Below are positions 1 through 64,000 of a DNA stretch of 64,000 bases, in pieces. The number at the start of each line of letters is the position of its first letter. Position 1 is the first letter of the stretch. The DNA comes from Octopus vulgaris. Its lineage: Eukaryota. The notes beneath the pieces were generated by a model that saw only the letters and a list, made by a program, of their open reading frames with translations, was not told the DNA's origin and did not search any database. The stretch covers positions 123,690,001-123,754,000 of the forward strand of contig OX597817.1 in NCBI GenBank assembly GCA_951406725.2. The letters are read 5' to 3'. The position numbers and the translations under genes are program-made.

Positions 1-824
1 TTTGGTTTCTCTCAGAAATAATGTTATTTAAACAATTTGTAAAGAGAAACAGACATGTGCAATTGCAGAGTTACATTAGAATAACCTTCTTATGCATACA
101 CACTGAAATTGGCTTGCTAAGTCTCGAAGCAACAAAAGTCTATGACCCAATCAAAAACATCAAAGCTGTTACAGATGCTACTACTGCTGCTTCTACTGCT
201 AACAACAACAATATCGACAACAACATAAATATCAAAACAGCAAAACCAATTGTTTCTAATTTTGGTATAAAGCCTGCAATAGTGAAGAGAGTTAAGTTAG
301 TAAATTACATTGACTCAATATTTAAGCTGCTATTTAATTCTATGGACTCCAGAGGGATCAAAGAACAAGTTTATTTTGGTAAGACTTAATTTTATGTTGC
401 AAAGAGCCAGGACAAATACTGCGAAGTATTTTGTCTGAAAATCTAACGATTCATCCAATGGGGTTCTGATATCACTTTTGGCTAAAGGAAAGGTGAAATG
501 TACTAATGCTAGCACTTGACTGGTGCTTTATTCTCCTGACTGCAGAAGGATAAAAGCAAAGTTGACCTTAGCAAGGAGTTGAACATAGAAATTAAGTGGT
601 TATAACTAAATCCTGCAAAACAATTAGTCCTCCACGGCATCTGTTGTTCAATTCACCTGCAATAACTTGCAGTAAAATTAAGAGAAACAAATGAGTGAAG
701 GTCAACAGAAATTCACATCAAACTTTAATTAGTCCATGTACATCTTTATTTAACTTGTGATTAGATATGTATTTCATTTTTATTTATAGCATTCATCAAA
801 TAAGTTCCAGTGTACAAATTAAAG

Positions 825-875
825 CTATGCTTAGCTGAGGAGGTCTGATAAGACTGGAACATATCCAGAGTTGTG
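825..875 (+). ncRNA. Degenerate minimal type I hammerhead-like motif (PLE-type)
   Basis: CTGAGGA(835-841)-GGTCT/GATA/AGACT-GGAA-CATA-TC. Homologous to the motif at 62968-63012. Confidence 0.45.
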
Positions 876-1347
876 ACTTCTTTTACCAAAGACAAAACTT
901 ACTTCTGACTCACTTATCATTTTTCGTTTTTCATAACTCGCTTTTCATTTTTAGTCATCTGCTTTTTGAAGTTATTTCCTGTGTGTCTGGTACACACAGG
1001 AAAGTATCATTAAACTGGCTGATTTTTTTTCTCGTTATCAATGATGAAATTTTCATTCATGAACATCTTTATTATCATCATCCTTTTATTATGTCCGATT
1101 TTCCATGCTGGCATGGTTTGCATGAGTCATTGCAATTTGAATCAGTTGTTATTTAGAAGGGCCAAGGGTCACATCTCATTCATAGTTCTTCCATTTCTCG
1201 CCAAGTGTTTTCCGTACACCTAGGGCAGAGAAGCTCATTGTATGCATTCCCAAATTACACACACAAATTCACAGGTAAAATATGTATTTAAAAAATTAAT
1301 AAATAAATAAATTCATGAATGGATATTTTCACAGGGATAATGCTCTT

Positions 1348-1520
1348 CTCATCATCATCATCATCATTGTTCGACCGTGGTCGAGACAATGGAATTTACC
1401 ATGTTGCGCCAGACTTCACGGTCCATCATAGCATTACGGAGGTCCTGTTGCTGGATGCCTGTATCCCTGGAGATTACATCAGGGTAGGAGAGTGTGCGCC
1501 CTCTGGTGTTGCGAGTAGAC
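1348..1520 (-). mobile_element. RTE-clade LINE 3' end with (GAT)n tail
   Basis: Minus strand reads STRNTRGRTLSYPDVISRDTGIQQQDLRNAMMDREVWRNMVNSIVSTTVEQ*, then (TGA)n. Terminal hairpin TCGACC-AC-GGTCGA. Confidence 0.75.
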
Positions 1521-1530
1521 ATGAGTCATT

Positions 1531-1855
1531 CCAGTTAACATGATTTTTGCACTTCCTGTAAGGATGGTAAGCCTGGTATCATTTTCAAATAGGTTTCAGT
1601 ACCTTTTTTCTATCATTCCTAGAGACCCTACAATCTTCTGGTACTGTAGTCACCTTGAGATGCCACATTTTTTCAGTTTCTATTAGCAAGTATATATTTA
1701 CTGATCTTGTCGAATTCTTTTGCCGCTATATTGTGATTGCAAGGAATACTCATATCAATTAATAAACACATCCTTTTTGTCTGATCTTTTATAATAATAT
1801 CCGGTTTATTAGCTTTTATTTTCTGATCTTTTATAATAACATCCGGTTTATTAGC

Positions 1856-1857
<2 letters not shown>
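1531..1857 (-). mobile_element. R4/Dong-like LINE restriction-like endonuclease fragment (older subfamily)
   Basis: Minus strand IKANKPDIIIKDQTKRMCLLIDMSIP...KEFDKISKY...VGSLGMI...EVQKIMLTG with frameshifts. Short internal tandem duplication at 1781-1857. Confidence 0.75.
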
Positions 1858-1906
<49 letters not shown>

Positions 1907-1934
1907 TACTATTACTATTATTATTATTATTATT

Positions 1935-2520
1935 CAGTAGTTTTATTTTTATAGTGTGCTTTCACTTCACTACCGAGCACAGCTCTGTGTGCCTTGGGTA
2001 TGGGCTGTGATTTGTTGTGATGCTCTGATGGTTATTGTATGGAAAGTGTTCTGCGTAGTATGTGTGCAGTGCCTAGTAGTGCAATTTTCTGTATGTTATA
2101 TGTGTTTGTAAGTCCTGGTGTTTTTGTTATGTATTTGTCTGAATATTTTTTTATTATGCCTAATGCACCTACTATGATAGGAATTGTTTCTGTTTTTAGA
2201 TTCCACATTCTGGTTACCTCTATTTCCAGGTCTTTGTATTTTGAAAGTTTCTCCATTTCTTTTAGAGACACGTTGTCATCTGCCGGTATTGATACATCAA
2301 TTAGAAAGTATTTTTTGTTTCATGATCTCTGACAACTATATCTGGTCTGTTGGCCTTAATTTCTCTATCTTTGTGTATCGGCATATCCCAGAGTATGGTT
2401 GCTTTCTTGTTTTCTGTGACCTTTTCTGGTGTGTGTCTATACCATCTTTTTTCTGTTGTTATTCCATAATGTTGGCATAGCTTCCAGTGTATGTAGGTTC
2501 CAACTCTGTCATGTCTGTGA
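1935..2520 (-). mobile_element. R4/Dong-clade LINE 3' end (REL endonuclease) inserted in a (TAA)n repeat
   Basis: ORFs 2301-2543 and 2032-2271: RHDRV...ILWD...ANRPDIVV...IDVSIP...EKLSKYKDL...PIIVGALG...QKIALLGTAHILRR. (ATT)n on both flanks. Confidence 0.9.
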
Positions 2521-2660
<140 letters not shown>

Positions 2661-2898
2661 TTAAAACAATTTGGTTTAGCTACTTGAGACTTAAAGCTTC
2701 ATAGGCTCCTAATAGAAACCAAGCTTGTTCAGACTCAAAATACTGGTAATCTGAACCTGAACAGGCTAGGTTTCTTTAAGACATTTATGAAACTTTAAGT
2801 CACATTGGAGCCAAATCAAACTGCTTTAAATAATAATATACGTAGCTCCAACTTAATGTGTTGAGTGCCTTTTCTTTCCTTTGTTTACTCACAGACAC

Positions 2899-2958
<60 letters not shown>

Positions 2959-4275
2959 TTTTCGTTGATATGTAGAATGTGCCAACGTAAACCAGTCATT
3001 ATATTCTTAACCAAGCAAGACTGATGAGTGACAGAAAGAGGAAAGTCTCAGAATAAATACTCTCTTGTGTTTGGTTGCTTCCTTAATGTTCTGGTTCTGA
3101 ATTCCACTGTGGTCAACTGCTTTGGCTATTAGCATTTCAGTCTCAGTAAAATAATCAAGTTCAGATCAAGTGTATTTAATCATCTATTGACTCACCCAAA
3201 CTGTTGACTTGTACACGGGTAAGAAATTATTATCTTGATCACGCACATGAAAATAAGAATAAAGTTTCTTGCTTTTCAGTTGTGCTGACTGAGTTTGATT
3301 GTTTCAGAACTTTTAGTAAAAGATTGTTGAGCGTATCAAACACTACCAACTGTTATTCAAGAAATTTGTACAGTCATTTACATTATATTGATTGTCTATC
3401 CAGAACAATCATTTCACAATTTTAAAATGAAGGTTATTTTTACAAAAGTGTATGACAGTTATTTGGCACCCAGGTTTCTCTAGTTAGTGGTTACAAACAA
3501 GAAGAAAATATATTCTCATCAGATCTTGTCTATAGAATAAAACATACTTTATTTTCATATAAATTTTTTATGTGAAAATGTTTGTTAAAGCAGTTGTTAT
3601 ATCTTTGGAGTTTCATTTTTGCCAATATGAAGTACAAGCAGAGGTTCTGTTTTCATTTCTTTTAAATATTATTAGTCAATTAATGAATTAATTAATCAAT
3701 TAACATATAGCTTCCTTGATTAGCTATTCAATCGATCATTGATCAATGGACCAGTTATTTTGCTGGGGTCCTTTCCTTATCATCCACAACCTCACAATGC
3801 CCCTGTTAGGAGACAATAAGCTAGACTTGGGATAACATGGCATGTCACTGATAAAGTCATTAATGACAAGGAAAAATTTCTGACACATCATCATATTGAT
3901 TTGCTGATTGAACAAATAGCCAAGCAATCAATTAGTTTATTGGTTAATTAGTTAACTATTTCATCATCATCTTCATCATCATTATCATCCACAGCAGCAG
4001 CACTTTTCTATGCTTGTATGGATTGGCTTGAAAATTTTTTAAGGTGGATTTTCTGTGGCTGGATGCCCTTCCTACCATCAACCCTCACCTGTTTCCAAGT
4101 AAAATAATGTTTTTCCAAGGCAAGGCATACCATGGAAAATTGGGAAAGAATGATGCTACTTACATGACAATAGCACTCAACTTTCATGCAATATCAAGAC
4201 AAGGAGTCACTCTCATGCACATTACATACAAACACACACAATGTGAAATGTATATATATATATATATATATATCC

Positions 4276-4485
4276 TTAAATCCTTAAAAATGTTTTAGCC
4301 CGAAGGCCTCGGCCATGCTGGGGCACCACCACTGAATGAGCTACACTAATATGTGAATCCACCTCTGATACGTGGCACTTGGTCAACAAGGGAGTTCGAT
4401 GCCGCTGCCTGCATCTGTGTCTCCTGTCGTGAGGTAGGTTCATCTTGGACCCCCGACAAGAAGAGATCCAGTTTAGTTTTAAAGA
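4276..4485 (-). mobile_element. CR1-like LINE 3' end
   Basis: Minus strand LDLFLSGVQDEPTSRQETQMQAAASNSLVDQ (LD.FL..V.DEP...AA.SNSL.DQ pattern). 3' UTR GGTGGTGCCCCAGCATGGCCG. Confidence 0.65.
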
Positions 4486-4519
4486 AACCCACATCCACAT
4501 CCAATATATATATATTGTT

Positions 4520-4715
4520 GTTGGCATCCTTTTTGTCTTAGGAGACAATGGAGTTACACATAAAATAATCTAGTCCAGTTTTTACATTTCATGTCCTCAT
4601 ACATCACCTGCTGTGGCTGTGTAGTCCTATCCTGGACAAACACTTCCTCTGGCAGGTGCCACAAATGTAGCGAAGACTTTGCCTGGCTGGTTGTAATGTC
4701 ATAGTTTCTTGTTGA
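4520..4715 (-). mobile_element. RTE (BovB-like) LINE 3' end
   Basis: Minus strand YICGTCQRKCLSRIGLHSHSR C-terminal zinc motif, plus an RTE-type terminal hairpin. Confidence 0.7.
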
Positions 4716-4732
4716 CGTCTTTACATATATAT

Positions 4733-5000
4733 AGTTGAAATTAATAGAAAAAGAAAAGACGAAGACACGTGTATGAGCAAAAAGCAGGTGTATTAGTTTG
4801 ACACTTGGGAAAATGAATAAGTTGTTTATGTTTTGAGCCTGTGCTCTTCAACAGAAAATAATAAGGGAAAATAAACAAAGAGAGAATGTAAAAAAGCTGT
4901 AGATTTAGTGGTCAAGCATGGTGAATGATTAGAAAGAAAGCTTGAGAGAAGTGGCTGGAAGAAAGGGAGATAATAAAGTGCTGGTGATCCAAAATGAAGG
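4733..5000 (-). mobile_element. PLE pseudo-LTR with decayed hammerhead-like motif
   Basis: Minus strand TTTT-CTGTTGA-A-GAGC-ACAG-GCTC-AAAA-CATAAA. Same family as 51420-51667. Confidence 0.6.
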
Positions 5001-5144
5001 TGCACATGTGTATGTGTGTATGTGAGAATGGTGTGTGTGAAAAAAAATATATACACATACACACACGCACATATATATGTATGTGTGTGTGTGTACATAT
5101 ATATATATATGTATATATATATACATATATATATGTATATATAC

Positions 5145-5179
<35 letters not shown>

Positions 5180-5198
5180 CACACACACACGCCCACAA

Positions 5199-5231
<33 letters not shown>

Positions 5232-6035
5232 CATAGATCGATATATTACAGGCTTCTTTCAGTTTCTGTTTCTCCATACAAAATCCATTCAGAAGGGTAT
5301 TAATGGCTTGGTCTATAGTAAAAGATAAAAATACTTGTTGAAGATGCCACACAGTGGGACTCACCCGCCTACCCTCTACCTGCCAATGTTTGCACCTTCG
5401 ACTAATAATAACAGAAAGAAGTGAAGTAGAACATACATTTCTTATCGACACGAAATCTCCCTCACAAGTCACTAGAATATCTATTTCATTTTACCTTTAT
5501 TTTTACCTTTATTCTATATTTCCATGTTTGTACATTGAGTTACTACAGGTTCAAATGCCACTGAGTGTGTAATGCCTATAACACCAATTCAATTATCACT
5601 CCGAGCCATTTTCATTTCACAACATTTTCATTTTTATATACTATTAGTAGGTATGAATGTTGCAAATCTCCATCCCATGCTGTGTCTCTTGAATATTTTT
5701 AGTCTTCAGCATCATTGCAGGAAACAATTAATAAATTGAAAATTTCTTCACAAAAGAATTTTCTTTCATCCACTTTATTTTATAATACTATATCTTGAGG
5801 TTGTGACTGACAATAGTAGCTGGTTCATTTGTTTTGTTCTGTTGTCTTCGATGGTTTTTTTTTCCTGTTACCATTTCTTCTAACTTGTATTAAATGCATT
5901 AAATATATGCACATTTTTATGTATATGACTTTCATTTCATACAAGAGAAGGTACATGTATATATATATGTGCATATGTATGTGCACATGCATTTACAATA
6001 TATATGTGTTATATATGTATATATATATATACATA

Positions 6036-6076
<41 letters not shown>

Positions 6077-6219
6077 GTGTGTGCGTGCATGTATAAATAT
6101 ATATATATATGTATATATACATACTTAACATTATAGATTGTATGTGAGTGAAGGTGAAAGCATTTATATCTATATACATAATATACATACATATATATGT
6201 GTGTGTGTGTATATATATG

Positions 6220-6252
<33 letters not shown>

Positions 6253-7097
6253 GTATATATATATTAAAACTTTGTAACATACCAGCATGAGAAGAAATTT
6301 AGCAAAAAATAAACTGAAATATATCAATGTATATAAGTTGAATTTTCATGAGAATCGATAATAAGTTTTCAAACCATGCCTTGTAAATTCAAATTGACAG
6401 TTAGTTGAATATTATCCCACAAATGTCAATGAATGAATTCAGTAACCTCTCTCTCTCACCTCTCTATCTCTCTCTATTTTCTCTGTCTCTGTCTCTCTCT
6501 CTCTCTCTCTCACGCACACACATTTGCATAGACACAGAGATGTACACACACTCAGACTCACCATCTTAACTTCTTTACCTCACCTGCCCACAAATTCAAA
6601 ACAACTATACAGAATAATAAAATGGACACCTCCATCCCACGACATCTCAGAAAACAAAAATATGAATACTAAATAAAAGAGAAAGAACTGTAAAAGAACT
6701 ACGCCAGGATATAAAGAATACTTAATAATAATGGCTACTTATAAGGATATCTGAATGATATTTTGGATTTCTATACATTAGGGATTATGTAGCTACAGAA
6801 AGTTCAAAATTATTTCTCACTCTTGAAAAAGTTTACCAAATTTTGGTAAATACATGTTAAATTACTGTTTCAGTGTTTTTATATATTTTTTCTTTATCAG
6901 TATTTATCTGCTCCATGTTTTTAGATTTCCATGAAACACATTTAAAGATAAAAGTATTTTATTTATTTGCATATCTCTTGCGTATGTGTTTGCATGTGAA
7001 AGATGTATCCCAATGGAAACTTTCTAACCTGTTAAATGTTAGAACCAAGGAAATACTGCTTGACTACATAATAGTATATGCATATATATATTTAGAC

Positions 7098-7144
<47 letters not shown>

Positions 7145-7178
7145 GAGTGAGAGAGAGAGGGAGAGAGAGAGAAAGATA

Positions 7179-8374
7179 AGTTTCTTTATGGGTCACACAG
7201 GGCTGCACACAGATGGGACAAGTTACAAGGTAGAGCTTTTCTTTTGGGGGATGAATAAAACAAAAAACATAATAAAAAAAAAAGGGGGTGGCGTAGGTTT
7301 TCGATCAAGAGGGATCGTAAAAGGGAAGAAAAGAACAAAAAAAAATAAATAAAAGAAAAAAAAGAAAAAAAGAAAAGAAAAAAAGAAAAGAAAAGGAAAA
7401 GGAACAAAAGAAAAGAGAAATGAAAAAAGAAGAAAAAAGGGGAAGAGGAAAAAAAAACGATCAATAGGGATCGTGTATCACAGTGTTATGATATATGGTG
7501 TAAAGGGGAAAGCAAGTAAGGTTTATCCGTGGGAAGAAAAGCCTACGAAAAAGACCACGGTAACCTTGGTCAATATTGTTATATGTTACCACATTTGTTT
7601 GCAAGTGGGTAACCCTCTGTTTTCAATTTCTGGGTTCATAGGATTATGCTCAAGGTGGCTTCGTCATTCATATGTGCCATCCTTGCTACATTCATCCATC
7701 TTTTTTTAAAACATTCGCTAGACAAAACTTGCCTCTCTACTCTCACTTTCCTTTTCAAGTGGTACTTGAAGAAGTTGATGAGAGATTGACCAGAGAGGAA
7801 AGTGTTTGTCTCCAATCCTTTCAGACGCGTCCACCAGATACATTCTTTCGCCATAGCCACAAGGATGATGAAAATAGCTCTTCCTTCCCGTTTGAAGGAA
7901 GGAGGCGTGGCAATATTGACGATAGACTCAGCTGATAAACTGACTCGTCCCACACGTGACAGCAGTTGTTCGACATAAGCCCACAGGTCGGAAATTGTTG
8001 GACACTGCACGAGTGCGTGCAGAACGGTTTCATTGCTCTGACCGCATCTCGGGCAGGTTGGCCCCGTGTTTCTCGAGCCTTGTCTGTAGAGCTTATCCCA
8101 AACGGGTAGCACTTCTAGGTAGCACTGCCAGGCCAGGGATCTCTGGAAGTTGTCCATGGGCCCTGGCCCGAAAGTCGTCCTGAACAGGCGGGTCAGGTAC
8201 TCCTCGTCGACGTCCAGGTTCGCCCCGAGCTCGTCGTCGTACCTCCCCTCCACTAATCCCTATAGAATGCTTTGGTTGTGTTGAAGTCACTCAAGGTTGA
8301 CCCAGGACGGCAGAGTTGCTTGAGAGTTGCTTGAGAGCAACGCGACACTCGCGGTGCCATTCGCCCTTCCTCGA
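7179..8374 (-). mobile_element. 5'-truncated Tx1/L1-type LINE (ORF2 C-terminus plus 3' UTR)
   Basis: ORF 7636-8253 has CPRC-x8-HALVQC zinc knuckle and IWWTR motif. 15-bp direct repeat AGAGAGAGAAAGATA at 7164-7178 and 8375-8389. Confidence 0.85.
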
Positions 8375-8380
8375 AGAGAG

Positions 8381-8384
<4 letters not shown>

Positions 8385-8476
<92 letters not shown>
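8385..8476. repeat. (AGAT)n microsatellite
   Basis: Direct reading. Confidence 0.98.
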
Positions 8477-8502
8477 GTATATATACATATATACACTTGA
8501 TT

Positions 8503-9395
8503 TCAACTTGAAAACGAAGCTCTCAATTCTGCATCAGTATTGAAGGAAATTCTGCACATAGCATTTGAAAGAGATCGAAAGAGGTGGAAATCTATTGGTC
8601 CCAAATCAGGAAAGTACAGCAGATGTGCTAGCACTTCCCAGCCATGGCTTCTTTGGTCATATTGGAATTTTGAGGATGGACGTTGTCGTGCAGGAGAAGT
8701 ACTCCATGCTGCCAATTAGCTCTTTTCTCTTCAATATCCGTATTGAGTCATCCCATCTGTTAAACATAGAGATCCATGTTGACCACTTCATTCCCTTCAA
8801 AAAATTGATAATGGATATTCCCTTCCCAGTCCCACCATATGTACAACATCGTTTTACGTGGATGAAGAACTTGTTTCATGCACAGTGTCGATTGTTTACC
8901 GGGGCTAAGCCATTCCCTATGCTGCTTCATATTGATGTACAGGCACCATTTTTCGCCGCCAGTAATGATTCGGTAAAAAAATCATTGCTTGTGTCCATGA
9001 GGTGAGTGGTGACAAGCAAGCAAACTAGTGGAGATTGTAACTCATTTGAGGTCAAAATTTCCATTTTTGAATTTGGCATAGCAATCACAAGCAGGTCTTT
9101 CAGTTATGGTACCCTTTCCATACACAGCACCAATTTCGCGAGCAGCTTTTGCGGCCTTAGAATCTCGATTAAAAGCAAAAAGAAGGAAGTGTCATAAATG
9201 CTCGTTTTTCTTAACTTGACATTCCATTTTAATGATCTGAAAATAAACAAAACTTAACTAAAACTAACAAGAAAAAAAAAAAAATTTCAAAATGATTCAA
9301 AACTAGAATTCTCAAAAACAAATAGATTTCAAAATCTAAAAAGGCAATAAATTCCAAATATTAAAAAAATGGCGTGAACTTAGTTGCCAACCCAA
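8503..9395 (-). mobile_element. Decayed mariner (D,D34D) transposon
   Basis: TA followed by TIR TTGGGTTGGCAACTAAG from 9395. ATG at 9227 gives MECQVKKNEHL*HFLLFAFNR...AAREI...KFKNGNFDL, then RIITGGEKW, LLHDNVHP, YFPDLGPIDFHLFRSL. Has stops, frameshifts and an internal deletion. Confidence 0.92.
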
Positions 9396-10067
9396 TATAT
9401 ATATGTATGTATGTATGTTTGTATGTATGTATGTATGTTTGTATGTATGTATGTATGTATATATTCTTGATGGACACAGACAAGTCTGTGACAGGTGCAG
9501 GCACAGTTGTGACAGGTCCAAGTATGGCTGTATGGTTAGGAATTTTGTTCCCCAAGTACATGGTTTCAGGTTCAGTTCCATTGCACAGCAGCTTGGAGAA
9601 ATGCTTTCTTGAATTGCCTCAGGCCAAGTAAAGCCTTGTGAGTTAATATGATCAATGGAAACGAAATGAAGCCTGTCATATAAATATGTGTGTTTCAGTG
9701 TGTATTATGTGTGTTTGTGCTGCCTTGTCTTGACATCACACATTACTTATCAACATGCATAACCATGATACAAGTGGTGTCAATTGCTTGAAGGACTTAG
9801 AGAACTATTTCTTTACTCAGTCACAGGTGAGGGTAATGACAGGTAGGGCATCTACTCATAGAAAATGCGTCCCAGCCAATCTCATTTGACTCTTGCCAGC
9901 ATAGGAAAGTGAATATAAAATTGACAACACAACATATATTCCCTTAAAGTAAGTATACACTGTAATAGTGATCAACAGCACTTCTTAAATCTTACACAAC
10001 CAAATGAAAGATGTATCAATTGTTAGGTGGGGTTGGCTTGTAAACATACTTGTGAGAATTTGTGTGT

Positions 10068-10121
<54 letters not shown>

Positions 10122-10224
10122 ACATGTCCACTTATCCATTACTATACATATGTACGCACTTATACACACATATGTATATGTAGGTGCATATCAATGTATG
10201 TGTGTGCAGACACATAAGGAGACA

Positions 10225-10545
10225 CCCCTTGGTCATGAATGACCATGGGATTGCACCTAGAAAGTTACCCTCCAAGGCACAAGTCCAGGCAAGGTCGTTT
10301 ATGGAAGACCAGCAGTCGCCCATGCATACCAGCCTCTCCTTTCCACACCACCTAGAGAAAGGCAAAGGCCAATACAGCTTAGCACCACCGATGTCACAAC
10401 TCATTTCTACAGCTGAGTGAACAGGAGCAACGTGAAATAAAGTGTTTTGTTCAAGAACGCAACACGCAGCTCGATCCGTGACTCAAACTCATAACCCCAT
10501 GGTCATAGGCTTGACACTCTAACCACTGAGCCATGCACCTTCACA
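10225..10545 (-). mobile_element. tRNA-derived SINE (family C) with RTE-like 3' tail
   Basis: Minus-strand head GGTGCATGGCTCAGTGGTTAG (A box), GTTCTTGAACAAAACAC body, tail CCATGGTCATTCATGACCAAGGGG. Related heads at 11408-11610, 16045-16225, 46655-46795, 59585-59910. Confidence 0.75.
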
Positions 10546-11004
10546 ACAGACATATAGATGTATGTGTATATGATTGTGTGCACGGATGTATGCTTGGACA
10601 TGCATGTATTTGTTTACATCTGCATAGGCATTTGTGTGATGTCCCTGTTGGCATTTCTCCTCTCAATAAATTATCCCCTCATTTGGCAGGTACCATCAAA
10701 GATGAAGAATAAAAGATTCCTTACTTGAAAAACAGATAAGTGTTAATGTCAGGAGGAGTATCTAGCTGTTGAAAGTACTTTTACAGCATAGAAAATAAAC
10801 ATTTGAGAAGCAGGATGTTCTCAGTGAGCAGCTTTTGATATTTCAACAATTTCAGGTTGGGAAATGGAGTGGAGACTTTGCAGGCGAATGCTTTGTTTTT
10901 CTGCTGTAGCATGCAAATTTGAAAGCAATGCTAAGAATTAGTAGAGAAACTTGAAACTTGAAAGCAATGCTATCTAAGAATTAGTAGAATGTTATGAGTA
11001 TTAA

Positions 11005-11225
11005 CCCTTCTGATACCAAACCACCTGAGACCATCCTCAGGGTCTATGACATAAACTTATGGTTCTAAACGGTCTAAATTACAATTTTCCATCAAAATTT
11101 TATGCTGACTTGCTCCAAACCTCCGGCTTAATAATGAGAAAGTAATTTTATGAAATACTTCATTGTTTCAAAAGTTAATTGAAATAAAGGCAGCATATGT
11201 TGACCAAAATACAGTAACGAAAGAG
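11005..11225. mobile_element. piggyBac-like MITE
   Basis: TTAA at 11001-11004 and 11226-11229. Imperfect TIRs CCCTTCTGATACC / AGTAACGAAAGAG. Diverged second copy at 60296-60495. Confidence 0.65.
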
Positions 11226-12039
11226 TTAAAGTGTTTATGATACCTATGGATTCTTGGGGTATGGTATCTAAATAATGATCTGAAACTTCTAGCAATATTG
11301 GTGATATAACAATCACACACATATCTATAAACATATGTGTATACATACATACTTACATACATACATACATTCACACATGCACACATACATGCACACACAC
11401 GCACATATGTTAGTGTGTTTCACTCTTGATTATAAGATTGTGGTTTCAATTCCTACAGCAGGTGATGCATTGTGATATTGAGTAGAACACTTTATTTCAC
11501 TTTGCACCAGTCCAACCAGGTGGCAAAAATTGATAATCTGGTCCTATCGAGTGGGGTAATCTATGTGCCACAAAATCTGGGAAACCAGTCATATGACCCT
11601 GTCTTCAGTAGGACCTTTGATCCCTTTTGTTTTATATATCTGTGTGTGTATGTGTGTGTGTAGTTGAGTTACCTTTGTAGTTACCTTTACTAATGCTGTT
11701 GCATACATTTGTTTTGACAGAGTCCAGTATATGACTTACATAATTGTAGTAACACTTCATCAATAGAATATCATCATACCATATGCAATAATGACAATCG
11801 CATTGGTGAAATGTTTATACAAATACATTTGTTGTGTCATGTATGACATCTAAATAATTAAATGAAATGATAAAAATAGTTGTGACCAATGGTAAATTAA
11901 GAATTTCTCACATTCTCACTTTAAGCATTGAATTCTATCTGAATACTGGTCCTCTTGATTTTTTGAATTGCCTACTACAGCAGAATTGAGATCCTAAAAC
12001 CAAGGTCCTACATAACAAGCATAGGTATGTGTGCTAATG

Positions 12040-12310
12040 CCACATAAAAAACACTGGAGTTGGTGTCAAGTAAAATGCACTGATAATGGTGCCATGTGAA
12101 AAGCAATCAGTACACTCTGTGAAATGGTTTGCATTAGGAAGGGCATCCAGCCATAGAAACCAAACCAAAATAAACTATGGAACCTACTGTGTCTTCTGGT
12201 CATGCCAGTTGCTGTCAAGCCATCCGACCCATGCCAGCATGAAAAATGGATATTAAGTGATGATGATGATGGTGGTGATGGTGGTGATGATGATGATGAT
12301 GATGATGAGG
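12040..12310 (+). mobile_element. RTE LINE 3' UTR fragment with (GAT)n tail
   Basis: TTAGGAAGGGCATCCAGC...CCATGCCAGCATGAAAA...(GAT)n. Further copies at about 15465-15730, 22640-22783, 33097-33296, 33955-34112(-), 44140-44420(-), 45630-45810. Confidence 0.7.
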
Positions 12311-13905
12311 AGGAGGAGGAGGAGGAGGGGGGAGGGGAGATCTTACTGCAGAAGTTTAATATCAGCATTACAATACATGTGTGCGCATGTGTTGCTATAC
12401 TTTAGGGGATAGAATCATATTTGAATGTTTCTCAGGTAATGGCAACAATGAACTGTTTGGATGTGATTATTTTGGTGCATTCTTTGTTGATATATTTGTA
12501 AGCAGAGTTCTGAGTGTGCGTGCATATTTTAGTCTCTAAAATGTGTGTGTGTGTGTGTGTGTGAGTTAGTTTTCTGCAAGTATCTTGGGAGCATACAGTT
12601 GTATTGTATATAAAAGATGCATTTATAGTTTTGAAATTACACTAATCATTTCAATTAACAAAAACAATAAAAACCAATCAGATTGTTTAAATGCTCAACA
12701 TTAGAATTATTTGAACTCAACTGATATTGAGAAGAAAGTGTCAATTTAAGCCAAAAGGAAAACTTTCATTACTTCCTGTGAGGTGAAAAATACTATGAAA
12801 TTCTAGGAAAGAGATTTTTAGTTCCACAAATGACATTGTGAGTGATAAATATTTATTTGCTGAATCAGAATCATTCAAAGATACTCAGATACAAATCTAA
12901 ATCTTTGAAAATATTTTATATTAGATTTGCTCACATAAACGTCTTTTTCATCACTGGATATCTTTGAAGACTAGAAAATAGATTTTGTTGCAAAGCTAAG
13001 AAATTATTGTATTCCGTCATCTTGTCTAAACTAAATAATGTAATCAGCAGGTAATACTGAAATTTGATAAAGAAATTTGAAGAACTTCTGAGAAGCTCTC
13101 TATCATTGACTAAACTAATCAGCGTAAGACTTTGTGAAGATTCTAGTTCACTGGAAATATTGCTCTGAGGACTTTTCACTTAATTCAAGACTAAATCTAC
13201 AAATGCAAGCATCCGATTGCTATATTCTAACCATCTTTTACTCATTGAATTCTGATTAATAAATTTTCAAGACTTGATAAAGAAGATATTGTTTGGGAAG
13301 GTGCTGTTTTGTGAATCTTTCATTATCATTTAATGTAAAGGTGGTGGTTTCATGAGAACTTACCACCAAAATTACAGCTGTTGTAAGTTCTAAACAAACT
13401 GTGTCAGTGATCTGGTATTGATTTCTTGTCAAAACCATCTTAGTTGTATTGCACTAATGCAATTTATAACAGTATGAGCATCAGAAAATTCCTATTTCCA
13501 GTTTCTAAATCTAGTACTTCAAGCTTGTATCAGAAATCCTTTATCATTTGTCCAGAATTTGCAGTGATGAAAATGCAGAAACAATAGAGCACTAGATTGA
13601 ATGCTTAGTGGTATTTAGTTTATCCTTGTAAACTCTGAACTAAAATCCACAAGGATTTAAACTTAGAGCTTACAAGCTTTAGAGTTTTCAGTTTAGACAT
13701 AGCTTGGCATCTCTCTCAAATTGATAAATAAATACCAAATATATAGCATGATTGATTGAATTCCACTGACTATATACATTTCCTTACAAAAGTGTAGTTT
13801 TATGGCTAAGTAAAATAAGTTATTATCTGATGGGCATAAGTAAATTTTATTAGTAATTTTCATGATGTTGTCAATGTCGTTAATGATGAGAATGATGGGA
13901 AAGAC

Positions 13906-13939
<34 letters not shown>

Positions 13940-14978
13940 GTGATGGTGGTGGTAGTTTTGGTGAAAGCAACCGTGATAGAAGCAACAGTGGTAATGTTTT
14001 CAGTGAGGAGCCTGAAACTCGTAACAGAATGTAAGTAATAAGGTGTACTTTCAGGAAGATGTGACTTCTATTTCTAGCAAACAAATCAATAACGCAGAGG
14101 CTTCTTCTTGTACATTCCAGTAATGGTTGATAAAAACAGAAAAGACTAAAGGGTCCTTTCAGCGTTACATACTTTCCCTTTATTCCTCAACCAGCTAACA
14201 GGATACATTAGGTGCATTTTATTATGAAACAAGCATACAACATATGACAAAATGGTCTTCACTGCTCAATGGCGTCATTGTTTGTTCTGGATGATGGCAT
14301 CAGTAGAGTGAATAGACAAAACCAAAAAAGCAGTTGCAAAGGAACTAGGGTAACATTGAAAAAAGTAATGCTTGAAGTAGGGGGTGGGAGAACATGGTGA
14401 TAGGGAAACAATAATGAAGTGAAGGATGACAGAAATGGTAGAGGGTTACTGAGAGTGAAATACTAATGGAAGCTACATGTCTGCTGGCAAGAGATGGTGG
14501 AGGGAGAAAATGGAGGTGGGATGAAGGAGAGGAAGGGGAGAGAGTACTGGATAGTTTTAGGAGTGGTTAAAGGCAAAAGAATTGGTTAGATGTCAACAAT
14601 GAGTGATATGTGAAGGAGAGAAAGGGAATTGGTAGCTTAATGTAGAAGAGGAGTGATGATTCTTTGTGGAAAAAAGAGAGAGAGAGAGTGAGAGTGTGTG
14701 TTTGTGTGTATGTGTGTACCTCTGTGTGTGTGTATGCCTCTGTGTGAGTATGTGTGTGTGTGTGACTGGTAATAAAGAGTAGAAAGGGAAAGGTGTACTG
14801 GATGCCACCAGTGATACAAGTATCCAGGAAGATGTCCTGTGAGTCATGCTAACATTGTTGTTGTTTACGTGTGTGCTCCAGCTCAAGTTGTTATAAATTT
14901 GATAAATGCCAAAACATGAAAATCTTGACCCTTAATTCAATCTATAATTTCTTCTGATTAGTAGAAAATATATATACA

Positions 14979-15377
14979 GGCGCAGGAGTGGCCGTGTGGT
15001 AAGTAGCTTGCTTACCAACCACATGGTTCTAGGTTCATTCCCACTGCATGGCACCTTGGGCAAGTGTCTTCTACTATAACCTCAGGCCAACCAAAGCCTT
15101 GTGAATGGATTTGGTAGACGGAAACTGAAAGAAGCCCGTTGTATATATATATGTATGTGTGTGTATATGTTTTTGTGTCTGTGTTTCTCCCCCCCAACAT
15201 TGCTTGACAACCGATGCTGGTGTATATACATCCCTATAACTTAGCGGTTCAGCATAAGAGACTGATAGAATAAGTACTAGGTTTACAAAGAATAAGTCCT
15301 GGGATCGATTTGCTCGACAAAAGGTGGTGCTCCAGCATGGCCACAGTCAAATGACTGAAACAAGTAAAAGAGTAAAG
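14979..15377 (+). mobile_element. tRNA-derived SINE family A (~400 bp, internal TA/TG microsatellite)
   Basis: GGCGCAGGAGTGGCCGTGTGGTAAG head, GGTTCA B-box-like, CORE-like CCTTGGGCAAG, tail GGTGCTCCAGCATGGCC...CTGAAACAAGTAAAAGAGTAAA. Confidence 0.9.
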
Positions 15378-16233
15378 GATTTTCATAAGTTACTGTAATA
15401 TATTTTGTATTTATTTTATATTGAAGTGTAAAATTTCTGTCTTCCACACATAAGGTTTGTCTTTTCAGGTGCTAATGCCACTTAAAAAGCATCTGTGTCA
15501 GTGCTGCTTTAATGCACTCATGATAATGACACGTAAAATGCACCCAACACATTCTGTTAAGTAGTTGATGTTAGGAAAGGGCATCCAGCTATAGAAACCA
15601 TGCCACAACAGATAGTTGTAGTCCAGACAGCTCTCTGCCAGCCAGTTTCACGTCAAATCATCCAACCCATGCCAGTATGGTGAGCAGATGTTGATGATGA
15701 TGATGGTGATGATGATAATGAAGATGAAGATGAGGATGATTGAAGTTATTGAAAATCTGAGTTGTTGGTCACAGGTTTTGTAACAGATCAGCCATGTAAT
15801 GATGGCATTTCTGATGGTGAAGATGACTAAGGTGTGCTGACTCAATACACAACCAATATCACAAGAGACTTCATTTGTAAAACACTGCACCTTTGATTTT
15901 CTCACTGACAATTGTCTCCTGCACCAATATACGTCAAGGAACATTCCAGATCTGGAAGAAAGGGTAGTGTCCATGGTCTTTGTAAACCCTTCCAGACCAA
16001 TGAGATCAATGTTATTTATGTTCTTTTTGCAGTAATGGAAATAGGAGGTTTGTGGCTTAGTGGTTAGGGTAGTCGACTCATGATCGTAAGATTGTGGTTT
16101 TGATTCCTGAATCTAGGCAATGCATTGTGTTCTTGAGCAAGATACTTCATTTCACATTGCTCCAGTCTACTTAGCTGGCAAAAATGAGTAATCTTATGAT
16201 GGACCACCATCCCATTCCATCCAGGTACTCTCT

Positions 16234-16638
16234 CTTACTCTTTTACTCTTTTACTTGTTTCAGTCATTTGACAGTGGCCATGCTGGAGCACCGCCTTTAC
16301 TCGAGCAGATCGACCCCAGGACATATTCTTTGTAAGCCTGGTACTTATTCTATCGGTCTCTTTTGCCAAACCACTAAGTTATGAGGATGTAGACATACCA
16401 CCATCGGTTGTCAAGCAATGTTAGGGGGACAAACACAGACACACAAACACACACATTTATATATACATATACATATATACGACGAGCTACTTTCAGTTTC
16501 TGTCTACCAAATCCACTCACAAGGCTTTGGTCGGCCTGAGGCTATAGTAGAAGACACTTGCCCAAAGTGCCATGCAGTGGGACTGAACACGGAACCATGT
16601 GGTTGGTAAGTAAGCTACTTACCACACAGCCACTCCTG
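16234..16638 (-). mobile_element. SINE family A, nested in a family C SINE
   Basis: Reverse complement of 14979-15377. The host SINE C continues on both sides (16045-16225 and 16640-16705). Confidence 0.88.
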
Positions 16639-16978
16639 GGAAATTATATGCCATTGAAACTGAGAAACTAGCCATTATGAGTCAACATGATTCAAGAGGG
16701 TACCTGGGTAGGTGGTGGTAATATTCCAGAAAGAAAGGTAAGTATCAGTTACACACAGGGGGTCAATGTAATCGACTTAATACCTATGTTTGTCGCCTCT
16801 GTGTTTAGCCCCTTGTGGGTAGTAAAGAAATAGGCTATAGCAAGATGTGGGACAGGACTGGAAACACCAAGATGATGAGAGGAGGTGAGGCAAATAGCCT
16901 GGAAATGCCTGGGTTGAGGTGACATGAACCTTTCTAGCTACAAAGAACAGAAGCTATTAAAATATCTATAGATATATA

Positions 16979-17382
16979 GGCGCAGGAGTGGCTGTGTGAT
17001 AAGTAGCTTGCTAACCAACCACATGGCTCCGGGTTCAGTCCCACTGCGTGGCATCTTGGGCAAGTGTCTTCTGCTATAGCCCCGGGCCGACCAATGCCTT
17101 GTGAGTGGATTTGGTAGATGGAAACTGAAAGAAGCCTGTCGTATATATGTATATATACATGTATGTGTGTGTGTTTGTGTGTCTGTGTTTGTCCCCCTAG
17201 CATTGCTTGACAACCGATGCTGGTGTGTTTACGTCCCCGTCACTTAGCGGTTCGGCTAAAGAGACCGATAGAATAAGTACTGGGCTTACAAAGAACAAGT
17301 CCTGGGGTCGATTTGCTCGACTAAAGGCGGTGCTCCAGCATGGCCGCAGTCAAATGACTAAAACAAGTAAAAGAGTAAAGAG
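16979..17382 (+). mobile_element. SINE family A (CpG-rich, probably young)
   Basis: Full-length match to the other family A copies. Confidence 0.9.
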
Positions 17383-17389
17383 ATAAGAC

Positions 17390-17690
17390 GGAGTCAGAAG
17401 ACAACATGGTGTGAATCAAATGTAGAAGCATGTCTGAGAGTAACATTATGCCAATCAGTATGGAGGCAGTCTTTTTGGATACATTCTGAGATGTCTAAAT
17501 ATTTTGCTACAACTCTGTTCCAGATGTGTGAACAATATTGTATCAGAGGCCTCACCTAAGCTTTGGAGAGGGTTTATAATTGTGGGAAACTGAAGAGAAT
17601 AGCTAATTGTTGGAATGCAGTCCTAGAGATATTAAAGATGTGATCCTCAGCCACAACAAGACATAATATTTGGAACAATTGTGAGTTTCC
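17390..17690 (-). mobile_element. Decayed CR1/Jockey-group RT C-terminal fragment
   Basis: Minus strand TLSKA*VRPLIQYCSHIW...LDISECIQ. Confidence 0.55.
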
Positions 17691-17708
17691 ATTCATGAGC
17701 TGGTCGTG

Positions 17709-17749
<41 letters not shown>

Positions 17750-17854
17750 TAATCTCTTTTTATAGACCTTATAACAATTAGAAATTCAAATATATGATTT
17801 ATTCAAGTTTTAAGTTATACAGTTTGGGAAGTTAATAGCAATGGAAAGATGATA

Positions 17855-17988
17855 AAGAAGAAGAAGAAGAAGAAGAAGAAGAAGAAGAAGAAGAAGAAGA
17901 AGAAGAAGAAGAAGAAGAAGAAGAAGAAGAAGAAGAAGAAGAAGAAGAAGAAGAAGAAGAAGAAGAAGAAGAAGAAGAAGAAGAAGAA
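17855..17988. repeat. Pure (GAA)n tract, about 44 units
   Basis: Direct reading. Confidence 0.98.
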
Positions 17989-18190
17989 TACCTAGTTGAG
18001 CTCCAAATAGAATGCCCGGTAGAGATCCTACAGAAAGTTTACCTCTTATGGACAGCAAGGACTATCAGGAAGGTTCGAAGCACTTGAAAAACAACTGTAA
18101 ACTTGTGGATAGCTAAGGTCACAGGTAGTAACTTGCTACTCACATAATCCCTGCCAGGAATAAGACCGAACATGATCTAAATTAAAATAA
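17985..18190 (+). mobile_element. R4/Dong-like LINE extreme 3' end
   Basis: EYLVELQIECPVEILQKVYLLWTARTIRKVRST* resembles the LQK..LLGTA.I.R terminus seen at 2032-2271. Confidence 0.6.
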
Positions 18191-18423
18191 TCTTTTCTAC
18201 TCTAGTCACAAGGCCTGAAATTGTTGGGGAGGGGCCAGTCGATTAGATCGACCCCAGTACACAACTGGTACTTAATTTATCAACCCAGAAAGGACAAAGT
18301 GCAAAGTCGACCTTGGCAGAATTTGAACTCAGAACATATAGATAGATGAATTTTGTAAAGACAGACGAAATACCACTAAGCATTTCGCCCGGCATGCTAA
18401 AGTTTCTGCCAGCTCGCCACCTT
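18190..18423 (-). mobile_element. tRNA-derived SINE family B (~220 bp)
   Basis: Family head AAGGYRGCGAGCTGGCAGAA, central GACTTTGCCTTTCATCCTTTCGGGGTCGATAAATTAAGTACCAG (Meta-domain-like), tail GGCCTTGTG...GTAGAAAAGA. Copies at 21398-21610(+), 25213-25400(-), 25422-25637(-), 26143-26360(+), 30890-31104(-). Confidence 0.85.
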
Positions 18424-18629
18424 CTCAAACTAAAATAAGGATAATAATAATATGGCTAATAGTATAATAATAAATTTCTGCGTAGTCTCAAGTTACTAAT
18501 TTCCACTTACAAAGTAACTTGTCCAAGGTGCCATGCAATAAGATCAAACATACTATATCTCCACCATAACTGGAACAGAATTGTCAAAATCAGTTAAACC
18601 CATACACAAATTATCTTCTGATATCTAGC

Positions 18630-19032
18630 CAGTGCTGGATTAACCACTAAACAAAATAAGCACATGATTAGGACTTATAGGGAAGTAGGGGGCACCACAG
18701 AAATGTTAAATGGTTTACAACACAAAAGAAATCACTTTAAACCTGCTGAAATAATATTCAGAATGCCTTTATCTCTACTAAGTATAGATGCAGATGTGTT
18801 ACCTAAGATTAATTTTGAGGATTTTGACGTTCTAATTCAAAAAAGTAGGCGGAAACTTTTCGAATATAAGTGGAAATATACAAAAGTAAACAACATTTTC
18901 CTTTTTACTGTTTTGTTTCATTCTGAAAAATAAAAATTTGTTATTGTTTATATTTTGAATTACATGATCTTTTATAGGGGTACCAAAATCTTTTAAGTGC
19001 TTAGGGCCTCGATGGATCTTAATCCGACCCTC
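18630..19032 (+). mobile_element. Non-autonomous hAT transposon retaining the transposase C-terminus
   Basis: TIRs CAGTGCTGGATTAA / TTAATCCGACCCTC. 8-bp TSD TATCTAGC (18622-18629) / TACCCAGC (19033-19040). LSLLSIDADVLPKINFEDF...KSRRKLF resembles the end of the hAT dimerization domain. Confidence 0.8.
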
Positions 19033-20012
19033 TACCCAGCTTTATTATTTTGCATTCTGTGTTGCCACCTAATCATTCCCAGGTCAGCTCTACCTTCTTT
19101 CCTTCCGAGATCAATAAAATATAAGTTAATCAAATCAACTTCTTTCTTGTACAAAACTTGTGACCTTGTGCATAGTTAAGAAATATTCATTATTGGTAAT
19201 GCATATATATTTTTTGCTATCTATAAATATATATCTACAAATATTTCTGTCAAGCACAAAAAATTTAAACAAACCTACTTAGAAATATCTATGACCTTGT
19301 GTCAGAGATCCTTATGTATAATTAACTATTTATAGGTAAGTGCAATTCATTTTCTAATATCTCAGCAAAAGAAATAACTTAAGAAAAAATATATAGAAAT
19401 GATAAAATATATATCACATGTTTGGTTTGTGTAATAAGTTATAATAAGGAAATAGTTTCCAGATATCCAATATAAATGTATTAAATCCATCCAGCTGTTG
19501 AAATGTATAACTAAATTTTCTTCCAATATCTCGCATTAATGAAAGCAAATCCATTTGCTTCAGATGAAGCAAGGTTAATATGCTGATATAAATATTGGCA
19601 AAACTGCTATAAAATAATGGGCTGATTTTATTCAATATTTTCTCTTCAAATGTTCTTTCTCAAAAATGCTGAAAAATACACACACCCACATGCATGCAGC
19701 ACCTACACACTCACATGCAAACACACACATGCATGCACACACACAATCACATGTACATCTATGTACACACATACACAGATAAACAAATAAACAAACACAC
19801 ACACACACACACACAATACACACACACACACACACACACACAGAGAAACTTGTTAGAATTTATACTAATCAAAGATGCATACACACTTAAACAAATCATT
19901 TAAGAGTTAAAATGTGCAACTCGAGAAGTCCATAATAATAATACTAATAATAATAATGATGATACTAATATTGAAAATAAGAATAATAATAATAACAAAA
20001 ATAATGATGATG

Positions 20013-20066
<54 letters not shown>

Positions 20067-20551
20067 GTAATAATAATAATGATAATAATAATTAATGTTG
20101 TTGTTCCTGAGCTAATTAATCCTAAATTACCTCAAGCATTTTAGTTAATGGACTGCAATAGGTTAATGCTTGATATTTCCAATATCATTTATAAATCAAA
20201 CTCATTCATACACATATTTCCACTCATTAACTCATACACAGGTGCTTATGCACCTATAAGCACAAGTATGCACTAATAATGTAATTTAAGAAAATTTAAT
20301 TTACATACGCATACATCTATCTTTCTGGTTATCTATGTATCTATTGATCTAGCAATCTATCTACCTATCTACCTAACCACCTTCTTACCTTTGTACCTAT
20401 ACAGACACATATACAAATGTTTTAGACATATATTCATATACACACACAAATAGATACACACCTGCACATATAAATAAATATATATACATTCATATTTATA
20501 TGTATATGTATATATATGTGTGTGTGTATATATATATACATATATATTTAT

Positions 20552-20582
<31 letters not shown>

Positions 20583-20889
20583 AATGGATAGATACATACA
20601 TATATACGTACATACATGCATACATACATACATACATACATACATACATACATACAAACATAGACAGACAGGTAGACAGAGGTAGATGTAGATATAGATA
20701 TGGATACACAAAATATAAACAGATGCATGCACATGTGAGAACATGAGGGAAAAACAAGGTAAAGAAAATTGTACCTTAATATCAAAGTAGAGGCAAATAT
20801 AGTGTTTTATTGTAGCTGAAAAGGTTCACAAATATATCATTGTTTACTAATACAATGTGAGATGACTTGGAAGGCAATGGAAATGGAAA

Positions 20890-21300
20890 ATACCTCTAAA
20901 TACAATGTAAAGTATCTAGCAGCTACCCACTTTCTCAATAAAAGAAGTAATCTATAGAGCTAAAGTTTAGGTGGTTAATAGTGCTATATATTAAACATAT
21001 CAGAACCACAGAAGCACGATGGGACCCTACTGGTACAGAGAATGTTTTAAATAACCAGAGACTAGATCCTCAGTGAGTTTATCCAAACATATATGGCAAC
21101 TGAAAGATGTTGGTACAACCCCTTTCAAAATCGATTGGTTGACCTTAGAGACAACAAATCCATACAAATATGAGTCTTACCACCATTTCATGAAGTGTGC
21201 ATTATGTTTGAGAGAGAATCCCTTTATCCTGCTTCTGGACAAGTTGGCCTTAACCTGAAAATCTAAATTGTTTCAATTTTGCAGACATTCTTCCATATTT
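20890..21300 (+). pseudogene. Decayed PLE-type GIY-YIG endonuclease fragment
   Basis: EVIYRAKV...YIRTTEARW...SLSKHIWQLKD...IDW...PYKY...CALCLRE...CRH, read across frameshifts. Confidence 0.7.
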
Positions 21301-22193
21301 GGTTTTCAGTCTCTACACTTAAACCAAACCATTGATGCTCATCACTATTTCTCCCAACCACATATTGTAACAGATTTTAAAATTATTCTGAGTATGAAGG
21401 CAGCGAGCTGGCAGAATCATTAGCATGCTGGATGAAAAGCTTCACAGCAGTTTGTCTTTATGTTCTGAGTTCAAATTCTACTGAGGTCGACTTTACCTTT
21501 CATCATTTTGGGGCCAAAAAATTTAAGTACCAATGAAACACTGGAGTTGATGTAATTGACTAGTCCCTTCCCACAAAATTTCAGGCTTTGTGCCTAATGT
21601 AGAAAGGATCATTATTCTGAATATGTTCGTGATAGTCATACTTTTAATTGACTCCTTATAATCATCGCATTTAAGTCTCAGACAATATTTTTGGGGGGTT
21701 TTTATATAGCTTTTCATCGTTAATGTTTTAGGTTATACATATGGTTCTTTTACTTAGAAGAGTTTTAATTATTAGTCCTATTCGAAATTATTGTGCCAAC
21801 TTTGATTATTTTCCTTGTTCTCATACACTGTTTATCCACAATTTGTTTTCATTAACCACTTAAGTAAAATACATCTTTAGAGCACTTTATATAATTTCTC
21901 TATCTAATGTATACTTTCTAATTGCTTCTAGTTCCCTCTTATCTTATGTATAAATACCTATATATATACTAAATCCAAGCAGTCAATGTAACTAATAGTG
22001 TGTTAGGTCTTAGTACACATATTCTTTTCCAACATTACATTTTCATCTTTCTCCTCTTTCCTTTCTTTTACCCTATTTGCTGAAAAAGTATTTCCATTTT
22101 CTACTTCTGACTTTAGGAATTGCACCACACAAGAGATAAAATAAAAACAATTAATGGCACATTTTACATACAAAGTAAAATAAAATAGACAAT

Positions 22194-22781
22194 GGCACAG
22201 GTGTGACTGTGTGGTAAGAAGCTTGCTTCACAACCACATGGTTCCAGGTTCAGTCCCACAGTGTGGCACATTTGACAAGTGCCTTCTACTATATCCTCGA
22301 GCTGACCAAAGCCTTGTGAGTGGATTTGGTAGACAGAAACTGAAAGAACCCAATTATATACATATATATGTAACTACACGTGGACTGTTTGTGATTTTTC
22401 TCCTCTGTCTTTCTTTTCTTTTGGACTTTCCTATGTCTCCTGTTTCCAAGAAAGAGCTTTGCTCAAAATGTAAAACAACCACTCTTTCCTTCCTTCTCTG
22501 AGCGTCTTATTAATACTTTACATGTACTATGTTCTTGTGTTGATTTTTCTTGCTTTTTTTCTTCACTTTTTTATTAACTATGAATATATATATACGTGTG
22601 TGTGTGTGTGTATGTATATATATATATGTATGAATATATAGGAAGGGCATCCAGCTGTAGAAACACTGCCAGATCTGACTGGCCTGGTGCAGCCTTCGGG
22701 CTTCCCAGACCTCAGTTGAACCGTCCAACCCATGCTAGCATGGAAAGCGGACGTTAAACGATGATGATGATGATGATGATG

Positions 22782-22812
<31 letters not shown>

Positions 22813-23090
22813 CATACATATATATAAATATGTAAATACATACATATATGTATGTATGTATGCATAAACATCTATGTGTGTGTGTCTTTGTGTCTGTGTT
22901 TGTACCCACCACTGCTTGAGAACTGGTGTTGATGTGTTTGATTCCCATAACTTGGTGGTTTGGCAAAAGAGACCCATAGAATAAGTGCCTGGCTTAAATA
23001 AATATAAGTACTGGGTCGATTCATTCAACTAAAACTTCAAGGTGGTGCCCCAGCATGGTCACAGTCGATTGACTGAAACAAGTAAGAGAT
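22194..23090 (+). mobile_element. SINE family A split by two nested insertions
   Basis: 5' half at 22194-22350 and 3' half at 22885-23090. Between them lie a PLE pLTR-like piece and an RTE 3' UTR. Confidence 0.8.
22365..22582 (+). mobile_element. PLE pseudo-LTR-like fragment with decayed hammerhead
   Basis: TGTTT-CCAAGAAA-GAGC-TTT-GCTC-AAAA-TGTA-AAACA at 22441-22476. Stems I and II intact, core mutated. Confidence 0.5.
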
Positions 23091-23359
23091 AAATGATAAT
23101 GGTTTAATGTTAAAAAGGTAGAAAATAATATTGAAGACCATCATTTACCTTTTATTATAATATTTGTGTATAACAAAATAAATAATAACTTGACTTTTAA
23201 AACTTCAAGCATTAGTAAGGATTTGATTTTATAAAGCCCATAAATTTTAAAATATATATGTCATACCTAGATACCCTTGGCAGCACACTGTTTAAAAGCC
23301 GGAGCTCTAGGTTGTCTCTATTCCTAGGAATGAATGCCAGGTTCTTTGGGAATATTATA

Positions 23360-23800
23360 AGTTCCTTTCAAGTGTTGAATCTCATGGAAACAAAGTGGCT
23401 GAGTTCTTTTCAAGCATTGGACCTCACAGAGGCAAAGTGGCCAAGTTCCTTTCAAGCACTGGACCTCACAGAGACAAAGTGGTGGAGTCCCTTTGAAGTG
23501 TTTGGCCTCACAGAAGCAATGATCAAGACTTTTGGCATTATGTTGTGCATAAGAAGAAGGCATATCAAGCCAAGAAAAATCGCTGTCATGACAGATATCA
23601 GTATCATGCAAAGGGCACCCAGAGTGATTGGTATTAGGAAGGGCATCCAGCCATAGAAAACCATGCCAAATCAAACAGAAGTCTGGTGCAGCCTTCCAGC
23701 TTACCAGCCCTGGAAAAACCATCCAACCTATGCTAGCATGGACAATGGACATTAAATTACAACAACAACAACAACGACGATGATGATGATGATGATTGCA
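23360..23800 (+). mobile_element. RTE LINE 3' end with four 42-bp tandem repeats
   Basis: Unit AGTTCCTTTCAAGCATTGGACCTCACAGAGGCAAAGTGGCCA x4 (23360-23520), then GLTEAM, a GGAAGGGCATCCAG UTR and (GAT)n. Confidence 0.7.
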
Positions 23801-25157
23801 TGTCATCCTATCTTAGGGTTGGTATGTCTATAATCAATCTACTTAATGCCATGAATTAAGTTCTGGCTTTTAAAAGCTGGTTTTAAATTTTAGAGGCATT
23901 GTTATACCTTATTTAGAACTAATTAGACTGAAATAAACCAGTAACAGCATAGTGTCTTGGTCATGAACATAACTCAATATCTGTAATAGGAGATGAAGTG
24001 TAGGCCCTATCTTAGTTACTCAACCAACTGAAAATCTTGATATCTGGGTATGTAAAGAGTAAATAGTTCTTAGGTGTTCTTCTGAAACATAATTTTCTGC
24101 TTTTAGTCAAGAATCTCTATCAAATTAAGCATAAATTTTGTCTCGTAATTCAATTAACCAACATTTTAGGATGACAATTTTATAGATTGGCATAAGCAAC
24201 AAATTTACATTGTCGATTGAATTACTCCTTGTATTTCTCTGGTATTTATTTAATCAATGGCTAGAAGGACAAATTGAAGTCTACACTAACTTGTTTTAAA
24301 CTCAGAACATAAAGAGAGAATACAAAATAATGTTAGTTGTCAACATTGTTCATGTTGTTGATGAAATTATTGTCTGACCTCAGGTCAGCTCTGAGTGAGC
24401 AATCTTCTTTTTCTTTTTGTTTCTTCAATATAGTATATCTATGACTGCATTATAGGAGGTATAATTTTCTTAAAGATAATAGGCCATAATTTGAGAAATA
24501 TTTAGTTGCTATTTCCAGTATGTCAAAGAGCAGCAAAAAGGTTTCCATATTGATTTGTAATACTGCTGGTTGTAGTTATTTAAACCACAACTCATTTCTG
24601 ATCAAGCAAGCATAATCAAAAGCTTCCCAACCAAGCCCATACCTTCTTTAAGTCTCTTTTCGAAGATATCATCTAATAAGAACTATATTATCTTGCTTGT
24701 ACTTACTCTTTATTAAGGCAGAAGAGAATGATTTAAGTAATACTTAGCTGCTGTTTTTATCAGGGAAAGTGACTGCATTAAAGACTCACAGCAAATAGAT
24801 TATCCTTTCTGCCATTCAACAATCATTTGTAATGCAGAAACGTAATGACTAAGGAATTATAAAAAAAGTTGATTTCTCACATTCAGACAACAATATTTGA
24901 TGTTTAACAATTGCTTTTTTTGAGCTTGAAATTATCATAGTTGTCTGGTGAATAAGTTTACAGTATCCAGTCAGTTTTCTCCTTTTTGCTTGATATTTTT
25001 CTTTTCTTTTTTTTTCAGTTTGTCATTTAAAAGAAGTTCTAAGGTTTCTTTCAGCTAAATGAAGCAAATAATTAAGTAAACCAAAATAACAACAAAAACG
25101 CTACTACTGCTGCTGTTGTTAGTACTACTACTGCTGCTGCTAATGCTGCTGCTGCTG

Positions 25158-25190
<33 letters not shown>

Positions 25191-25720
25191 ACAACAACAA
25201 CAACAAAAATAATCCTTTCTATTATGGGCACAAGGCCTGAAATTTTGGTGGGAGCGGGGCTAATTGATTATGCTGACTCCAGTGCATAACTGGTACTTAT
25301 TTCATTGATGCCGAAAGGATGAAAGGCAAAGTTAACCTCAGTAAAATGCTGTTAAGCATTATGCCCACCATGATAATGATTTTGGGAGCTTACTGCCTTC
25401 ATAATAATAATAACAATAATAATCGTTTCTACTAAAAGCACAAAGCCTGAAATTTGGTGGAGATGGGACTAGTTGATTACATCAACCCCAGTGTTTCACT
25501 GGTACTTAATTTATCAACCCAGACAGGATGAAAGGCAAAGTTGACCTCGGCAGAATTTAAACTCAGAACGTAGCAATAGGCGAAATACCACTAAGCATTT
25601 TGCCCAGCATACTAATGATTTTGCAGCACACCACCTTTATAATAATAATGATGATGATGATGATGATGATGATAAATGCTGTAACAGCAACATGCGATTC
25701 AATGGTAACACAGTATGATA

Positions 25721-26050
25721 ACAATTGTAGTGTGGAAGGTGTTTATAAGCCATTTAAGAAACACACGAAAACCATTAGATTCACTTCAACATTTAAATTT
25801 AATCTGCCAAAATAATTTTGTCACTTTGAGACCTGTTCACTGACAAAATTCCGTGCTGCAGAATTTCGTCAGTGAACAGGCCGTGGTCTCAAAGCTACGA
25901 AAATATTTTGGCAGATTAAATTTAAATGCTGAAGAGAATCTAACAGTTTTTGTGTGTTTCTTAAATGGCTTATAAACACACCTTCCTCACTACAATTGTT
26001 CTCCTTCCAGCAGATCTCAGATCAAGTCACTTGCTATGCAAGTACATTGT
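25721..26050. mobile_element. Foldback element with hammerhead-like arms (G3:C8 core)
   Basis: Inverted repeat 25720-26000 plus a ~50-bp unpaired tail. TSD AGTATGATA at 25712-25720 and 26051-26059. Confidence 0.75.
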
Positions 26051-26734
26051 AGTATGATAGAATTATAGAAAAGAAAAAAGAATTTAAAAAATAACCACAT
26101 TAACAAATAAAGCCAAGAAGAATGGTAACAATGATGCAACTTAAGGCAGTGAGCTGGCAGAAACGTTAGCATGCTGAGCAAAATGCCTAGTGGTATTTCA
26201 TCTGTCTTTATGTTCTGAGTTCAAATTCTGCCAAAGCTGACTTCGCCGTTCATCCTTTCGGGGTCGATAAATTAGGAACCAGTTGCATACTGGGGCCAAT
26301 CTAATCAACTGGCCCCCACTACCCAAAATTTTGGGGCCTTGTGCCTAGAGTAGAAAAGAATAATGATGCAATTTGATTAGAAGCCACATATATGCAAATG
26401 ACATAATACATCATGATATAACTTAGCTTTGGTGCACATAACAACCTGTAAAGGGAGCACATTGCATCCTATTGTTAAAGGCAAAAACACAACAAAAAGC
26501 AAGGGAAATAAAACTTACATTTTATTAGCAGTTATCTGATCAAACAAAACCTGAATTCTGTGCCAATCACCATTTTGTTTTAGCTAAAGGCTAGCATAAA
26601 TAGCTTCAGGTCTTAAGTATAGCTAAGCAGTGTAACTCCTGACATGATAAAGTTTGTTAAAACATTTTGTTGCCTGTTTCTCTCTTTCTCTCTCTCACTT
26701 TCTGCCTATCTATATATATGTGTGTGTGAGTGTA

Positions 26735-26819
<85 letters not shown>

Positions 26820-26823
26820 TATA

Positions 26824-26969
26824 GGCGAAGGAGCGGGTTACCAGCCATATGGTTCTGGGTTCAGTCCCACTGCGTGGCATCTTGGGCAAGTGTCTTCTAC
26901 TATAGCCTCGGGCTGACCAAAGCCTTATGAGTGGATTTGGTAGACACAAACTGAAAGAAGCCCATCGTA

Positions 26970-27002
<33 letters not shown>

Positions 27003-27176
27003 GCATATGTGTGTATATGTTTGTGTGTCTGTGTTTATCCCCCCAACATCGCTTGACAACTGTTGCTGGTGTGTTTACATCTCCGTAACTTAGTCCTGGG
27101 GTTGATTTTCTCGACTAAAAGGCAGTGCTCCAGCATGGCCACAGTCAAATGACTGAAACAATTAAAAGAGAGTAAA

Positions 27177-27178
<2 letters not shown>
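26824..27178 (+). mobile_element. SINE family A with internal deletions
   Basis: Matches family A body and tail. Confidence 0.85.
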
Positions 27179-27212
<34 letters not shown>

Positions 27213-27214
27213 TC

Positions 27215-29560
27215 TTGCGATTCCTTTTTTTTAGGGAGAAAATACCACAATCACATGTCAGACCCGACACAACACAAAATTTTAATGAACACACAAAAAA
27301 TATAGACCCAAAGATCATGGATTTGTCAAACAGAGACCTCAACAAGGATGAGATGAACCTCCTATTAAAAGGTTTCAAGTTTACCCCAACACCCACCCCT
27401 AATCTCATTGAACTGAAATCTGATATTGAACATTTTAACCTCCGCCTTCAACATAGAATTCTTAAGCAATAAGAATATAAATGATGAATCACTAGTCAGA
27501 AATGAATCCCATTTCCCCCTCTACAAGGGAAATGATAAATATTTAGAGGCATATATAGACACAATTTCAAAATTTCCCCTAAATACCCACAGATGCAAAC
27601 AAAACCTTTGTGAAGAAGAAGAAGAGGAAGCCTTACTAACATGGAAGAATGACAACTCAGTCATCCTAAAAGAAGCCGATAAAGGAAGAGTGATAGTAAT
27701 CATGGACAAGGACTACTATGAAAATAAAATATTGGAAATTTTAACAGACCAAACCTAATACAAGGAAGAACCAAGACGCCTAGAAAAAACAATAATGAAT
27801 AAAATCAGATGACTAATCAATGAATTCCAAGATTCCTTCACAGACAAGGAGAAAGAATATAAATTCAACTCTGTAATCAAAGGGAGCAATTTCTACAGAT
27901 TACCCAAAATCCACAGAGCTCCAAAATACAAAGTGCCATAAATAAGCAGAAGAACCAATACATAAAAATACTAAGGCCTGCTGACCTCAAACTAAGACCA
28001 ATAGTTGCTGGACCTCAAGCACCAACACAAAAACTAAGTCATGTTTTAGATGTACTCCTAAAACCTTTGTGCCTTTTAATACCCAGTTATATATTGGATG
28101 ACATAGATTTCATCCAGCACATCTTACCCACTGTTCAAGACGGTACTATACTTACATGTTTTGATGCCACCAGTCTTTTATACCAATATACCTCATGCTT
28201 TAGTCCTAGAAGCAGTCAATCACTAGGTAGAGAAACATACAGGATGGATGAATGAATACTTCAAGACTAACTTCATCACCAAGGCCTCAAGCCTGTGCTG
28301 GAAGAAAATACCTTTAGATCTGATAATAAAACATATTGACAAAAAAAGGGAATGGCTATGGGGACATGGTTTGCACCCTCATATGCAACCTTAGTCATGG
28401 GATACTTGGAAGAAAAACTTTATGAGGAATTAGAGAAAACTTTTGATCAAGAGTACAAGAAATATATCCATTAAAAAGTGGAAAAGTTTCCTGAATGATT
28501 GCTTCATCTTTTGGGACAGATAAAATGAGGACCTAAGTATATTTAACAAAATACTGAACACACTTCACCCATCAATCAAATTCCCAACAAAATCTAGTTG
28601 CAATGAATTATCATTGCTTGATATCCACATAAGCATATAGAACTATGCAGTCACAACATATATTTTACAAAAACACTGACACACACCAATATTTAAATTT
28701 TTACATCAAAAGGAACATCTCATACAGCATGGCAAGACACATCTGTGCTACAGTGACTGACCCCAACATGTGTGAAATATGACTCAACAAGCTCAAAGAC
28801 TTTCTCACAATGCAGAAATACCTCTTAGGACTAATTAATGAGGGAATTAAAAAGGTGATGAAACTGAGCATCACCCAACTACAGACACCCAAGGAAAAAA
28901 TTAATGAACACACGCTTCCATTTGTTCACACATACAGTCCTGGGTTAACCAACATCTTTCACACCATAAAATTGAACTTAGCTATACTCCTACAAAGCCC
29001 CAAAATGAAAAATCTGAATGAAAGAAATTCCTTACAGAATAGTAGATGCCAAATAAAAAATTTCCAAAAGACACCTTACAAGAGCAGAATTCACATCAGA
29101 GAATGAATCAGAATTCTTAGTAAAAGAATGTGGAGATTGATGTGGAATATACAATAACAACAACTTTAAATACTTAGAAAGTGGTTCCCACATAAAATTC
29201 AAGAGCAGATTCTCATTCAAAATAAAGGCAGATATAAACTGCAAGCTGCAGAATCTCATATACTGTATGACCTGTCCCAACTGCAAAGAAAATTACACTG
29301 GCAAAACAAATAATTCCCTTTGCCAACATGTAAGAATCCACAGGCAGCATCTCCGACAAGAGAAATTATGCAAGATTTCATTAAGTAAGTATCTGAAAAT
29401 ATGCAGTGATGAAAAATTCAAGATCTTTTCCTTTTAGAAATGTTCATGGGATAACCTGCAATACCAAGAAGCAATGGAGCTACACTGGCAATCATTAAGG
29501 AAACTTTTCCACTTCATCAAAAATTTCTCTCCAAAAGTGAATGTTTGAAAGAAAAGCAGA
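27215..29560 (+). pseudogene. Decayed Penelope-like retroelement ORF (RT plus C-terminal GIY-YIG)
   Basis: LLKGFKFTPTP, LKEADKGRVIVIMD, FYRLPKIH, LRPIVAG, FDATSL(Y)TNIPH, GMAMGT.FAPSYA.LVMGYLEE, NISYSMAR, NLIYCMTCPNCKENYTGKT. Many stops and frameshifts. Confidence 0.92.
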
Positions 29561-29734
29561 GAATTTGCATTTTTGATTCCAAATGTAGCTCCAATATTGG
29601 TAACATGATGCTCAACTCTATAAATATTCATGTATATAAATATAACATTGGGATATTCTAACTTTGTGCATTTTTCTAATTTGTAAATAACGTACTAATG
29701 ATTTTTCATGCGAAAACCTGACTCTATATATATG

Positions 29735-29740
<6 letters not shown>

Positions 29741-29768
<28 letters not shown>

Positions 29769-29885
29769 TGTATGTATGTATGTATGTATGTATGTATGTA
29801 TGTATGTATGTATGTATGTATGTATGTATGTATGTATGTGTGTATGTATGTATGTATGTATGTATGCATGTATGTATGTATGTGT
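29741..29885. repeat. (TATG)n microsatellite
   Basis: Direct reading. Confidence 0.98.
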
Positions 29886-29957
29886 GTGTGTATGTTATAA
29901 TTACCTAATTTCTATATGAGTGTGAGAGTGCATTTATACATAGAAACACACAAGCGT

Positions 29958-29990
<33 letters not shown>

Positions 29991-30015
29991 CATGTATGTA
30001 TGTATATTACGTATA

Positions 30016-30223
30016 AAGGGTTGGCCAAAAGTCACACATAAAATAAGTTCATGACACTCTAGAATTTGTCAAAGACACATCAATTTTACTAAAATTGAAA
30101 AAGTTAAATAAAATAATGATGAATACACACGTACTTGTAAATGATGATCCAAATAAACAATATTGATAACATAATATATCTAAAATGTCAAATATTTTGA
30201 TGCGTGTCTTTTGGCCCACCATG
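30016..30223. mobile_element. Tc1/mariner-type MITE
   Basis: 20-bp imperfect TIRs AAGGGTTGGCCAAAAGTCAC / GTGTCTTTTGGCCCACCATG, flanked by TA and TG. Confidence 0.7.
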
Positions 30224-31182
30224 TGTATGTGTATATGTGTATATATATATACATACATACATATAAATATATATATATATATATATCCTGCACATGCACA
30301 CACACACACACACACACAAGCTGCTACAACAATAGATCCACTCACTTTTATGGAAACTTTCACCTACTTCTCTTAGGAGTGACTGACCTGTGCACAACCT
30401 CTGTTGGCACAGAATATTTTCTTCACTTCAGTCTCTGAAGGGCTCATTTGAATATTTGTTACAACCACTGATATATATATATATATATGCGCATATTCAC
30501 ACATATATATATATGCGCATATTCACACACATACATGTATGTGTTTATACATTTATACGCTTATCTCTGCACTCACATATTCATGAATGCTGAAATTCTA
30601 CATCACCTAGTGACATTATATCAGCAAAACAATGATGGTATGTTTACATTCCCTGTAATTATTTGTCCTGATATACAGCACTCTGAAGATCAAATTCAAC
30701 CATGATCTACTTGCATATTAGATTAAATTTGTCAATGATTTTATCACCTCTGCTTTCCCTCTGGACTAAAAAAATTCTTTTAAATCAAGAAAAATCACAA
30801 CATCCTGCTGTTCAGGACTTTCAAAGAGCAATGTATTAAAAAGATATCAGGCAAGAATTGGTGAAAGGAAGAGAATCCAGTCACAAATATTCTTTTCTAC
30901 TCTAGGCACAAAGCTAAAATTTTGGGGGAAGGGGCCAATCGATTAAATCAAACCCAGTATGCAACTGGCACTTAATCTATAGACCCCGAAAGAATGAAAA
31001 GCAAAGTCGATTTCAGTGGAATTTGAACCTTAGAATGTAAAGACAGACGAAATACTGCTTAGCATTTCGCCCAGTGTGCTAATGTCTCTGCCAGCTTGCC
31101 ACCTTAATCCAGTCACAAATATTGCCTCAACCATGTCGTTGTCCAAAACATGCCAGCATGGAAAAACAGAAATAAAACAAAT

Positions 31183-31224
<42 letters not shown>

Positions 31225-31389
31225 TCAACGCAATATATAAATATGTATGTACATATACTCATACACTCACACAAAAACACACACACACACATCTTATCTA
31301 AACACCAACTGAGCAATATTTGTTTGTTCTGATAATTGAAACTAACCATTTACAAGTAAAATGTCCATCTTGGCTATATACTGTACTTT

Positions 31390-31572
31390 TCTGTTTGATG
31401 AATTTATTTTTAATTTTAGCTCCAACAAATCGATATCTTCTAGACTCTAACCTACCCAATTGTGATTGATGAATATATTTTCAATTTTAGACCAACAAAT
31501 CTATATCTACTTGGCTATATAATCTTTGCTGTCATTATCCAGGAATGTATTTTCAGTTTTAGCTCTACAGTA

Positions 31573-31635
<63 letters not shown>

Positions 31636-31778
31636 ATATATATATATATATATATATCCATCCATCCATCCATCCATCCATCTATCTATCTGTCTATTTA
31701 TCTATCTATCTATCTAACTTATTTATATATCTATCTATCTGTCTCTCTATCTGACTATCTATCTACCTATCTGTCTGC

Positions 31779-31826
<48 letters not shown>

Positions 31827-32300
31827 GTTTTGTATATACACTCACACACCTAACTTTCTAATTATACATACTCATTCACATACACACACACACACAAAAA
31901 CATTCACACACACACACACACTGAGAAACATTCACACTCACAGAAACATGCACGCGCGCACACACACGCGCATATCGTTTGAGTTATATAGCTTACCTAA
32001 TAGTGATTTATGGTTATATTTTCAAATGTAACTGATGAGCATATTTTCAATTTTAGACACACAATCTATATCTTCAATGCTTATAACCTACCAATTGGAA
32101 ATGATGAATATATTTTTAATTTTAGACCTCCATCTATGTTATCTAGAATATAGCATCCTGTTCTTTTGTACTTGATGAATACATTATCTTCAATTTTTAG
32201 ACCAACAAATCGATAATACTTAGGCTATAACTTTTGTTTTTTATTCATGAATTAATTTGGAATTTTAGATCAAAGTGTATATAACTTTGGGGCTATGCAG
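31390..32300. repeat. Degenerate ~70-bp minisatellite interrupted by microsatellites
   Basis: Recurrent GATGAATATATTTTCAATTTTAGACCAACAAATC core, about 7 copies. Confidence 0.7.
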
Positions 32301-33045
32301 TTTGCTCAACACTGCATTCGTTTTTAACAAATCTTGTACACTATAGCCTACTTATTTAATATTAAAGAATATCACCTTCGGTTTATGCCATCGAGGTCAT
32401 AATAAAGTTTTTATACTATTTTTAAGTTTGCAATACCTTTAGTTTTATGTATAGTAGAATAAATAATGATCAGTATAAAAATACATTATATTTTAGAATA
32501 GATTTATTCTTGAAATTGTTAATTTTCAACATGTCCCCCTTCATTATATATAGCAATTGTAAAGCAAATCTGAAGACCTAGAAATAGATTTTTCAACTGA
32601 CTTTCAGCTGTAACCATAATGATATTACTCAGCCTGCAAGTCATCAATTCAATGAGGCTTAGCTGACTAGATAAATAGTAGTTGTTATATGTCATGCAGA
32701 ATAAATGTAATGTAATTGTTGATTTACAAAAGATTAATGAATTTTATTATAAGTGTTTTTGACTGTAAAACATAGAAGAGATGGATCAGGCTTCTAAATA
32801 CTTTTACGGATTATTTCTTTCCTTTATAGAACTAAAGATTCAAACTTTAAAATTGCAGGTAAACATTACAAGTAGCAAAGTGTTTAAGAAGTTCATTTCT
32901 CAACCTCGTGATTATGGGTGGATCTCACTAAATGGAATATTCAGAAAATGTCTCCTAAAATAGGAGGCTGATCAATTCAATCCATTGTAGGGGGAATTAG
33001 TAGAGGAGGTTGGTAAATGCAAAATAGATGTAAAGAGTACTGTTG

Positions 33046-33099
<54 letters not shown>

Positions 33100-34560
33100 C
33101 CTCGTTCCAGTGGCATGTAAAAGTACCCACTACACTCTCGGAGTGGTTGGTGTTAGGATGGCATCCAGCTGGAGAAACTCTGCCAGATCAGATTGGAGCC
33201 TGGTGCAGCTATCTGGTCCGCCAGTCCTCAGTCAAATCGTCCAACCCATGCTAGCATGGAAAGCGGACATTAAATGATGATGATGATGATGATGATATAT
33301 ATACATATATATATATATATATTTGTATGTATATATAATCCACCGACTTCAGGTAAAACTTTAAACAAGTAAAATGTCAAACAAGTAAGATATCATACAT
33401 TGAATAAAGTGAATCCAATGTCATTGAATAAGTGGTATTTTAAAGAATAGCATTCAAATTTATTGGAAAAATTAGAATATGTGTATTGAACAGGAATGCA
33501 TGGAGCAGAGATCAAATGATTCTATTATTTAAAATCACATATCTAAAATACTTCATAGCTAATATTGGCATTGAGAATGTACAAGAACTGCAGAATGCTG
33601 TAACCTTCAGTTAGCATTAAGATAATCAGAACCAACCAGATATTTTGTCAGTTAAGTGAGGTAAAAGGGGAAAACCTTCAGGCAGCAGAAAGCCATAAAA
33701 CTGTCAGCAACCTTTAGTCTTATTCCATTCAGCTGAAGCAAAATTGTATTCAGTCATACTCCTAGACGTATACATATATGCACATATACACATATAAATA
33801 TATTCAAATTACATGTGTACAAACACACCCATATATAGATATATATCTATACCTATGGATATACACACAAATACACACCATACACTCTCTCACATGCACA
33901 TATATATGTACATATAAATATATACACATACGCACAGAGGTTTACACACACATATCATCATCATCATCATCATCATCGTTTAACGTCCGTTTTCCGCACT
34001 AGCACGGGTTGGACGGTTCGACCGGGGTCTGGGAAGCCAGGGGCTGCACCAGGCTCCAGTCTGATCTGGCAGAGTTTCTACAGCTGGATGCCCTTCCTAA
34101 TGCCAACCACTCCACGTATATATATATATGAATGTATACATATATATATACATACATGTGTACACACACACATATGCATACATATACAAGTATGCATATA
34201 CATACACATACAAATATATTCACTTGCATGCACCACATATATATTCACAATCATGTGCTCACACTCACATATTTACATACTCTCACAAAAATATGTAAAT
34301 ATATAAAATAATGATATACAAAGAAATCCTTGACAAAGGATAGAGGGGTTAAGAAGTTATACACTGAACTATCAAGTACTTAATTAGTTACAAAGTTTGC
34401 CAACAGATTTAATGAGTATACATTACAAGAAGTCTAATGACGCAATTTGACATATTGCTTAAATCATATTTCAGTGAGATGAATAAATTTAATTACGTTA
34501 CAAAGCATGGTTAAATAGAAGCTAAAAAGTTAAAGATAATTAGTAATTGTTTGTAGCATG

Positions 34561-35242
34561 TTAGATAACAGGTCTAAAGAATGAAAATCTGTTCTTAATG
34601 TTGCGTGAGCATTTCACCCTGAGTTCACTAGATTCTTTAAGGGTGTTACTTGAACATTTAAGTATTTCCCATAATTCAGTGCAGCAAAGCCCATACCTAT
34701 ATCTATTGTTTGAATGGGGTAATGCACATTTTATAATGCTCCATGTTATTTGGAAGCTATTTTTGTCTTTAATTACAAAATTCTTTTTTGAGTGATATAA
34801 CCTTAGCTTTATTACATTTATTAAATTTGCAAGTCATTGAACTGATGTAGGTAAATGTGGTTAGATTATTTCTTACATCACATCTATTAATAACATTTTT
34901 AGTGAGACATAAATAATTGAGAGGGCATAGAAGTTTATTGCTACAATTACATAATTCAGGAGATTTATGGATATCAGTACTATCAGTGTTATTTGAGGAT
35001 CACACAGAGTGATAATTATCATTAAACCCAATAGAATTATTCATATTATCCAGGGTTACTGAAGAGTCAATGGGGTTGTTATTAGTATTTGCACTTCGAT
35101 TGCTATGAGTTGCATAGTAATCATTTATATTAGAATCGTTTTGAATGTTATCAGGGTTGGTTTCATCATTATTAGGGTTAGAGTTTAAGTCATCATAGCC
35201 ATCACTAATGCATTTCTCAGATGATTCAGTACCTGTTTCCAT
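34561..35242 (-). pseudogene. Decayed GIY-YIG endonuclease frame with Asn-rich N-terminus and no RT
   Basis: ORF 35000-35242 continues in frame past one TGA into CNCSNKLLCPLNYLCLTKNVINRCDV...TYISSMTCKF. After a frameshift: IKDK...ITWSIIKCALPH...GLCCTE...SELRVKCSR, stop at 34561-34563. Confidence 0.75.
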
Positions 35243-35749
35243 TCATGTGCATTAACTACAGCATCAAAGCAGTTTAGCTTGTATTTCTAGCAATGTTTGT
35301 GTTTTTTAACACCCTAGTCACATTTATGACAATTATAATTCTCATTTTTGGTGAAACATTGCAACCAGCTGTTTATATTAATTTTATGTATATATGTTAC
35401 TGCATTACTGAATCATCTTCTAATATGGATATCGTAAAAGTATATACTAACAGAGAAGCAAGCCAAGGAAAGCCAAGATTGAGTGGGCTTAACTGATGAG
35501 GCAATGGAAATTGCTGAAATTGATGCCTGAATTAAGACTTCTCAATCAGCATTTTTCAGATGATTCAGTTCCCTAAATATATAGTGTATATGTTCTCATT
35601 CATGTGCATCAACTACAGCATTAGAGCATTTTACTCATATTTCTAGCAATGTGGGTGTTTCTTAATACTCCAGTCACATTTAGTGACAATTATAATTCTC
35701 TTTTTCGGTGAAATATTGTAACTTGCAGTTTATATTAATTTTATATATA
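35210..35749. repeat. Diverged direct repeats (35210-35392 and 35549-35749) flanking the hammerhead
   Basis: Both begin GCATTTYTCAGATGATTCAGT and end GTTTATATTAATTTTAT. Confidence 0.9.
35477..35547 (+). ncRNA. Type I hammerhead ribozyme fold (stem III and cleavage site decayed)
   Basis: Stem I GATTGAGTGGGCTTAA / TTAAGACTTCTCAATC, core CTGATGA (35493-35499), stem II GGCAAT-GGAA-ATTGCT, GAAA (35516-35519). Confidence 0.75.
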
Positions 35750-35764
35750 CATATACATACATAT

Positions 35765-36300
35765 AAGCAGGATAACAAAAGAAAAAACACTTGCAGACAA
35801 AGTTGACTCTAATGCAACCAATGTGCCAAAAGAATATTGGTGGGACTTAAAAAATTAAAACAGCTTCCATGTTTAAACACAACCATCCAGATATTTTTGT
35901 GTGGGACCACAATAAAAAGATATGGTCTGATTTGCAAATTGGCTGCCATCTGGACACCAATGTGATTAGAAAATTAGAAGAGAAAGAGGATATCTGTGAA
36001 CCATTGATAATAAGATTGCTAATCCAGTACTCGAGATATACTTTCAACTACATACTTATTATCATTGGAGCAACAGGATACATACCAACCCATCTGGAAT
36101 AAAGAATGGCTGAACTTGGGTTCTTGGGGACAGAATGCAAGTCTTTAATTCATACTCTACAAAAGATCACAGTATCTGGGACTATAAGAATATACAAATC
36201 CTTTAAGATTTAAAGTATTGTGAGCAAAACAAGATGTTTACTTTCACAACTTTGCTATAAAGCTAGAGGCCAGTCAAAATGAATTCCAAATTAAAAAGAG
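35765..36300 (+). mobile_element. REL-endonuclease LINE (R4/NeSL-like) 3' end
   Basis: EYWWDLKIKT...KHNHPDIFVWD...KLEEKED...IIIGATGYIP...LQKITVSGTIRI. Confidence 0.75.
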
Positions 36301-36346
36301 AATGAGAACAAAGAAACATTCATACACACAAGCATGCATGCATACA

Positions 36347-36552
36347 GCCGTCCAAGAATTTGGACCTGGAGATCTCCATTTCCAGCGAATTCAAGGGCCA
36401 CCTCCCAGTGGTGTCAGGCGTCAATGAAGAGTCCTCGACTACAACAAGACGACCAAAGTTTTTTTTTTCAAGGTCTGGGGTCTTTTGCCCCTAAGCCCTA
36501 GACCATCACCTAATCACCCTTACTCGTCTTGTTGCTTAACAACAACAACAAC
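36347..36552 (+). mobile_element. Unassigned retroposed insertion with (CAA)n tail
   Basis: 12-bp TSD TGCATGCATACA at 36335-36346 and 36553-36564. GC-richer than its flanks. Confidence 0.6.
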
Positions 36553-36879
36553 TGCATGCATACATACATACATACATCTTTGGTAGAAATTAATAGAACA
36601 AGTAATAGGGTTATTGAACAGACAGTTAGGGTCTTTTTACTGAAGTAAAACATGACAGGCAAACACACCATTACATTCTGACATAAGCTCTTAAGCGTAA
36701 AGAGGAAAAGAAGAAACAGCAACAAATAAAGAAAATGATTCTGAGCATGTGAACGCAAAGAGGGAAAGAATATATGTGCCATGGCAGATTGTGAGAAATG
36801 AGCAAAAGGATTTGTAGGATAGATGAAAAAATTACACAGAAAAGACAAAGAGGGGAGATGGAGTGAAGGAGAGAAACAG

Positions 36880-36928
<49 letters not shown>

Positions 36929-37184
36929 AAGAAGAATGAGAAGAAGAAGTTGGCAAAATCATGTAAACAAACTGTCAATTGAAAAATTTGTCTAGCTCTA
37001 TACTTAAAATATAAAAGCAAGCATTGGGAAAAATAGCCAAGAAACATAAGAAAAACAAATAAACACATATACATCCATATATTTATGTAAGTATATATAC
37101 ATACATTCATCTATCTATTATCTATCTATCTATCTGTCCATCCTGCACGTGTATGTGTATAAGAGAGTTTGTATGTGACTTGAG

Positions 37185-37722
37185 CATTGATTAACAATTC
37201 AAAGTGAATTACTCCTTTGCAATCCCACCAGATAGAGAAAAGAACCTTTTTCCTATGAAGTTCCCTTCTCGGTTGTGGTTGAGCTTTTTCCCTTTTACCA
37301 AACCACTGTTTACGATGTTTAACTTTTCAGTAGAAGATCCATTTTTCATCACCAATCACAATTCTATCCAAAAAGGGTAAAATGAGTTAACGCGAATGAA
37401 GAGAAGAGCAGATGTCAAGTCGGGATTTGCAGTTGTTTTCGGACAATTCATGAGCCACCCATTTTCCAAGTATAGGAACTTTTCCAAGTTGTTGAAGATG
37501 ACGATGAACAGTTGTATGGTTTGAACTAAGCTTTATTGCCAATTCTTCAACTGATAATGCAGGATTTTCTTCAAGTAATGTCTCAAGGAGCTTCTCATCA
37601 AACTCAACTGGACGTCCTGTTCGATCTTCATCTTCAAGGCTGAAATCTCCACTTCTGAATTTTGCAAACCATCTTCTGCAAATTCTTTCATTCAAGCATT
37701 CTTCCCCATAAACATATTTCAA
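37185..37722 (-). mobile_element. Mariner transposase fragment (second family)
   Basis: VYGEECL...RRWFAKFRSGDFSLEDEDRTGRP...WVAHELS...FLDRIVIGDEKWIFY...SIWWDCKGVIHFELL. Confidence 0.92.
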
Positions 37723-37906
37723 CTGATTACAGCATTTGTTAATTATACAGTGTGCTTGTGATTGTTTAAACTACATACATTTTGCTGTTCATATTCTAAG
37801 AATGATATGAAAAGAAGAGTAGTTATTGTTGTTGTTTAAGGACTACACATATACTGATCATCCTACTTTGTGTTACTGTATTCTTCTTTATTTTAAGTGT
37901 CTAGTG

Positions 37907-38609
37907 CTGTGACTCCCAAACATTTTTGGACTGCCACTCCCCTTGACTCTCAGGCCACATTCCTAGCACCCCCACCCCAACTATCACGAATATAGACCTC
38001 TTTCAGAAGCAAATTCAAAGCAACTGTATTTCACAAATAAAACTTAATCTGCACATGAGTGGCAGTGTGGTAAGTAGCTTGCTTACCAACCACATGGTTC
38101 AAGGTTCATTCCCACTGCATGACACCTTGGGTAAGTGTCCTCTTCTATAGCCTCAGGCCAACCAAAGCCTTGTGAGTGGATTTGGCAGATGGAAACTGAA
38201 AGAAGCCCATCATATATATATATATATATATTTGTATGTGTGTGTGTGTGTTTGTGTGTCTATGTTTGTCCCCTCAACATCGCTTGACAACCGATGCTGG
38301 TGTGTTTACGTCCCCATAACTTAGCGGTTCTGCAAAAGAGACCAATAGAATAAGTACTAGGCTTGCAAAGAATAAGTCCTGGGTCGATTTGCTCAACTAA
38401 AGGTGGTGCTCCAGCATGGCCACAGTCAAATGACTGAAACAAGTTATTTTGTTATTTTTACATGAATCGTTTTTACATGATTCACATTATTGCCTCATTT
38501 TTTACATGAATCGCTACCATATTATCGCCTCACTTTTCTTCAATGCACTCTTGGAACTTTCCACTGCCCCCCTGGGGGGGGGCAATACTGCCAACTTTGG
38601 AAACCACTG
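37907..38609. mobile_element. hAT (Charlie-like) MITE containing a nested SINE A (38051-38443)
   Basis: TIRs CTGTGACTCCCAAA / TTTGGAAACCACTG. 8-bp TSD GTCTAGTG (37899-37906) / GTCTAATG (38610-38617). Confidence 0.85.
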
Positions 38610-39423
38610 GTCTAATGTGCCAGGATGGAGATTTAAATGCTTTTTCCAGCACACAAGACATTTAGATTAAGTCTCCCTCATTGGTTACCAAGCAATCAAA
38701 TTTATATAAGTTCCATGAAAACTTGTAGTCTCTGACCAATATGGTCAAGTGATTATTACGTGGAAAAATGCAAGCTTGAAAATTAATATTCTTAGGATTA
38801 TAAACCTGGAAAAGTACAGGACAAGTTATTACACCTGTAAAAGTATGGGACAAACTATTACATCAAGTAAAGTAAAGAATAAGAAACTTTTTACTTAGAA
38901 TATTGCAGCAAAGAATGTCCCCTTGAGGTCACAGATATTTTATTACAACTTTTTTCTACTGAATCAAATCTCAAAATATTTATGTCAAAGTGTAGCTGAG
39001 GAGGTGTCCTCTTTAAAACTGTTAACAGTTTGCAATTTAGTTGAGACCTGAAGTAGTGGTGAAGCTTGGAAGCTGCTGTACTTGATGAAATGGTGGGTTT
39101 AAGAATATATTCATCCACTACCATGGTTGAATGATATAATGCACCCATAATTAATTGTGAAATTTTCAACAATCTAATGGACTTGATTAGGGAAGGCTAC
39201 ATACTTTGGCCATGATTTTAGTACAGAAGGAGTATAAAATACAAATCACTGGTACTTTAGTTGTCCAGCCAATATAATATTAATTCAACCTTCCATTGCT
39301 TGTATTCTTCAATATACAAAATATTCAATATATAAAAAAGAATTACCAAGATATGCACAGTCATGTTTCTCTAAATCTATGTATGAACGTATTTATGTTG
39401 GTAGGTATACATATAAGCTCATG

Positions 39424-39457
<34 letters not shown>

Positions 39458-41039
39458 CACACATACATATATACATGCATTCATATATATATATATATAC
39501 GTACATATTTTATACATACACATATGCGTATACATGTACGTATATAAGTATATCTAAGTTGTCTGTATGTATTTGCATACTTATGTACATTGGTCTTGCT
39601 GTCTACAACATTTTGTTTTATTAACTTGTGTTTTAAATTAGTTATTGCCATGCTATCTTTTTCAATTACAATAACTTACCAACAAATAATTATGACTTTT
39701 TCCTTCCCTAATATATATTTTATATTCTTTTTTCTGTTTTTAGGCAACTAGTTAGATACACTAGACATTAACTGGGACAAAAGAAAGTAAAAACAAAATG
39801 ACAATGAAAGTAAAAAGACAAGAAAATATTTCCAAAGTATTTATGATTCTTCTGTAACAAACATATACGATATATTTTCTTTTCATTTATAACTGGTTCT
39901 GTATTTAGAGATCATATAGTAGCTGAAATTTGTTTCTATCACTTAAAGACAAATGGGCAAGAGATAAATCATTGATTTTCAAAAGAGGAAACCTAATTGA
40001 TAAATTGTCTTAGATAAGATTTATCTTCATGCTTTGGTAATCAAGGAATTCAGAAATAAATCTCCTCGAAACTAAAAGAACTGGCTGTATTTTCTGAATT
40101 TTAAATAGGAAATTTGTGACTGAAACACTCTGTCTTTGTGCATTTTCAAAAGAAGAAAAGCATTTGTGCATTACAAAGATATTCTGTGTAGCTTCAATGA
40201 AGATGATAAGTGTCTGTGATGGCTCTGGGATTTGTCTGAACATTGGTGAAGGTCAATGCAAAGGTTGCCGAAAATACTAAGATGGTTTGACTGTTTATGT
40301 GAGAAATTTTTTTGTATTAAAAAAACTGTTCTTTGGAAAAGGTACAGCTTGCGGTTAAAATGTTTGGTTTACAATTGTGTGTTTCTGGGTTCAATCCTAC
40401 TATAAGGAATCTTGATGAAGAGTCTACAATTGTAGCCTCAGGTTGACTTGTAACTTGTGATTGAAATTTGGTAGATGGAAACTGTGCAGAAGCCCATGCA
40501 TCCCCTACTCATCATCATTATCATTAGCAGTAACAGTAGCAGTACACCACCACCACCACCATTTTCTTCATTGTTTAATGTTCCTTTTCTCGTACTGGCA
40601 ATGAACTGGATGGTTTGAGAGGAACTGACAAGCCAGAGGAGAATGTCATGCTCCAACATCTGTTTTGACATGCTTTCTATAGCTCATGCTATTCATATCA
40701 TTAGCCATTTGAAAAGACTATGAAAGTCTCGACCACGGTCGAACAATGATGATGATGATGCTATTCATATTACCAACCACTTTACAGAATGTATTTCGTA
40801 CTTTCTTGGAAGCAATGGAACTAACGATGCCACCAATGTAGTCAGAAGATGACAGCTATCAACTGAGTAGGGTAGAATACTGAAGAAGGTGAAAGTCGGA
40901 TTGAAGAAGAGGAACTGGTGTTTTGATGAAGAGAAAATATATGGCTTTCCCAGCTGGAATAAGAGAGAGATTATATATATATATATATGTATGTATGTAT
41001 ATATGTATGTATGTATATATGTATGTATGTATATCTGTT

Positions 41040-41340
41040 CACATTGACCTCACGCTTAGAGTGAAATGTAGATTGCATGATACCTGTATACAAACAACTA
41101 TACTACATGCTAGCGAAACATGGGTTGTGACTATAAAAGATCTACAAAGATATGAAAGAAATGAAGCCAGTATGTTCTGCTGGATGGGTAATGCCAGTTT
41201 GCATGTTTACAAAGCGTAAATAATTTTTTAAAAAAACTGGGTCTAAACCAAGGAAGACGTGGGATAAATGGTGAGAAAAGATCTTCAGATGTTCAGACTC
41301 ATAGAGGGGATCACAAAGGACCAAGGCCTCTTGTGATTTG
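41040..41340 (+). mobile_element. RTE LINE fragment
   Basis: LTLRVKCRLHDTCIQTTILHASETW...RNEASM. Related fragment at 44700-45120(-). Confidence 0.75.
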
Positions 41341-42009
41341 CAGTACTTGGGAAGACACATCAAGCTAAGTAAAACCATGACCATCCATACATACAGGCAT
41401 ATCCTTTATGGCCATGCTCCCTTCCCCTCACACACACAACATGCACACATACACATACACAAACATAGTTCTGTACTCTGTACTCTGGCAAAACGTCTCC
41501 ACAACCCATTTTCTCAAAACCACCACCATGCCTTGAGGGCCCCTCCAACTTCCCTTCATGTGCCTATCTGCTTACTCTCCATACCCACCTCCTAGTCACT
41601 CCAATTCATCTTACCATCACTTGCTCTCTCTAAATATCTCCCCTCACACTCTGATAAGATATCCCCCTCTATCCCTTCCCCTGTGGGTAGGCCCTAACTC
41701 TCTTACTCTGATTGTCTCTCTATCATTTCCTCTCCTTCCTTGTCTAACTGGGGTAGCCAAGTATTTCCTCTACACTAAGATAGCTATCTCTGTCTCTCTA
41801 ATATACTTTAAGCTCTCATCTGGCACACAACCATTTCTCTGTTTCACTCTGTCTCTCAGCTGGTAGATCTTTGTCCTGCAAGCTATTTGCTGACACTACT
41901 GATGCTGGAGGAGGAGGATGAGGGGGAGGGGGAGGGGGAGGAGGAGGAGGAAGGGGATATATGAGGATATATGACATAGCTATCTATATGACTGTCAGCA
42001 GCAGCAGCA

Positions 42010-43330
42010 GATAGAAGCCACATTGTTTCTAAGCATCACCATGCAAAGGCTTTCTTGTTCTTTCTGTGCAGTGCCCGGCTCTTGTTTCCAGTCCATTCTT
42101 TGATGGCATCAGTACACAAACACCTTTACGTTTTTGGTAAGTTTCTTGTTCTCCTACCCTCAACATGTCTTGTCAGTATGATCTTTGGTAGTGACTCATT
42201 GTGCATTGTATATCCAGGTTATGATATCTTTGTGAACTTGAATTTTGGTAATAAATGTATTTGGAAATTCAGCTATTCTAGTACAATAGCATTTGTTACC
42301 ATGTCTTTCCAGCTTATCTAACTCAATCTGAAAAATCCATATCTGAAAGTTTTCTACCTTTTTCTGTATAGCTGTGAACATATAACAATTTACAAGCCAT
42401 AATTAAATTTGGATGCTGTGTTACGTCTGTTGAAATAGAAATCTTTTTGTTTATATATATATAAATGTAGTTTAACCTTATGTATTCTTTAAGTAACTTC
42501 TCAGTGACCTTCCTGATTTATTATTTGTACGAAATACTTGAAGATGTCACTTGCTCAAGCTTCTATCTCCCTACCTATACATTTGCTTCTTTTTGTTTTG
42601 CCTTACTAATAACCATTCTCTTTGTCAATTTTACATTCATATTTAGACCTCTCCTGTCACTTTACTCTTTTACAACTTACACAATTTTTTGTAATTTCTC
42701 TTTGCAGTCTGCCAGTAGATATGTATTACCAGAATATATTGTTTACATCCATGCCACTGACTGTGATTTCTTTGATCTCCCTGAACATATATATATATAT
42801 ACTCAGTATGTATATCAAATAAATTTAATGATAACACACATCCTTGTTTTATGGCTCTTTTGATCTTTGTTGGTTCTGACAAATTCTGGTCTATTTTGAA
42901 GGCTGCCATTCAAACAATAGCACAAATAATTCTGTTGTCCTTTCCTTCTAAGCCTGCATTTTTAAAGAAGTGATGAGCTCTCTTTGATGCATGCAGTCAA
43001 GCACCTTGACATTATCTATGGAGCAAATAAATAGATCTTTTAGTACTTCTTTTATGACTAGAGTGTTGAAGCAGATATGGCATACCTTGTTCTGCTCTTG
43101 GCTTGAAATTCAAATTCTGCATTTAGTTTGTATTTTATTCTTCCTAACATGTCTGCAAGAAAAATTTTTCAGAGTCTGAGACATGACACCAATAGTCCTG
43201 AAGTCTTGGGCTTTTCCAGTAGGGCAATAAATACAAGTGATTTGAACTCTTCAGGGAAGTGTTCAGAATGATAGACATCATTGGAAAGATCTATGAGTCC
43301 TCGTCATCTGACCTTAAAGGAGTAAAGGTT
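42010..43330 (-). mobile_element. Highly decayed RTE (BovB-like) RT region
   Basis: KIKRAIKQGCVLSLNLFDI in ORF 42670-42909, and FTKISxPGYTMH-like downstream segments. Confidence 0.65.
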
Positions 43331-43513
43331 TTAAATCTGAGATGTGATATGCCATCATGGAAATGAGAAAAGATAAGCTAGATATTTGTGAAATGTTTAT
43401 AGCACTAGAAGATTATGGAATTGATACACTCACATTTTTTCAATGAAATCTATGACTCTGGACACCTCCCTGAATACATACATACATACATAGGTACATA
43501 CATATATGCATAA

Positions 43514-43564
<51 letters not shown>

Positions 43565-43772
43565 TGTTGTGTGTACATGTACGATTTTATTGTGTTTGCA
43601 TCCACAATAGAGATGAACACCAACATCCCATGTAATAGGTATAATTGTTTAGATACATACTACTCTTAACATGAAACCATTGGTAAACTTGTTAAACCAC
43701 AAATAAAGAATATTTATCCACCAATGCAGTGTTAAGCAGTCATCCTCAATGGTTGATATCACTGTGTATATA

Positions 43773-43899
43773 TATTGAAAAGGTTGCAAGACACAACGAA
43801 CATTTTAGAAAAATAAAAAAGAAATAAGTGGAAATTTTACTGGTGAGTGTGTTAAATTATAAGGCACCAAAAGAGAATGACTCTCCCCAGACACAACAG
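43773..43899 (+). mobile_element. Single arm of the 49015-49343 foldback family
   Basis: TATTGAAAAGGTTGCAAGACACAACGAACATTTTAG...CCCCAGACACAACAG matches the arm at 49150-49281. Confidence 0.85.
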
Positions 43900-43902
43900 T
43901 AC

Positions 43903-43939
<37 letters not shown>

Positions 43940-43942
43940 AAG

Positions 43943-44019
<77 letters not shown>

Positions 44020-44020
44020 T

Positions 44021-44120
44021 GTTTCTTAATTAGCCACTCAAGGCTGAATACAGAGGGGACAAATTACAAAGTAGAGCTTTTCTTTTTGGGAAGAAAAATA
44101 AAAGAAAAGAAAAATGGGGT
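44021..44120 (-). mobile_element. 100-bp 3' terminus of the Tx1-type LINE inside (GATA)n
   Basis: Aligns to about 7180-7290. GATAGATAGATAGATAT on both flanks. Confidence 0.8.
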
Positions 44121-45154
44121 GATAGATAGATAGATATCATCATCATCATCATCATCCTCATCATTTAACATCCCTTGTCCAAGCTGGCATGGGTTGGATG
44201 GCTTGACCAGAGCTGGGAAGCTAAAAGCTGCATCATACTCCAGTTAGATTTGGAATGGTTTCTATGGCTGGATGCCCTCCCTAATGCCAACCACTTTACA
44301 GAGTGTGCTGAGCACTTTTATGTGACACTGTATGTGGCACTGTACAAGCACCTTATATGGCATCGCATAGGCATTTTCACATGGTGCCACATAGGTGGCT
44401 TTTATGTAGCATCAACATGAGTACTTTTTTATGTGGAAGCAGCCCAGGACTCTTGCAGGTCAATCCTCACAAACAGGGGAACCGGTCTTAACACTTTTGC
44501 TGTGAAGTAGGCATCTCGGTCCTTTGCCATTTTGCCTGAAAGGTTCAGCATCACTTCAGCATTTTGTTCCATGTCTACCTGGGTCTCCCACCTCCACATG
44601 TTCCATCTACTTTGAGAGACTGACACTTCTTTATGGAGCTTCCAGCATCCATACACATCATCTGACTCAACTAGTGTAGTCTTCTCTCTTGTATACAGCA
44701 TCTAATTCCTCATATGCCTAATTTCTCAAAGCACAAGCACTGTCAAACATGTGCACTTACATTACAAATCCAGCAGAGCACACTAGCCTTGTTTCTTTCT
44801 AACCTTTGCATATTCTCTGTGATCAGGGCTCACACCTCACTACCATGTAGAATTGCTATCTGTATACATGCATCATACAATATTCCTTTCACTTGGAGAG
44901 AGAAAACATTTGTAGCCAACAGAATTAACAGCTCTCTGAATTTCCTCCATCCTATTCTTATTGTACCTGTCACACTCTCTGTGCGTCCTCCCCAACTACT
45001 AATTTGGTCCCCTAGGTAGCAGAAATTATCTACTACCTCTAATGAGTCACCAGGGTATTTGACAGAATCAATTTGCTGAGTCTTTGTAGTTTTTAAGGAT
45101 CCTGTGCATCTTCCACAATGAGCATTGAGGCTATGCTACTGAAGTTGCTACTAC

Positions 45155-45552
45155 ACTAGGTAGGGCATATCTCCATGATGAAGAATCATCATCTGCCCAA
45201 GATTGCACTGTATGGTAAACTCTTCACCAGCTATCATGAGAGAAGGACACCAAAGAAGCCATACAAGAATTGTTTGAAAAAATCTCTTGGTGCCTGTCAC
45301 ATTGTCTATCACCAGTGGACCACCTCAGCTGGGGACCATGCTGCTTGTCATCTCACCATCAAACAAGTCTCCTCCTTCAAAAACTCTATTATCAAGGACA
45401 AAAGGCTCAGGGAGGAGGAACTGCAACATCGTGCCATCAAATCTTGACCAGACTGTAAACCGCAGCCTGTCTGTCTTACATTGGCCTTGTCAGCCACAAG
45501 CATGCCTACAGTCAAGTTGGACCAACCCCTTCTTAATCATGGTTCATGAAGC
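45155..45552 (+). mobile_element. RTE LINE 3' end
   Basis: GHISMMKNHHLPKIALYGKL...RRTPKKPYKNCLKKSL...W. Confidence 0.75.
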
Positions 45553-46965
45553 ATACCACAGATATAGGGAGAGAGTGAGATTCCTTTGACACAGTTTTAT
45601 TTTTCTGTCATACTAGTAATTTGGCAACCTCACTAATGCTGGTGCCATGAACAAAGCATCCAGTATACACTGTAAAATTAATGGTGTGAGAAAGGGCATC
45701 CAACCAAAGCTGACACTGGAAATTGCTGCAGCCCTGCAGGTCACTGGATCTTGTCAAACCATCCGACTCATACTGGCATGGGTCAGAGGAATTGACAGGA
45801 TGATGTTTATGATGCACGTGTGTGAGATTGTGTGCATGTGTGTGTATGCATATGTGTGTCTCTGTTTGCATAGACCTGTTTCAACATCCACTGGTTGTAT
45901 CTCTATATCATAAGGCAACTTAAAATGTTCAATAAATATAGAGAGATAAGTACCAAAGTGAAATGAATATGAGGAATGATGTTCTCAAATTAAAACTTTA
46001 AAGTGGTTCTCTTGGTCACAGCCTAATGACTGAAACAAATGAAAACATAAGAGATTAAAAGAATGATACAGAAATATAAATTAAAATGAAAAATTAAAAT
46101 TCTAAACAGTTTTAAGTGAACTGAATTGCATTTGAAGTTTACAAATTCTTTCAATTTAATTTCCACAATGTTTTGAATAACATTTGATGAAATAAAAGGA
46201 TCTAAAAAAAATATTCTCTTCTTCCTAACAGCTATATATTCGCTATATCAAATTAATACTTAATGACCAATTCATAGGATAATTTCAATGTTGGCTCCAA
46301 GAAATCTGCTCTCTTTGTTTATAACCAAAGCATCTTCCTCATAACTGTCAAATATTTGAAATGTTAGATATCGGTTTGCACATAGGTTCACTCCATTATC
46401 AATTTACTTCAAATATTTCATAAGTGATCCCTGCCAATGCCTGATGACTTACCATATATTTGATAATAACTTTACATCATGTTTCTCTACTGTGAATAAA
46501 ATCTGTCTCATTCATTTATAGACCTTCTGTAAGATTTCTTCTATCATAAATATTCACATCTTCACGAAGCATTTTGCTTTCAATTTATCTAAAGGCTAGT
46601 AGTGTATATATTCAGTTTACACATACATGTGTGCACGCGCGCGTGTGTGTGTGTGCATGTGGCTTAGTGGCTAGAGTGCTGCACTCATGACTAAAATTGT
46701 GGTTTTGATTCCTCAGGCAATGCATTGTGTTCTTGAACAAAACACTTCATTTCATGTTGCTCCAGTTCACTCAGCTGGCAAAAATTAGTAATGCCCAAAA
46801 CTTTTTGTATATTCCATCAGCAAATTATGAACATTATGATTATTATGTAATCCAAGCTTCCTGAAATAGTTGTCAAGTTCAGAAATTATGTATTCCCTTC
46901 TTAGTATTCTGTATTTTTTATGCTCTATGTAAATATATTTGTACACATATACATATATATGCATG

Positions 46966-47272
46966 TGTGGAGGTGCAATGGCCCAGTGGTTAGGCCAGTG
47001 GACTCACAGTCATTGGATAGCAGTTTTGATTCCCAAACTGGGCGTTGTGAGTGTTTATTGAGCAAAAGCACCTAAAGCTCCACGAGGCTCCTGCAGGGGA
47101 TGGTGGTGATCCCTGCTGTACTCTTTCACCACAACTTTCTCTCATTCTTTCTTCTGTTGGCCTGCTCACTTAGCCAGCGGGGTGGTATCATTTGAAGGCT
47201 AAAACATTGCGAAGCGCATTGTGACCAGAGATGTGTAGCAACATCTGTTAGCCTAGTCAGATCACGGTGATA
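46966..47272 (+). mobile_element. tRNA-derived SINE (family D)
   Basis: GGAGGTGCAATGGCCCAGTGGTTAGG A box and TTTGATTCCC B-box-like, with a distinct body. Confidence 0.6.
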
Positions 47273-47539
47273 TATGCATGTATATGTCAAGCCTAACTGT
47301 GTTTATCTGCACCACTACCTCTATAGGTGTATGCATAGATATGTGTGTGTATGTGTGTATACATACATTACATATGTATATATTATTTTAGTCTCTTACT
47401 TGAGCACTGACTTAAAAACAGTATTAATCCTTCCCTGGCAAGGAATTGAAAACTCCTCTCCCACTATACTACCAAATATAAATATATATATGATACGATT
47501 GGCTGCAGCTGTCTCACCTATCTTTTAGGAATACATGTA

Positions 47540-47800
47540 GTCACTCTCCTAGTTTACCAGCTCGTGACATATAATACCTTGATTAACCTTGTTGGAGGCC
47601 ATTGCCAAGCCAAAATATACCACTTCAAGTGCTTCAAAAGCCATTCATAGTGCTGCAAGAACTGTGTGAAGCAGTTTTTTTCCCAGGATGGAAACCATGC
47701 TCAATAATGTTCAGCAAGTCATTTTCTAAGAACTTTATCAGTTTCCCCCTATGGCTTTGTTAACATGTGAAGTCAGAGAAGAAGGGCCTGTAGGTTTTAT
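47540..47800 (-). mobile_element. Decayed CR1-type RT fragment
   Basis: FLENDLLNIIEHGFHPGK...VVYFGLAMASNKVNQGIICHEL matches the QHGF..G / Y.DF.KAFDKV.H pattern. Confidence 0.6.
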
Positions 47801-49014
47801 CACCTGCTTCACTCCTACCTTTAAGAAAATGGCATATGATGAAATCTTTTAGCTTTTTGAGAAATTTGCCTCTTGCAAAGAAACTTGGGAAAAGTATCTG
47901 AAGTGGTTTCACTAAAGCTTGTTATGCACACATACACATTAATAGGCACAGATGTGGCTGTGTGGTAAGAAGTTTGCTTCCCAACCACATGCTTCCAGGT
48001 TCAGTCCCACTGTGTGGCATCTTGCACAAGTGTCTTCTAATATTGTCTCAGGCTGACCAAAGCCTTGTGAGTGGATTTTGTAGACAGAAACTGAAAGAGA
48101 CCCATTGTGTATATCATCATCATCATCATCATCATCATTATCGATTGTGTGTGTGTGTGTAAATAAATAGATAGATAGATGAATATATGTACACACACAT
48201 GATGAAGGTGATGATGATGTATATATAGATACACACAGACATAAATTATGAATAACCATAAATACATGCACTAATATGAAAGGGTTAATGGTTATTACTA
48301 CTATTATACAACCAGTTACAATGCCAAGATAGCTGCATGCATGTTTTCAATACATAAACGTACATACACAGGTGTACATATATACAAAACAATATTCATT
48401 TACACACTTGGACCCATACACACTCACATATACTGTCACACCCACAAACACATAAACACTGGTCATTCAAATACTGTAATACATGCAAAGAAACTCGTCC
48501 CAAAACACTCATTCCGTTGATCATGCCTTCAAATCATGATATCTCTAGAAGCGAGTGGATTATAAGATTATTATTACATATTTCCATATATTATGCCATT
48601 ATATTACATAACATTATATGAATCGTATAACTTTGTATGAGATATGGAATGAAAATATTGTCTGTTTATGGAAACAATTGAAATGTCAATTTGACTTTTC
48701 CTTTCCTGACTTAAATTATTACTTTTATTACTCACTCTGTGAGGCTTATATTAAGCCTACTGGATCATACCTTGGAGTGATGTAGATCTCCCCTTTATAT
48801 CAATTGAAGGCTTACGGATCACCTTTTGATTTTGGAATGCTGTGCTAGCCAGGATGCTACTTGTTGTGCTAATGAGGTAATACCCAGGATTATAGTTATC
48901 TCCTCAATCTCTATACATATCTTTTATCTTTTACATGTCTTAATTATTAGGCTGTGGCCATGCTGAGGCATGATATTGAGGAATTTTTATTTGAATGAAA
49001 CAATTCCAGAACTT

Positions 49015-49343
49015 CTGTTGCATCTGGGGAGAGTCATTTTCTTTTTGTGCCTTATAATGTAACACACTCACCGGTGAAATTTCCACTTATTTCTTATTTT
49101 TATTTTCCTAAAATTTTCGTTGCGTCTTGCAACCTTTTTGATAGTTAACTATTGAAAAGGTTGCAAGATGCAACGAAAATTTTAGGAAAATAAAAAAAAT
49201 GAAAAAAGTGGAAATTTCATCGGTGAGTGTGTTACATTATAAGGTACAAAAAGAAAATGACTCCCTCCAGACACAACAGAATATGCTTCAACACACGAAC
49301 TCATATAAAGAATCTTGCAAACCAAATCCCAAAACGAAATTTT
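49015..49343. mobile_element. Foldback element with hammerhead-like arms (U3:A8 core), inserted in a minus-strand SINE A
   Basis: Palindrome 49013-49281 centred on ATAGTTAACTAT, plus a ~60-bp tail. AGAACTT at 49008-49014 and 49344-49350. Confidence 0.8.
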
Positions 49344-49784
49344 AGAACTTATTTTTTTTATAAGCCTGGAATATATTCTATTAGTATCTTTTACCAAACT
49401 GCTAGGTTACAGGGAGATGTAAACACACTAACACCAGTTGCCAAGCAGGGGTGAGAGACAAACACAGACACAAAGACACACACACACACACACACTTTAC
49501 AGCATGGACTAGGTGCTTTTTCTGTTCCACCTGCACTATTGTGGTTTCTATGCAATTCACAAGACTGCAAGCTCTGGGGTAGATAGGTGGGGACATAGTA
49601 TGTTTCTTGTTTAGGGATGAGGGAATTATAATGAGAAAGTTGGGAAGAGCAGGTTCCTGTAAATTGATTTGCATGGCTACTCACATCTAGCATGAACGAA
49701 AAAGAGATAATGCATGCACAAGTACACACACACACACATGCATGCACATAGAAAGAACATGTATATATAAATATATATATATAC

Positions 49785-50470
49785 CAAGGCAATGACTAGT
49801 GACCAAGACCTTTGGAGATATGCTGTGCTTGAAAAGACCCGATAAGCCAAATGAGCCTATAACCAGTGGCCTATGCCAGTGGGTGTAACCAGGCCACTTA
49901 TGAGTACTCCTCATTCATTGGACAATAAACTTTGCTTGTGAAGACCTGTTGAGGCAAGTGAAATCAAAATCAAAATCGCTGACATGGCCAATGACAGTAG
50001 CACCTGATTGGCACATGTTCCAGTGGACTGTTAAAAGCACCATCCGAGCATGATTGTTGCCAGGGTCACTGATTGGCTCCCATGCTGGTGGCATATAAAA
50101 AGCACCATTTGAGTGTGATCATTGCCAGTGTCACCTTACTGGCACATGTGCCAGTGGCACATGTAAAACAACATTTGAGCAAGGTTGTTGCCAGTGCCAC
50201 CAGACTGGCACCTGTGCAGGTAGCATGTAAAAATCATGCTTTGAGGGTGGTCGTTGCCAGAACTGCCTGACTGGCCCTCGTGCTGGTGGTATATAAAAGT
50301 ACCCACAACACTCTTGGAGTCATTGGCGTTAGGAAGGGCTTCCAGCTGTAGAAATTTTGCCAGATCAGATTGGAGCGTGGTGCAGACTGCTCTCTTGCCA
50401 GTCCTCAGTCAAACTGTCCAACCTAGCATGGAAAGCGGATGTTAAATAATGATGATGATGATGCTGATGA
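49785..50470 (+). mobile_element. RTE LINE 3' end with about five ~66-bp tandem repeats in the 3' UTR
   Basis: AMTSDQDLWRYAVLEKTR*, then TTGCCAG recurring about every 66 bp (49985-50300), then (GAT)n tail. Confidence 0.8.
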
Positions 50471-50472
50471 TA

Positions 50473-50506
<34 letters not shown>

Positions 50507-50652
50507 GTTTGGCAAATGACACCCATAGAATAAAGTACATAACAAAGAATAAGTCCTGGGTCCAATATCTTCAACTGAAGGTGGTGCTTCAGCATGGCCA
50601 TAGTCAAATGACTGAAACAAATAAAAGAATAAAAGAATACACACACACACAT

Positions 50653-50685
<33 letters not shown>

Positions 50686-51419
50686 AAAACTCATATACAG
50701 AAACACATACTTGTATACACACACACACACACACACACACAACATGCAGACACATATAGACATACAAACACACACAGCCTATTTCACATTTCTGATCTTT
50801 GGAATTTTGAAACTCAGTTTAATTGTTAGTTAAGTTTACAACATCACAATGAATAGGACAAAAACTCTAAAAAAATAGCACTAAGTACTCTTTTAATTTC
50901 TTTTTCTTGTTTACACAGTTCTGTGTACCATAACACACATGAACATTCATGCAGACAAAGAAACATACATACATGCATACACACACACATGTATATGTGT
51001 GTAAGTGTTATGGATCACTTATGAAAAAAATTGGATCATGCTTTAACCTCCTACATTTTGGACTTACACAGCTCAACTTCTGCCAGAACTTTCTGCACCT
51101 CTCCTCATCAACATACCAGCACTCTAACCGGATACCACTGGATATACTTACAGATTTCACTGGACTCTTCCATAGATGAAAAATTGCTCCAATATACCAT
51201 AACGTTTGAACCTTTTCGAAATCTTTTGAACTTTCTGTTTTTTCTTACTCTATACATTGTTACTTTGCCTTTCTCATTCCTTTTCTTCTTCTTTTCCTTC
51301 CCTTTTCTCTCCCTTCCTTCCTTTTTTTATTCTCTTCCTGACTTTTGAATTTTTTGAACTTTTATACTCCGTACATCATTATTTTGCCTTTCTCTCTATT
51401 TTTTTTCTTTGTTCTCTTT

Positions 51420-51667
51420 TTTATTATCTCCCCTTCTTTCTACCCCACCTGTCAAACCTTTTTTTCCCCCCAACCAGTCACCATGCTTGATTGCTAAATC
51501 CCCAAGTGTTTTTTTATTCTCTCTGTTTATTTTCTCTTATTCCTTTCTGTTGACGAGTGTAAGGTTCGAAATGTAAAAGACTTCCTCACTTTCCCGAGCA
51601 TCAAACTAATACACCTGCTTGTTGTTCATACACTTTGCTTCATCTTTTGTTTTTCTGTAAATTTCAT
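51420..51667 (+). mobile_element. PLE pseudo-LTR with decayed hammerhead-like motif
   Basis: CTTT-CTGTTGA-C-GAGT-GTAAG-GTTC-GAAA-TGTA-AAAG near 51543-51578. Aligns to the reverse complement of 4733-5000. Confidence 0.6.
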
Positions 51668-51975
51668 CTTGATAGCTAACAGATTGACTATTTGACACTT
51701 GTCGGTAAACATTTTGACTATCAACAAAGAGGGCACTTTTCTTTGAGCCAGCATTAAAGTTAGTATCATACAGTTTGGTCAAGTATTTATTTGATATAAG
51801 ATGTATACATGTTAAAAAGATTAGAAATTGATAAGGTCCTTTATATTTTGTTATATGTTATTTGATACATTATCTGAATCAAGCTAAAAGAATTTTCTAT
51901 ATAAACAATACTTTAAAAGTTTGCAGTTCCATTGCCTCTATCTTATTTTCTCTCATTTTACTCTCTTTCTCTCTG

Positions 51976-52044
<69 letters not shown>

Positions 52045-52072
52045 GTATGTATGCATATATATATATATATGC

Positions 52073-52107
<35 letters not shown>

Positions 52108-52249
52108 CATTATATGCATGTATGTATATATGTATATATATAATCAAATATTGTCATATAATTTAGGAATAAGTCTCAAATGTGTTCATTCTAGAATGAT
52201 TACATTTGCTATTAGAAAACAAGTAATTCTTCTTTAACAATAAATATTG

Positions 52250-52980
52250 CATTCAAATAAATGGGAAAACAATGAGAACTGCTGATGCATCCACTTTTAC
52301 AACATGAATAAAATGATTCTTGGAAGGAAAAAGGTTTATGACTTGGGGTTATTTTTGCAGAGAGTTTCTAAAATCTTATTTAATAGAGTATTGGCTAATA
52401 TTCTTTAATGTCTGATTCATATTTTGGAAGAGATATAAGGAAGATCATACAAAATTTCAAAAATTATTCACTAGCATTCATGAATCATTCAACTTCACAA
52501 TGGAAATTAATCAAAGAGAACTTCCATTTCTGGATATTCTGATGATTAAGGAAAATCAGATTATTACAGCTGATCTCTACCACAATGAAATGGATATACA
52601 CTAGTAATTAGATTTACTATTCAACCTATATTAAAAGAAATATCCCATTTAATATAATAAATTATATATGTGCAGTAGTTATAGATTCAACTAGAAGTGA
52701 AAGAGAACTGGAAGAACTGAAAGTATTCCTCCAATGACAAAAATAGCCAAAACACTTAATAAACAATGGCATGACAAAAGGGAAAAAAAAACATCAAAAT
52801 ACTTGACTTACAAGAAATTCTCACAATGTAAGAAAAGACAGAAATAGAAGCATCCCATTTGTAGACATCTGTAACATCATGCATTCTACCATTCATTGTG
52901 TTCCAGTTCTACATATGTCACCATTTTTTAGCAAGGCAATTGAAAAATTACAAGTTATTAGCAATGCAAGACAACCATTG
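52250..52980 (+). pseudogene. Decayed Penelope-like RT fragment
   Basis: FTMEINQRELPFLDILMIK...TADLY...KRNIPF. Confidence 0.7.
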
Positions 52981-52997
52981 TTTTTAAAAAAAATTTA

Positions 52998-53401
52998 GGT
53001 GCAGGAGTGGCTGTGTGGTAAGTAGCTTGCTTACCAACCACATGGTCCTGGGTTTAGTCCCACTGTGTACCACATTGGGCAAGTGTCTTCTACTATAGCC
53101 TCGGGCCGACCAAAGCCTTGTGAGTGGATTTGGTAGATGGAAACTGAAAGAAGCCCATTGTATATATATATATACATATACATATATGTATGTGTGTGTG
53201 TATTTATGTGTTTGTGTTTGTCCCCCTAACATCACTTGACAACCGATGGTAGGATGTTTAGGTCCCCATAACTTAGCGGTTCGGCAAAAGGAACTGATAG
53301 AATAAATACTAGACTTACAAAGAATATGTCCTGGGGTCAATTTGCTCGACTAAAGACGGTGCTCCAGCATGGTCAAAGTCAAATGATTGAAACAAGTAAA
53401 A
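52998..53401 (+). mobile_element. SINE family A
   Basis: Full-length match. Partial copies also at 47945-48112 and 50505-50635. Confidence 0.9.
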
Positions 53402-54289
53402 ACAGTAACCATCAAATTTACAGCAGAAAAAGAAATTAGATGAGTAACAAATTGTGAAGACCTTTCAGAAGGCAGGACCACTTTTGCATATGGATCATCT
53501 GAATCATGGCTGAACTTATACTAAAGGATACCAGCAACAATCTGTATCATGAGTAAATGAATGACATCAATATTCCTAATTAGCAGCACTAATCATGAGT
53601 GAATGATGATCATTGTTTGTGGTTACATTGGAGACAATATTCAACTGGTACTTATTTCATTCACTCCGAAAGGATGAGTGGTAACTTGACATCAGTGGAA
53701 TTTGAACTTAGATGAAATGCCACTAAGCATTTTGCTTAATGATTCTGTTACCTCAGCACCATAATCATGCATATATATCACTGACATATTATATGTGCTC
53801 ATGAACACCCACACAAATATGTGTGTGTTGCCTGATTGAAATAGCATTTGAATTTTCTGGAATAATACTCTATCATTAATTATAAAAACAATAATATATT
53901 GAACAAATGTCATTATTATAAACATCATTTTATGCCTACTTTTTCATGCTGGTATGAGTTGGAAAGGTCATCACAGTCAAAATCATTTCCTATAGCACTG
54001 TTAGGTGAATCAGAAATTTTGAGATGGTTTCCCAGTATGGCTGCAACCTAGTGATAAAAGATAGAAGACATTAAGAATTTTTACTAAAACAGTGTGGGTG
54101 AAATTTTGGATAAAATGCTATAAGAGGAATAGCATTTCAAATTCATAAAATGAGTCTTATTACACAGTCATATTAATTCTGCTTGAGGTTTAGGTCACAG
54201 ATATGTGTATTAGTATGATATCCAGCCACTTATGTTCTCAGTCAATGGATTAGAGGTTTCATTGATCAATCAAATGAAATACTTATTCA

Positions 54290-54995
54290 AAACACAGTGC
54301 TAAAATTGCCAAGAAGGCTGAGGTTGTCTTGGTATCACTCACCAAGTCTTTTGTGAGCTGTTCTCTGGCTATATATCTGCAGCTTTATATAGCTATGGTG
54401 CAACTTCACTTGGAATTTGCATCACCGGTCTGGAACCCCTATCTTGCCCAGGATATTAATCGTCTGGATGCCGTTCAGCAATGTGCAACCAAGAGAATAC
54501 CCTCCATCAGGCACTTGCCATATTCTTAACGCCTTACTTCCCTGGGCATGGATACATTGAAACTCTGATGTCTTGCAGCTGACTTGGCAGACACCCATAA
54601 AATTATTAACCATCTTACAAACAATAACTCTGAGCACCTTTTCAAACTCCACCTATCTAACACCCGTGGACATGTTTACAAAGTCAGAAAACAGCACGGC
54701 TCCCATGACTTTCAGAAACATTTTTCCACACTAAGAGTTGCTGAAGCATGGAACAAACTGCCGGCATCAGTTGTTAGTTGTCGGAGCACTGCATCCTTCA
54801 AAACTTCCATGCTTCCTGAGATTCACCAACACTACACCTGATTTTCTCCCCTCCATACACATGCAAGCATGTATCTGACTCATACACTGTTCACTTTCCA
54901 GACATTTGTACATTACTGCATATTCTTTATATGCACTTTTGACAAGTTGTGGTGCACCTGAGCACTGCATACAACAATTTCATTATTATTATTAT
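54290..54995 (+). mobile_element. CR1-clade LINE 3' end
   Basis: LYIAMVQLHLEFASPVWNPY...LDAVQQCATK...NTRGH...RVAEAWNKLPASVV...SFK, with (ATT)n tail. Confidence 0.9.
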
Positions 54996-56346
54996 ATATA
55001 AAATCAAAATTGATGGAATAGTTATAAAGTTATTATTTGTGAGAAGATTAATTTGGGTTAGAATTCAAGTTAATTAGAACGGGGATCCTGCTTAAAGTTT
55101 TTTTCCACTCCTCTTACTCATGTTGTTTCATAGGTATAAAACATAAGACATTCTATAACAGAAAATAGTGTGATTTTACAAATATTGAAATCATACAGTA
55201 GATGTGGTTTCGTTTATAAGAAACAAATAAATAAATTGAAAAAAAAGACCCCAAACATGTAGCTTATACATTCTATGTATTACATGTTATCTACAGCTGG
55301 ATCTCCTTCCTTTCCATCAGCCACTTTACACAGAGTAACGAGCTCCTTTTATCATGTCAACAGCACATGATGTAGTGCTACATCTATGAAAAAGCAGAAT
55401 GGTCAGAGATGGAAGAGATTTTATTAATACCAGGGCTAAACTGGGGTTAAATGACAACACTTCTGTGAAAAAGTGAATATCATTACTTCATATACACTCA
55501 CCCACTCTTAATCTTACATCACAGATTTTTGTGTTTACAAATTTCGCTCAATGGTTTTTTTTCTTTTCAAGTTATTTTTCTTTCGCAGAAGAAATAATAT
55601 AAAAGATATCCAATGATGCAATGCTTTGTAATAAATATTAAATGGTTTGTTCTCTTATTTTCTTCCATTGCATTTGTTTAAGGCCTTAGAAAAAAAGAAA
55701 AAAAGAAAAAGATTTATCACGTCAGAATTTTGTGATATGTTTCTTTTATATTTTTAATGCAAACTTTTCTGTCTTTATCTATATGGAAGCTTGGATAAAA
55801 ATAATCTTACAGTTGTTCTCTTTGTATATTAACTCCCCTTTTTTATCTGAATTATATTATTTAATTTACTTATATTTTTTTTTTTACTTTTGTGATTCCC
55901 TCTTCTATTAACTTTTTATTCTTTTTCAATATCAATGTTTTTTCCTGTAGATAGTGAGAAAAAGTATTTCTCCTCCCTCATTTGTTTCTATATTTTTATC
56001 CACTTTACTGTGTGTTTTTCATCGGAATATCTTTTTTATATTTTCAATTTCCTTCTGTATTAAATTTTTATTTTCAATGCAAGGACTTTTATTGGTAAGA
56101 AAGCAGGGGATTCTATATTTTTATTAAGTTTGTCTTTTATATTTTTGGCTTGAATTATATATTTTATTTCATTTTATATTATTAAAGTTTTGTAATTTTT
56201 CTTCCAATAAATTTTATTTATTTATTTTTGTCATTATGTCAATTTTCTGCTCATGCCAAATATTAAAAAAAAACTCTTCTTGTGACAAATAAATCCCCTT
56301 GATATCTACCTGATCAATACAATATATTTTGACAGAAGATTTTCAA

Positions 56347-56392
<46 letters not shown>

Positions 56393-56423
56393 GAGTGATC
56401 TTTTGCCAAAATTTGAAACGAAT

Positions 56424-56455
<32 letters not shown>

Positions 56456-56486
56456 GGATAATAAAACAATGAAAATATTTTCAAAT

Positions 56487-56597
56487 ATGCATACATGCAC
56501 ACACACAAATATGAATATAAATATAAGAATATGTATATATTAGTATATATAAATATATATCCAAATCCATATCTATGAACCAATACATATGTATATG

Positions 56598-56649
<52 letters not shown>

Positions 56650-56758
56650 GCATATACATATGTATTGGTTCATAGATATGGATTTGGATATATATTTATA
56701 TATACTAATATATACATATTCTTATATTTATATTTATATTTGTGTGTGTGCATGTATG

Positions 56759-56762
<4 letters not shown>
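56487..56762. repeat. Near-perfect inverted duplication centred on (TA)n
   Basis: Arms of about 110 bp (56487-56598 and 56650-56762) with about 2 mismatches. Confidence 0.92.
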
Positions 56763-56803
<41 letters not shown>

Positions 56804-56810
56804 TATATAC

Positions 56811-56857
<47 letters not shown>

Positions 56858-56870
56858 CATATATATATAC

Positions 56871-56923
<53 letters not shown>

Positions 56924-56998
56924 CACACACATGTGATATGTATAATATATATATAAAATATATATATTCTTTTTTCTTTCTTTCCATATATATATATG

Positions 56999-57029
<31 letters not shown>

Positions 57030-57075
57030 GCACATATATATGTATATATATATATATATATACGTATGTGCATGT

Positions 57076-57114
<39 letters not shown>

Positions 57115-57200
57115 TATACAGCTATATAGATATATATATATGCATGCATACATATACATACACACATACAAACACAGTTATATATACATGCACACATACA
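56763..57200. repeat. Compound (TA)n/(CA)n low-complexity tract
   Basis: Direct reading. Source of the long Y/I ORFs. Confidence 0.95.
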
Positions 57201-57469
57201 CACACATATGATGTCTAAATTAGGCATCTGCAATAGGAATGCCAGCTTATCCAAATTTTGCACCTGTATTAAATTAAGCCATACATGAAGCCTGGCTATA
57301 AAAGGAGAGGTAGGAAGAAAATTGATATCCTTAATCCAATTTTCCAGTCGTAAATTTCTAGGATTTTGCTGCAGGCAAATATCCATATTCAATGGAATTT
57401 ATATATTTTTATACATAGAGCTGCTTTTGTGAGAAACTAAATTTAAAATCCTTTCAGCAGAATTTGCTC

Positions 57470-57546
<77 letters not shown>

Positions 57547-57885
57547 CGTGTGTGTGTGTATATATATACATATACATATACATATTACATATAGACATAT
57601 GCACATACACACACAGATATATATATACATATTTGTGTGGGTGTTCATGAGCACATATAATATGTCAGTGATATATATGCAAGATTAAGGTGCTGATGTA
57701 ACAGAATCATTAGTGTGCGGGGCAAAATGCTTAGTGGCATTTCATCTAAGTTCAAATTCCACTGATGTTGAGTTACCTTTCATCCTTTCGGGGTGAATGA
57801 AATAAATACCAGTTGAAGATTGTGGCTAATGTAATTATTTCCATCACCACCCTAAGAATGTGGGACTCACATTTAAAATTATCAT

Positions 57886-57932
<47 letters not shown>

Positions 57933-58056
57933 TGATAAGTTTTGCATATATGTTAATATGTATATATATATATCATCATCATCATGATGCATGAATATGT
58001 ATAATATATATGTGTGTATGTATGTGTGGATGTATATAAATGCATATGCATATATA

Positions 58057-58114
<58 letters not shown>

Positions 58115-59167
58115 ATATATATGTATATATATACACACACATAGATATACATATAAATATACACATATGTGTGTGTATGAGTTGGGAGGGATATATCATC
58201 CAGGTAGATACTGCCAGATTATGGGTGTTCACTTCACTGGATGGTAATATTGTCAGGTGTATATATTAGCAATAATTATAATGATATGTACATATATATA
58301 TATTCACACATACACATATGTGAGAAAAACAGCACCATGACACAATTCATTCTGCCAGAAATTTGGAAACAACATGCTGTACTGCTTGGCATTTGCACCA
58401 GAAGATCCAAAATGAACATTTTAGTGTGTCAATCTAAGGACAGTGCAAGCTGAGGACATGTACTGAGAGTGATAAAAATCAAACATCTAGTCAGCATCAT
58501 GGTGGTGGTAAGTAGACTGAATAAATTGTGCTTTTTGAAGGAGATGCGATATGACAAAATCATGTCTCTAGTTGCCACCGTAGCTATCAATAATCAAATA
58601 TATGCTCCCTTTATCTGCTCATGAAGGCATTACATGTCTATTTATATATGTATGGTTGCAGGAAACATTGTTTTATAAAGTAGTGTAAGATATAAATATA
58701 TATCTATTTTAATATGTACTAAATTTATTTTTAGTTTTCATTTTGTCAATATTTCTGATACATTTTATTATGTACTTTAAATTCGGTATAATTTGATTTA
58801 ATATTAATATTTTTGGGCAGTTTATAGGCTTCTCAAAAAATATTTTTTAGCTACATCAAGTAGTATGTATTAATATTATTTTGATTACCCATATTTCTAT
58901 TTTAACTTGAATGATAAGTTTGAAAGACTGAGCACTTTAAATGTAGGTGTCCACAACCAGAGTGATGATATTTGAAAATCCTGATACTTCAACAGTTTAT
59001 GCTAATCTTTGCTATATGAAATGTAATGTTAGAATATATATTTTCTTCATTGCCTGTGAATGAAGGCATTACATAGATATTTACATGCATATGGCTGTGA
59101 GAGAAATAGTTCTATGTCCAACGCAAAGTAAAAATATTAATTTTATTATATATATATCATCATCATC

Positions 59168-59202
<35 letters not shown>

Positions 59203-60295
59203 AGAATATGTATATGTACGTATATATATATATATATATAAATATGCATACACACATATATATACACATGTATATATATCAGTTAATATATGCAATATAA
59301 AGATACAAGCTTCTAATAGTTTCATGCATTGGAGAGGCGAGTTTCGGCAGGTTGTCATGCCTTGTATCTCTAAGCAATTTTTGGGCTCTCTTCATAGATT
59401 GGTGACAGAAGCATGTTATAAAAAGCAGTGTAGATTTACCTTTCTAATACATGAAACTATCAGCAGCTTGTATCTTAACACTGAGTGCATTAAATATTTA
59501 TCTCTCACTGGAAGGAGTACATTTTTTGCTGGTCTTACCTTAATGGATCAGCAAACTACATATGAATATATACATAATAGAGTATAGGAGCACTCCATTG
59601 ATTACAATGATGAGGGTCGCAACTGATATGATCAATGGAACAGCTTGCTCATGAACTAAACTTACAAGTGACTGAGCATTCCACAGACACATGTACACTT
59701 AACCTAGTTCTTAGGGAGGTTCAGCGTGACACAGAATGTGATGAGGCTGGCCTTTTCGAAGTACAGGTACTACTCATTTTTGCCAGCTGAGTGGACTGGA
59801 GTAATGTGAAATAAAGTGTCTTGCTCAAGGACAAAACGTGTCTCTGGGAATTGAACTCATGACCTTATGATCGTGAGCTGAATGCCCTAAGCACTAGGCC
59901 ACGTGCCTATACGTATTCACACACACACACACACACACACACATATGAGTAATATAAGATGTAAATTCAGAGAATCATACAGCTATCACAATCAGCTCCA
60001 CTTAAAGACTTTCATTATTTAGAGTTCACTAAATGAAGTATAAGTCATGCACTGGGATTGATGTTTTTCTTTCTCACATTTTCTTTCCATCTGTGTGTGT
60101 CCCTCTTTCTCAGAAAGAAATCAGTTATTGTAAGATCTGAGGAGAGATAGGCTCTACCAGATATAAAAATGTTCCAAGATTTTATATTTATCATGGCAAC
60201 TCGACAATTCCATTAAGGCAGGCAAAGGCAAAGGCATTATATTCTTTCTGTATTTGTTTATAAAATTCTGTAAATATATGTTAATGTATGTTTAG

Positions 60296-60495
60296 CACTT
60301 CCGTTATTAACTTGCATATGAATTATGATACAATCTTTGTTTTTTTAAAGTGATTAAAATCAAAACCTCCCATCAAGATTTCATGTTTATTTATGTTCCA
60401 AATGTAACACATTTATTTTGCTAACTTCTTTATTATTTTCATAATTTATTGAAATGAAACCTATGTATTTCATCGAAAATATGGTAGCAAAAGTG
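60296..60495. mobile_element. piggyBac-like MITE, diverged copy of 11005-11225
   Basis: TTAG and TTAA flanks. Shared CCATCAA.ATTT.ATG and TTGAAAT...AAATA..GTA..AAAG.G segments. Confidence 0.55.
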
Positions 60496-62519
60496 TTAAA
60501 TACCTGTGTATGTATATATATAAAGTGATTTTTACCAGTCTGTATAGTTTGAACATTTAGTTCACCTTGCACTTTACTTCAATAGAGAAGTCTATATCCA
60601 AGGGTTTGAACATTTTTTCAACCAATATATCCCTCTTTATTTGTTCTCTACTTATTATTTCTTTACCCCTTCTCTTCCTGGGGTCTGCCTTTGACGTCGG
60701 ACATACTAACGGATTTTTAAAAAATACTTAATAGCGTTCTGTTTATCATTTATGCAGTCATCAAAATTGTTATAATGTCTTGTTGTTGAGATAGGTTCTC
60801 TTTCTTTCCTGATGAGAAGATTACATTATTTTACACCATTTATTCCTTTGGAATAAAACCAATGTTGCCTTTGAAACATATGTAGAAAGTAAAGGAATTT
60901 GAATAACACCTGCATTCAACTCCATTTATTTACTTATACTATACAAATTACTGCACATTAACCCGGAGTTTCTACCTTTGAATAGGTCACTTCATCCGTG
61001 TTACTTGCAAGAATTTTGCTACCCTGGTTACTGTTTATTGAATTTTCCATGTTAACGGTAAACAAAGGATAATTCATTCATCCATTTACATATATATATA
61101 TATAAAAAAATGGGAAATGGACGTTAAATGATGATATGATGATGATGATGATGATGATGACAATGTGTATGTGCATGTGTGTGTGTGTGCACACGTATGT
61201 CTGAGTGCATGTGTGTGTGCATGTGAGCCACTTTTGGCTGAGACAATTGCATGCATTTCATCATTTCAGGGTCTTCTAAGAACAGAGTTTAGACCCTTGT
61301 TTTAGACCCTACACAAGATAAACTATTTGGGTTCACCTGGCTAATGAACTCTAGGTAAACAACGAGAATATGATGAATCAATGAGTGGTCCTCTACATGT
61401 TTGCCTAACCTGCTCGGAACAGCAGACAAATTTCCCTCCATCTTACATTCACCATATCTCCAAATAGTTGTGAGGTGAAATTCTTTGGTTAGAAGGCTGC
61501 TCAATGAGAGGTGTCCAGTCGCTGAACAATTACAAGAATACAAGTACAACAATGACAATACGTTATGAAGTCTTCAGGGTAGTAACTCAGCAAGTTAAGT
61601 ACAGTTGTGCATATTATCTTATTCTCATTTCACTCTCTTCAGTGCAAGAAAAAAGTACTTTCTTTCTGATGTTGCTTCACAATTCATTTCACATTTGTGT
61701 TGTGTTTTAACCTTTATACTGACAATTGACTCAACACTGCTGAAGACATCTTTGGTCCAATTTATTCTTCCTTAGAAACTCAAGGTTTCATATCTGAAAA
61801 CAAAATCAATATCTTCATCTTTACAAATGAAGATGTTAAAATAGATTAATTCTTGCTTTGTTCACATTTAAATAATTTAAGATTCTCTTCTTGTAACTTG
61901 GTCAACAAACGTCATATGTGGTATATATTAAAAAGTGTCATCAAATAAGAATAACAGCTGTTTTTTATCATATGTTTTGAAAATCATCATTCAAAGTGAT
62001 AAATAAAATTTCTTCCATCGTTGTCTAAGAAGTATTCATACACATTCATTTATTTTTATTGTTGTTGTTATTTTGTTGTTGTTGTTGTTGTTGTTATTGG
62101 TGGTGGTGTTTAACTCAATTCAGATATATGTTAGGAAGTCTGTTTCTTTTATCTTGCATCATTTTATAATTTGTGAACAACATCATCATTGCTGCCAAGA
62201 TTCCAATTAACCCATCTCTGGTTCACTATCTTTGTGACAGTGACGGGGATACAGGAGTATTTGTAACTTAGTGTGCTTTGTTCAAAGAGCCTTTCTTGTT
62301 TACATCTTTCATTGATTTGCACTGGGTAAAGATATAGATATACATATATAGTATATGTGTTTGTGTGTGCATGCGTGTATCATGTATGTTAAGTACCTGT
62401 CTGCACACAAACATACATGCACAAACTTTGGACCACTCTCTTTTGAATAACACATACTACATACTGGTCGGCACCTTTCAGTACAATGTGCCTTGAGTTA
62501 TATATCAAAAGTCTTACCC

Positions 62520-62780
62520 TTAGCTCATTTGAGGTATTCCCTTTCGCTCCCTCATTCACTCATGCTCTTGTTTGATAGAGCTGGGGTCCCAGAAGTGTTA
62601 ATAGCATTAATCGTCCCGAAGCCAACCAGTTTCATCAGTGCCTGCCATTGTTGGCAGTCCTTTGCCAGCCCCTCTGTATCCTCCAAGATTATGTTGAGCT
62701 TGTGAAGATATTTCTAAATCATGTCCAGCCATCTAGTGCAGGAGCTGCGACAAGGCTTATCATGGAGCCTTCCATGGGAC
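62520..62780 (-). mobile_element. RTE LINE 3' end
   Basis: RWLDMI*KYLHKLNIILEDTEGLAKDCQQWQALM. Confidence 0.6.
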
Positions 62781-62967
62781 CTGCCACAGAGTCTGCCACA
62801 GACCCAGATATGAATTATCTGACAGAGAGCAAAGGACATTTCCCTTATCCCATTTTATTTTAAAATTTTAAAATTATGCATATTGCTAATGGCCAAAACT
62901 CTTTGTAATGATTTTCCCTATATGTAAAATCTTTAATGGTTGATCAAAGCAGATAGGAATAAACTAT

Positions 62968-63012
62968 ACTATGCTGATGAGGTCAAATAAGTCCAAAACA
63001 TGCTCACAGTTG
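62968..63012 (+). ncRNA. Degenerate minimal type I hammerhead-like motif
   Basis: ACTATG-CTGATGA-GGTC-AAATAA-GTCC-AAAA-CATG-CT-CACAGT. Homologous to 825-875. Confidence 0.45.
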
Positions 63013-64000
63013 TCCCCTTACTTTTTAACAAAAACCAGATTTTCTTTTAAGGCACGAAAATTAATTTTATAAAATTAAGTATTTATTTATCTAAATTATC
63101 TCCCATTTTCTTTGACAGTTGCTAACAATTCATTCTAAAAGTTTATCTTCTTCCTCAACTAAAAAAAAAATTCACTTACATCATTCAATACATCATACCT
63201 TAAACTAATTTTAATAGAAAACAATTGACCAGAGTACTGCACAGTGACATCAAATCTAGACCCATGTAGATGTGGTTCAGACTTTTTAACTACATAGTTA
63301 TGACCACCATGTATTTTCATATATCTCATACTATATCGTCCAATGCATACAAATTTTATGACATGACCAGCACATCTCATTTTTAGTCACAGCATATATT
63401 GGACAATATTATTCATGTCCTTCTTTTTTAAAGATAATAGGATGTGAAATTGAGGGAGATTTAGTTGATATTTCTGCCTTGGATAGGCTACACCAACCTG
63501 AGTCAATTTCAATAATTATAATACACCATACCCAAGTCAAAATAAATCAATATTAAAAACAAAACTAAATTTGTAGAAATATTAAAATTTCATACATATT
63601 CAGGAGATAAATCATGCAAGGGTTTGATTCTAGCTCTCCATGTCTTCAACAACATAGATAACTGTTCTTGTTTTAATTGTTGCTGTTCTTTTTTGTTATT
63701 TCTTAGCTCCAGATCAACTCTATTCAAACAACCCTATTATGATCAAAGGCATACTAGATGTGATGTTGGTTTTTTTCCTTCGGCTATATTATCATATGTG
63801 ACCTGTAATGCCTTAAACATAAGTAGAGTGCGAATAGAGAAATATGTAATTGCTATTCATACTGATATCCTTCATGGTTTTAGCTTACTGTATTTCACTG
63901 AAAACAGTATTATGTGTATTCTTTTATGTAACAGAAAGTTATATCTGAGGTTAAAACAATAAGAAAATTTGTAATACATTTTTTAGTATATAAAATTTGC

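What the first reader, a model, noticed from the sequence alone, without database searches (positions are those of the whole stretch)
25712..26059. Foldback retro-insertion whose arms fold as minimal hammerheads with a swapped G3:C8 core
Seen: a ~280-bp inverted repeat, a 50-bp unpaired tail and a 9-bp TSD. The right arm reads TTCGTCA-GTGAACA-G-(stem II, partly decayed)-GAA-AATATT-T-TGGCAGA. The left arm on the minus strand gives TTTGTCA/TGGCAGA, a 7-bp stem I, with stem II GTC/GAC. Established: hammerhead positions 3 and 8 form a tertiary Watson-Crick pair. PLE hammerheads have short palindromic stem III, and PLE insertions often show inverted pLTRs with a tail. Inference: GUGAACA is CUGANGA with a compensatory C3G/G8C swap, which standard motif searches would miss.
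Basis: partly seen in the sequence, partly recalled or inferred. Interest (0 to 1): 0.75.

Follow-up and report, generated by a model that had tools for sequence, protein, structure and literature searches.

The report
Swapped-core hammerhead in Penelope-type insertion
This 330-base fold-back is likely a dead, cut-down insertion of a high-copy Penelope-like jumping gene, and its family carries a small hammerhead-ribozyme motif in which two paired core letters are swapped (G3:C8); a likely related family 23 kb away has U3:A8 at the same two positions, which suggests a natural variant that standard motif searches would miss, but self-cleavage is untested.

Summary
The fold-back (25721-25999), 51-nt tail and 9-bp target duplication are real. 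The element belongs to a high-copy family (5768, 3512, 1810 and 275 contigs in four runs) with variable inversion junctions, head-to-tail joints and two 3' ends: Penelope-like (PLE) anatomy, not a DNA transposon's. The right arm matches a minimal type I hammerhead with core GUGAACA (only descriptor hit in the window; 0 in 20 Mb of null sequence), and family-majority letters repair its helices. A second fold-back at 49015-49343 has the same layout, a known U3:A8 core at the same place and a similar tail peptide, so positions 3 and 8 likely covary between related families. Neither arm here is an intact ribozyme: the left lacks G12, the right has a broken stem II. Cleavage and a linked RT ORF were not shown. 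I found natural U3:A8 in print but not natural G3:C8; two key papers were unavailable. This scan noted G3-C8 motifs with an added letter before, in four notes on other genomes. Verdict: new variant of a known kind.

The parts
25712..25720 (.). Target-site duplication, 5' copy (AGTATGATA)
25721..25860 (-). Left arm: inverted, 5'-truncated, tail-less copy of the element end
   Evidence: the minus strand begins with 9 extra family bases that match the family's 5' loose end (table 7)
25803..25847 (-). Left-arm hammerhead remnant: GUGAACA kept (G3 at 25840), G12 changed to A (25819), 6-nt deletion in stem II
   Evidence: coordinates derived by hand from that alignment
25861..25999 (+). Right arm: direct, 5'-truncated copy starting 11 nt upstream of hammerhead position 3
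25865..25915 (+). Minimal type I hammerhead motif: stem I 25865-71/25909-15, stem II 25880-84/25894-98, G12-A14 25899-901, palindromic stem III 25902-907, N17 = U at 25908
   Evidence: helix-repairing family letters; activity untested
25872..25878 (+). Core strand GUGAACA (G3 and C8 in place of C3 and G8)
   Evidence: sequence; same in both arms
25965..26047 (+). Likely start of the PLE ORF carried in the pLTR and tail; frameshifted in this copy
   Evidence: inference by analogy with PAc (PMC11167929)
26000..26050 (+). One-sided tail; family match ends at 26047, then 3 non-family bases
   Evidence: tables 2, 7
26051..26059 (.). Target-site duplication, 3' copy
49015..49343 (.). Comparison element, not part of the finding: second fold-back with 7-bp TSD, U3:A8 minimal hammerhead at 49152 and tail; likely a related PLE family
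43773..43899 (+). Solo tail-less copy of the U3:A8 family

Best explanation
The fold-back is likely one dead, 5'-truncated insertion of a high-copy Penelope-like retroelement family, whose terminal repeat carries a minimal type I hammerhead motif with a G3:C8 core that probably self-cleaved weakly, as a dimer or with help from the element's protein, while the family was spreading. Shown: the inverted tail-less copy, the direct tailed copy, the 9-bp duplication, the high copy number, the GUGAACA core, and decay of both arms. Inferred mechanism: the element's endonuclease nicked AT-rich DNA; reverse transcription started at two sites inside the ORF start, giving one tailed and one tail-less end; both cDNAs stopped just upstream of the hammerhead and were joined head to head. 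The 3:8 tertiary pair was kept through a double transversion (G:C here, U:A in the related family), which points to selection on the hammerhead fold. This copy has since lost G12 in one arm and stem II in the other, and a read-through transcript would fold into one long hairpin.
For: Anatomy matches PLE insertions as described in PMC8557442 (inverted 5'-truncated copy, one-sided tail) and PMC11167929 (tail between two RT start sites inside the ORF); 5768/3512/1810/275 contigs laid. 4 of 15 shown joints change strand, each at a different place pair, three with one end at 25861-68. Joints lead from the tail end 26047 back to 25873, 25921, 25949 and 26015. Loose ends behind 26047 (143/135/121/16 contigs) agree for 9 more letters, then scatter. 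T25896 reads G in 87-97% of depth (restores a stem II pair); G25914 reads A in 99-100% and G25911 reads A in 50-85% (both letters pair with U). Both arms share letters rare in the family (G25914, A25992), so they came from one template. Related family: core-to-arm-end distance 127 vs 128 nt; DNA alignment above all 2000 dinucleotide shuffles; its tail is the best other match to this tail peptide among 127,924 six-frame 12-mers of the window (28 vs next 24), reached by 1 of 5000 shuffles; its motif folds as the hammerhead frame at MFE. The C3G/G8C double mutant partly restores cleavage in a PLE hammerhead (PMC11167929).
Against: No cleavage data. No RT/GIY-YIG ORF linked: no genome is held, two protein searches with the putative N-termini found nothing, and no N-terminus among 170 PLE proteins matched. 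Rfam hammerhead models hit neither element at E up to 10. Cover of the core is thin (36,000-68,000 vs 1-3 million summed depth in X1), and 14 variant rows were hidden. By the tallies these include one G>C (three runs) and three C>G changes at unseen places, so a C3:G8 subfamily is not excluded. Two single contigs show another letter at position 3 (table 5c). Family letters at 25881 and 25884 are seen only in one two-contig loose end. DNA-level kinship of the two families depends on scoring: rank 2 and rank 1 under two schemes, absent from the top 8 under two gap-averse schemes. Invariance of the core is weak evidence, because some flanks are as invariant. The PAc hammerhead is dispensable for insertion in vitro.
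Confidence: 0.62

Rival explanations
1. Same Penelope-like insertion, but the G3:C8 motif was already non-catalytic when the family spread: a hammerhead descendant kept as a fold (protein-binding or transcript-start signal) or carried along passively.
For: PLE minimal hammerheads cleave poorly even with the standard core (PMC4209133); the double mutant is only a partial rescue, and hammerhead mutants do not reduce PAc insertion in vitro; none of 56 representative PLE hammerheads has G3:C8.
Against: Two transversions at exactly 3 and 8 that keep a Watson-Crick pair, with U4, G5, A6, A9, G12, A13, A14 and A15.1 equal in both right arms, are hard to explain without selection on the catalytic fold.
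Confidence: 0.22
2. A short non-autonomous retroelement (retrozyme- or SINE-like derivative of a PLE terminal repeat, about 200 nt) with its own fixed 5' end, moved in trans; no ORF-bearing master of this family exists.
For: 5' loose ends lose agreement about 20 nt upstream of G3 (table 7); no linked ORF found; animal retrozymes are described as non-autonomous PLE derivatives (bioRxiv 10.64898/2026.07.22.740005).
Against: Retrozymes form full-unit tandem arrays, whereas here the joints are inverted or partial; the 3' half keeps a protein-like signal shared with the second family. This rival does not change the hammerhead reading.
Confidence: 0.1
3. A non-autonomous DNA transposon (Mutator-like MITE or Foldback type) with long terminal inverted repeats and a 9-bp duplication; the hammerhead look is chance.
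For: 9-bp TSD, long inverted arms, and a 5-bp match between the two extreme ends of this copy. That Mutator-like elements make 9-bp TSDs is recalled.
Against: The tail lies between the arm and the TSD on one side only; the family continues past 26047 with other letters, so the 5-bp end match is not a family feature; inversion points vary and head-to-tail joints occur; the related element has a 7-bp TSD and a solo one-arm copy; 0 descriptor hits in the nulls.
Confidence: 0.04

Closest known systems
Minimal type I hammerheads in PLE pseudo-LTRs (min-HHR; Cervera and de la Pena 2014, PMC4209133)
   Same: Type I topology, extra base after A9, G10.1-C11.1, GAAA, palindromic short helix III, N17 = U, U-rich 5' and AU-rich 3' flanks, copies on opposite strands close together.
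   Different: Core GUGAACA. Of the 56 listed representatives, 53 have C3:G8, 2 U3:A8, 1 U3.G8 and none G3:C8 (counted by hand). The extra base is G (consensus H; G in 1 of 56). None of the 56 has U at 16.2. Their descriptor fixes cuganga.
U3:A8 natural core variant (Perreault 2011, PMC3088659; Schistosoma Cercyon PLEs, PMC4209133)
   Same: Natural compensatory change of the same tertiary pair; present in this window at 49152 and 43775.
   Different: Purine and pyrimidine change sides (G3:C8), which needs two transversions from either known form.
PAc (Poseidon PLE of Anolis carolinensis; PMC11167929)
   Same: Hammerhead just upstream of or overlapping the ORF start; tail inside the ORF start (111-118 nt in PAc; about 90 nt after the first ATG here); AT-rich targets.
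   Different: PAc has C3:G8 and a known ORF; C3G/G8C is a lab double mutant there, natural here; no ORF linked here.
Non-LTR retrozymes of animals (PMC7761336; bioRxiv 10.64898/2026.07.22.740005)
   Same: Short non-coding repeat with a type I hammerhead, PLE-related.
   Different: No full-unit tandem array seen; inverted-plus-tail insertion; minimal rather than canonical hammerhead.

Membership tests
Minimal type I hammerhead (PLE type) | Core strand CUGANGA literally | tested here: not met
   GTGAACA at 25872 in both arms
Minimal type I hammerhead (PLE type) | Watson-Crick 3:8 pair with U4, G5, A6, A9 | tested here: met
   G3:C8, other letters standard; U3:A8 in the related family
Minimal type I hammerhead (PLE type) | G12-A13-A14, A15.1-U16.1, H17 | tested here: met
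   Right arm 25899-908; no hidden A>N or G>A rows in X1 or X15 tallies. Not met in the left arm (G12A)
Minimal type I hammerhead (PLE type) | Helix I of 3-7 bp | tested here: met
   6 of 7 pairs in the right arm, 7 of 7 in the left arm
Minimal type I hammerhead (PLE type) | Helix II closed by G10.1-C11.1 | tested here: inconclusive
   3 of 5 pairs in this copy; one pair restored by the 87-97% majority letter, the others seen only in one two-contig loose end
Minimal type I hammerhead (PLE type) | Palindromic helix III allowing a dimer | tested here: met
   AATATT 25902-907
Minimal type I hammerhead (PLE type) | Match to an Rfam hammerhead model | tested here: not met
   No hit at E up to 10; the U3:A8 comparison element is missed too
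Minimal type I hammerhead (PLE type) | Self-cleavage 3' of N17 | not testable with these tools
   Needs an in vitro assay
Penelope-like elements (EN+) | Inverted 5'-truncated copy next to a direct copy | tested here: met
   variable strand-changing joints
Penelope-like elements (EN+) | One-sided tail (30-40 bp in print) | tested here: met
   48-51 nt here, about 60 nt in the related element; somewhat longer than described
Penelope-like elements (EN+) | Partial tandem (head-to-tail) arrangement | tested here: met
   Four single-contig joints from 26047 back into the unit (tables 5, 5c)
Penelope-like elements (EN+) | RT plus GIY-YIG ORF flanked by this repeat | tested here: inconclusive
   No genome held; searches blank; the nearby PLE ORF at 27236-29610 shares no flank with it
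Mutator-like MITE / Foldback DNA transposon | Inverted repeats flush with the TSD at both ends and fixed internal layout | tested here: not met
   51-nt tail on one side; variable junctions
Non-LTR retrozyme | Tandem arrays of full units, each with a hammerhead | tested here: inconclusive
   Not in the window; contigs too short to show arrays

The most novel reading that the evidence does not exclude
An active natural hammerhead with an exact G3:C8 core, no other core change, fixed in a Penelope-like family that spread to thousands of copies in several octopus-like genomes, beside a related U3:A8 family. This would add the third natural Watson-Crick state of the 3:8 pair and would mean that CUGANGA-based surveys have missed whole PLE hammerhead families, so claims of hammerhead-less PLE clades would need a re-scan.
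Probability: 0.45. Interest if true: 0.65.

Novelty: new variant of a known kind. Interest (0 to 1): 0.5.

Why it matters
The C3G/G8C swap is the classic laboratory test of the hammerhead's tertiary pair; a natural family fixed for it, with a U3:A8 relative in the same genome, is the phylogenetic counterpart of that test. It also bears on an open question: whether PLE minimal hammerheads are under selection for catalysis. A double transversion that keeps the pair says the fold matters. In practice, published descriptors fix cuganga, so a GUGANCA descriptor is a cheap re-scan, including for Naiad/Chlamys PLEs reported to lack hammerheads. The insertion itself is an ordinary dead copy.

Tried and rejected
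No whole genome is held. Pattern scans of metagenome contigs (10 loci) and viral contigs (3 loci) gave only chance matches: 1 of 13 loci had any BLAST hit, 23 nt long. No RNA holder is on record ('no RNA holder listed'); X15 is only guessed to be RNA, so nothing is claimed on expression. Rfam gave only hairpin/miRNA noise. The decayed PLE ORF at 27236-29610 was tested as the partner and rejected for want of shared flanks. The supplement of PMC8557442 holds neither the DNA nor the peptide motifs (line breaks can hide matches), nor does that of PMC13282606 (no repeat library in it). Protein searches with the two putative N-termini were blank, as was the ESM Atlas; all are weak tests for 25-30 real residues. 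A 6x6-frame peptide comparison of the two whole arms was not significant (181 of 1000 shuffles). My first frame for the second element was off by one and was corrected. GTCAC/GTGAC stem II variants were not counted as compensatory, because CpG decay explains both. The tail hairpin is not stronger than shuffles (z -0.81). The bacterial promoter scan is irrelevant here. An intron reading (GT at 25934-35 in the family majority to AG at 26009-10) keeps the frame but was not needed and not tested. Look-ups of earlier scan notes by sequence, place and two word sets were blank.

Full report
Setting. The window is AT-rich (GC 22-42%) animal-type DNA full of microsatellites and SINE-like repeats. The highest-identity named hit of a nearby PLE fragment is an Octopus bimaculoides protein (66%), so I call the host octopus-like; that is an inference. 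No genome is held.

Observation. A 9-bp direct repeat (25712-20, 26051-59) frames a 330-bp insert. The insert is an inverted arm (25721-25860, minus), a direct arm (25861-25999) and a 51-nt one-sided tail. The arms differ at 11 of 131 aligned bases, plus a 6-nt and a 2-nt indel. On the plus strand the right arm reads stem I, GTGAACA, G, stem II, GAA, AATATT, T, stem I'. A descriptor that allows any Watson-Crick 3:8 pair finds only this site on both strands of the window and none in two 20-Mb Markov nulls; it was tuned to pass this copy. The left arm has A for G12 and a deleted stem II strand. The right arm has 6 of 7 stem I pairs but 3 of 5 stem II pairs, the hammerhead frame is 12.5 kcal/mol above the MFE, and within the whole element its stems have probability 0.0. 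The arms are antisense to each other, so they cannot make the sense-sense dimer.

The family. Twenty of 24 listed runs, under seven organism codes, hold part of the insert, none with half its words. I laid 4 of these runs (organism codes A, B, C, A) on 25852-26075 at 80% likeness: 5768, 3512, 1810 and 275 contigs were laid (not a copy number). Majority letters repair the helices where this copy is broken: T25896 is G in 87-97% of depth, pairing with C25882; G25914 is A in 99-100% and G25911 is A in 50-85%, each pairing with U either way. One two-contig loose end shows the 5' strand of stem II as GTCAC after the intact core. T25896A (3-12%) fits CpG decay. Both arms share G25914 and A25992, which are rare in the family, so they were copied from one template. 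Limits: the core is thinly covered (36,000-68,000 against 1-3 million summed depth in X1); 16 of the 32 listed pieces span it, but their letters are not shown; 14 variant rows were hidden. From the per-run tallies, no hidden row changes an A in X1, X4 or X15, none is G>A in any run, and X15 has no G>C or C>G. One G>C (X1, X3, X4) and three C>G rows are at unseen places and could mark a C3:G8 subfamily. Two single contigs show another letter at position 3 (table 5c).

Retro-insertion, not DNA transposon. In one search, 4 of 15 shown joints change strand, at different places (25861/25926, 25864/25915, 25868/25948, 25918/26013). Single contigs run from the tail end back into the unit (26047 to 25873, 25921, 25949, 26015). 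Behind 26047 the loose ends agree for nine more letters and then scatter (143, 135, 121, 16 contigs). Behind 25979 they agree to about the arm end and then scatter (68, 90, 57, 19 contigs); this is only suggestive, because this copy's 2-nt insertion forces loose ends there. PLE insertions are described as an inverted 5'-truncated copy with a one-sided 30-40 bp tail (PMC8557442, passages), and the tail as the stretch between two RT start sites inside the ORF start (PMC11167929, main text).

An internal comparison. A self-BLAST of the window found one other short-spacer fold-back, at 49013-49281. It has a 7-bp TSD (49008-14, 49344-50), a head-to-head junction 4 nt upstream of a TTGAAAA core at 49152, the same extra G, a 6-bp stem II, GAA, palindromic AATT, U17 and a one-sided tail. 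Its motif folds as the hammerhead frame at MFE. A solo tail-less copy at 43773-43899 ends at the same point as its left arm. The two families look related. The distance from position 3 to the arm end is 127 and 128 nt. The arm-plus-tail alignment scores 87 against a shuffle mean of 48 (0 of 2000 reach it), but real window segments reach 86-90 under that scoring; it ranks first under a second scheme (115 vs 103) and is absent from the top 8 under two gap-averse schemes. The tail peptides share the pattern R..IK.LA.Q: best other match among 127,924 six-frame 12-mers, reached by 1 of 5000 shuffles. Read by hand from the loose-end letters and the translations, the match extends without gaps to 26 codons, from LPRCN to a final RN, with 14 identical residues (16 with the X1/X4 majority); 7 of the 14 use different codons. 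The three letters this copy lacks near 26012 and the nine behind 26047, neither used in the scoring, fill the gap and the end of that alignment. This points to a shared protein-coding ORF start in the tail, as in PAc. If the families are related, the 7-letter core differs only at 3 and 8 (G/C against U/A): a natural compensatory change between two lineages. It is one event, not a statistic.

Mechanism. Shown: anatomy, copy abundance, core letters, decay. Inferred: nicking of AT-rich DNA, two RT starts giving the tailed and tail-less ends, truncation just upstream of the hammerhead, head-to-head joining. Inferred and untested: weak cleavage after U17 by the intact family motif, as a dimer through AATATT or with protein help. 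In PAc the C3G/G8C double mutant partly restores cleavage, cleavage needs the protein, and the ribozyme is dispensable for insertion in vitro. PLE minimal hammerheads cleave poorly in general. No linked ORF was found; the decayed PLE at 27236-29610 shares no flank.

What is in print. Natural U3:A8 is known (PMC3088659 section 8; PMC4209133 parts 1-2). Of the 56 representative PLE hammerheads in the supplement of PMC4209133 (file 2, parts 1-2 read; file 1 not searchable), none has G3:C8. G3-C8 appears as a lab variant in PMC3884650 (passage). Searches for a natural G3:C8 and for octopus PLE hammerheads found none. Lunse 2017 and Arkhipova 2017 are not held and may list it; of Lunse I saw only a review's summary (PMC6765202, passages). 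Also seen: bioRxiv 10.64898/2026.07.22.740005 (parts 1-2 of 5; supplements closed), PMC13282606 (passages, supplement search), PMC6962438 and PMC7761336 (passages), PMC2920678 (part 1); term searches in PMC6257768 and PMC1636495 were empty. Earlier notes of this scan report G3-C8 motifs with one added core letter beside PLE RTs in other genomes, three of four described as protists; I did not check them. I cannot tell whether their added letter is the usual one after A9.

Verdict. A real, dead PLE-type insertion whose family most likely carries a minimal hammerhead with a natural G3:C8 core. It works like a PLE min-HHR. It fails the literal CUGANGA test and the Rfam test, and membership as an active ribozyme is untested. 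New variant of a known kind; interest 0.5.

Noticed in passing
window 49008-49350: Second PLE-type fold-back with 7-bp TSD, nearly intact U3:A8 minimal hammerhead at 49152 and tail; its stem II resembles that of Drosophila Penelope hammerheads in the PMC4209133 supplement. Used as comparison.
   Followed up: yes
window 43773-43899: Solo tail-less copy of the U3:A8 family between TA microsatellites; A15.1 is changed to C.
   Followed up: partly
window 27236-29610 (+): Decayed canonical PLE ORF (GFKFTPTP, DKG, RT, C-terminal GIY-YIG with a Cys-rich linker) broken by many stops and frameshifts; a possible decayed hammerhead core (CTAATGA...GAAA) lies near 29695-29716.
   Followed up: partly
window 52128-52995 (+): Second decayed PLE RT fragment, cut by a SINE-like repeat at its 3' side.
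   Followed up: no
window 16227-16638 and 16983-17394: 413-bp inverted pair (89%) made of two opposite copies of a common SINE-like repeat.
   Followed up: no
window 25241-25624 and 26157-26331: Copies of another short repeat flank the element in opposite orientation (175 nt, 77%); the insert sits between them.
   Followed up: no
window 25882-25899: This copy's stem II changes happen to create a 6-bp hairpin in a shifted register that pairs G12 away; could be quasi-palindrome repair or chance.
   Followed up: no
window 7636-8259 (-) and 37387-37770 (-): zf-RVT LINE fragment and mariner transposase HTH fragment.
   Followed up: no

Follow-up and report, generated by a model that had tools for sequence, protein, structure and literature searches.

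Hydra-clade Penelope-like elements (PLEs), together with non-LTR retrozymes, come closest, among described systems, to the locus analysed here. In the Hydra clade, the GIY-YIG endonuclease (EN) is C-terminal, is preceded by a CxCX5C linker, and lacks the CCHH motif, and the elements carry canonical hammerhead ribozymes and insert into (TA)n targets, according to the available portion of PMC8557442. Non-LTR retrozymes were described, in the available text of PMC7229834, as tandem units of 170–400 nt with type I hammerheads, and the accessible part of PMC4209133 gives retrozyme hammerheads a palindromic helix III. It was proposed, in the available part of a preprint, that retrozymes originated from the pLTRs of PLEs (bioRxiv 10.64898/2026.07.22.740005).

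The window (the whole stretch of 64,000 nt that was analysed) is AT-rich, microsatellite-rich, animal-type DNA, and may resemble octopus genomes. Near the locus, a short interspersed repeat is present twice in inverted orientation, at 33160–33296 and 33957–34092 (84–96% alike), and an open stretch on the plus strand (35860–36200) may correspond to the terminal restriction-like endonuclease of a non-LTR retrotransposon. The first-pass annotation had proposed that a hammerhead ribozyme antisense to a stand-alone EN forms, with it, a small retroelement that is devoid of reverse transcriptase (RT). We hold with high confidence the identity and layout of the two parts of the locus, a dead composite in which a Hydra-clade EN fragment on the minus strand lies head-to-head with 1.6 retrozyme-like units on the plus strand. 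Both parts are of known kinds, and it is unlikely that the locus represents a novel type of mobile element. As read, it is ordinary retroelement debris; it is also a possible physical record of retrozyme and Hydra RNA being used in a single insertion, and such a record bears on the open proposal that Penelope-like enzymes mobilise retrozymes. Literature searching on octopus, hammerhead ribozymes, and Penelope led only to the Hydra paper (PMC8557442), and none of the texts returned, partly abstracts or excerpts, describes an EN element that lacks RT and has its hammerhead in antisense. For comparison, contigs from 4 of the 24 listed runs (X1, X5, X8, and X13), from four organisms, were aligned to the window at 80% likeness.

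The minus-strand endonuclease

A phmmer search of the window frame against 1.84 billion representative proteins returned a single protein, P0001 (E = 1.9e-4), which led to 17 longer relatives, all of which (17/17) carry RT thumb motifs upstream of the CxC. The profile of these 17 RT-EN proteins matched two frames of the minus strand (iE 2e-5 and 9e-6), and the original identification of a Penelope-like GIY-YIG EN was upheld. The first frame (34772–34951), which is the one matched by P0001, contains the CxCX5C linker finger, CNC-x5-CPL at 34951, ahead of decayed GIY and YIG boxes, and ends with a stop at 34771. The second frame (34561–34830), also detected by tblastn with Hydra proteins, contains the C-terminal half of the EN, with the K-x-R, W-x-I, and LC-x2-E motifs, and the E-x4-C segment with the terminal Cys, and closes with a stop at 34563; a frameshift is located near 34830–34810. 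The ORF had been thought to run straight into the terminal motifs, which proved incorrect: it is the second frame that holds W-x-I, LC-x2-E, and E-x4-C, and 17 codons, corresponding to the T-x-LS-x-YIW helix of the Hydra profile, are absent near 34776. The lost helix carries residues that are invariant or nearly so across 15 Hydra proteins, which suggests that the nuclease is likely non-working. Of the GIY-YIG residue set, R and E are retained and N is lost. The GIY and YIG boxes have no pair of Cys residues between them, and in the CxxC/CxH region the terminal C is kept and the H is lost. The first Cys of the CxxC is changed, and base 34694 differs towards Cys in 2/2 contigs of X5. Pfam searches with three window pieces gave no GIY-YIG match and nothing relevant, whereas the relative P0017 matches PF01541.

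From this motif set (CxCX5C, apparently no CCHH), the minus-strand ORF reads as a broken, 5′-truncated Hydra-clade Penelope-like EN. It had previously been labelled Naiad-type. Naiads resemble it in having a GIY-YIG PLE endonuclease and a preference for TA, but in the available portion of PMC8557442 their EN is N-terminal, with CCHH and the RT downstream, and canonical hammerheads are lacking, whereas the window EN ends in a stop and an untranslated region (UTR); the CxCX5C linker defines Hydra, and the label was therefore abandoned. The stand-alone ENs of Terminons are similar in being PLE-type ENs unfused to RT, but they retain CX2-5CxxC and CCHH and reside within giant Athena elements (PMC8557442, same portion), whereas the window EN has the Hydra motif set. 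With the Hydra clade, including Penelope-13_HM, the locus shares CxCX5C, the TA-rich site, probably also the absence of CCHH and a partly altered CxxC/CxH region, and 5′ joins in inverted orientation, from which an antisense hammerhead results (PMC8557442, as far as available; Craig et al. 2021). It differs in having no RT, in its long Asn-rich linker (which P0013, one of the relatives, also has), in the 17-codon deletion, and in having no recognisable sense hammerhead in its 3′ UTR, while the hammerhead that adjoins it is unmatched by the Hydra model (see below). The RT-EN profile found no RT in the window, as expected for a 5′-truncated copy; the first-pass annotation had stated that no RT lies upstream. 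TA/CA-rich tracts are present at both outer ends of the locus, in line with Hydra (TA)n insertion; a target-site duplication was not readable at the locus. A second, unrelated Hydra-type EN relic, located at 20941–21318 on the plus strand (iE 5e-14), keeps the LSKHIW helix and has neither RT nor hammerhead beside it.

The 3′ UTR of the relic (34310–34560), into which paralogous contigs reach as far as about 34441, ends at the TA/CA-rich tract and contains no significant hammerhead. A decayed sense hammerhead at 34481–34428, tempting by eye at 34474–34428, was not significant by shuffling (its score was reached in 111/300 shuffles), by its E value in the hammerhead model (0.41), or by its tail-box rank of 201. 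An inverted duplicate of the 3′ end was likewise not found, the score being reached by 9/100 shuffles.

Upstream of the finger, the frame continues through an Asn/Asp-rich linker of 86 codons (34952–35209; 38% N+D), which contains a TGA (35002–35000) and is cut at the junction with the plus-strand block. The open run of 80 codons that precedes the TGA exceeds chance expectation (1/2000 dinucleotide shuffles). In 16/18 of the relatives, the linker is 26–32 aa long, and in P0013 and its cluster mate P0020 a linker of 102 aa (43–44% N+D) separates the RT thumb from the CxC. Both are full-length RT-EN Hydra proteins of 803 aa, with an Asn-rich linker three times the usual length. Because these RT-bearing proteins have one, an Asn-rich stretch before the CxC is not proof of a stand-alone protein. 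P0013 matches the window EN over 50 aa at 48%, but no alignment was obtained between the two linkers. A protein search with an alignment of the window pieces and P0013 returned P0013 alone, among 8000 scored candidates of 441–2000 aa, and the Hydra alignment matched 0/58 candidates in viral contigs.

The minus-strand ATG (35240–35242) lies inside the first repeat of the plus-strand block and opens 157 codons with one TGA; it, the TGA, and the CNC were all found as first described. Such a frame could be that of a domesticated host gene, or of a selenoprotein with TGA read as selenocysteine, since some Naiads are selenoproteins (PMC8557442, available portion). This seems very improbable, given the frameshift and the lost helix, and given that the TGA falls within low-complexity linker sequence rather than at a Cys position. 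Moreover, base 35002 of the TGA differs in 3/3 X1, 3/3 X5, and 2 X8 contigs (in X13, only 2 of ~6), and the difference from the paralogs runs in the direction of CpG decay. The ATG itself is likely incidental. Its distance from the junction is 33 nt here and 46 nt in the family form, as read from loose contig ends; repeat 1 has lost 13 nt relative to that form, and because of this deletion the ATG is in frame only in the window copy. The equivalent position in the second repeat is 51 nt from the junction and comes with a stop.

The plus-strand hammerhead and its tandem family

The type I hammerhead on the plus strand (35477–35547) was identified from its layout, and consists of a CTGATGA core at 35493, a 6-bp stem II, the GAAA, and a stem I in which 14/16 positions are paired. 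This layout was the sole match across the 64 kb and occurred in none of 100 Markov simulations of the window; the layout first described, and its antisense orientation relative to the EN ORF, were both borne out. The fold z-score is only −1.7. Rfam gave no match at the gathering score over the window, and none of its eight weak matches was to a hammerhead family. Stem III and the cleavage triplet are decayed: U16.1 is absent, and the triplet reads G-A-A. Hammerheads need a U before the cleavage position. Because an A is found there instead, this copy would not cleave; the block contains no second complete hammerhead, and with the ORF also broken, the description of the copy as dead was correct.

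The hammerhead was initially viewed as lying between two direct repeats. The repeats exist (35210–35396 and 35549–35752, ~85% identity by self-comparison), but weaker similarity of repeat 2 extends back to the 3′ strand of the hammerhead's own stem I, and the block is therefore a partial tandem, not a ribozyme placed between separate repeats. Its order is repeat, spacer, hammerhead, repeat, amounting to 1.6 units of ~350 nt with a spacing of 339–357 nt. Repeat 1, the post-hammerhead tail of a unit, begins 17 nt after the cleavage position, just beyond the 16-nt stem I, and repeat 2, the second tail, ends at a TA-rich tract. A segment of 12–13 nt in the spacer (35397–35476), at 35407–35419, is complementary to 35219–35231 and 35558–35570 in the tails, and would close a long helix around the hammerhead.

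The family was found in all four organisms; in 4/4 runs, joints between tandem units were present and each site was covered by tens of contigs. Tail sites were covered, per run, by 22–47 contigs for one insertion and by 13–43 contigs for each listed loose end (20–43 in repeat 1), whereas EN and linker sites were covered by 1–8 contigs each; summed depths of the hammerhead block and the EN are ~40- to 100-fold apart, although depth is not copy number. After 35392, 21–29 contigs per run continue into spacer-like sequence (17/30 letters, mostly transitions). Joints from tail to hammerhead, connecting 35392 to 35488 and 35712 back to 35478, establish a tandem unit. At a loose end after 35523, seen in one run (X8, 15 contigs), the sequence continues into a stem III with a palindromic loop, and GUA stands as the triplet ahead of stem I. 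A type I hammerhead with an intact core and an NUH triplet is thus found in the family, in that run, and not in the window copy.

The tandem ~350-nt unit, together with the palindromic stem III and the GUA of other copies, fits a non-LTR retrozyme, and the abundant family is likely to be one. Like the metazoan non-LTR retrozymes of PMC7229834 and bioRxiv 10.64898/2026.07.22.740005 (available parts of both), the block has a type I hammerhead and a low-GC tandem unit of ~350 nt, and is abundant and non-coding. Unlike them, the window copy amounts to 1.6 units, has a single, decayed hammerhead, and is joined to an EN piece in antisense. The family is abundant and apparently unreported. An exact 29-nt tail pattern had no match in metagenome and viral contigs, and the unit folded as a circle showed no exceptional stability (z −0.5 to −1.1).

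Hammerheads and inverted joins in other Hydra loci

Hydra loci, the best 80 of 411 from metagenome contigs, formed 61 groups at 90%. A descriptor located a sense hammerhead 84–528 nt after the EN in 48/80 of them. A model built from 37 Hydra hammerheads gave 72 matches in the 80 loci (training sequences match by construction), 70 of which were sense and 2 antisense; both antisense matches were downstream of the EN. The same model recovered held-out Hydra hammerheads, and gave no match to the window hammerhead at an E value of 10. A Hydra hammerhead-plus-tail profile gave weak, non-significant matches elsewhere in the window, at 1928–1980 and 59446–59487 on the plus strand (E 0.2–0.4). One locus (L063) contains two sense hammerheads (1067–1112 and 1264–1309), 197 nt apart, downstream of a single Hydra EN.

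Inverted ORF pieces were located 5′ of the main copy in at least 4 of the 80 loci. In L045, an inverted EN piece of 121 nt adjoins a tail copy in sense, whose start lies just past stem I, 5 nt beyond the point of cleavage. The topology of this join is that of the window, with an inverted EN head-to-head with a post-hammerhead tail. The inverted piece of L045 comes from the same element, whereas the two parts in the window have no detectable similarity to each other. In the available portion of PMC8557442, the sole antisense case in the table is Penelope-13_HM, in which the hammerhead derives from a 5′ inverted copy.

The junction and its possible origins

The junction contains no TA tract or spacer, and the profile over the window indicates that the relic does not continue beyond 35752. 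Two paralogous linker alignments end just short of the junction, at 35201 and 35206. A joint between opposite strands, 35054/35159, was found in X1, X8, and X13 (3/4 runs) and belongs to another copy with a 5′ inversion of its own; its geometry would fit the copying of an EN-sense RNA. Among the contigs listed, in which 15 of 187 joints are covered, none spans the whole stretch. The gap in contig cover at 35213–35228 does not prove a unique junction, because even the abundant contigs of the tail leave it uncovered.

An RT-bearing copy of the window EN family was not seen among the contigs of the four runs. None of the eight listed paralogous EN contigs, which are the longest pieces only and whose ends can be TA tracts, projects past 35295 or reaches RT distance. 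Four EN contigs of 1.04–1.11 kb, probably from two loci, have projected left ends at 34181–34222 and right ends at 35228–35295, and same-locus contigs end nearby, at 35261–35263. One X5 paralog, at 83%, bridges the site of the deletion with 4 gap letters, indicating a common 17-codon deletion; the shortened EN was therefore copied at least once.

One possibility is that the locus represents a fixed unit, consisting of a ~1.4-kb EN cassette with an antisense hammerhead block (or of ~1.05 kb of EN only), amplified by RT in trans. If true, this would be a new element design, with nuclease cargo antisense to ribozyme RNA. The projection of the four contigs to nearly both ends of the window EN part is as such a unit would predict, as are the 0/8 contigs at RT distance and the copied deletion, although these contigs, being the longest pieces, may end at TA tracts. 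The linker is open in frame. Against a fixed unit, the family form of the repeat puts the ATG out of frame, the lost helix points to a nuclease that is likely dead, the paralogous linker alignments fall short of the junction, and the inversion joint of one paralog differs. No such protein was returned by phmmer (1.84 billion representatives) or by the P0013-alignment search (441–2000 aa). We consider a fixed unit unlikely, and it is doubtful that an RT-less Penelope derivative of fixed length, with its EN antisense to a retrozyme and the hammerhead strand as the mobile RNA, spread as a unit on borrowed RT. The earlier proposal of an RT-less element with its own nuclease is thus weakened rather than refuted: a 5′ inversion yields an antisense hammerhead in Penelope-13_HM, the topology recurs in L045, contigs per site number tens for the block and 1–8 for the EN, the ATG is in frame only through the 13-nt deletion, and the helix is lost in one paralog as well.

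Most likely, the locus is a one-off inverted composite insertion made by a Penelope-like RT-endonuclease acting in trans. We lean slightly towards a single event, with an RT-bearing parent for the EN. A one-off composite is favoured because the RT thumb is present in 17/17 relatives and an Asn-rich linker of similar length in 2/18; because 70/72 Hydra hammerheads are sense and both antisense ones lie downstream of the EN; because inverted 5′ joins occur in L045, in at least 4/80 loci, and in Penelope-13_HM; and because a paralog has its own inversion joint and the linker alignments stop at 35201 and 35206. It is weakened by the lack of an RT-bearing family copy among the contigs, none of the eight EN contigs passing 35295, by the presence of the 17-codon deletion in the 83% paralog, by the absence of a readable target-site duplication, by the failure of the Hydra model to match the hammerhead, and by the dissimilarity of the two window parts, in contrast to the same-element piece of L045.

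PAc, a PLE protein with a preference for AT-rich targets, is able to cleave and to extend both strands (PMC11167929, available portion). This activity, together with the TA-rich outer ends, supports a one-insertion model. In such an insertion, the enzyme would nick both strands of a TA-rich target. One nick would prime on the tail end (35752) of the ~350-nt repeat RNA, which would be copied back to just past the cleavage position (35210), while the other would prime on a Hydra RNA, and its 3′ UTR, EN, and part of the Asn-rich linker would be copied before synthesis stopped. Joining of the two 5′ ends would leave a hammerhead antisense to the EN as a by-product, and later decay would have removed the cleavage triplet and broken the ORF.

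Alternatively, the two parts may have inserted separately at one TA-rich spot, as a copy of the abundant retrozyme and a Hydra relic unrelated to it. The repeat is very abundant, other relics lie near in the window, the two parts are dissimilar, and the Hydra hammerhead model misses the hammerhead. Chance adjacency would nevertheless have to account for a junction free of TA tract and spacer, a relic that is not continued past 35752, and a join placed just past stem I, as in L045, and we regard it as improbable. The near match of the tail to a Hydra tail box, noticed post hoc, also argues against it. A GAGCACT box is present in 22/32 Hydra tails; in the 23 on which the profile was built, it follows the cleavage site by 52–74 nt. 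In repeat 2, a box with one mismatch lies at +92 (35622–35632) and ranked 10 of 127,898 window positions. A link between the retrozyme and Hydra is only hinted at by this box, and is weakened because the Hydra model misses the window hammerhead.

In the Hydra tails, the box forms part of a conserved hairpin, GCTC-N10-20-GAGCACT (22/32; L002, L007, L018, L039, L048, and others), which sometimes occurs twice. The available parts of the Hydra and retrozyme literature make no mention of this hairpin, which is possibly a protein-binding or RT-initiation signal.
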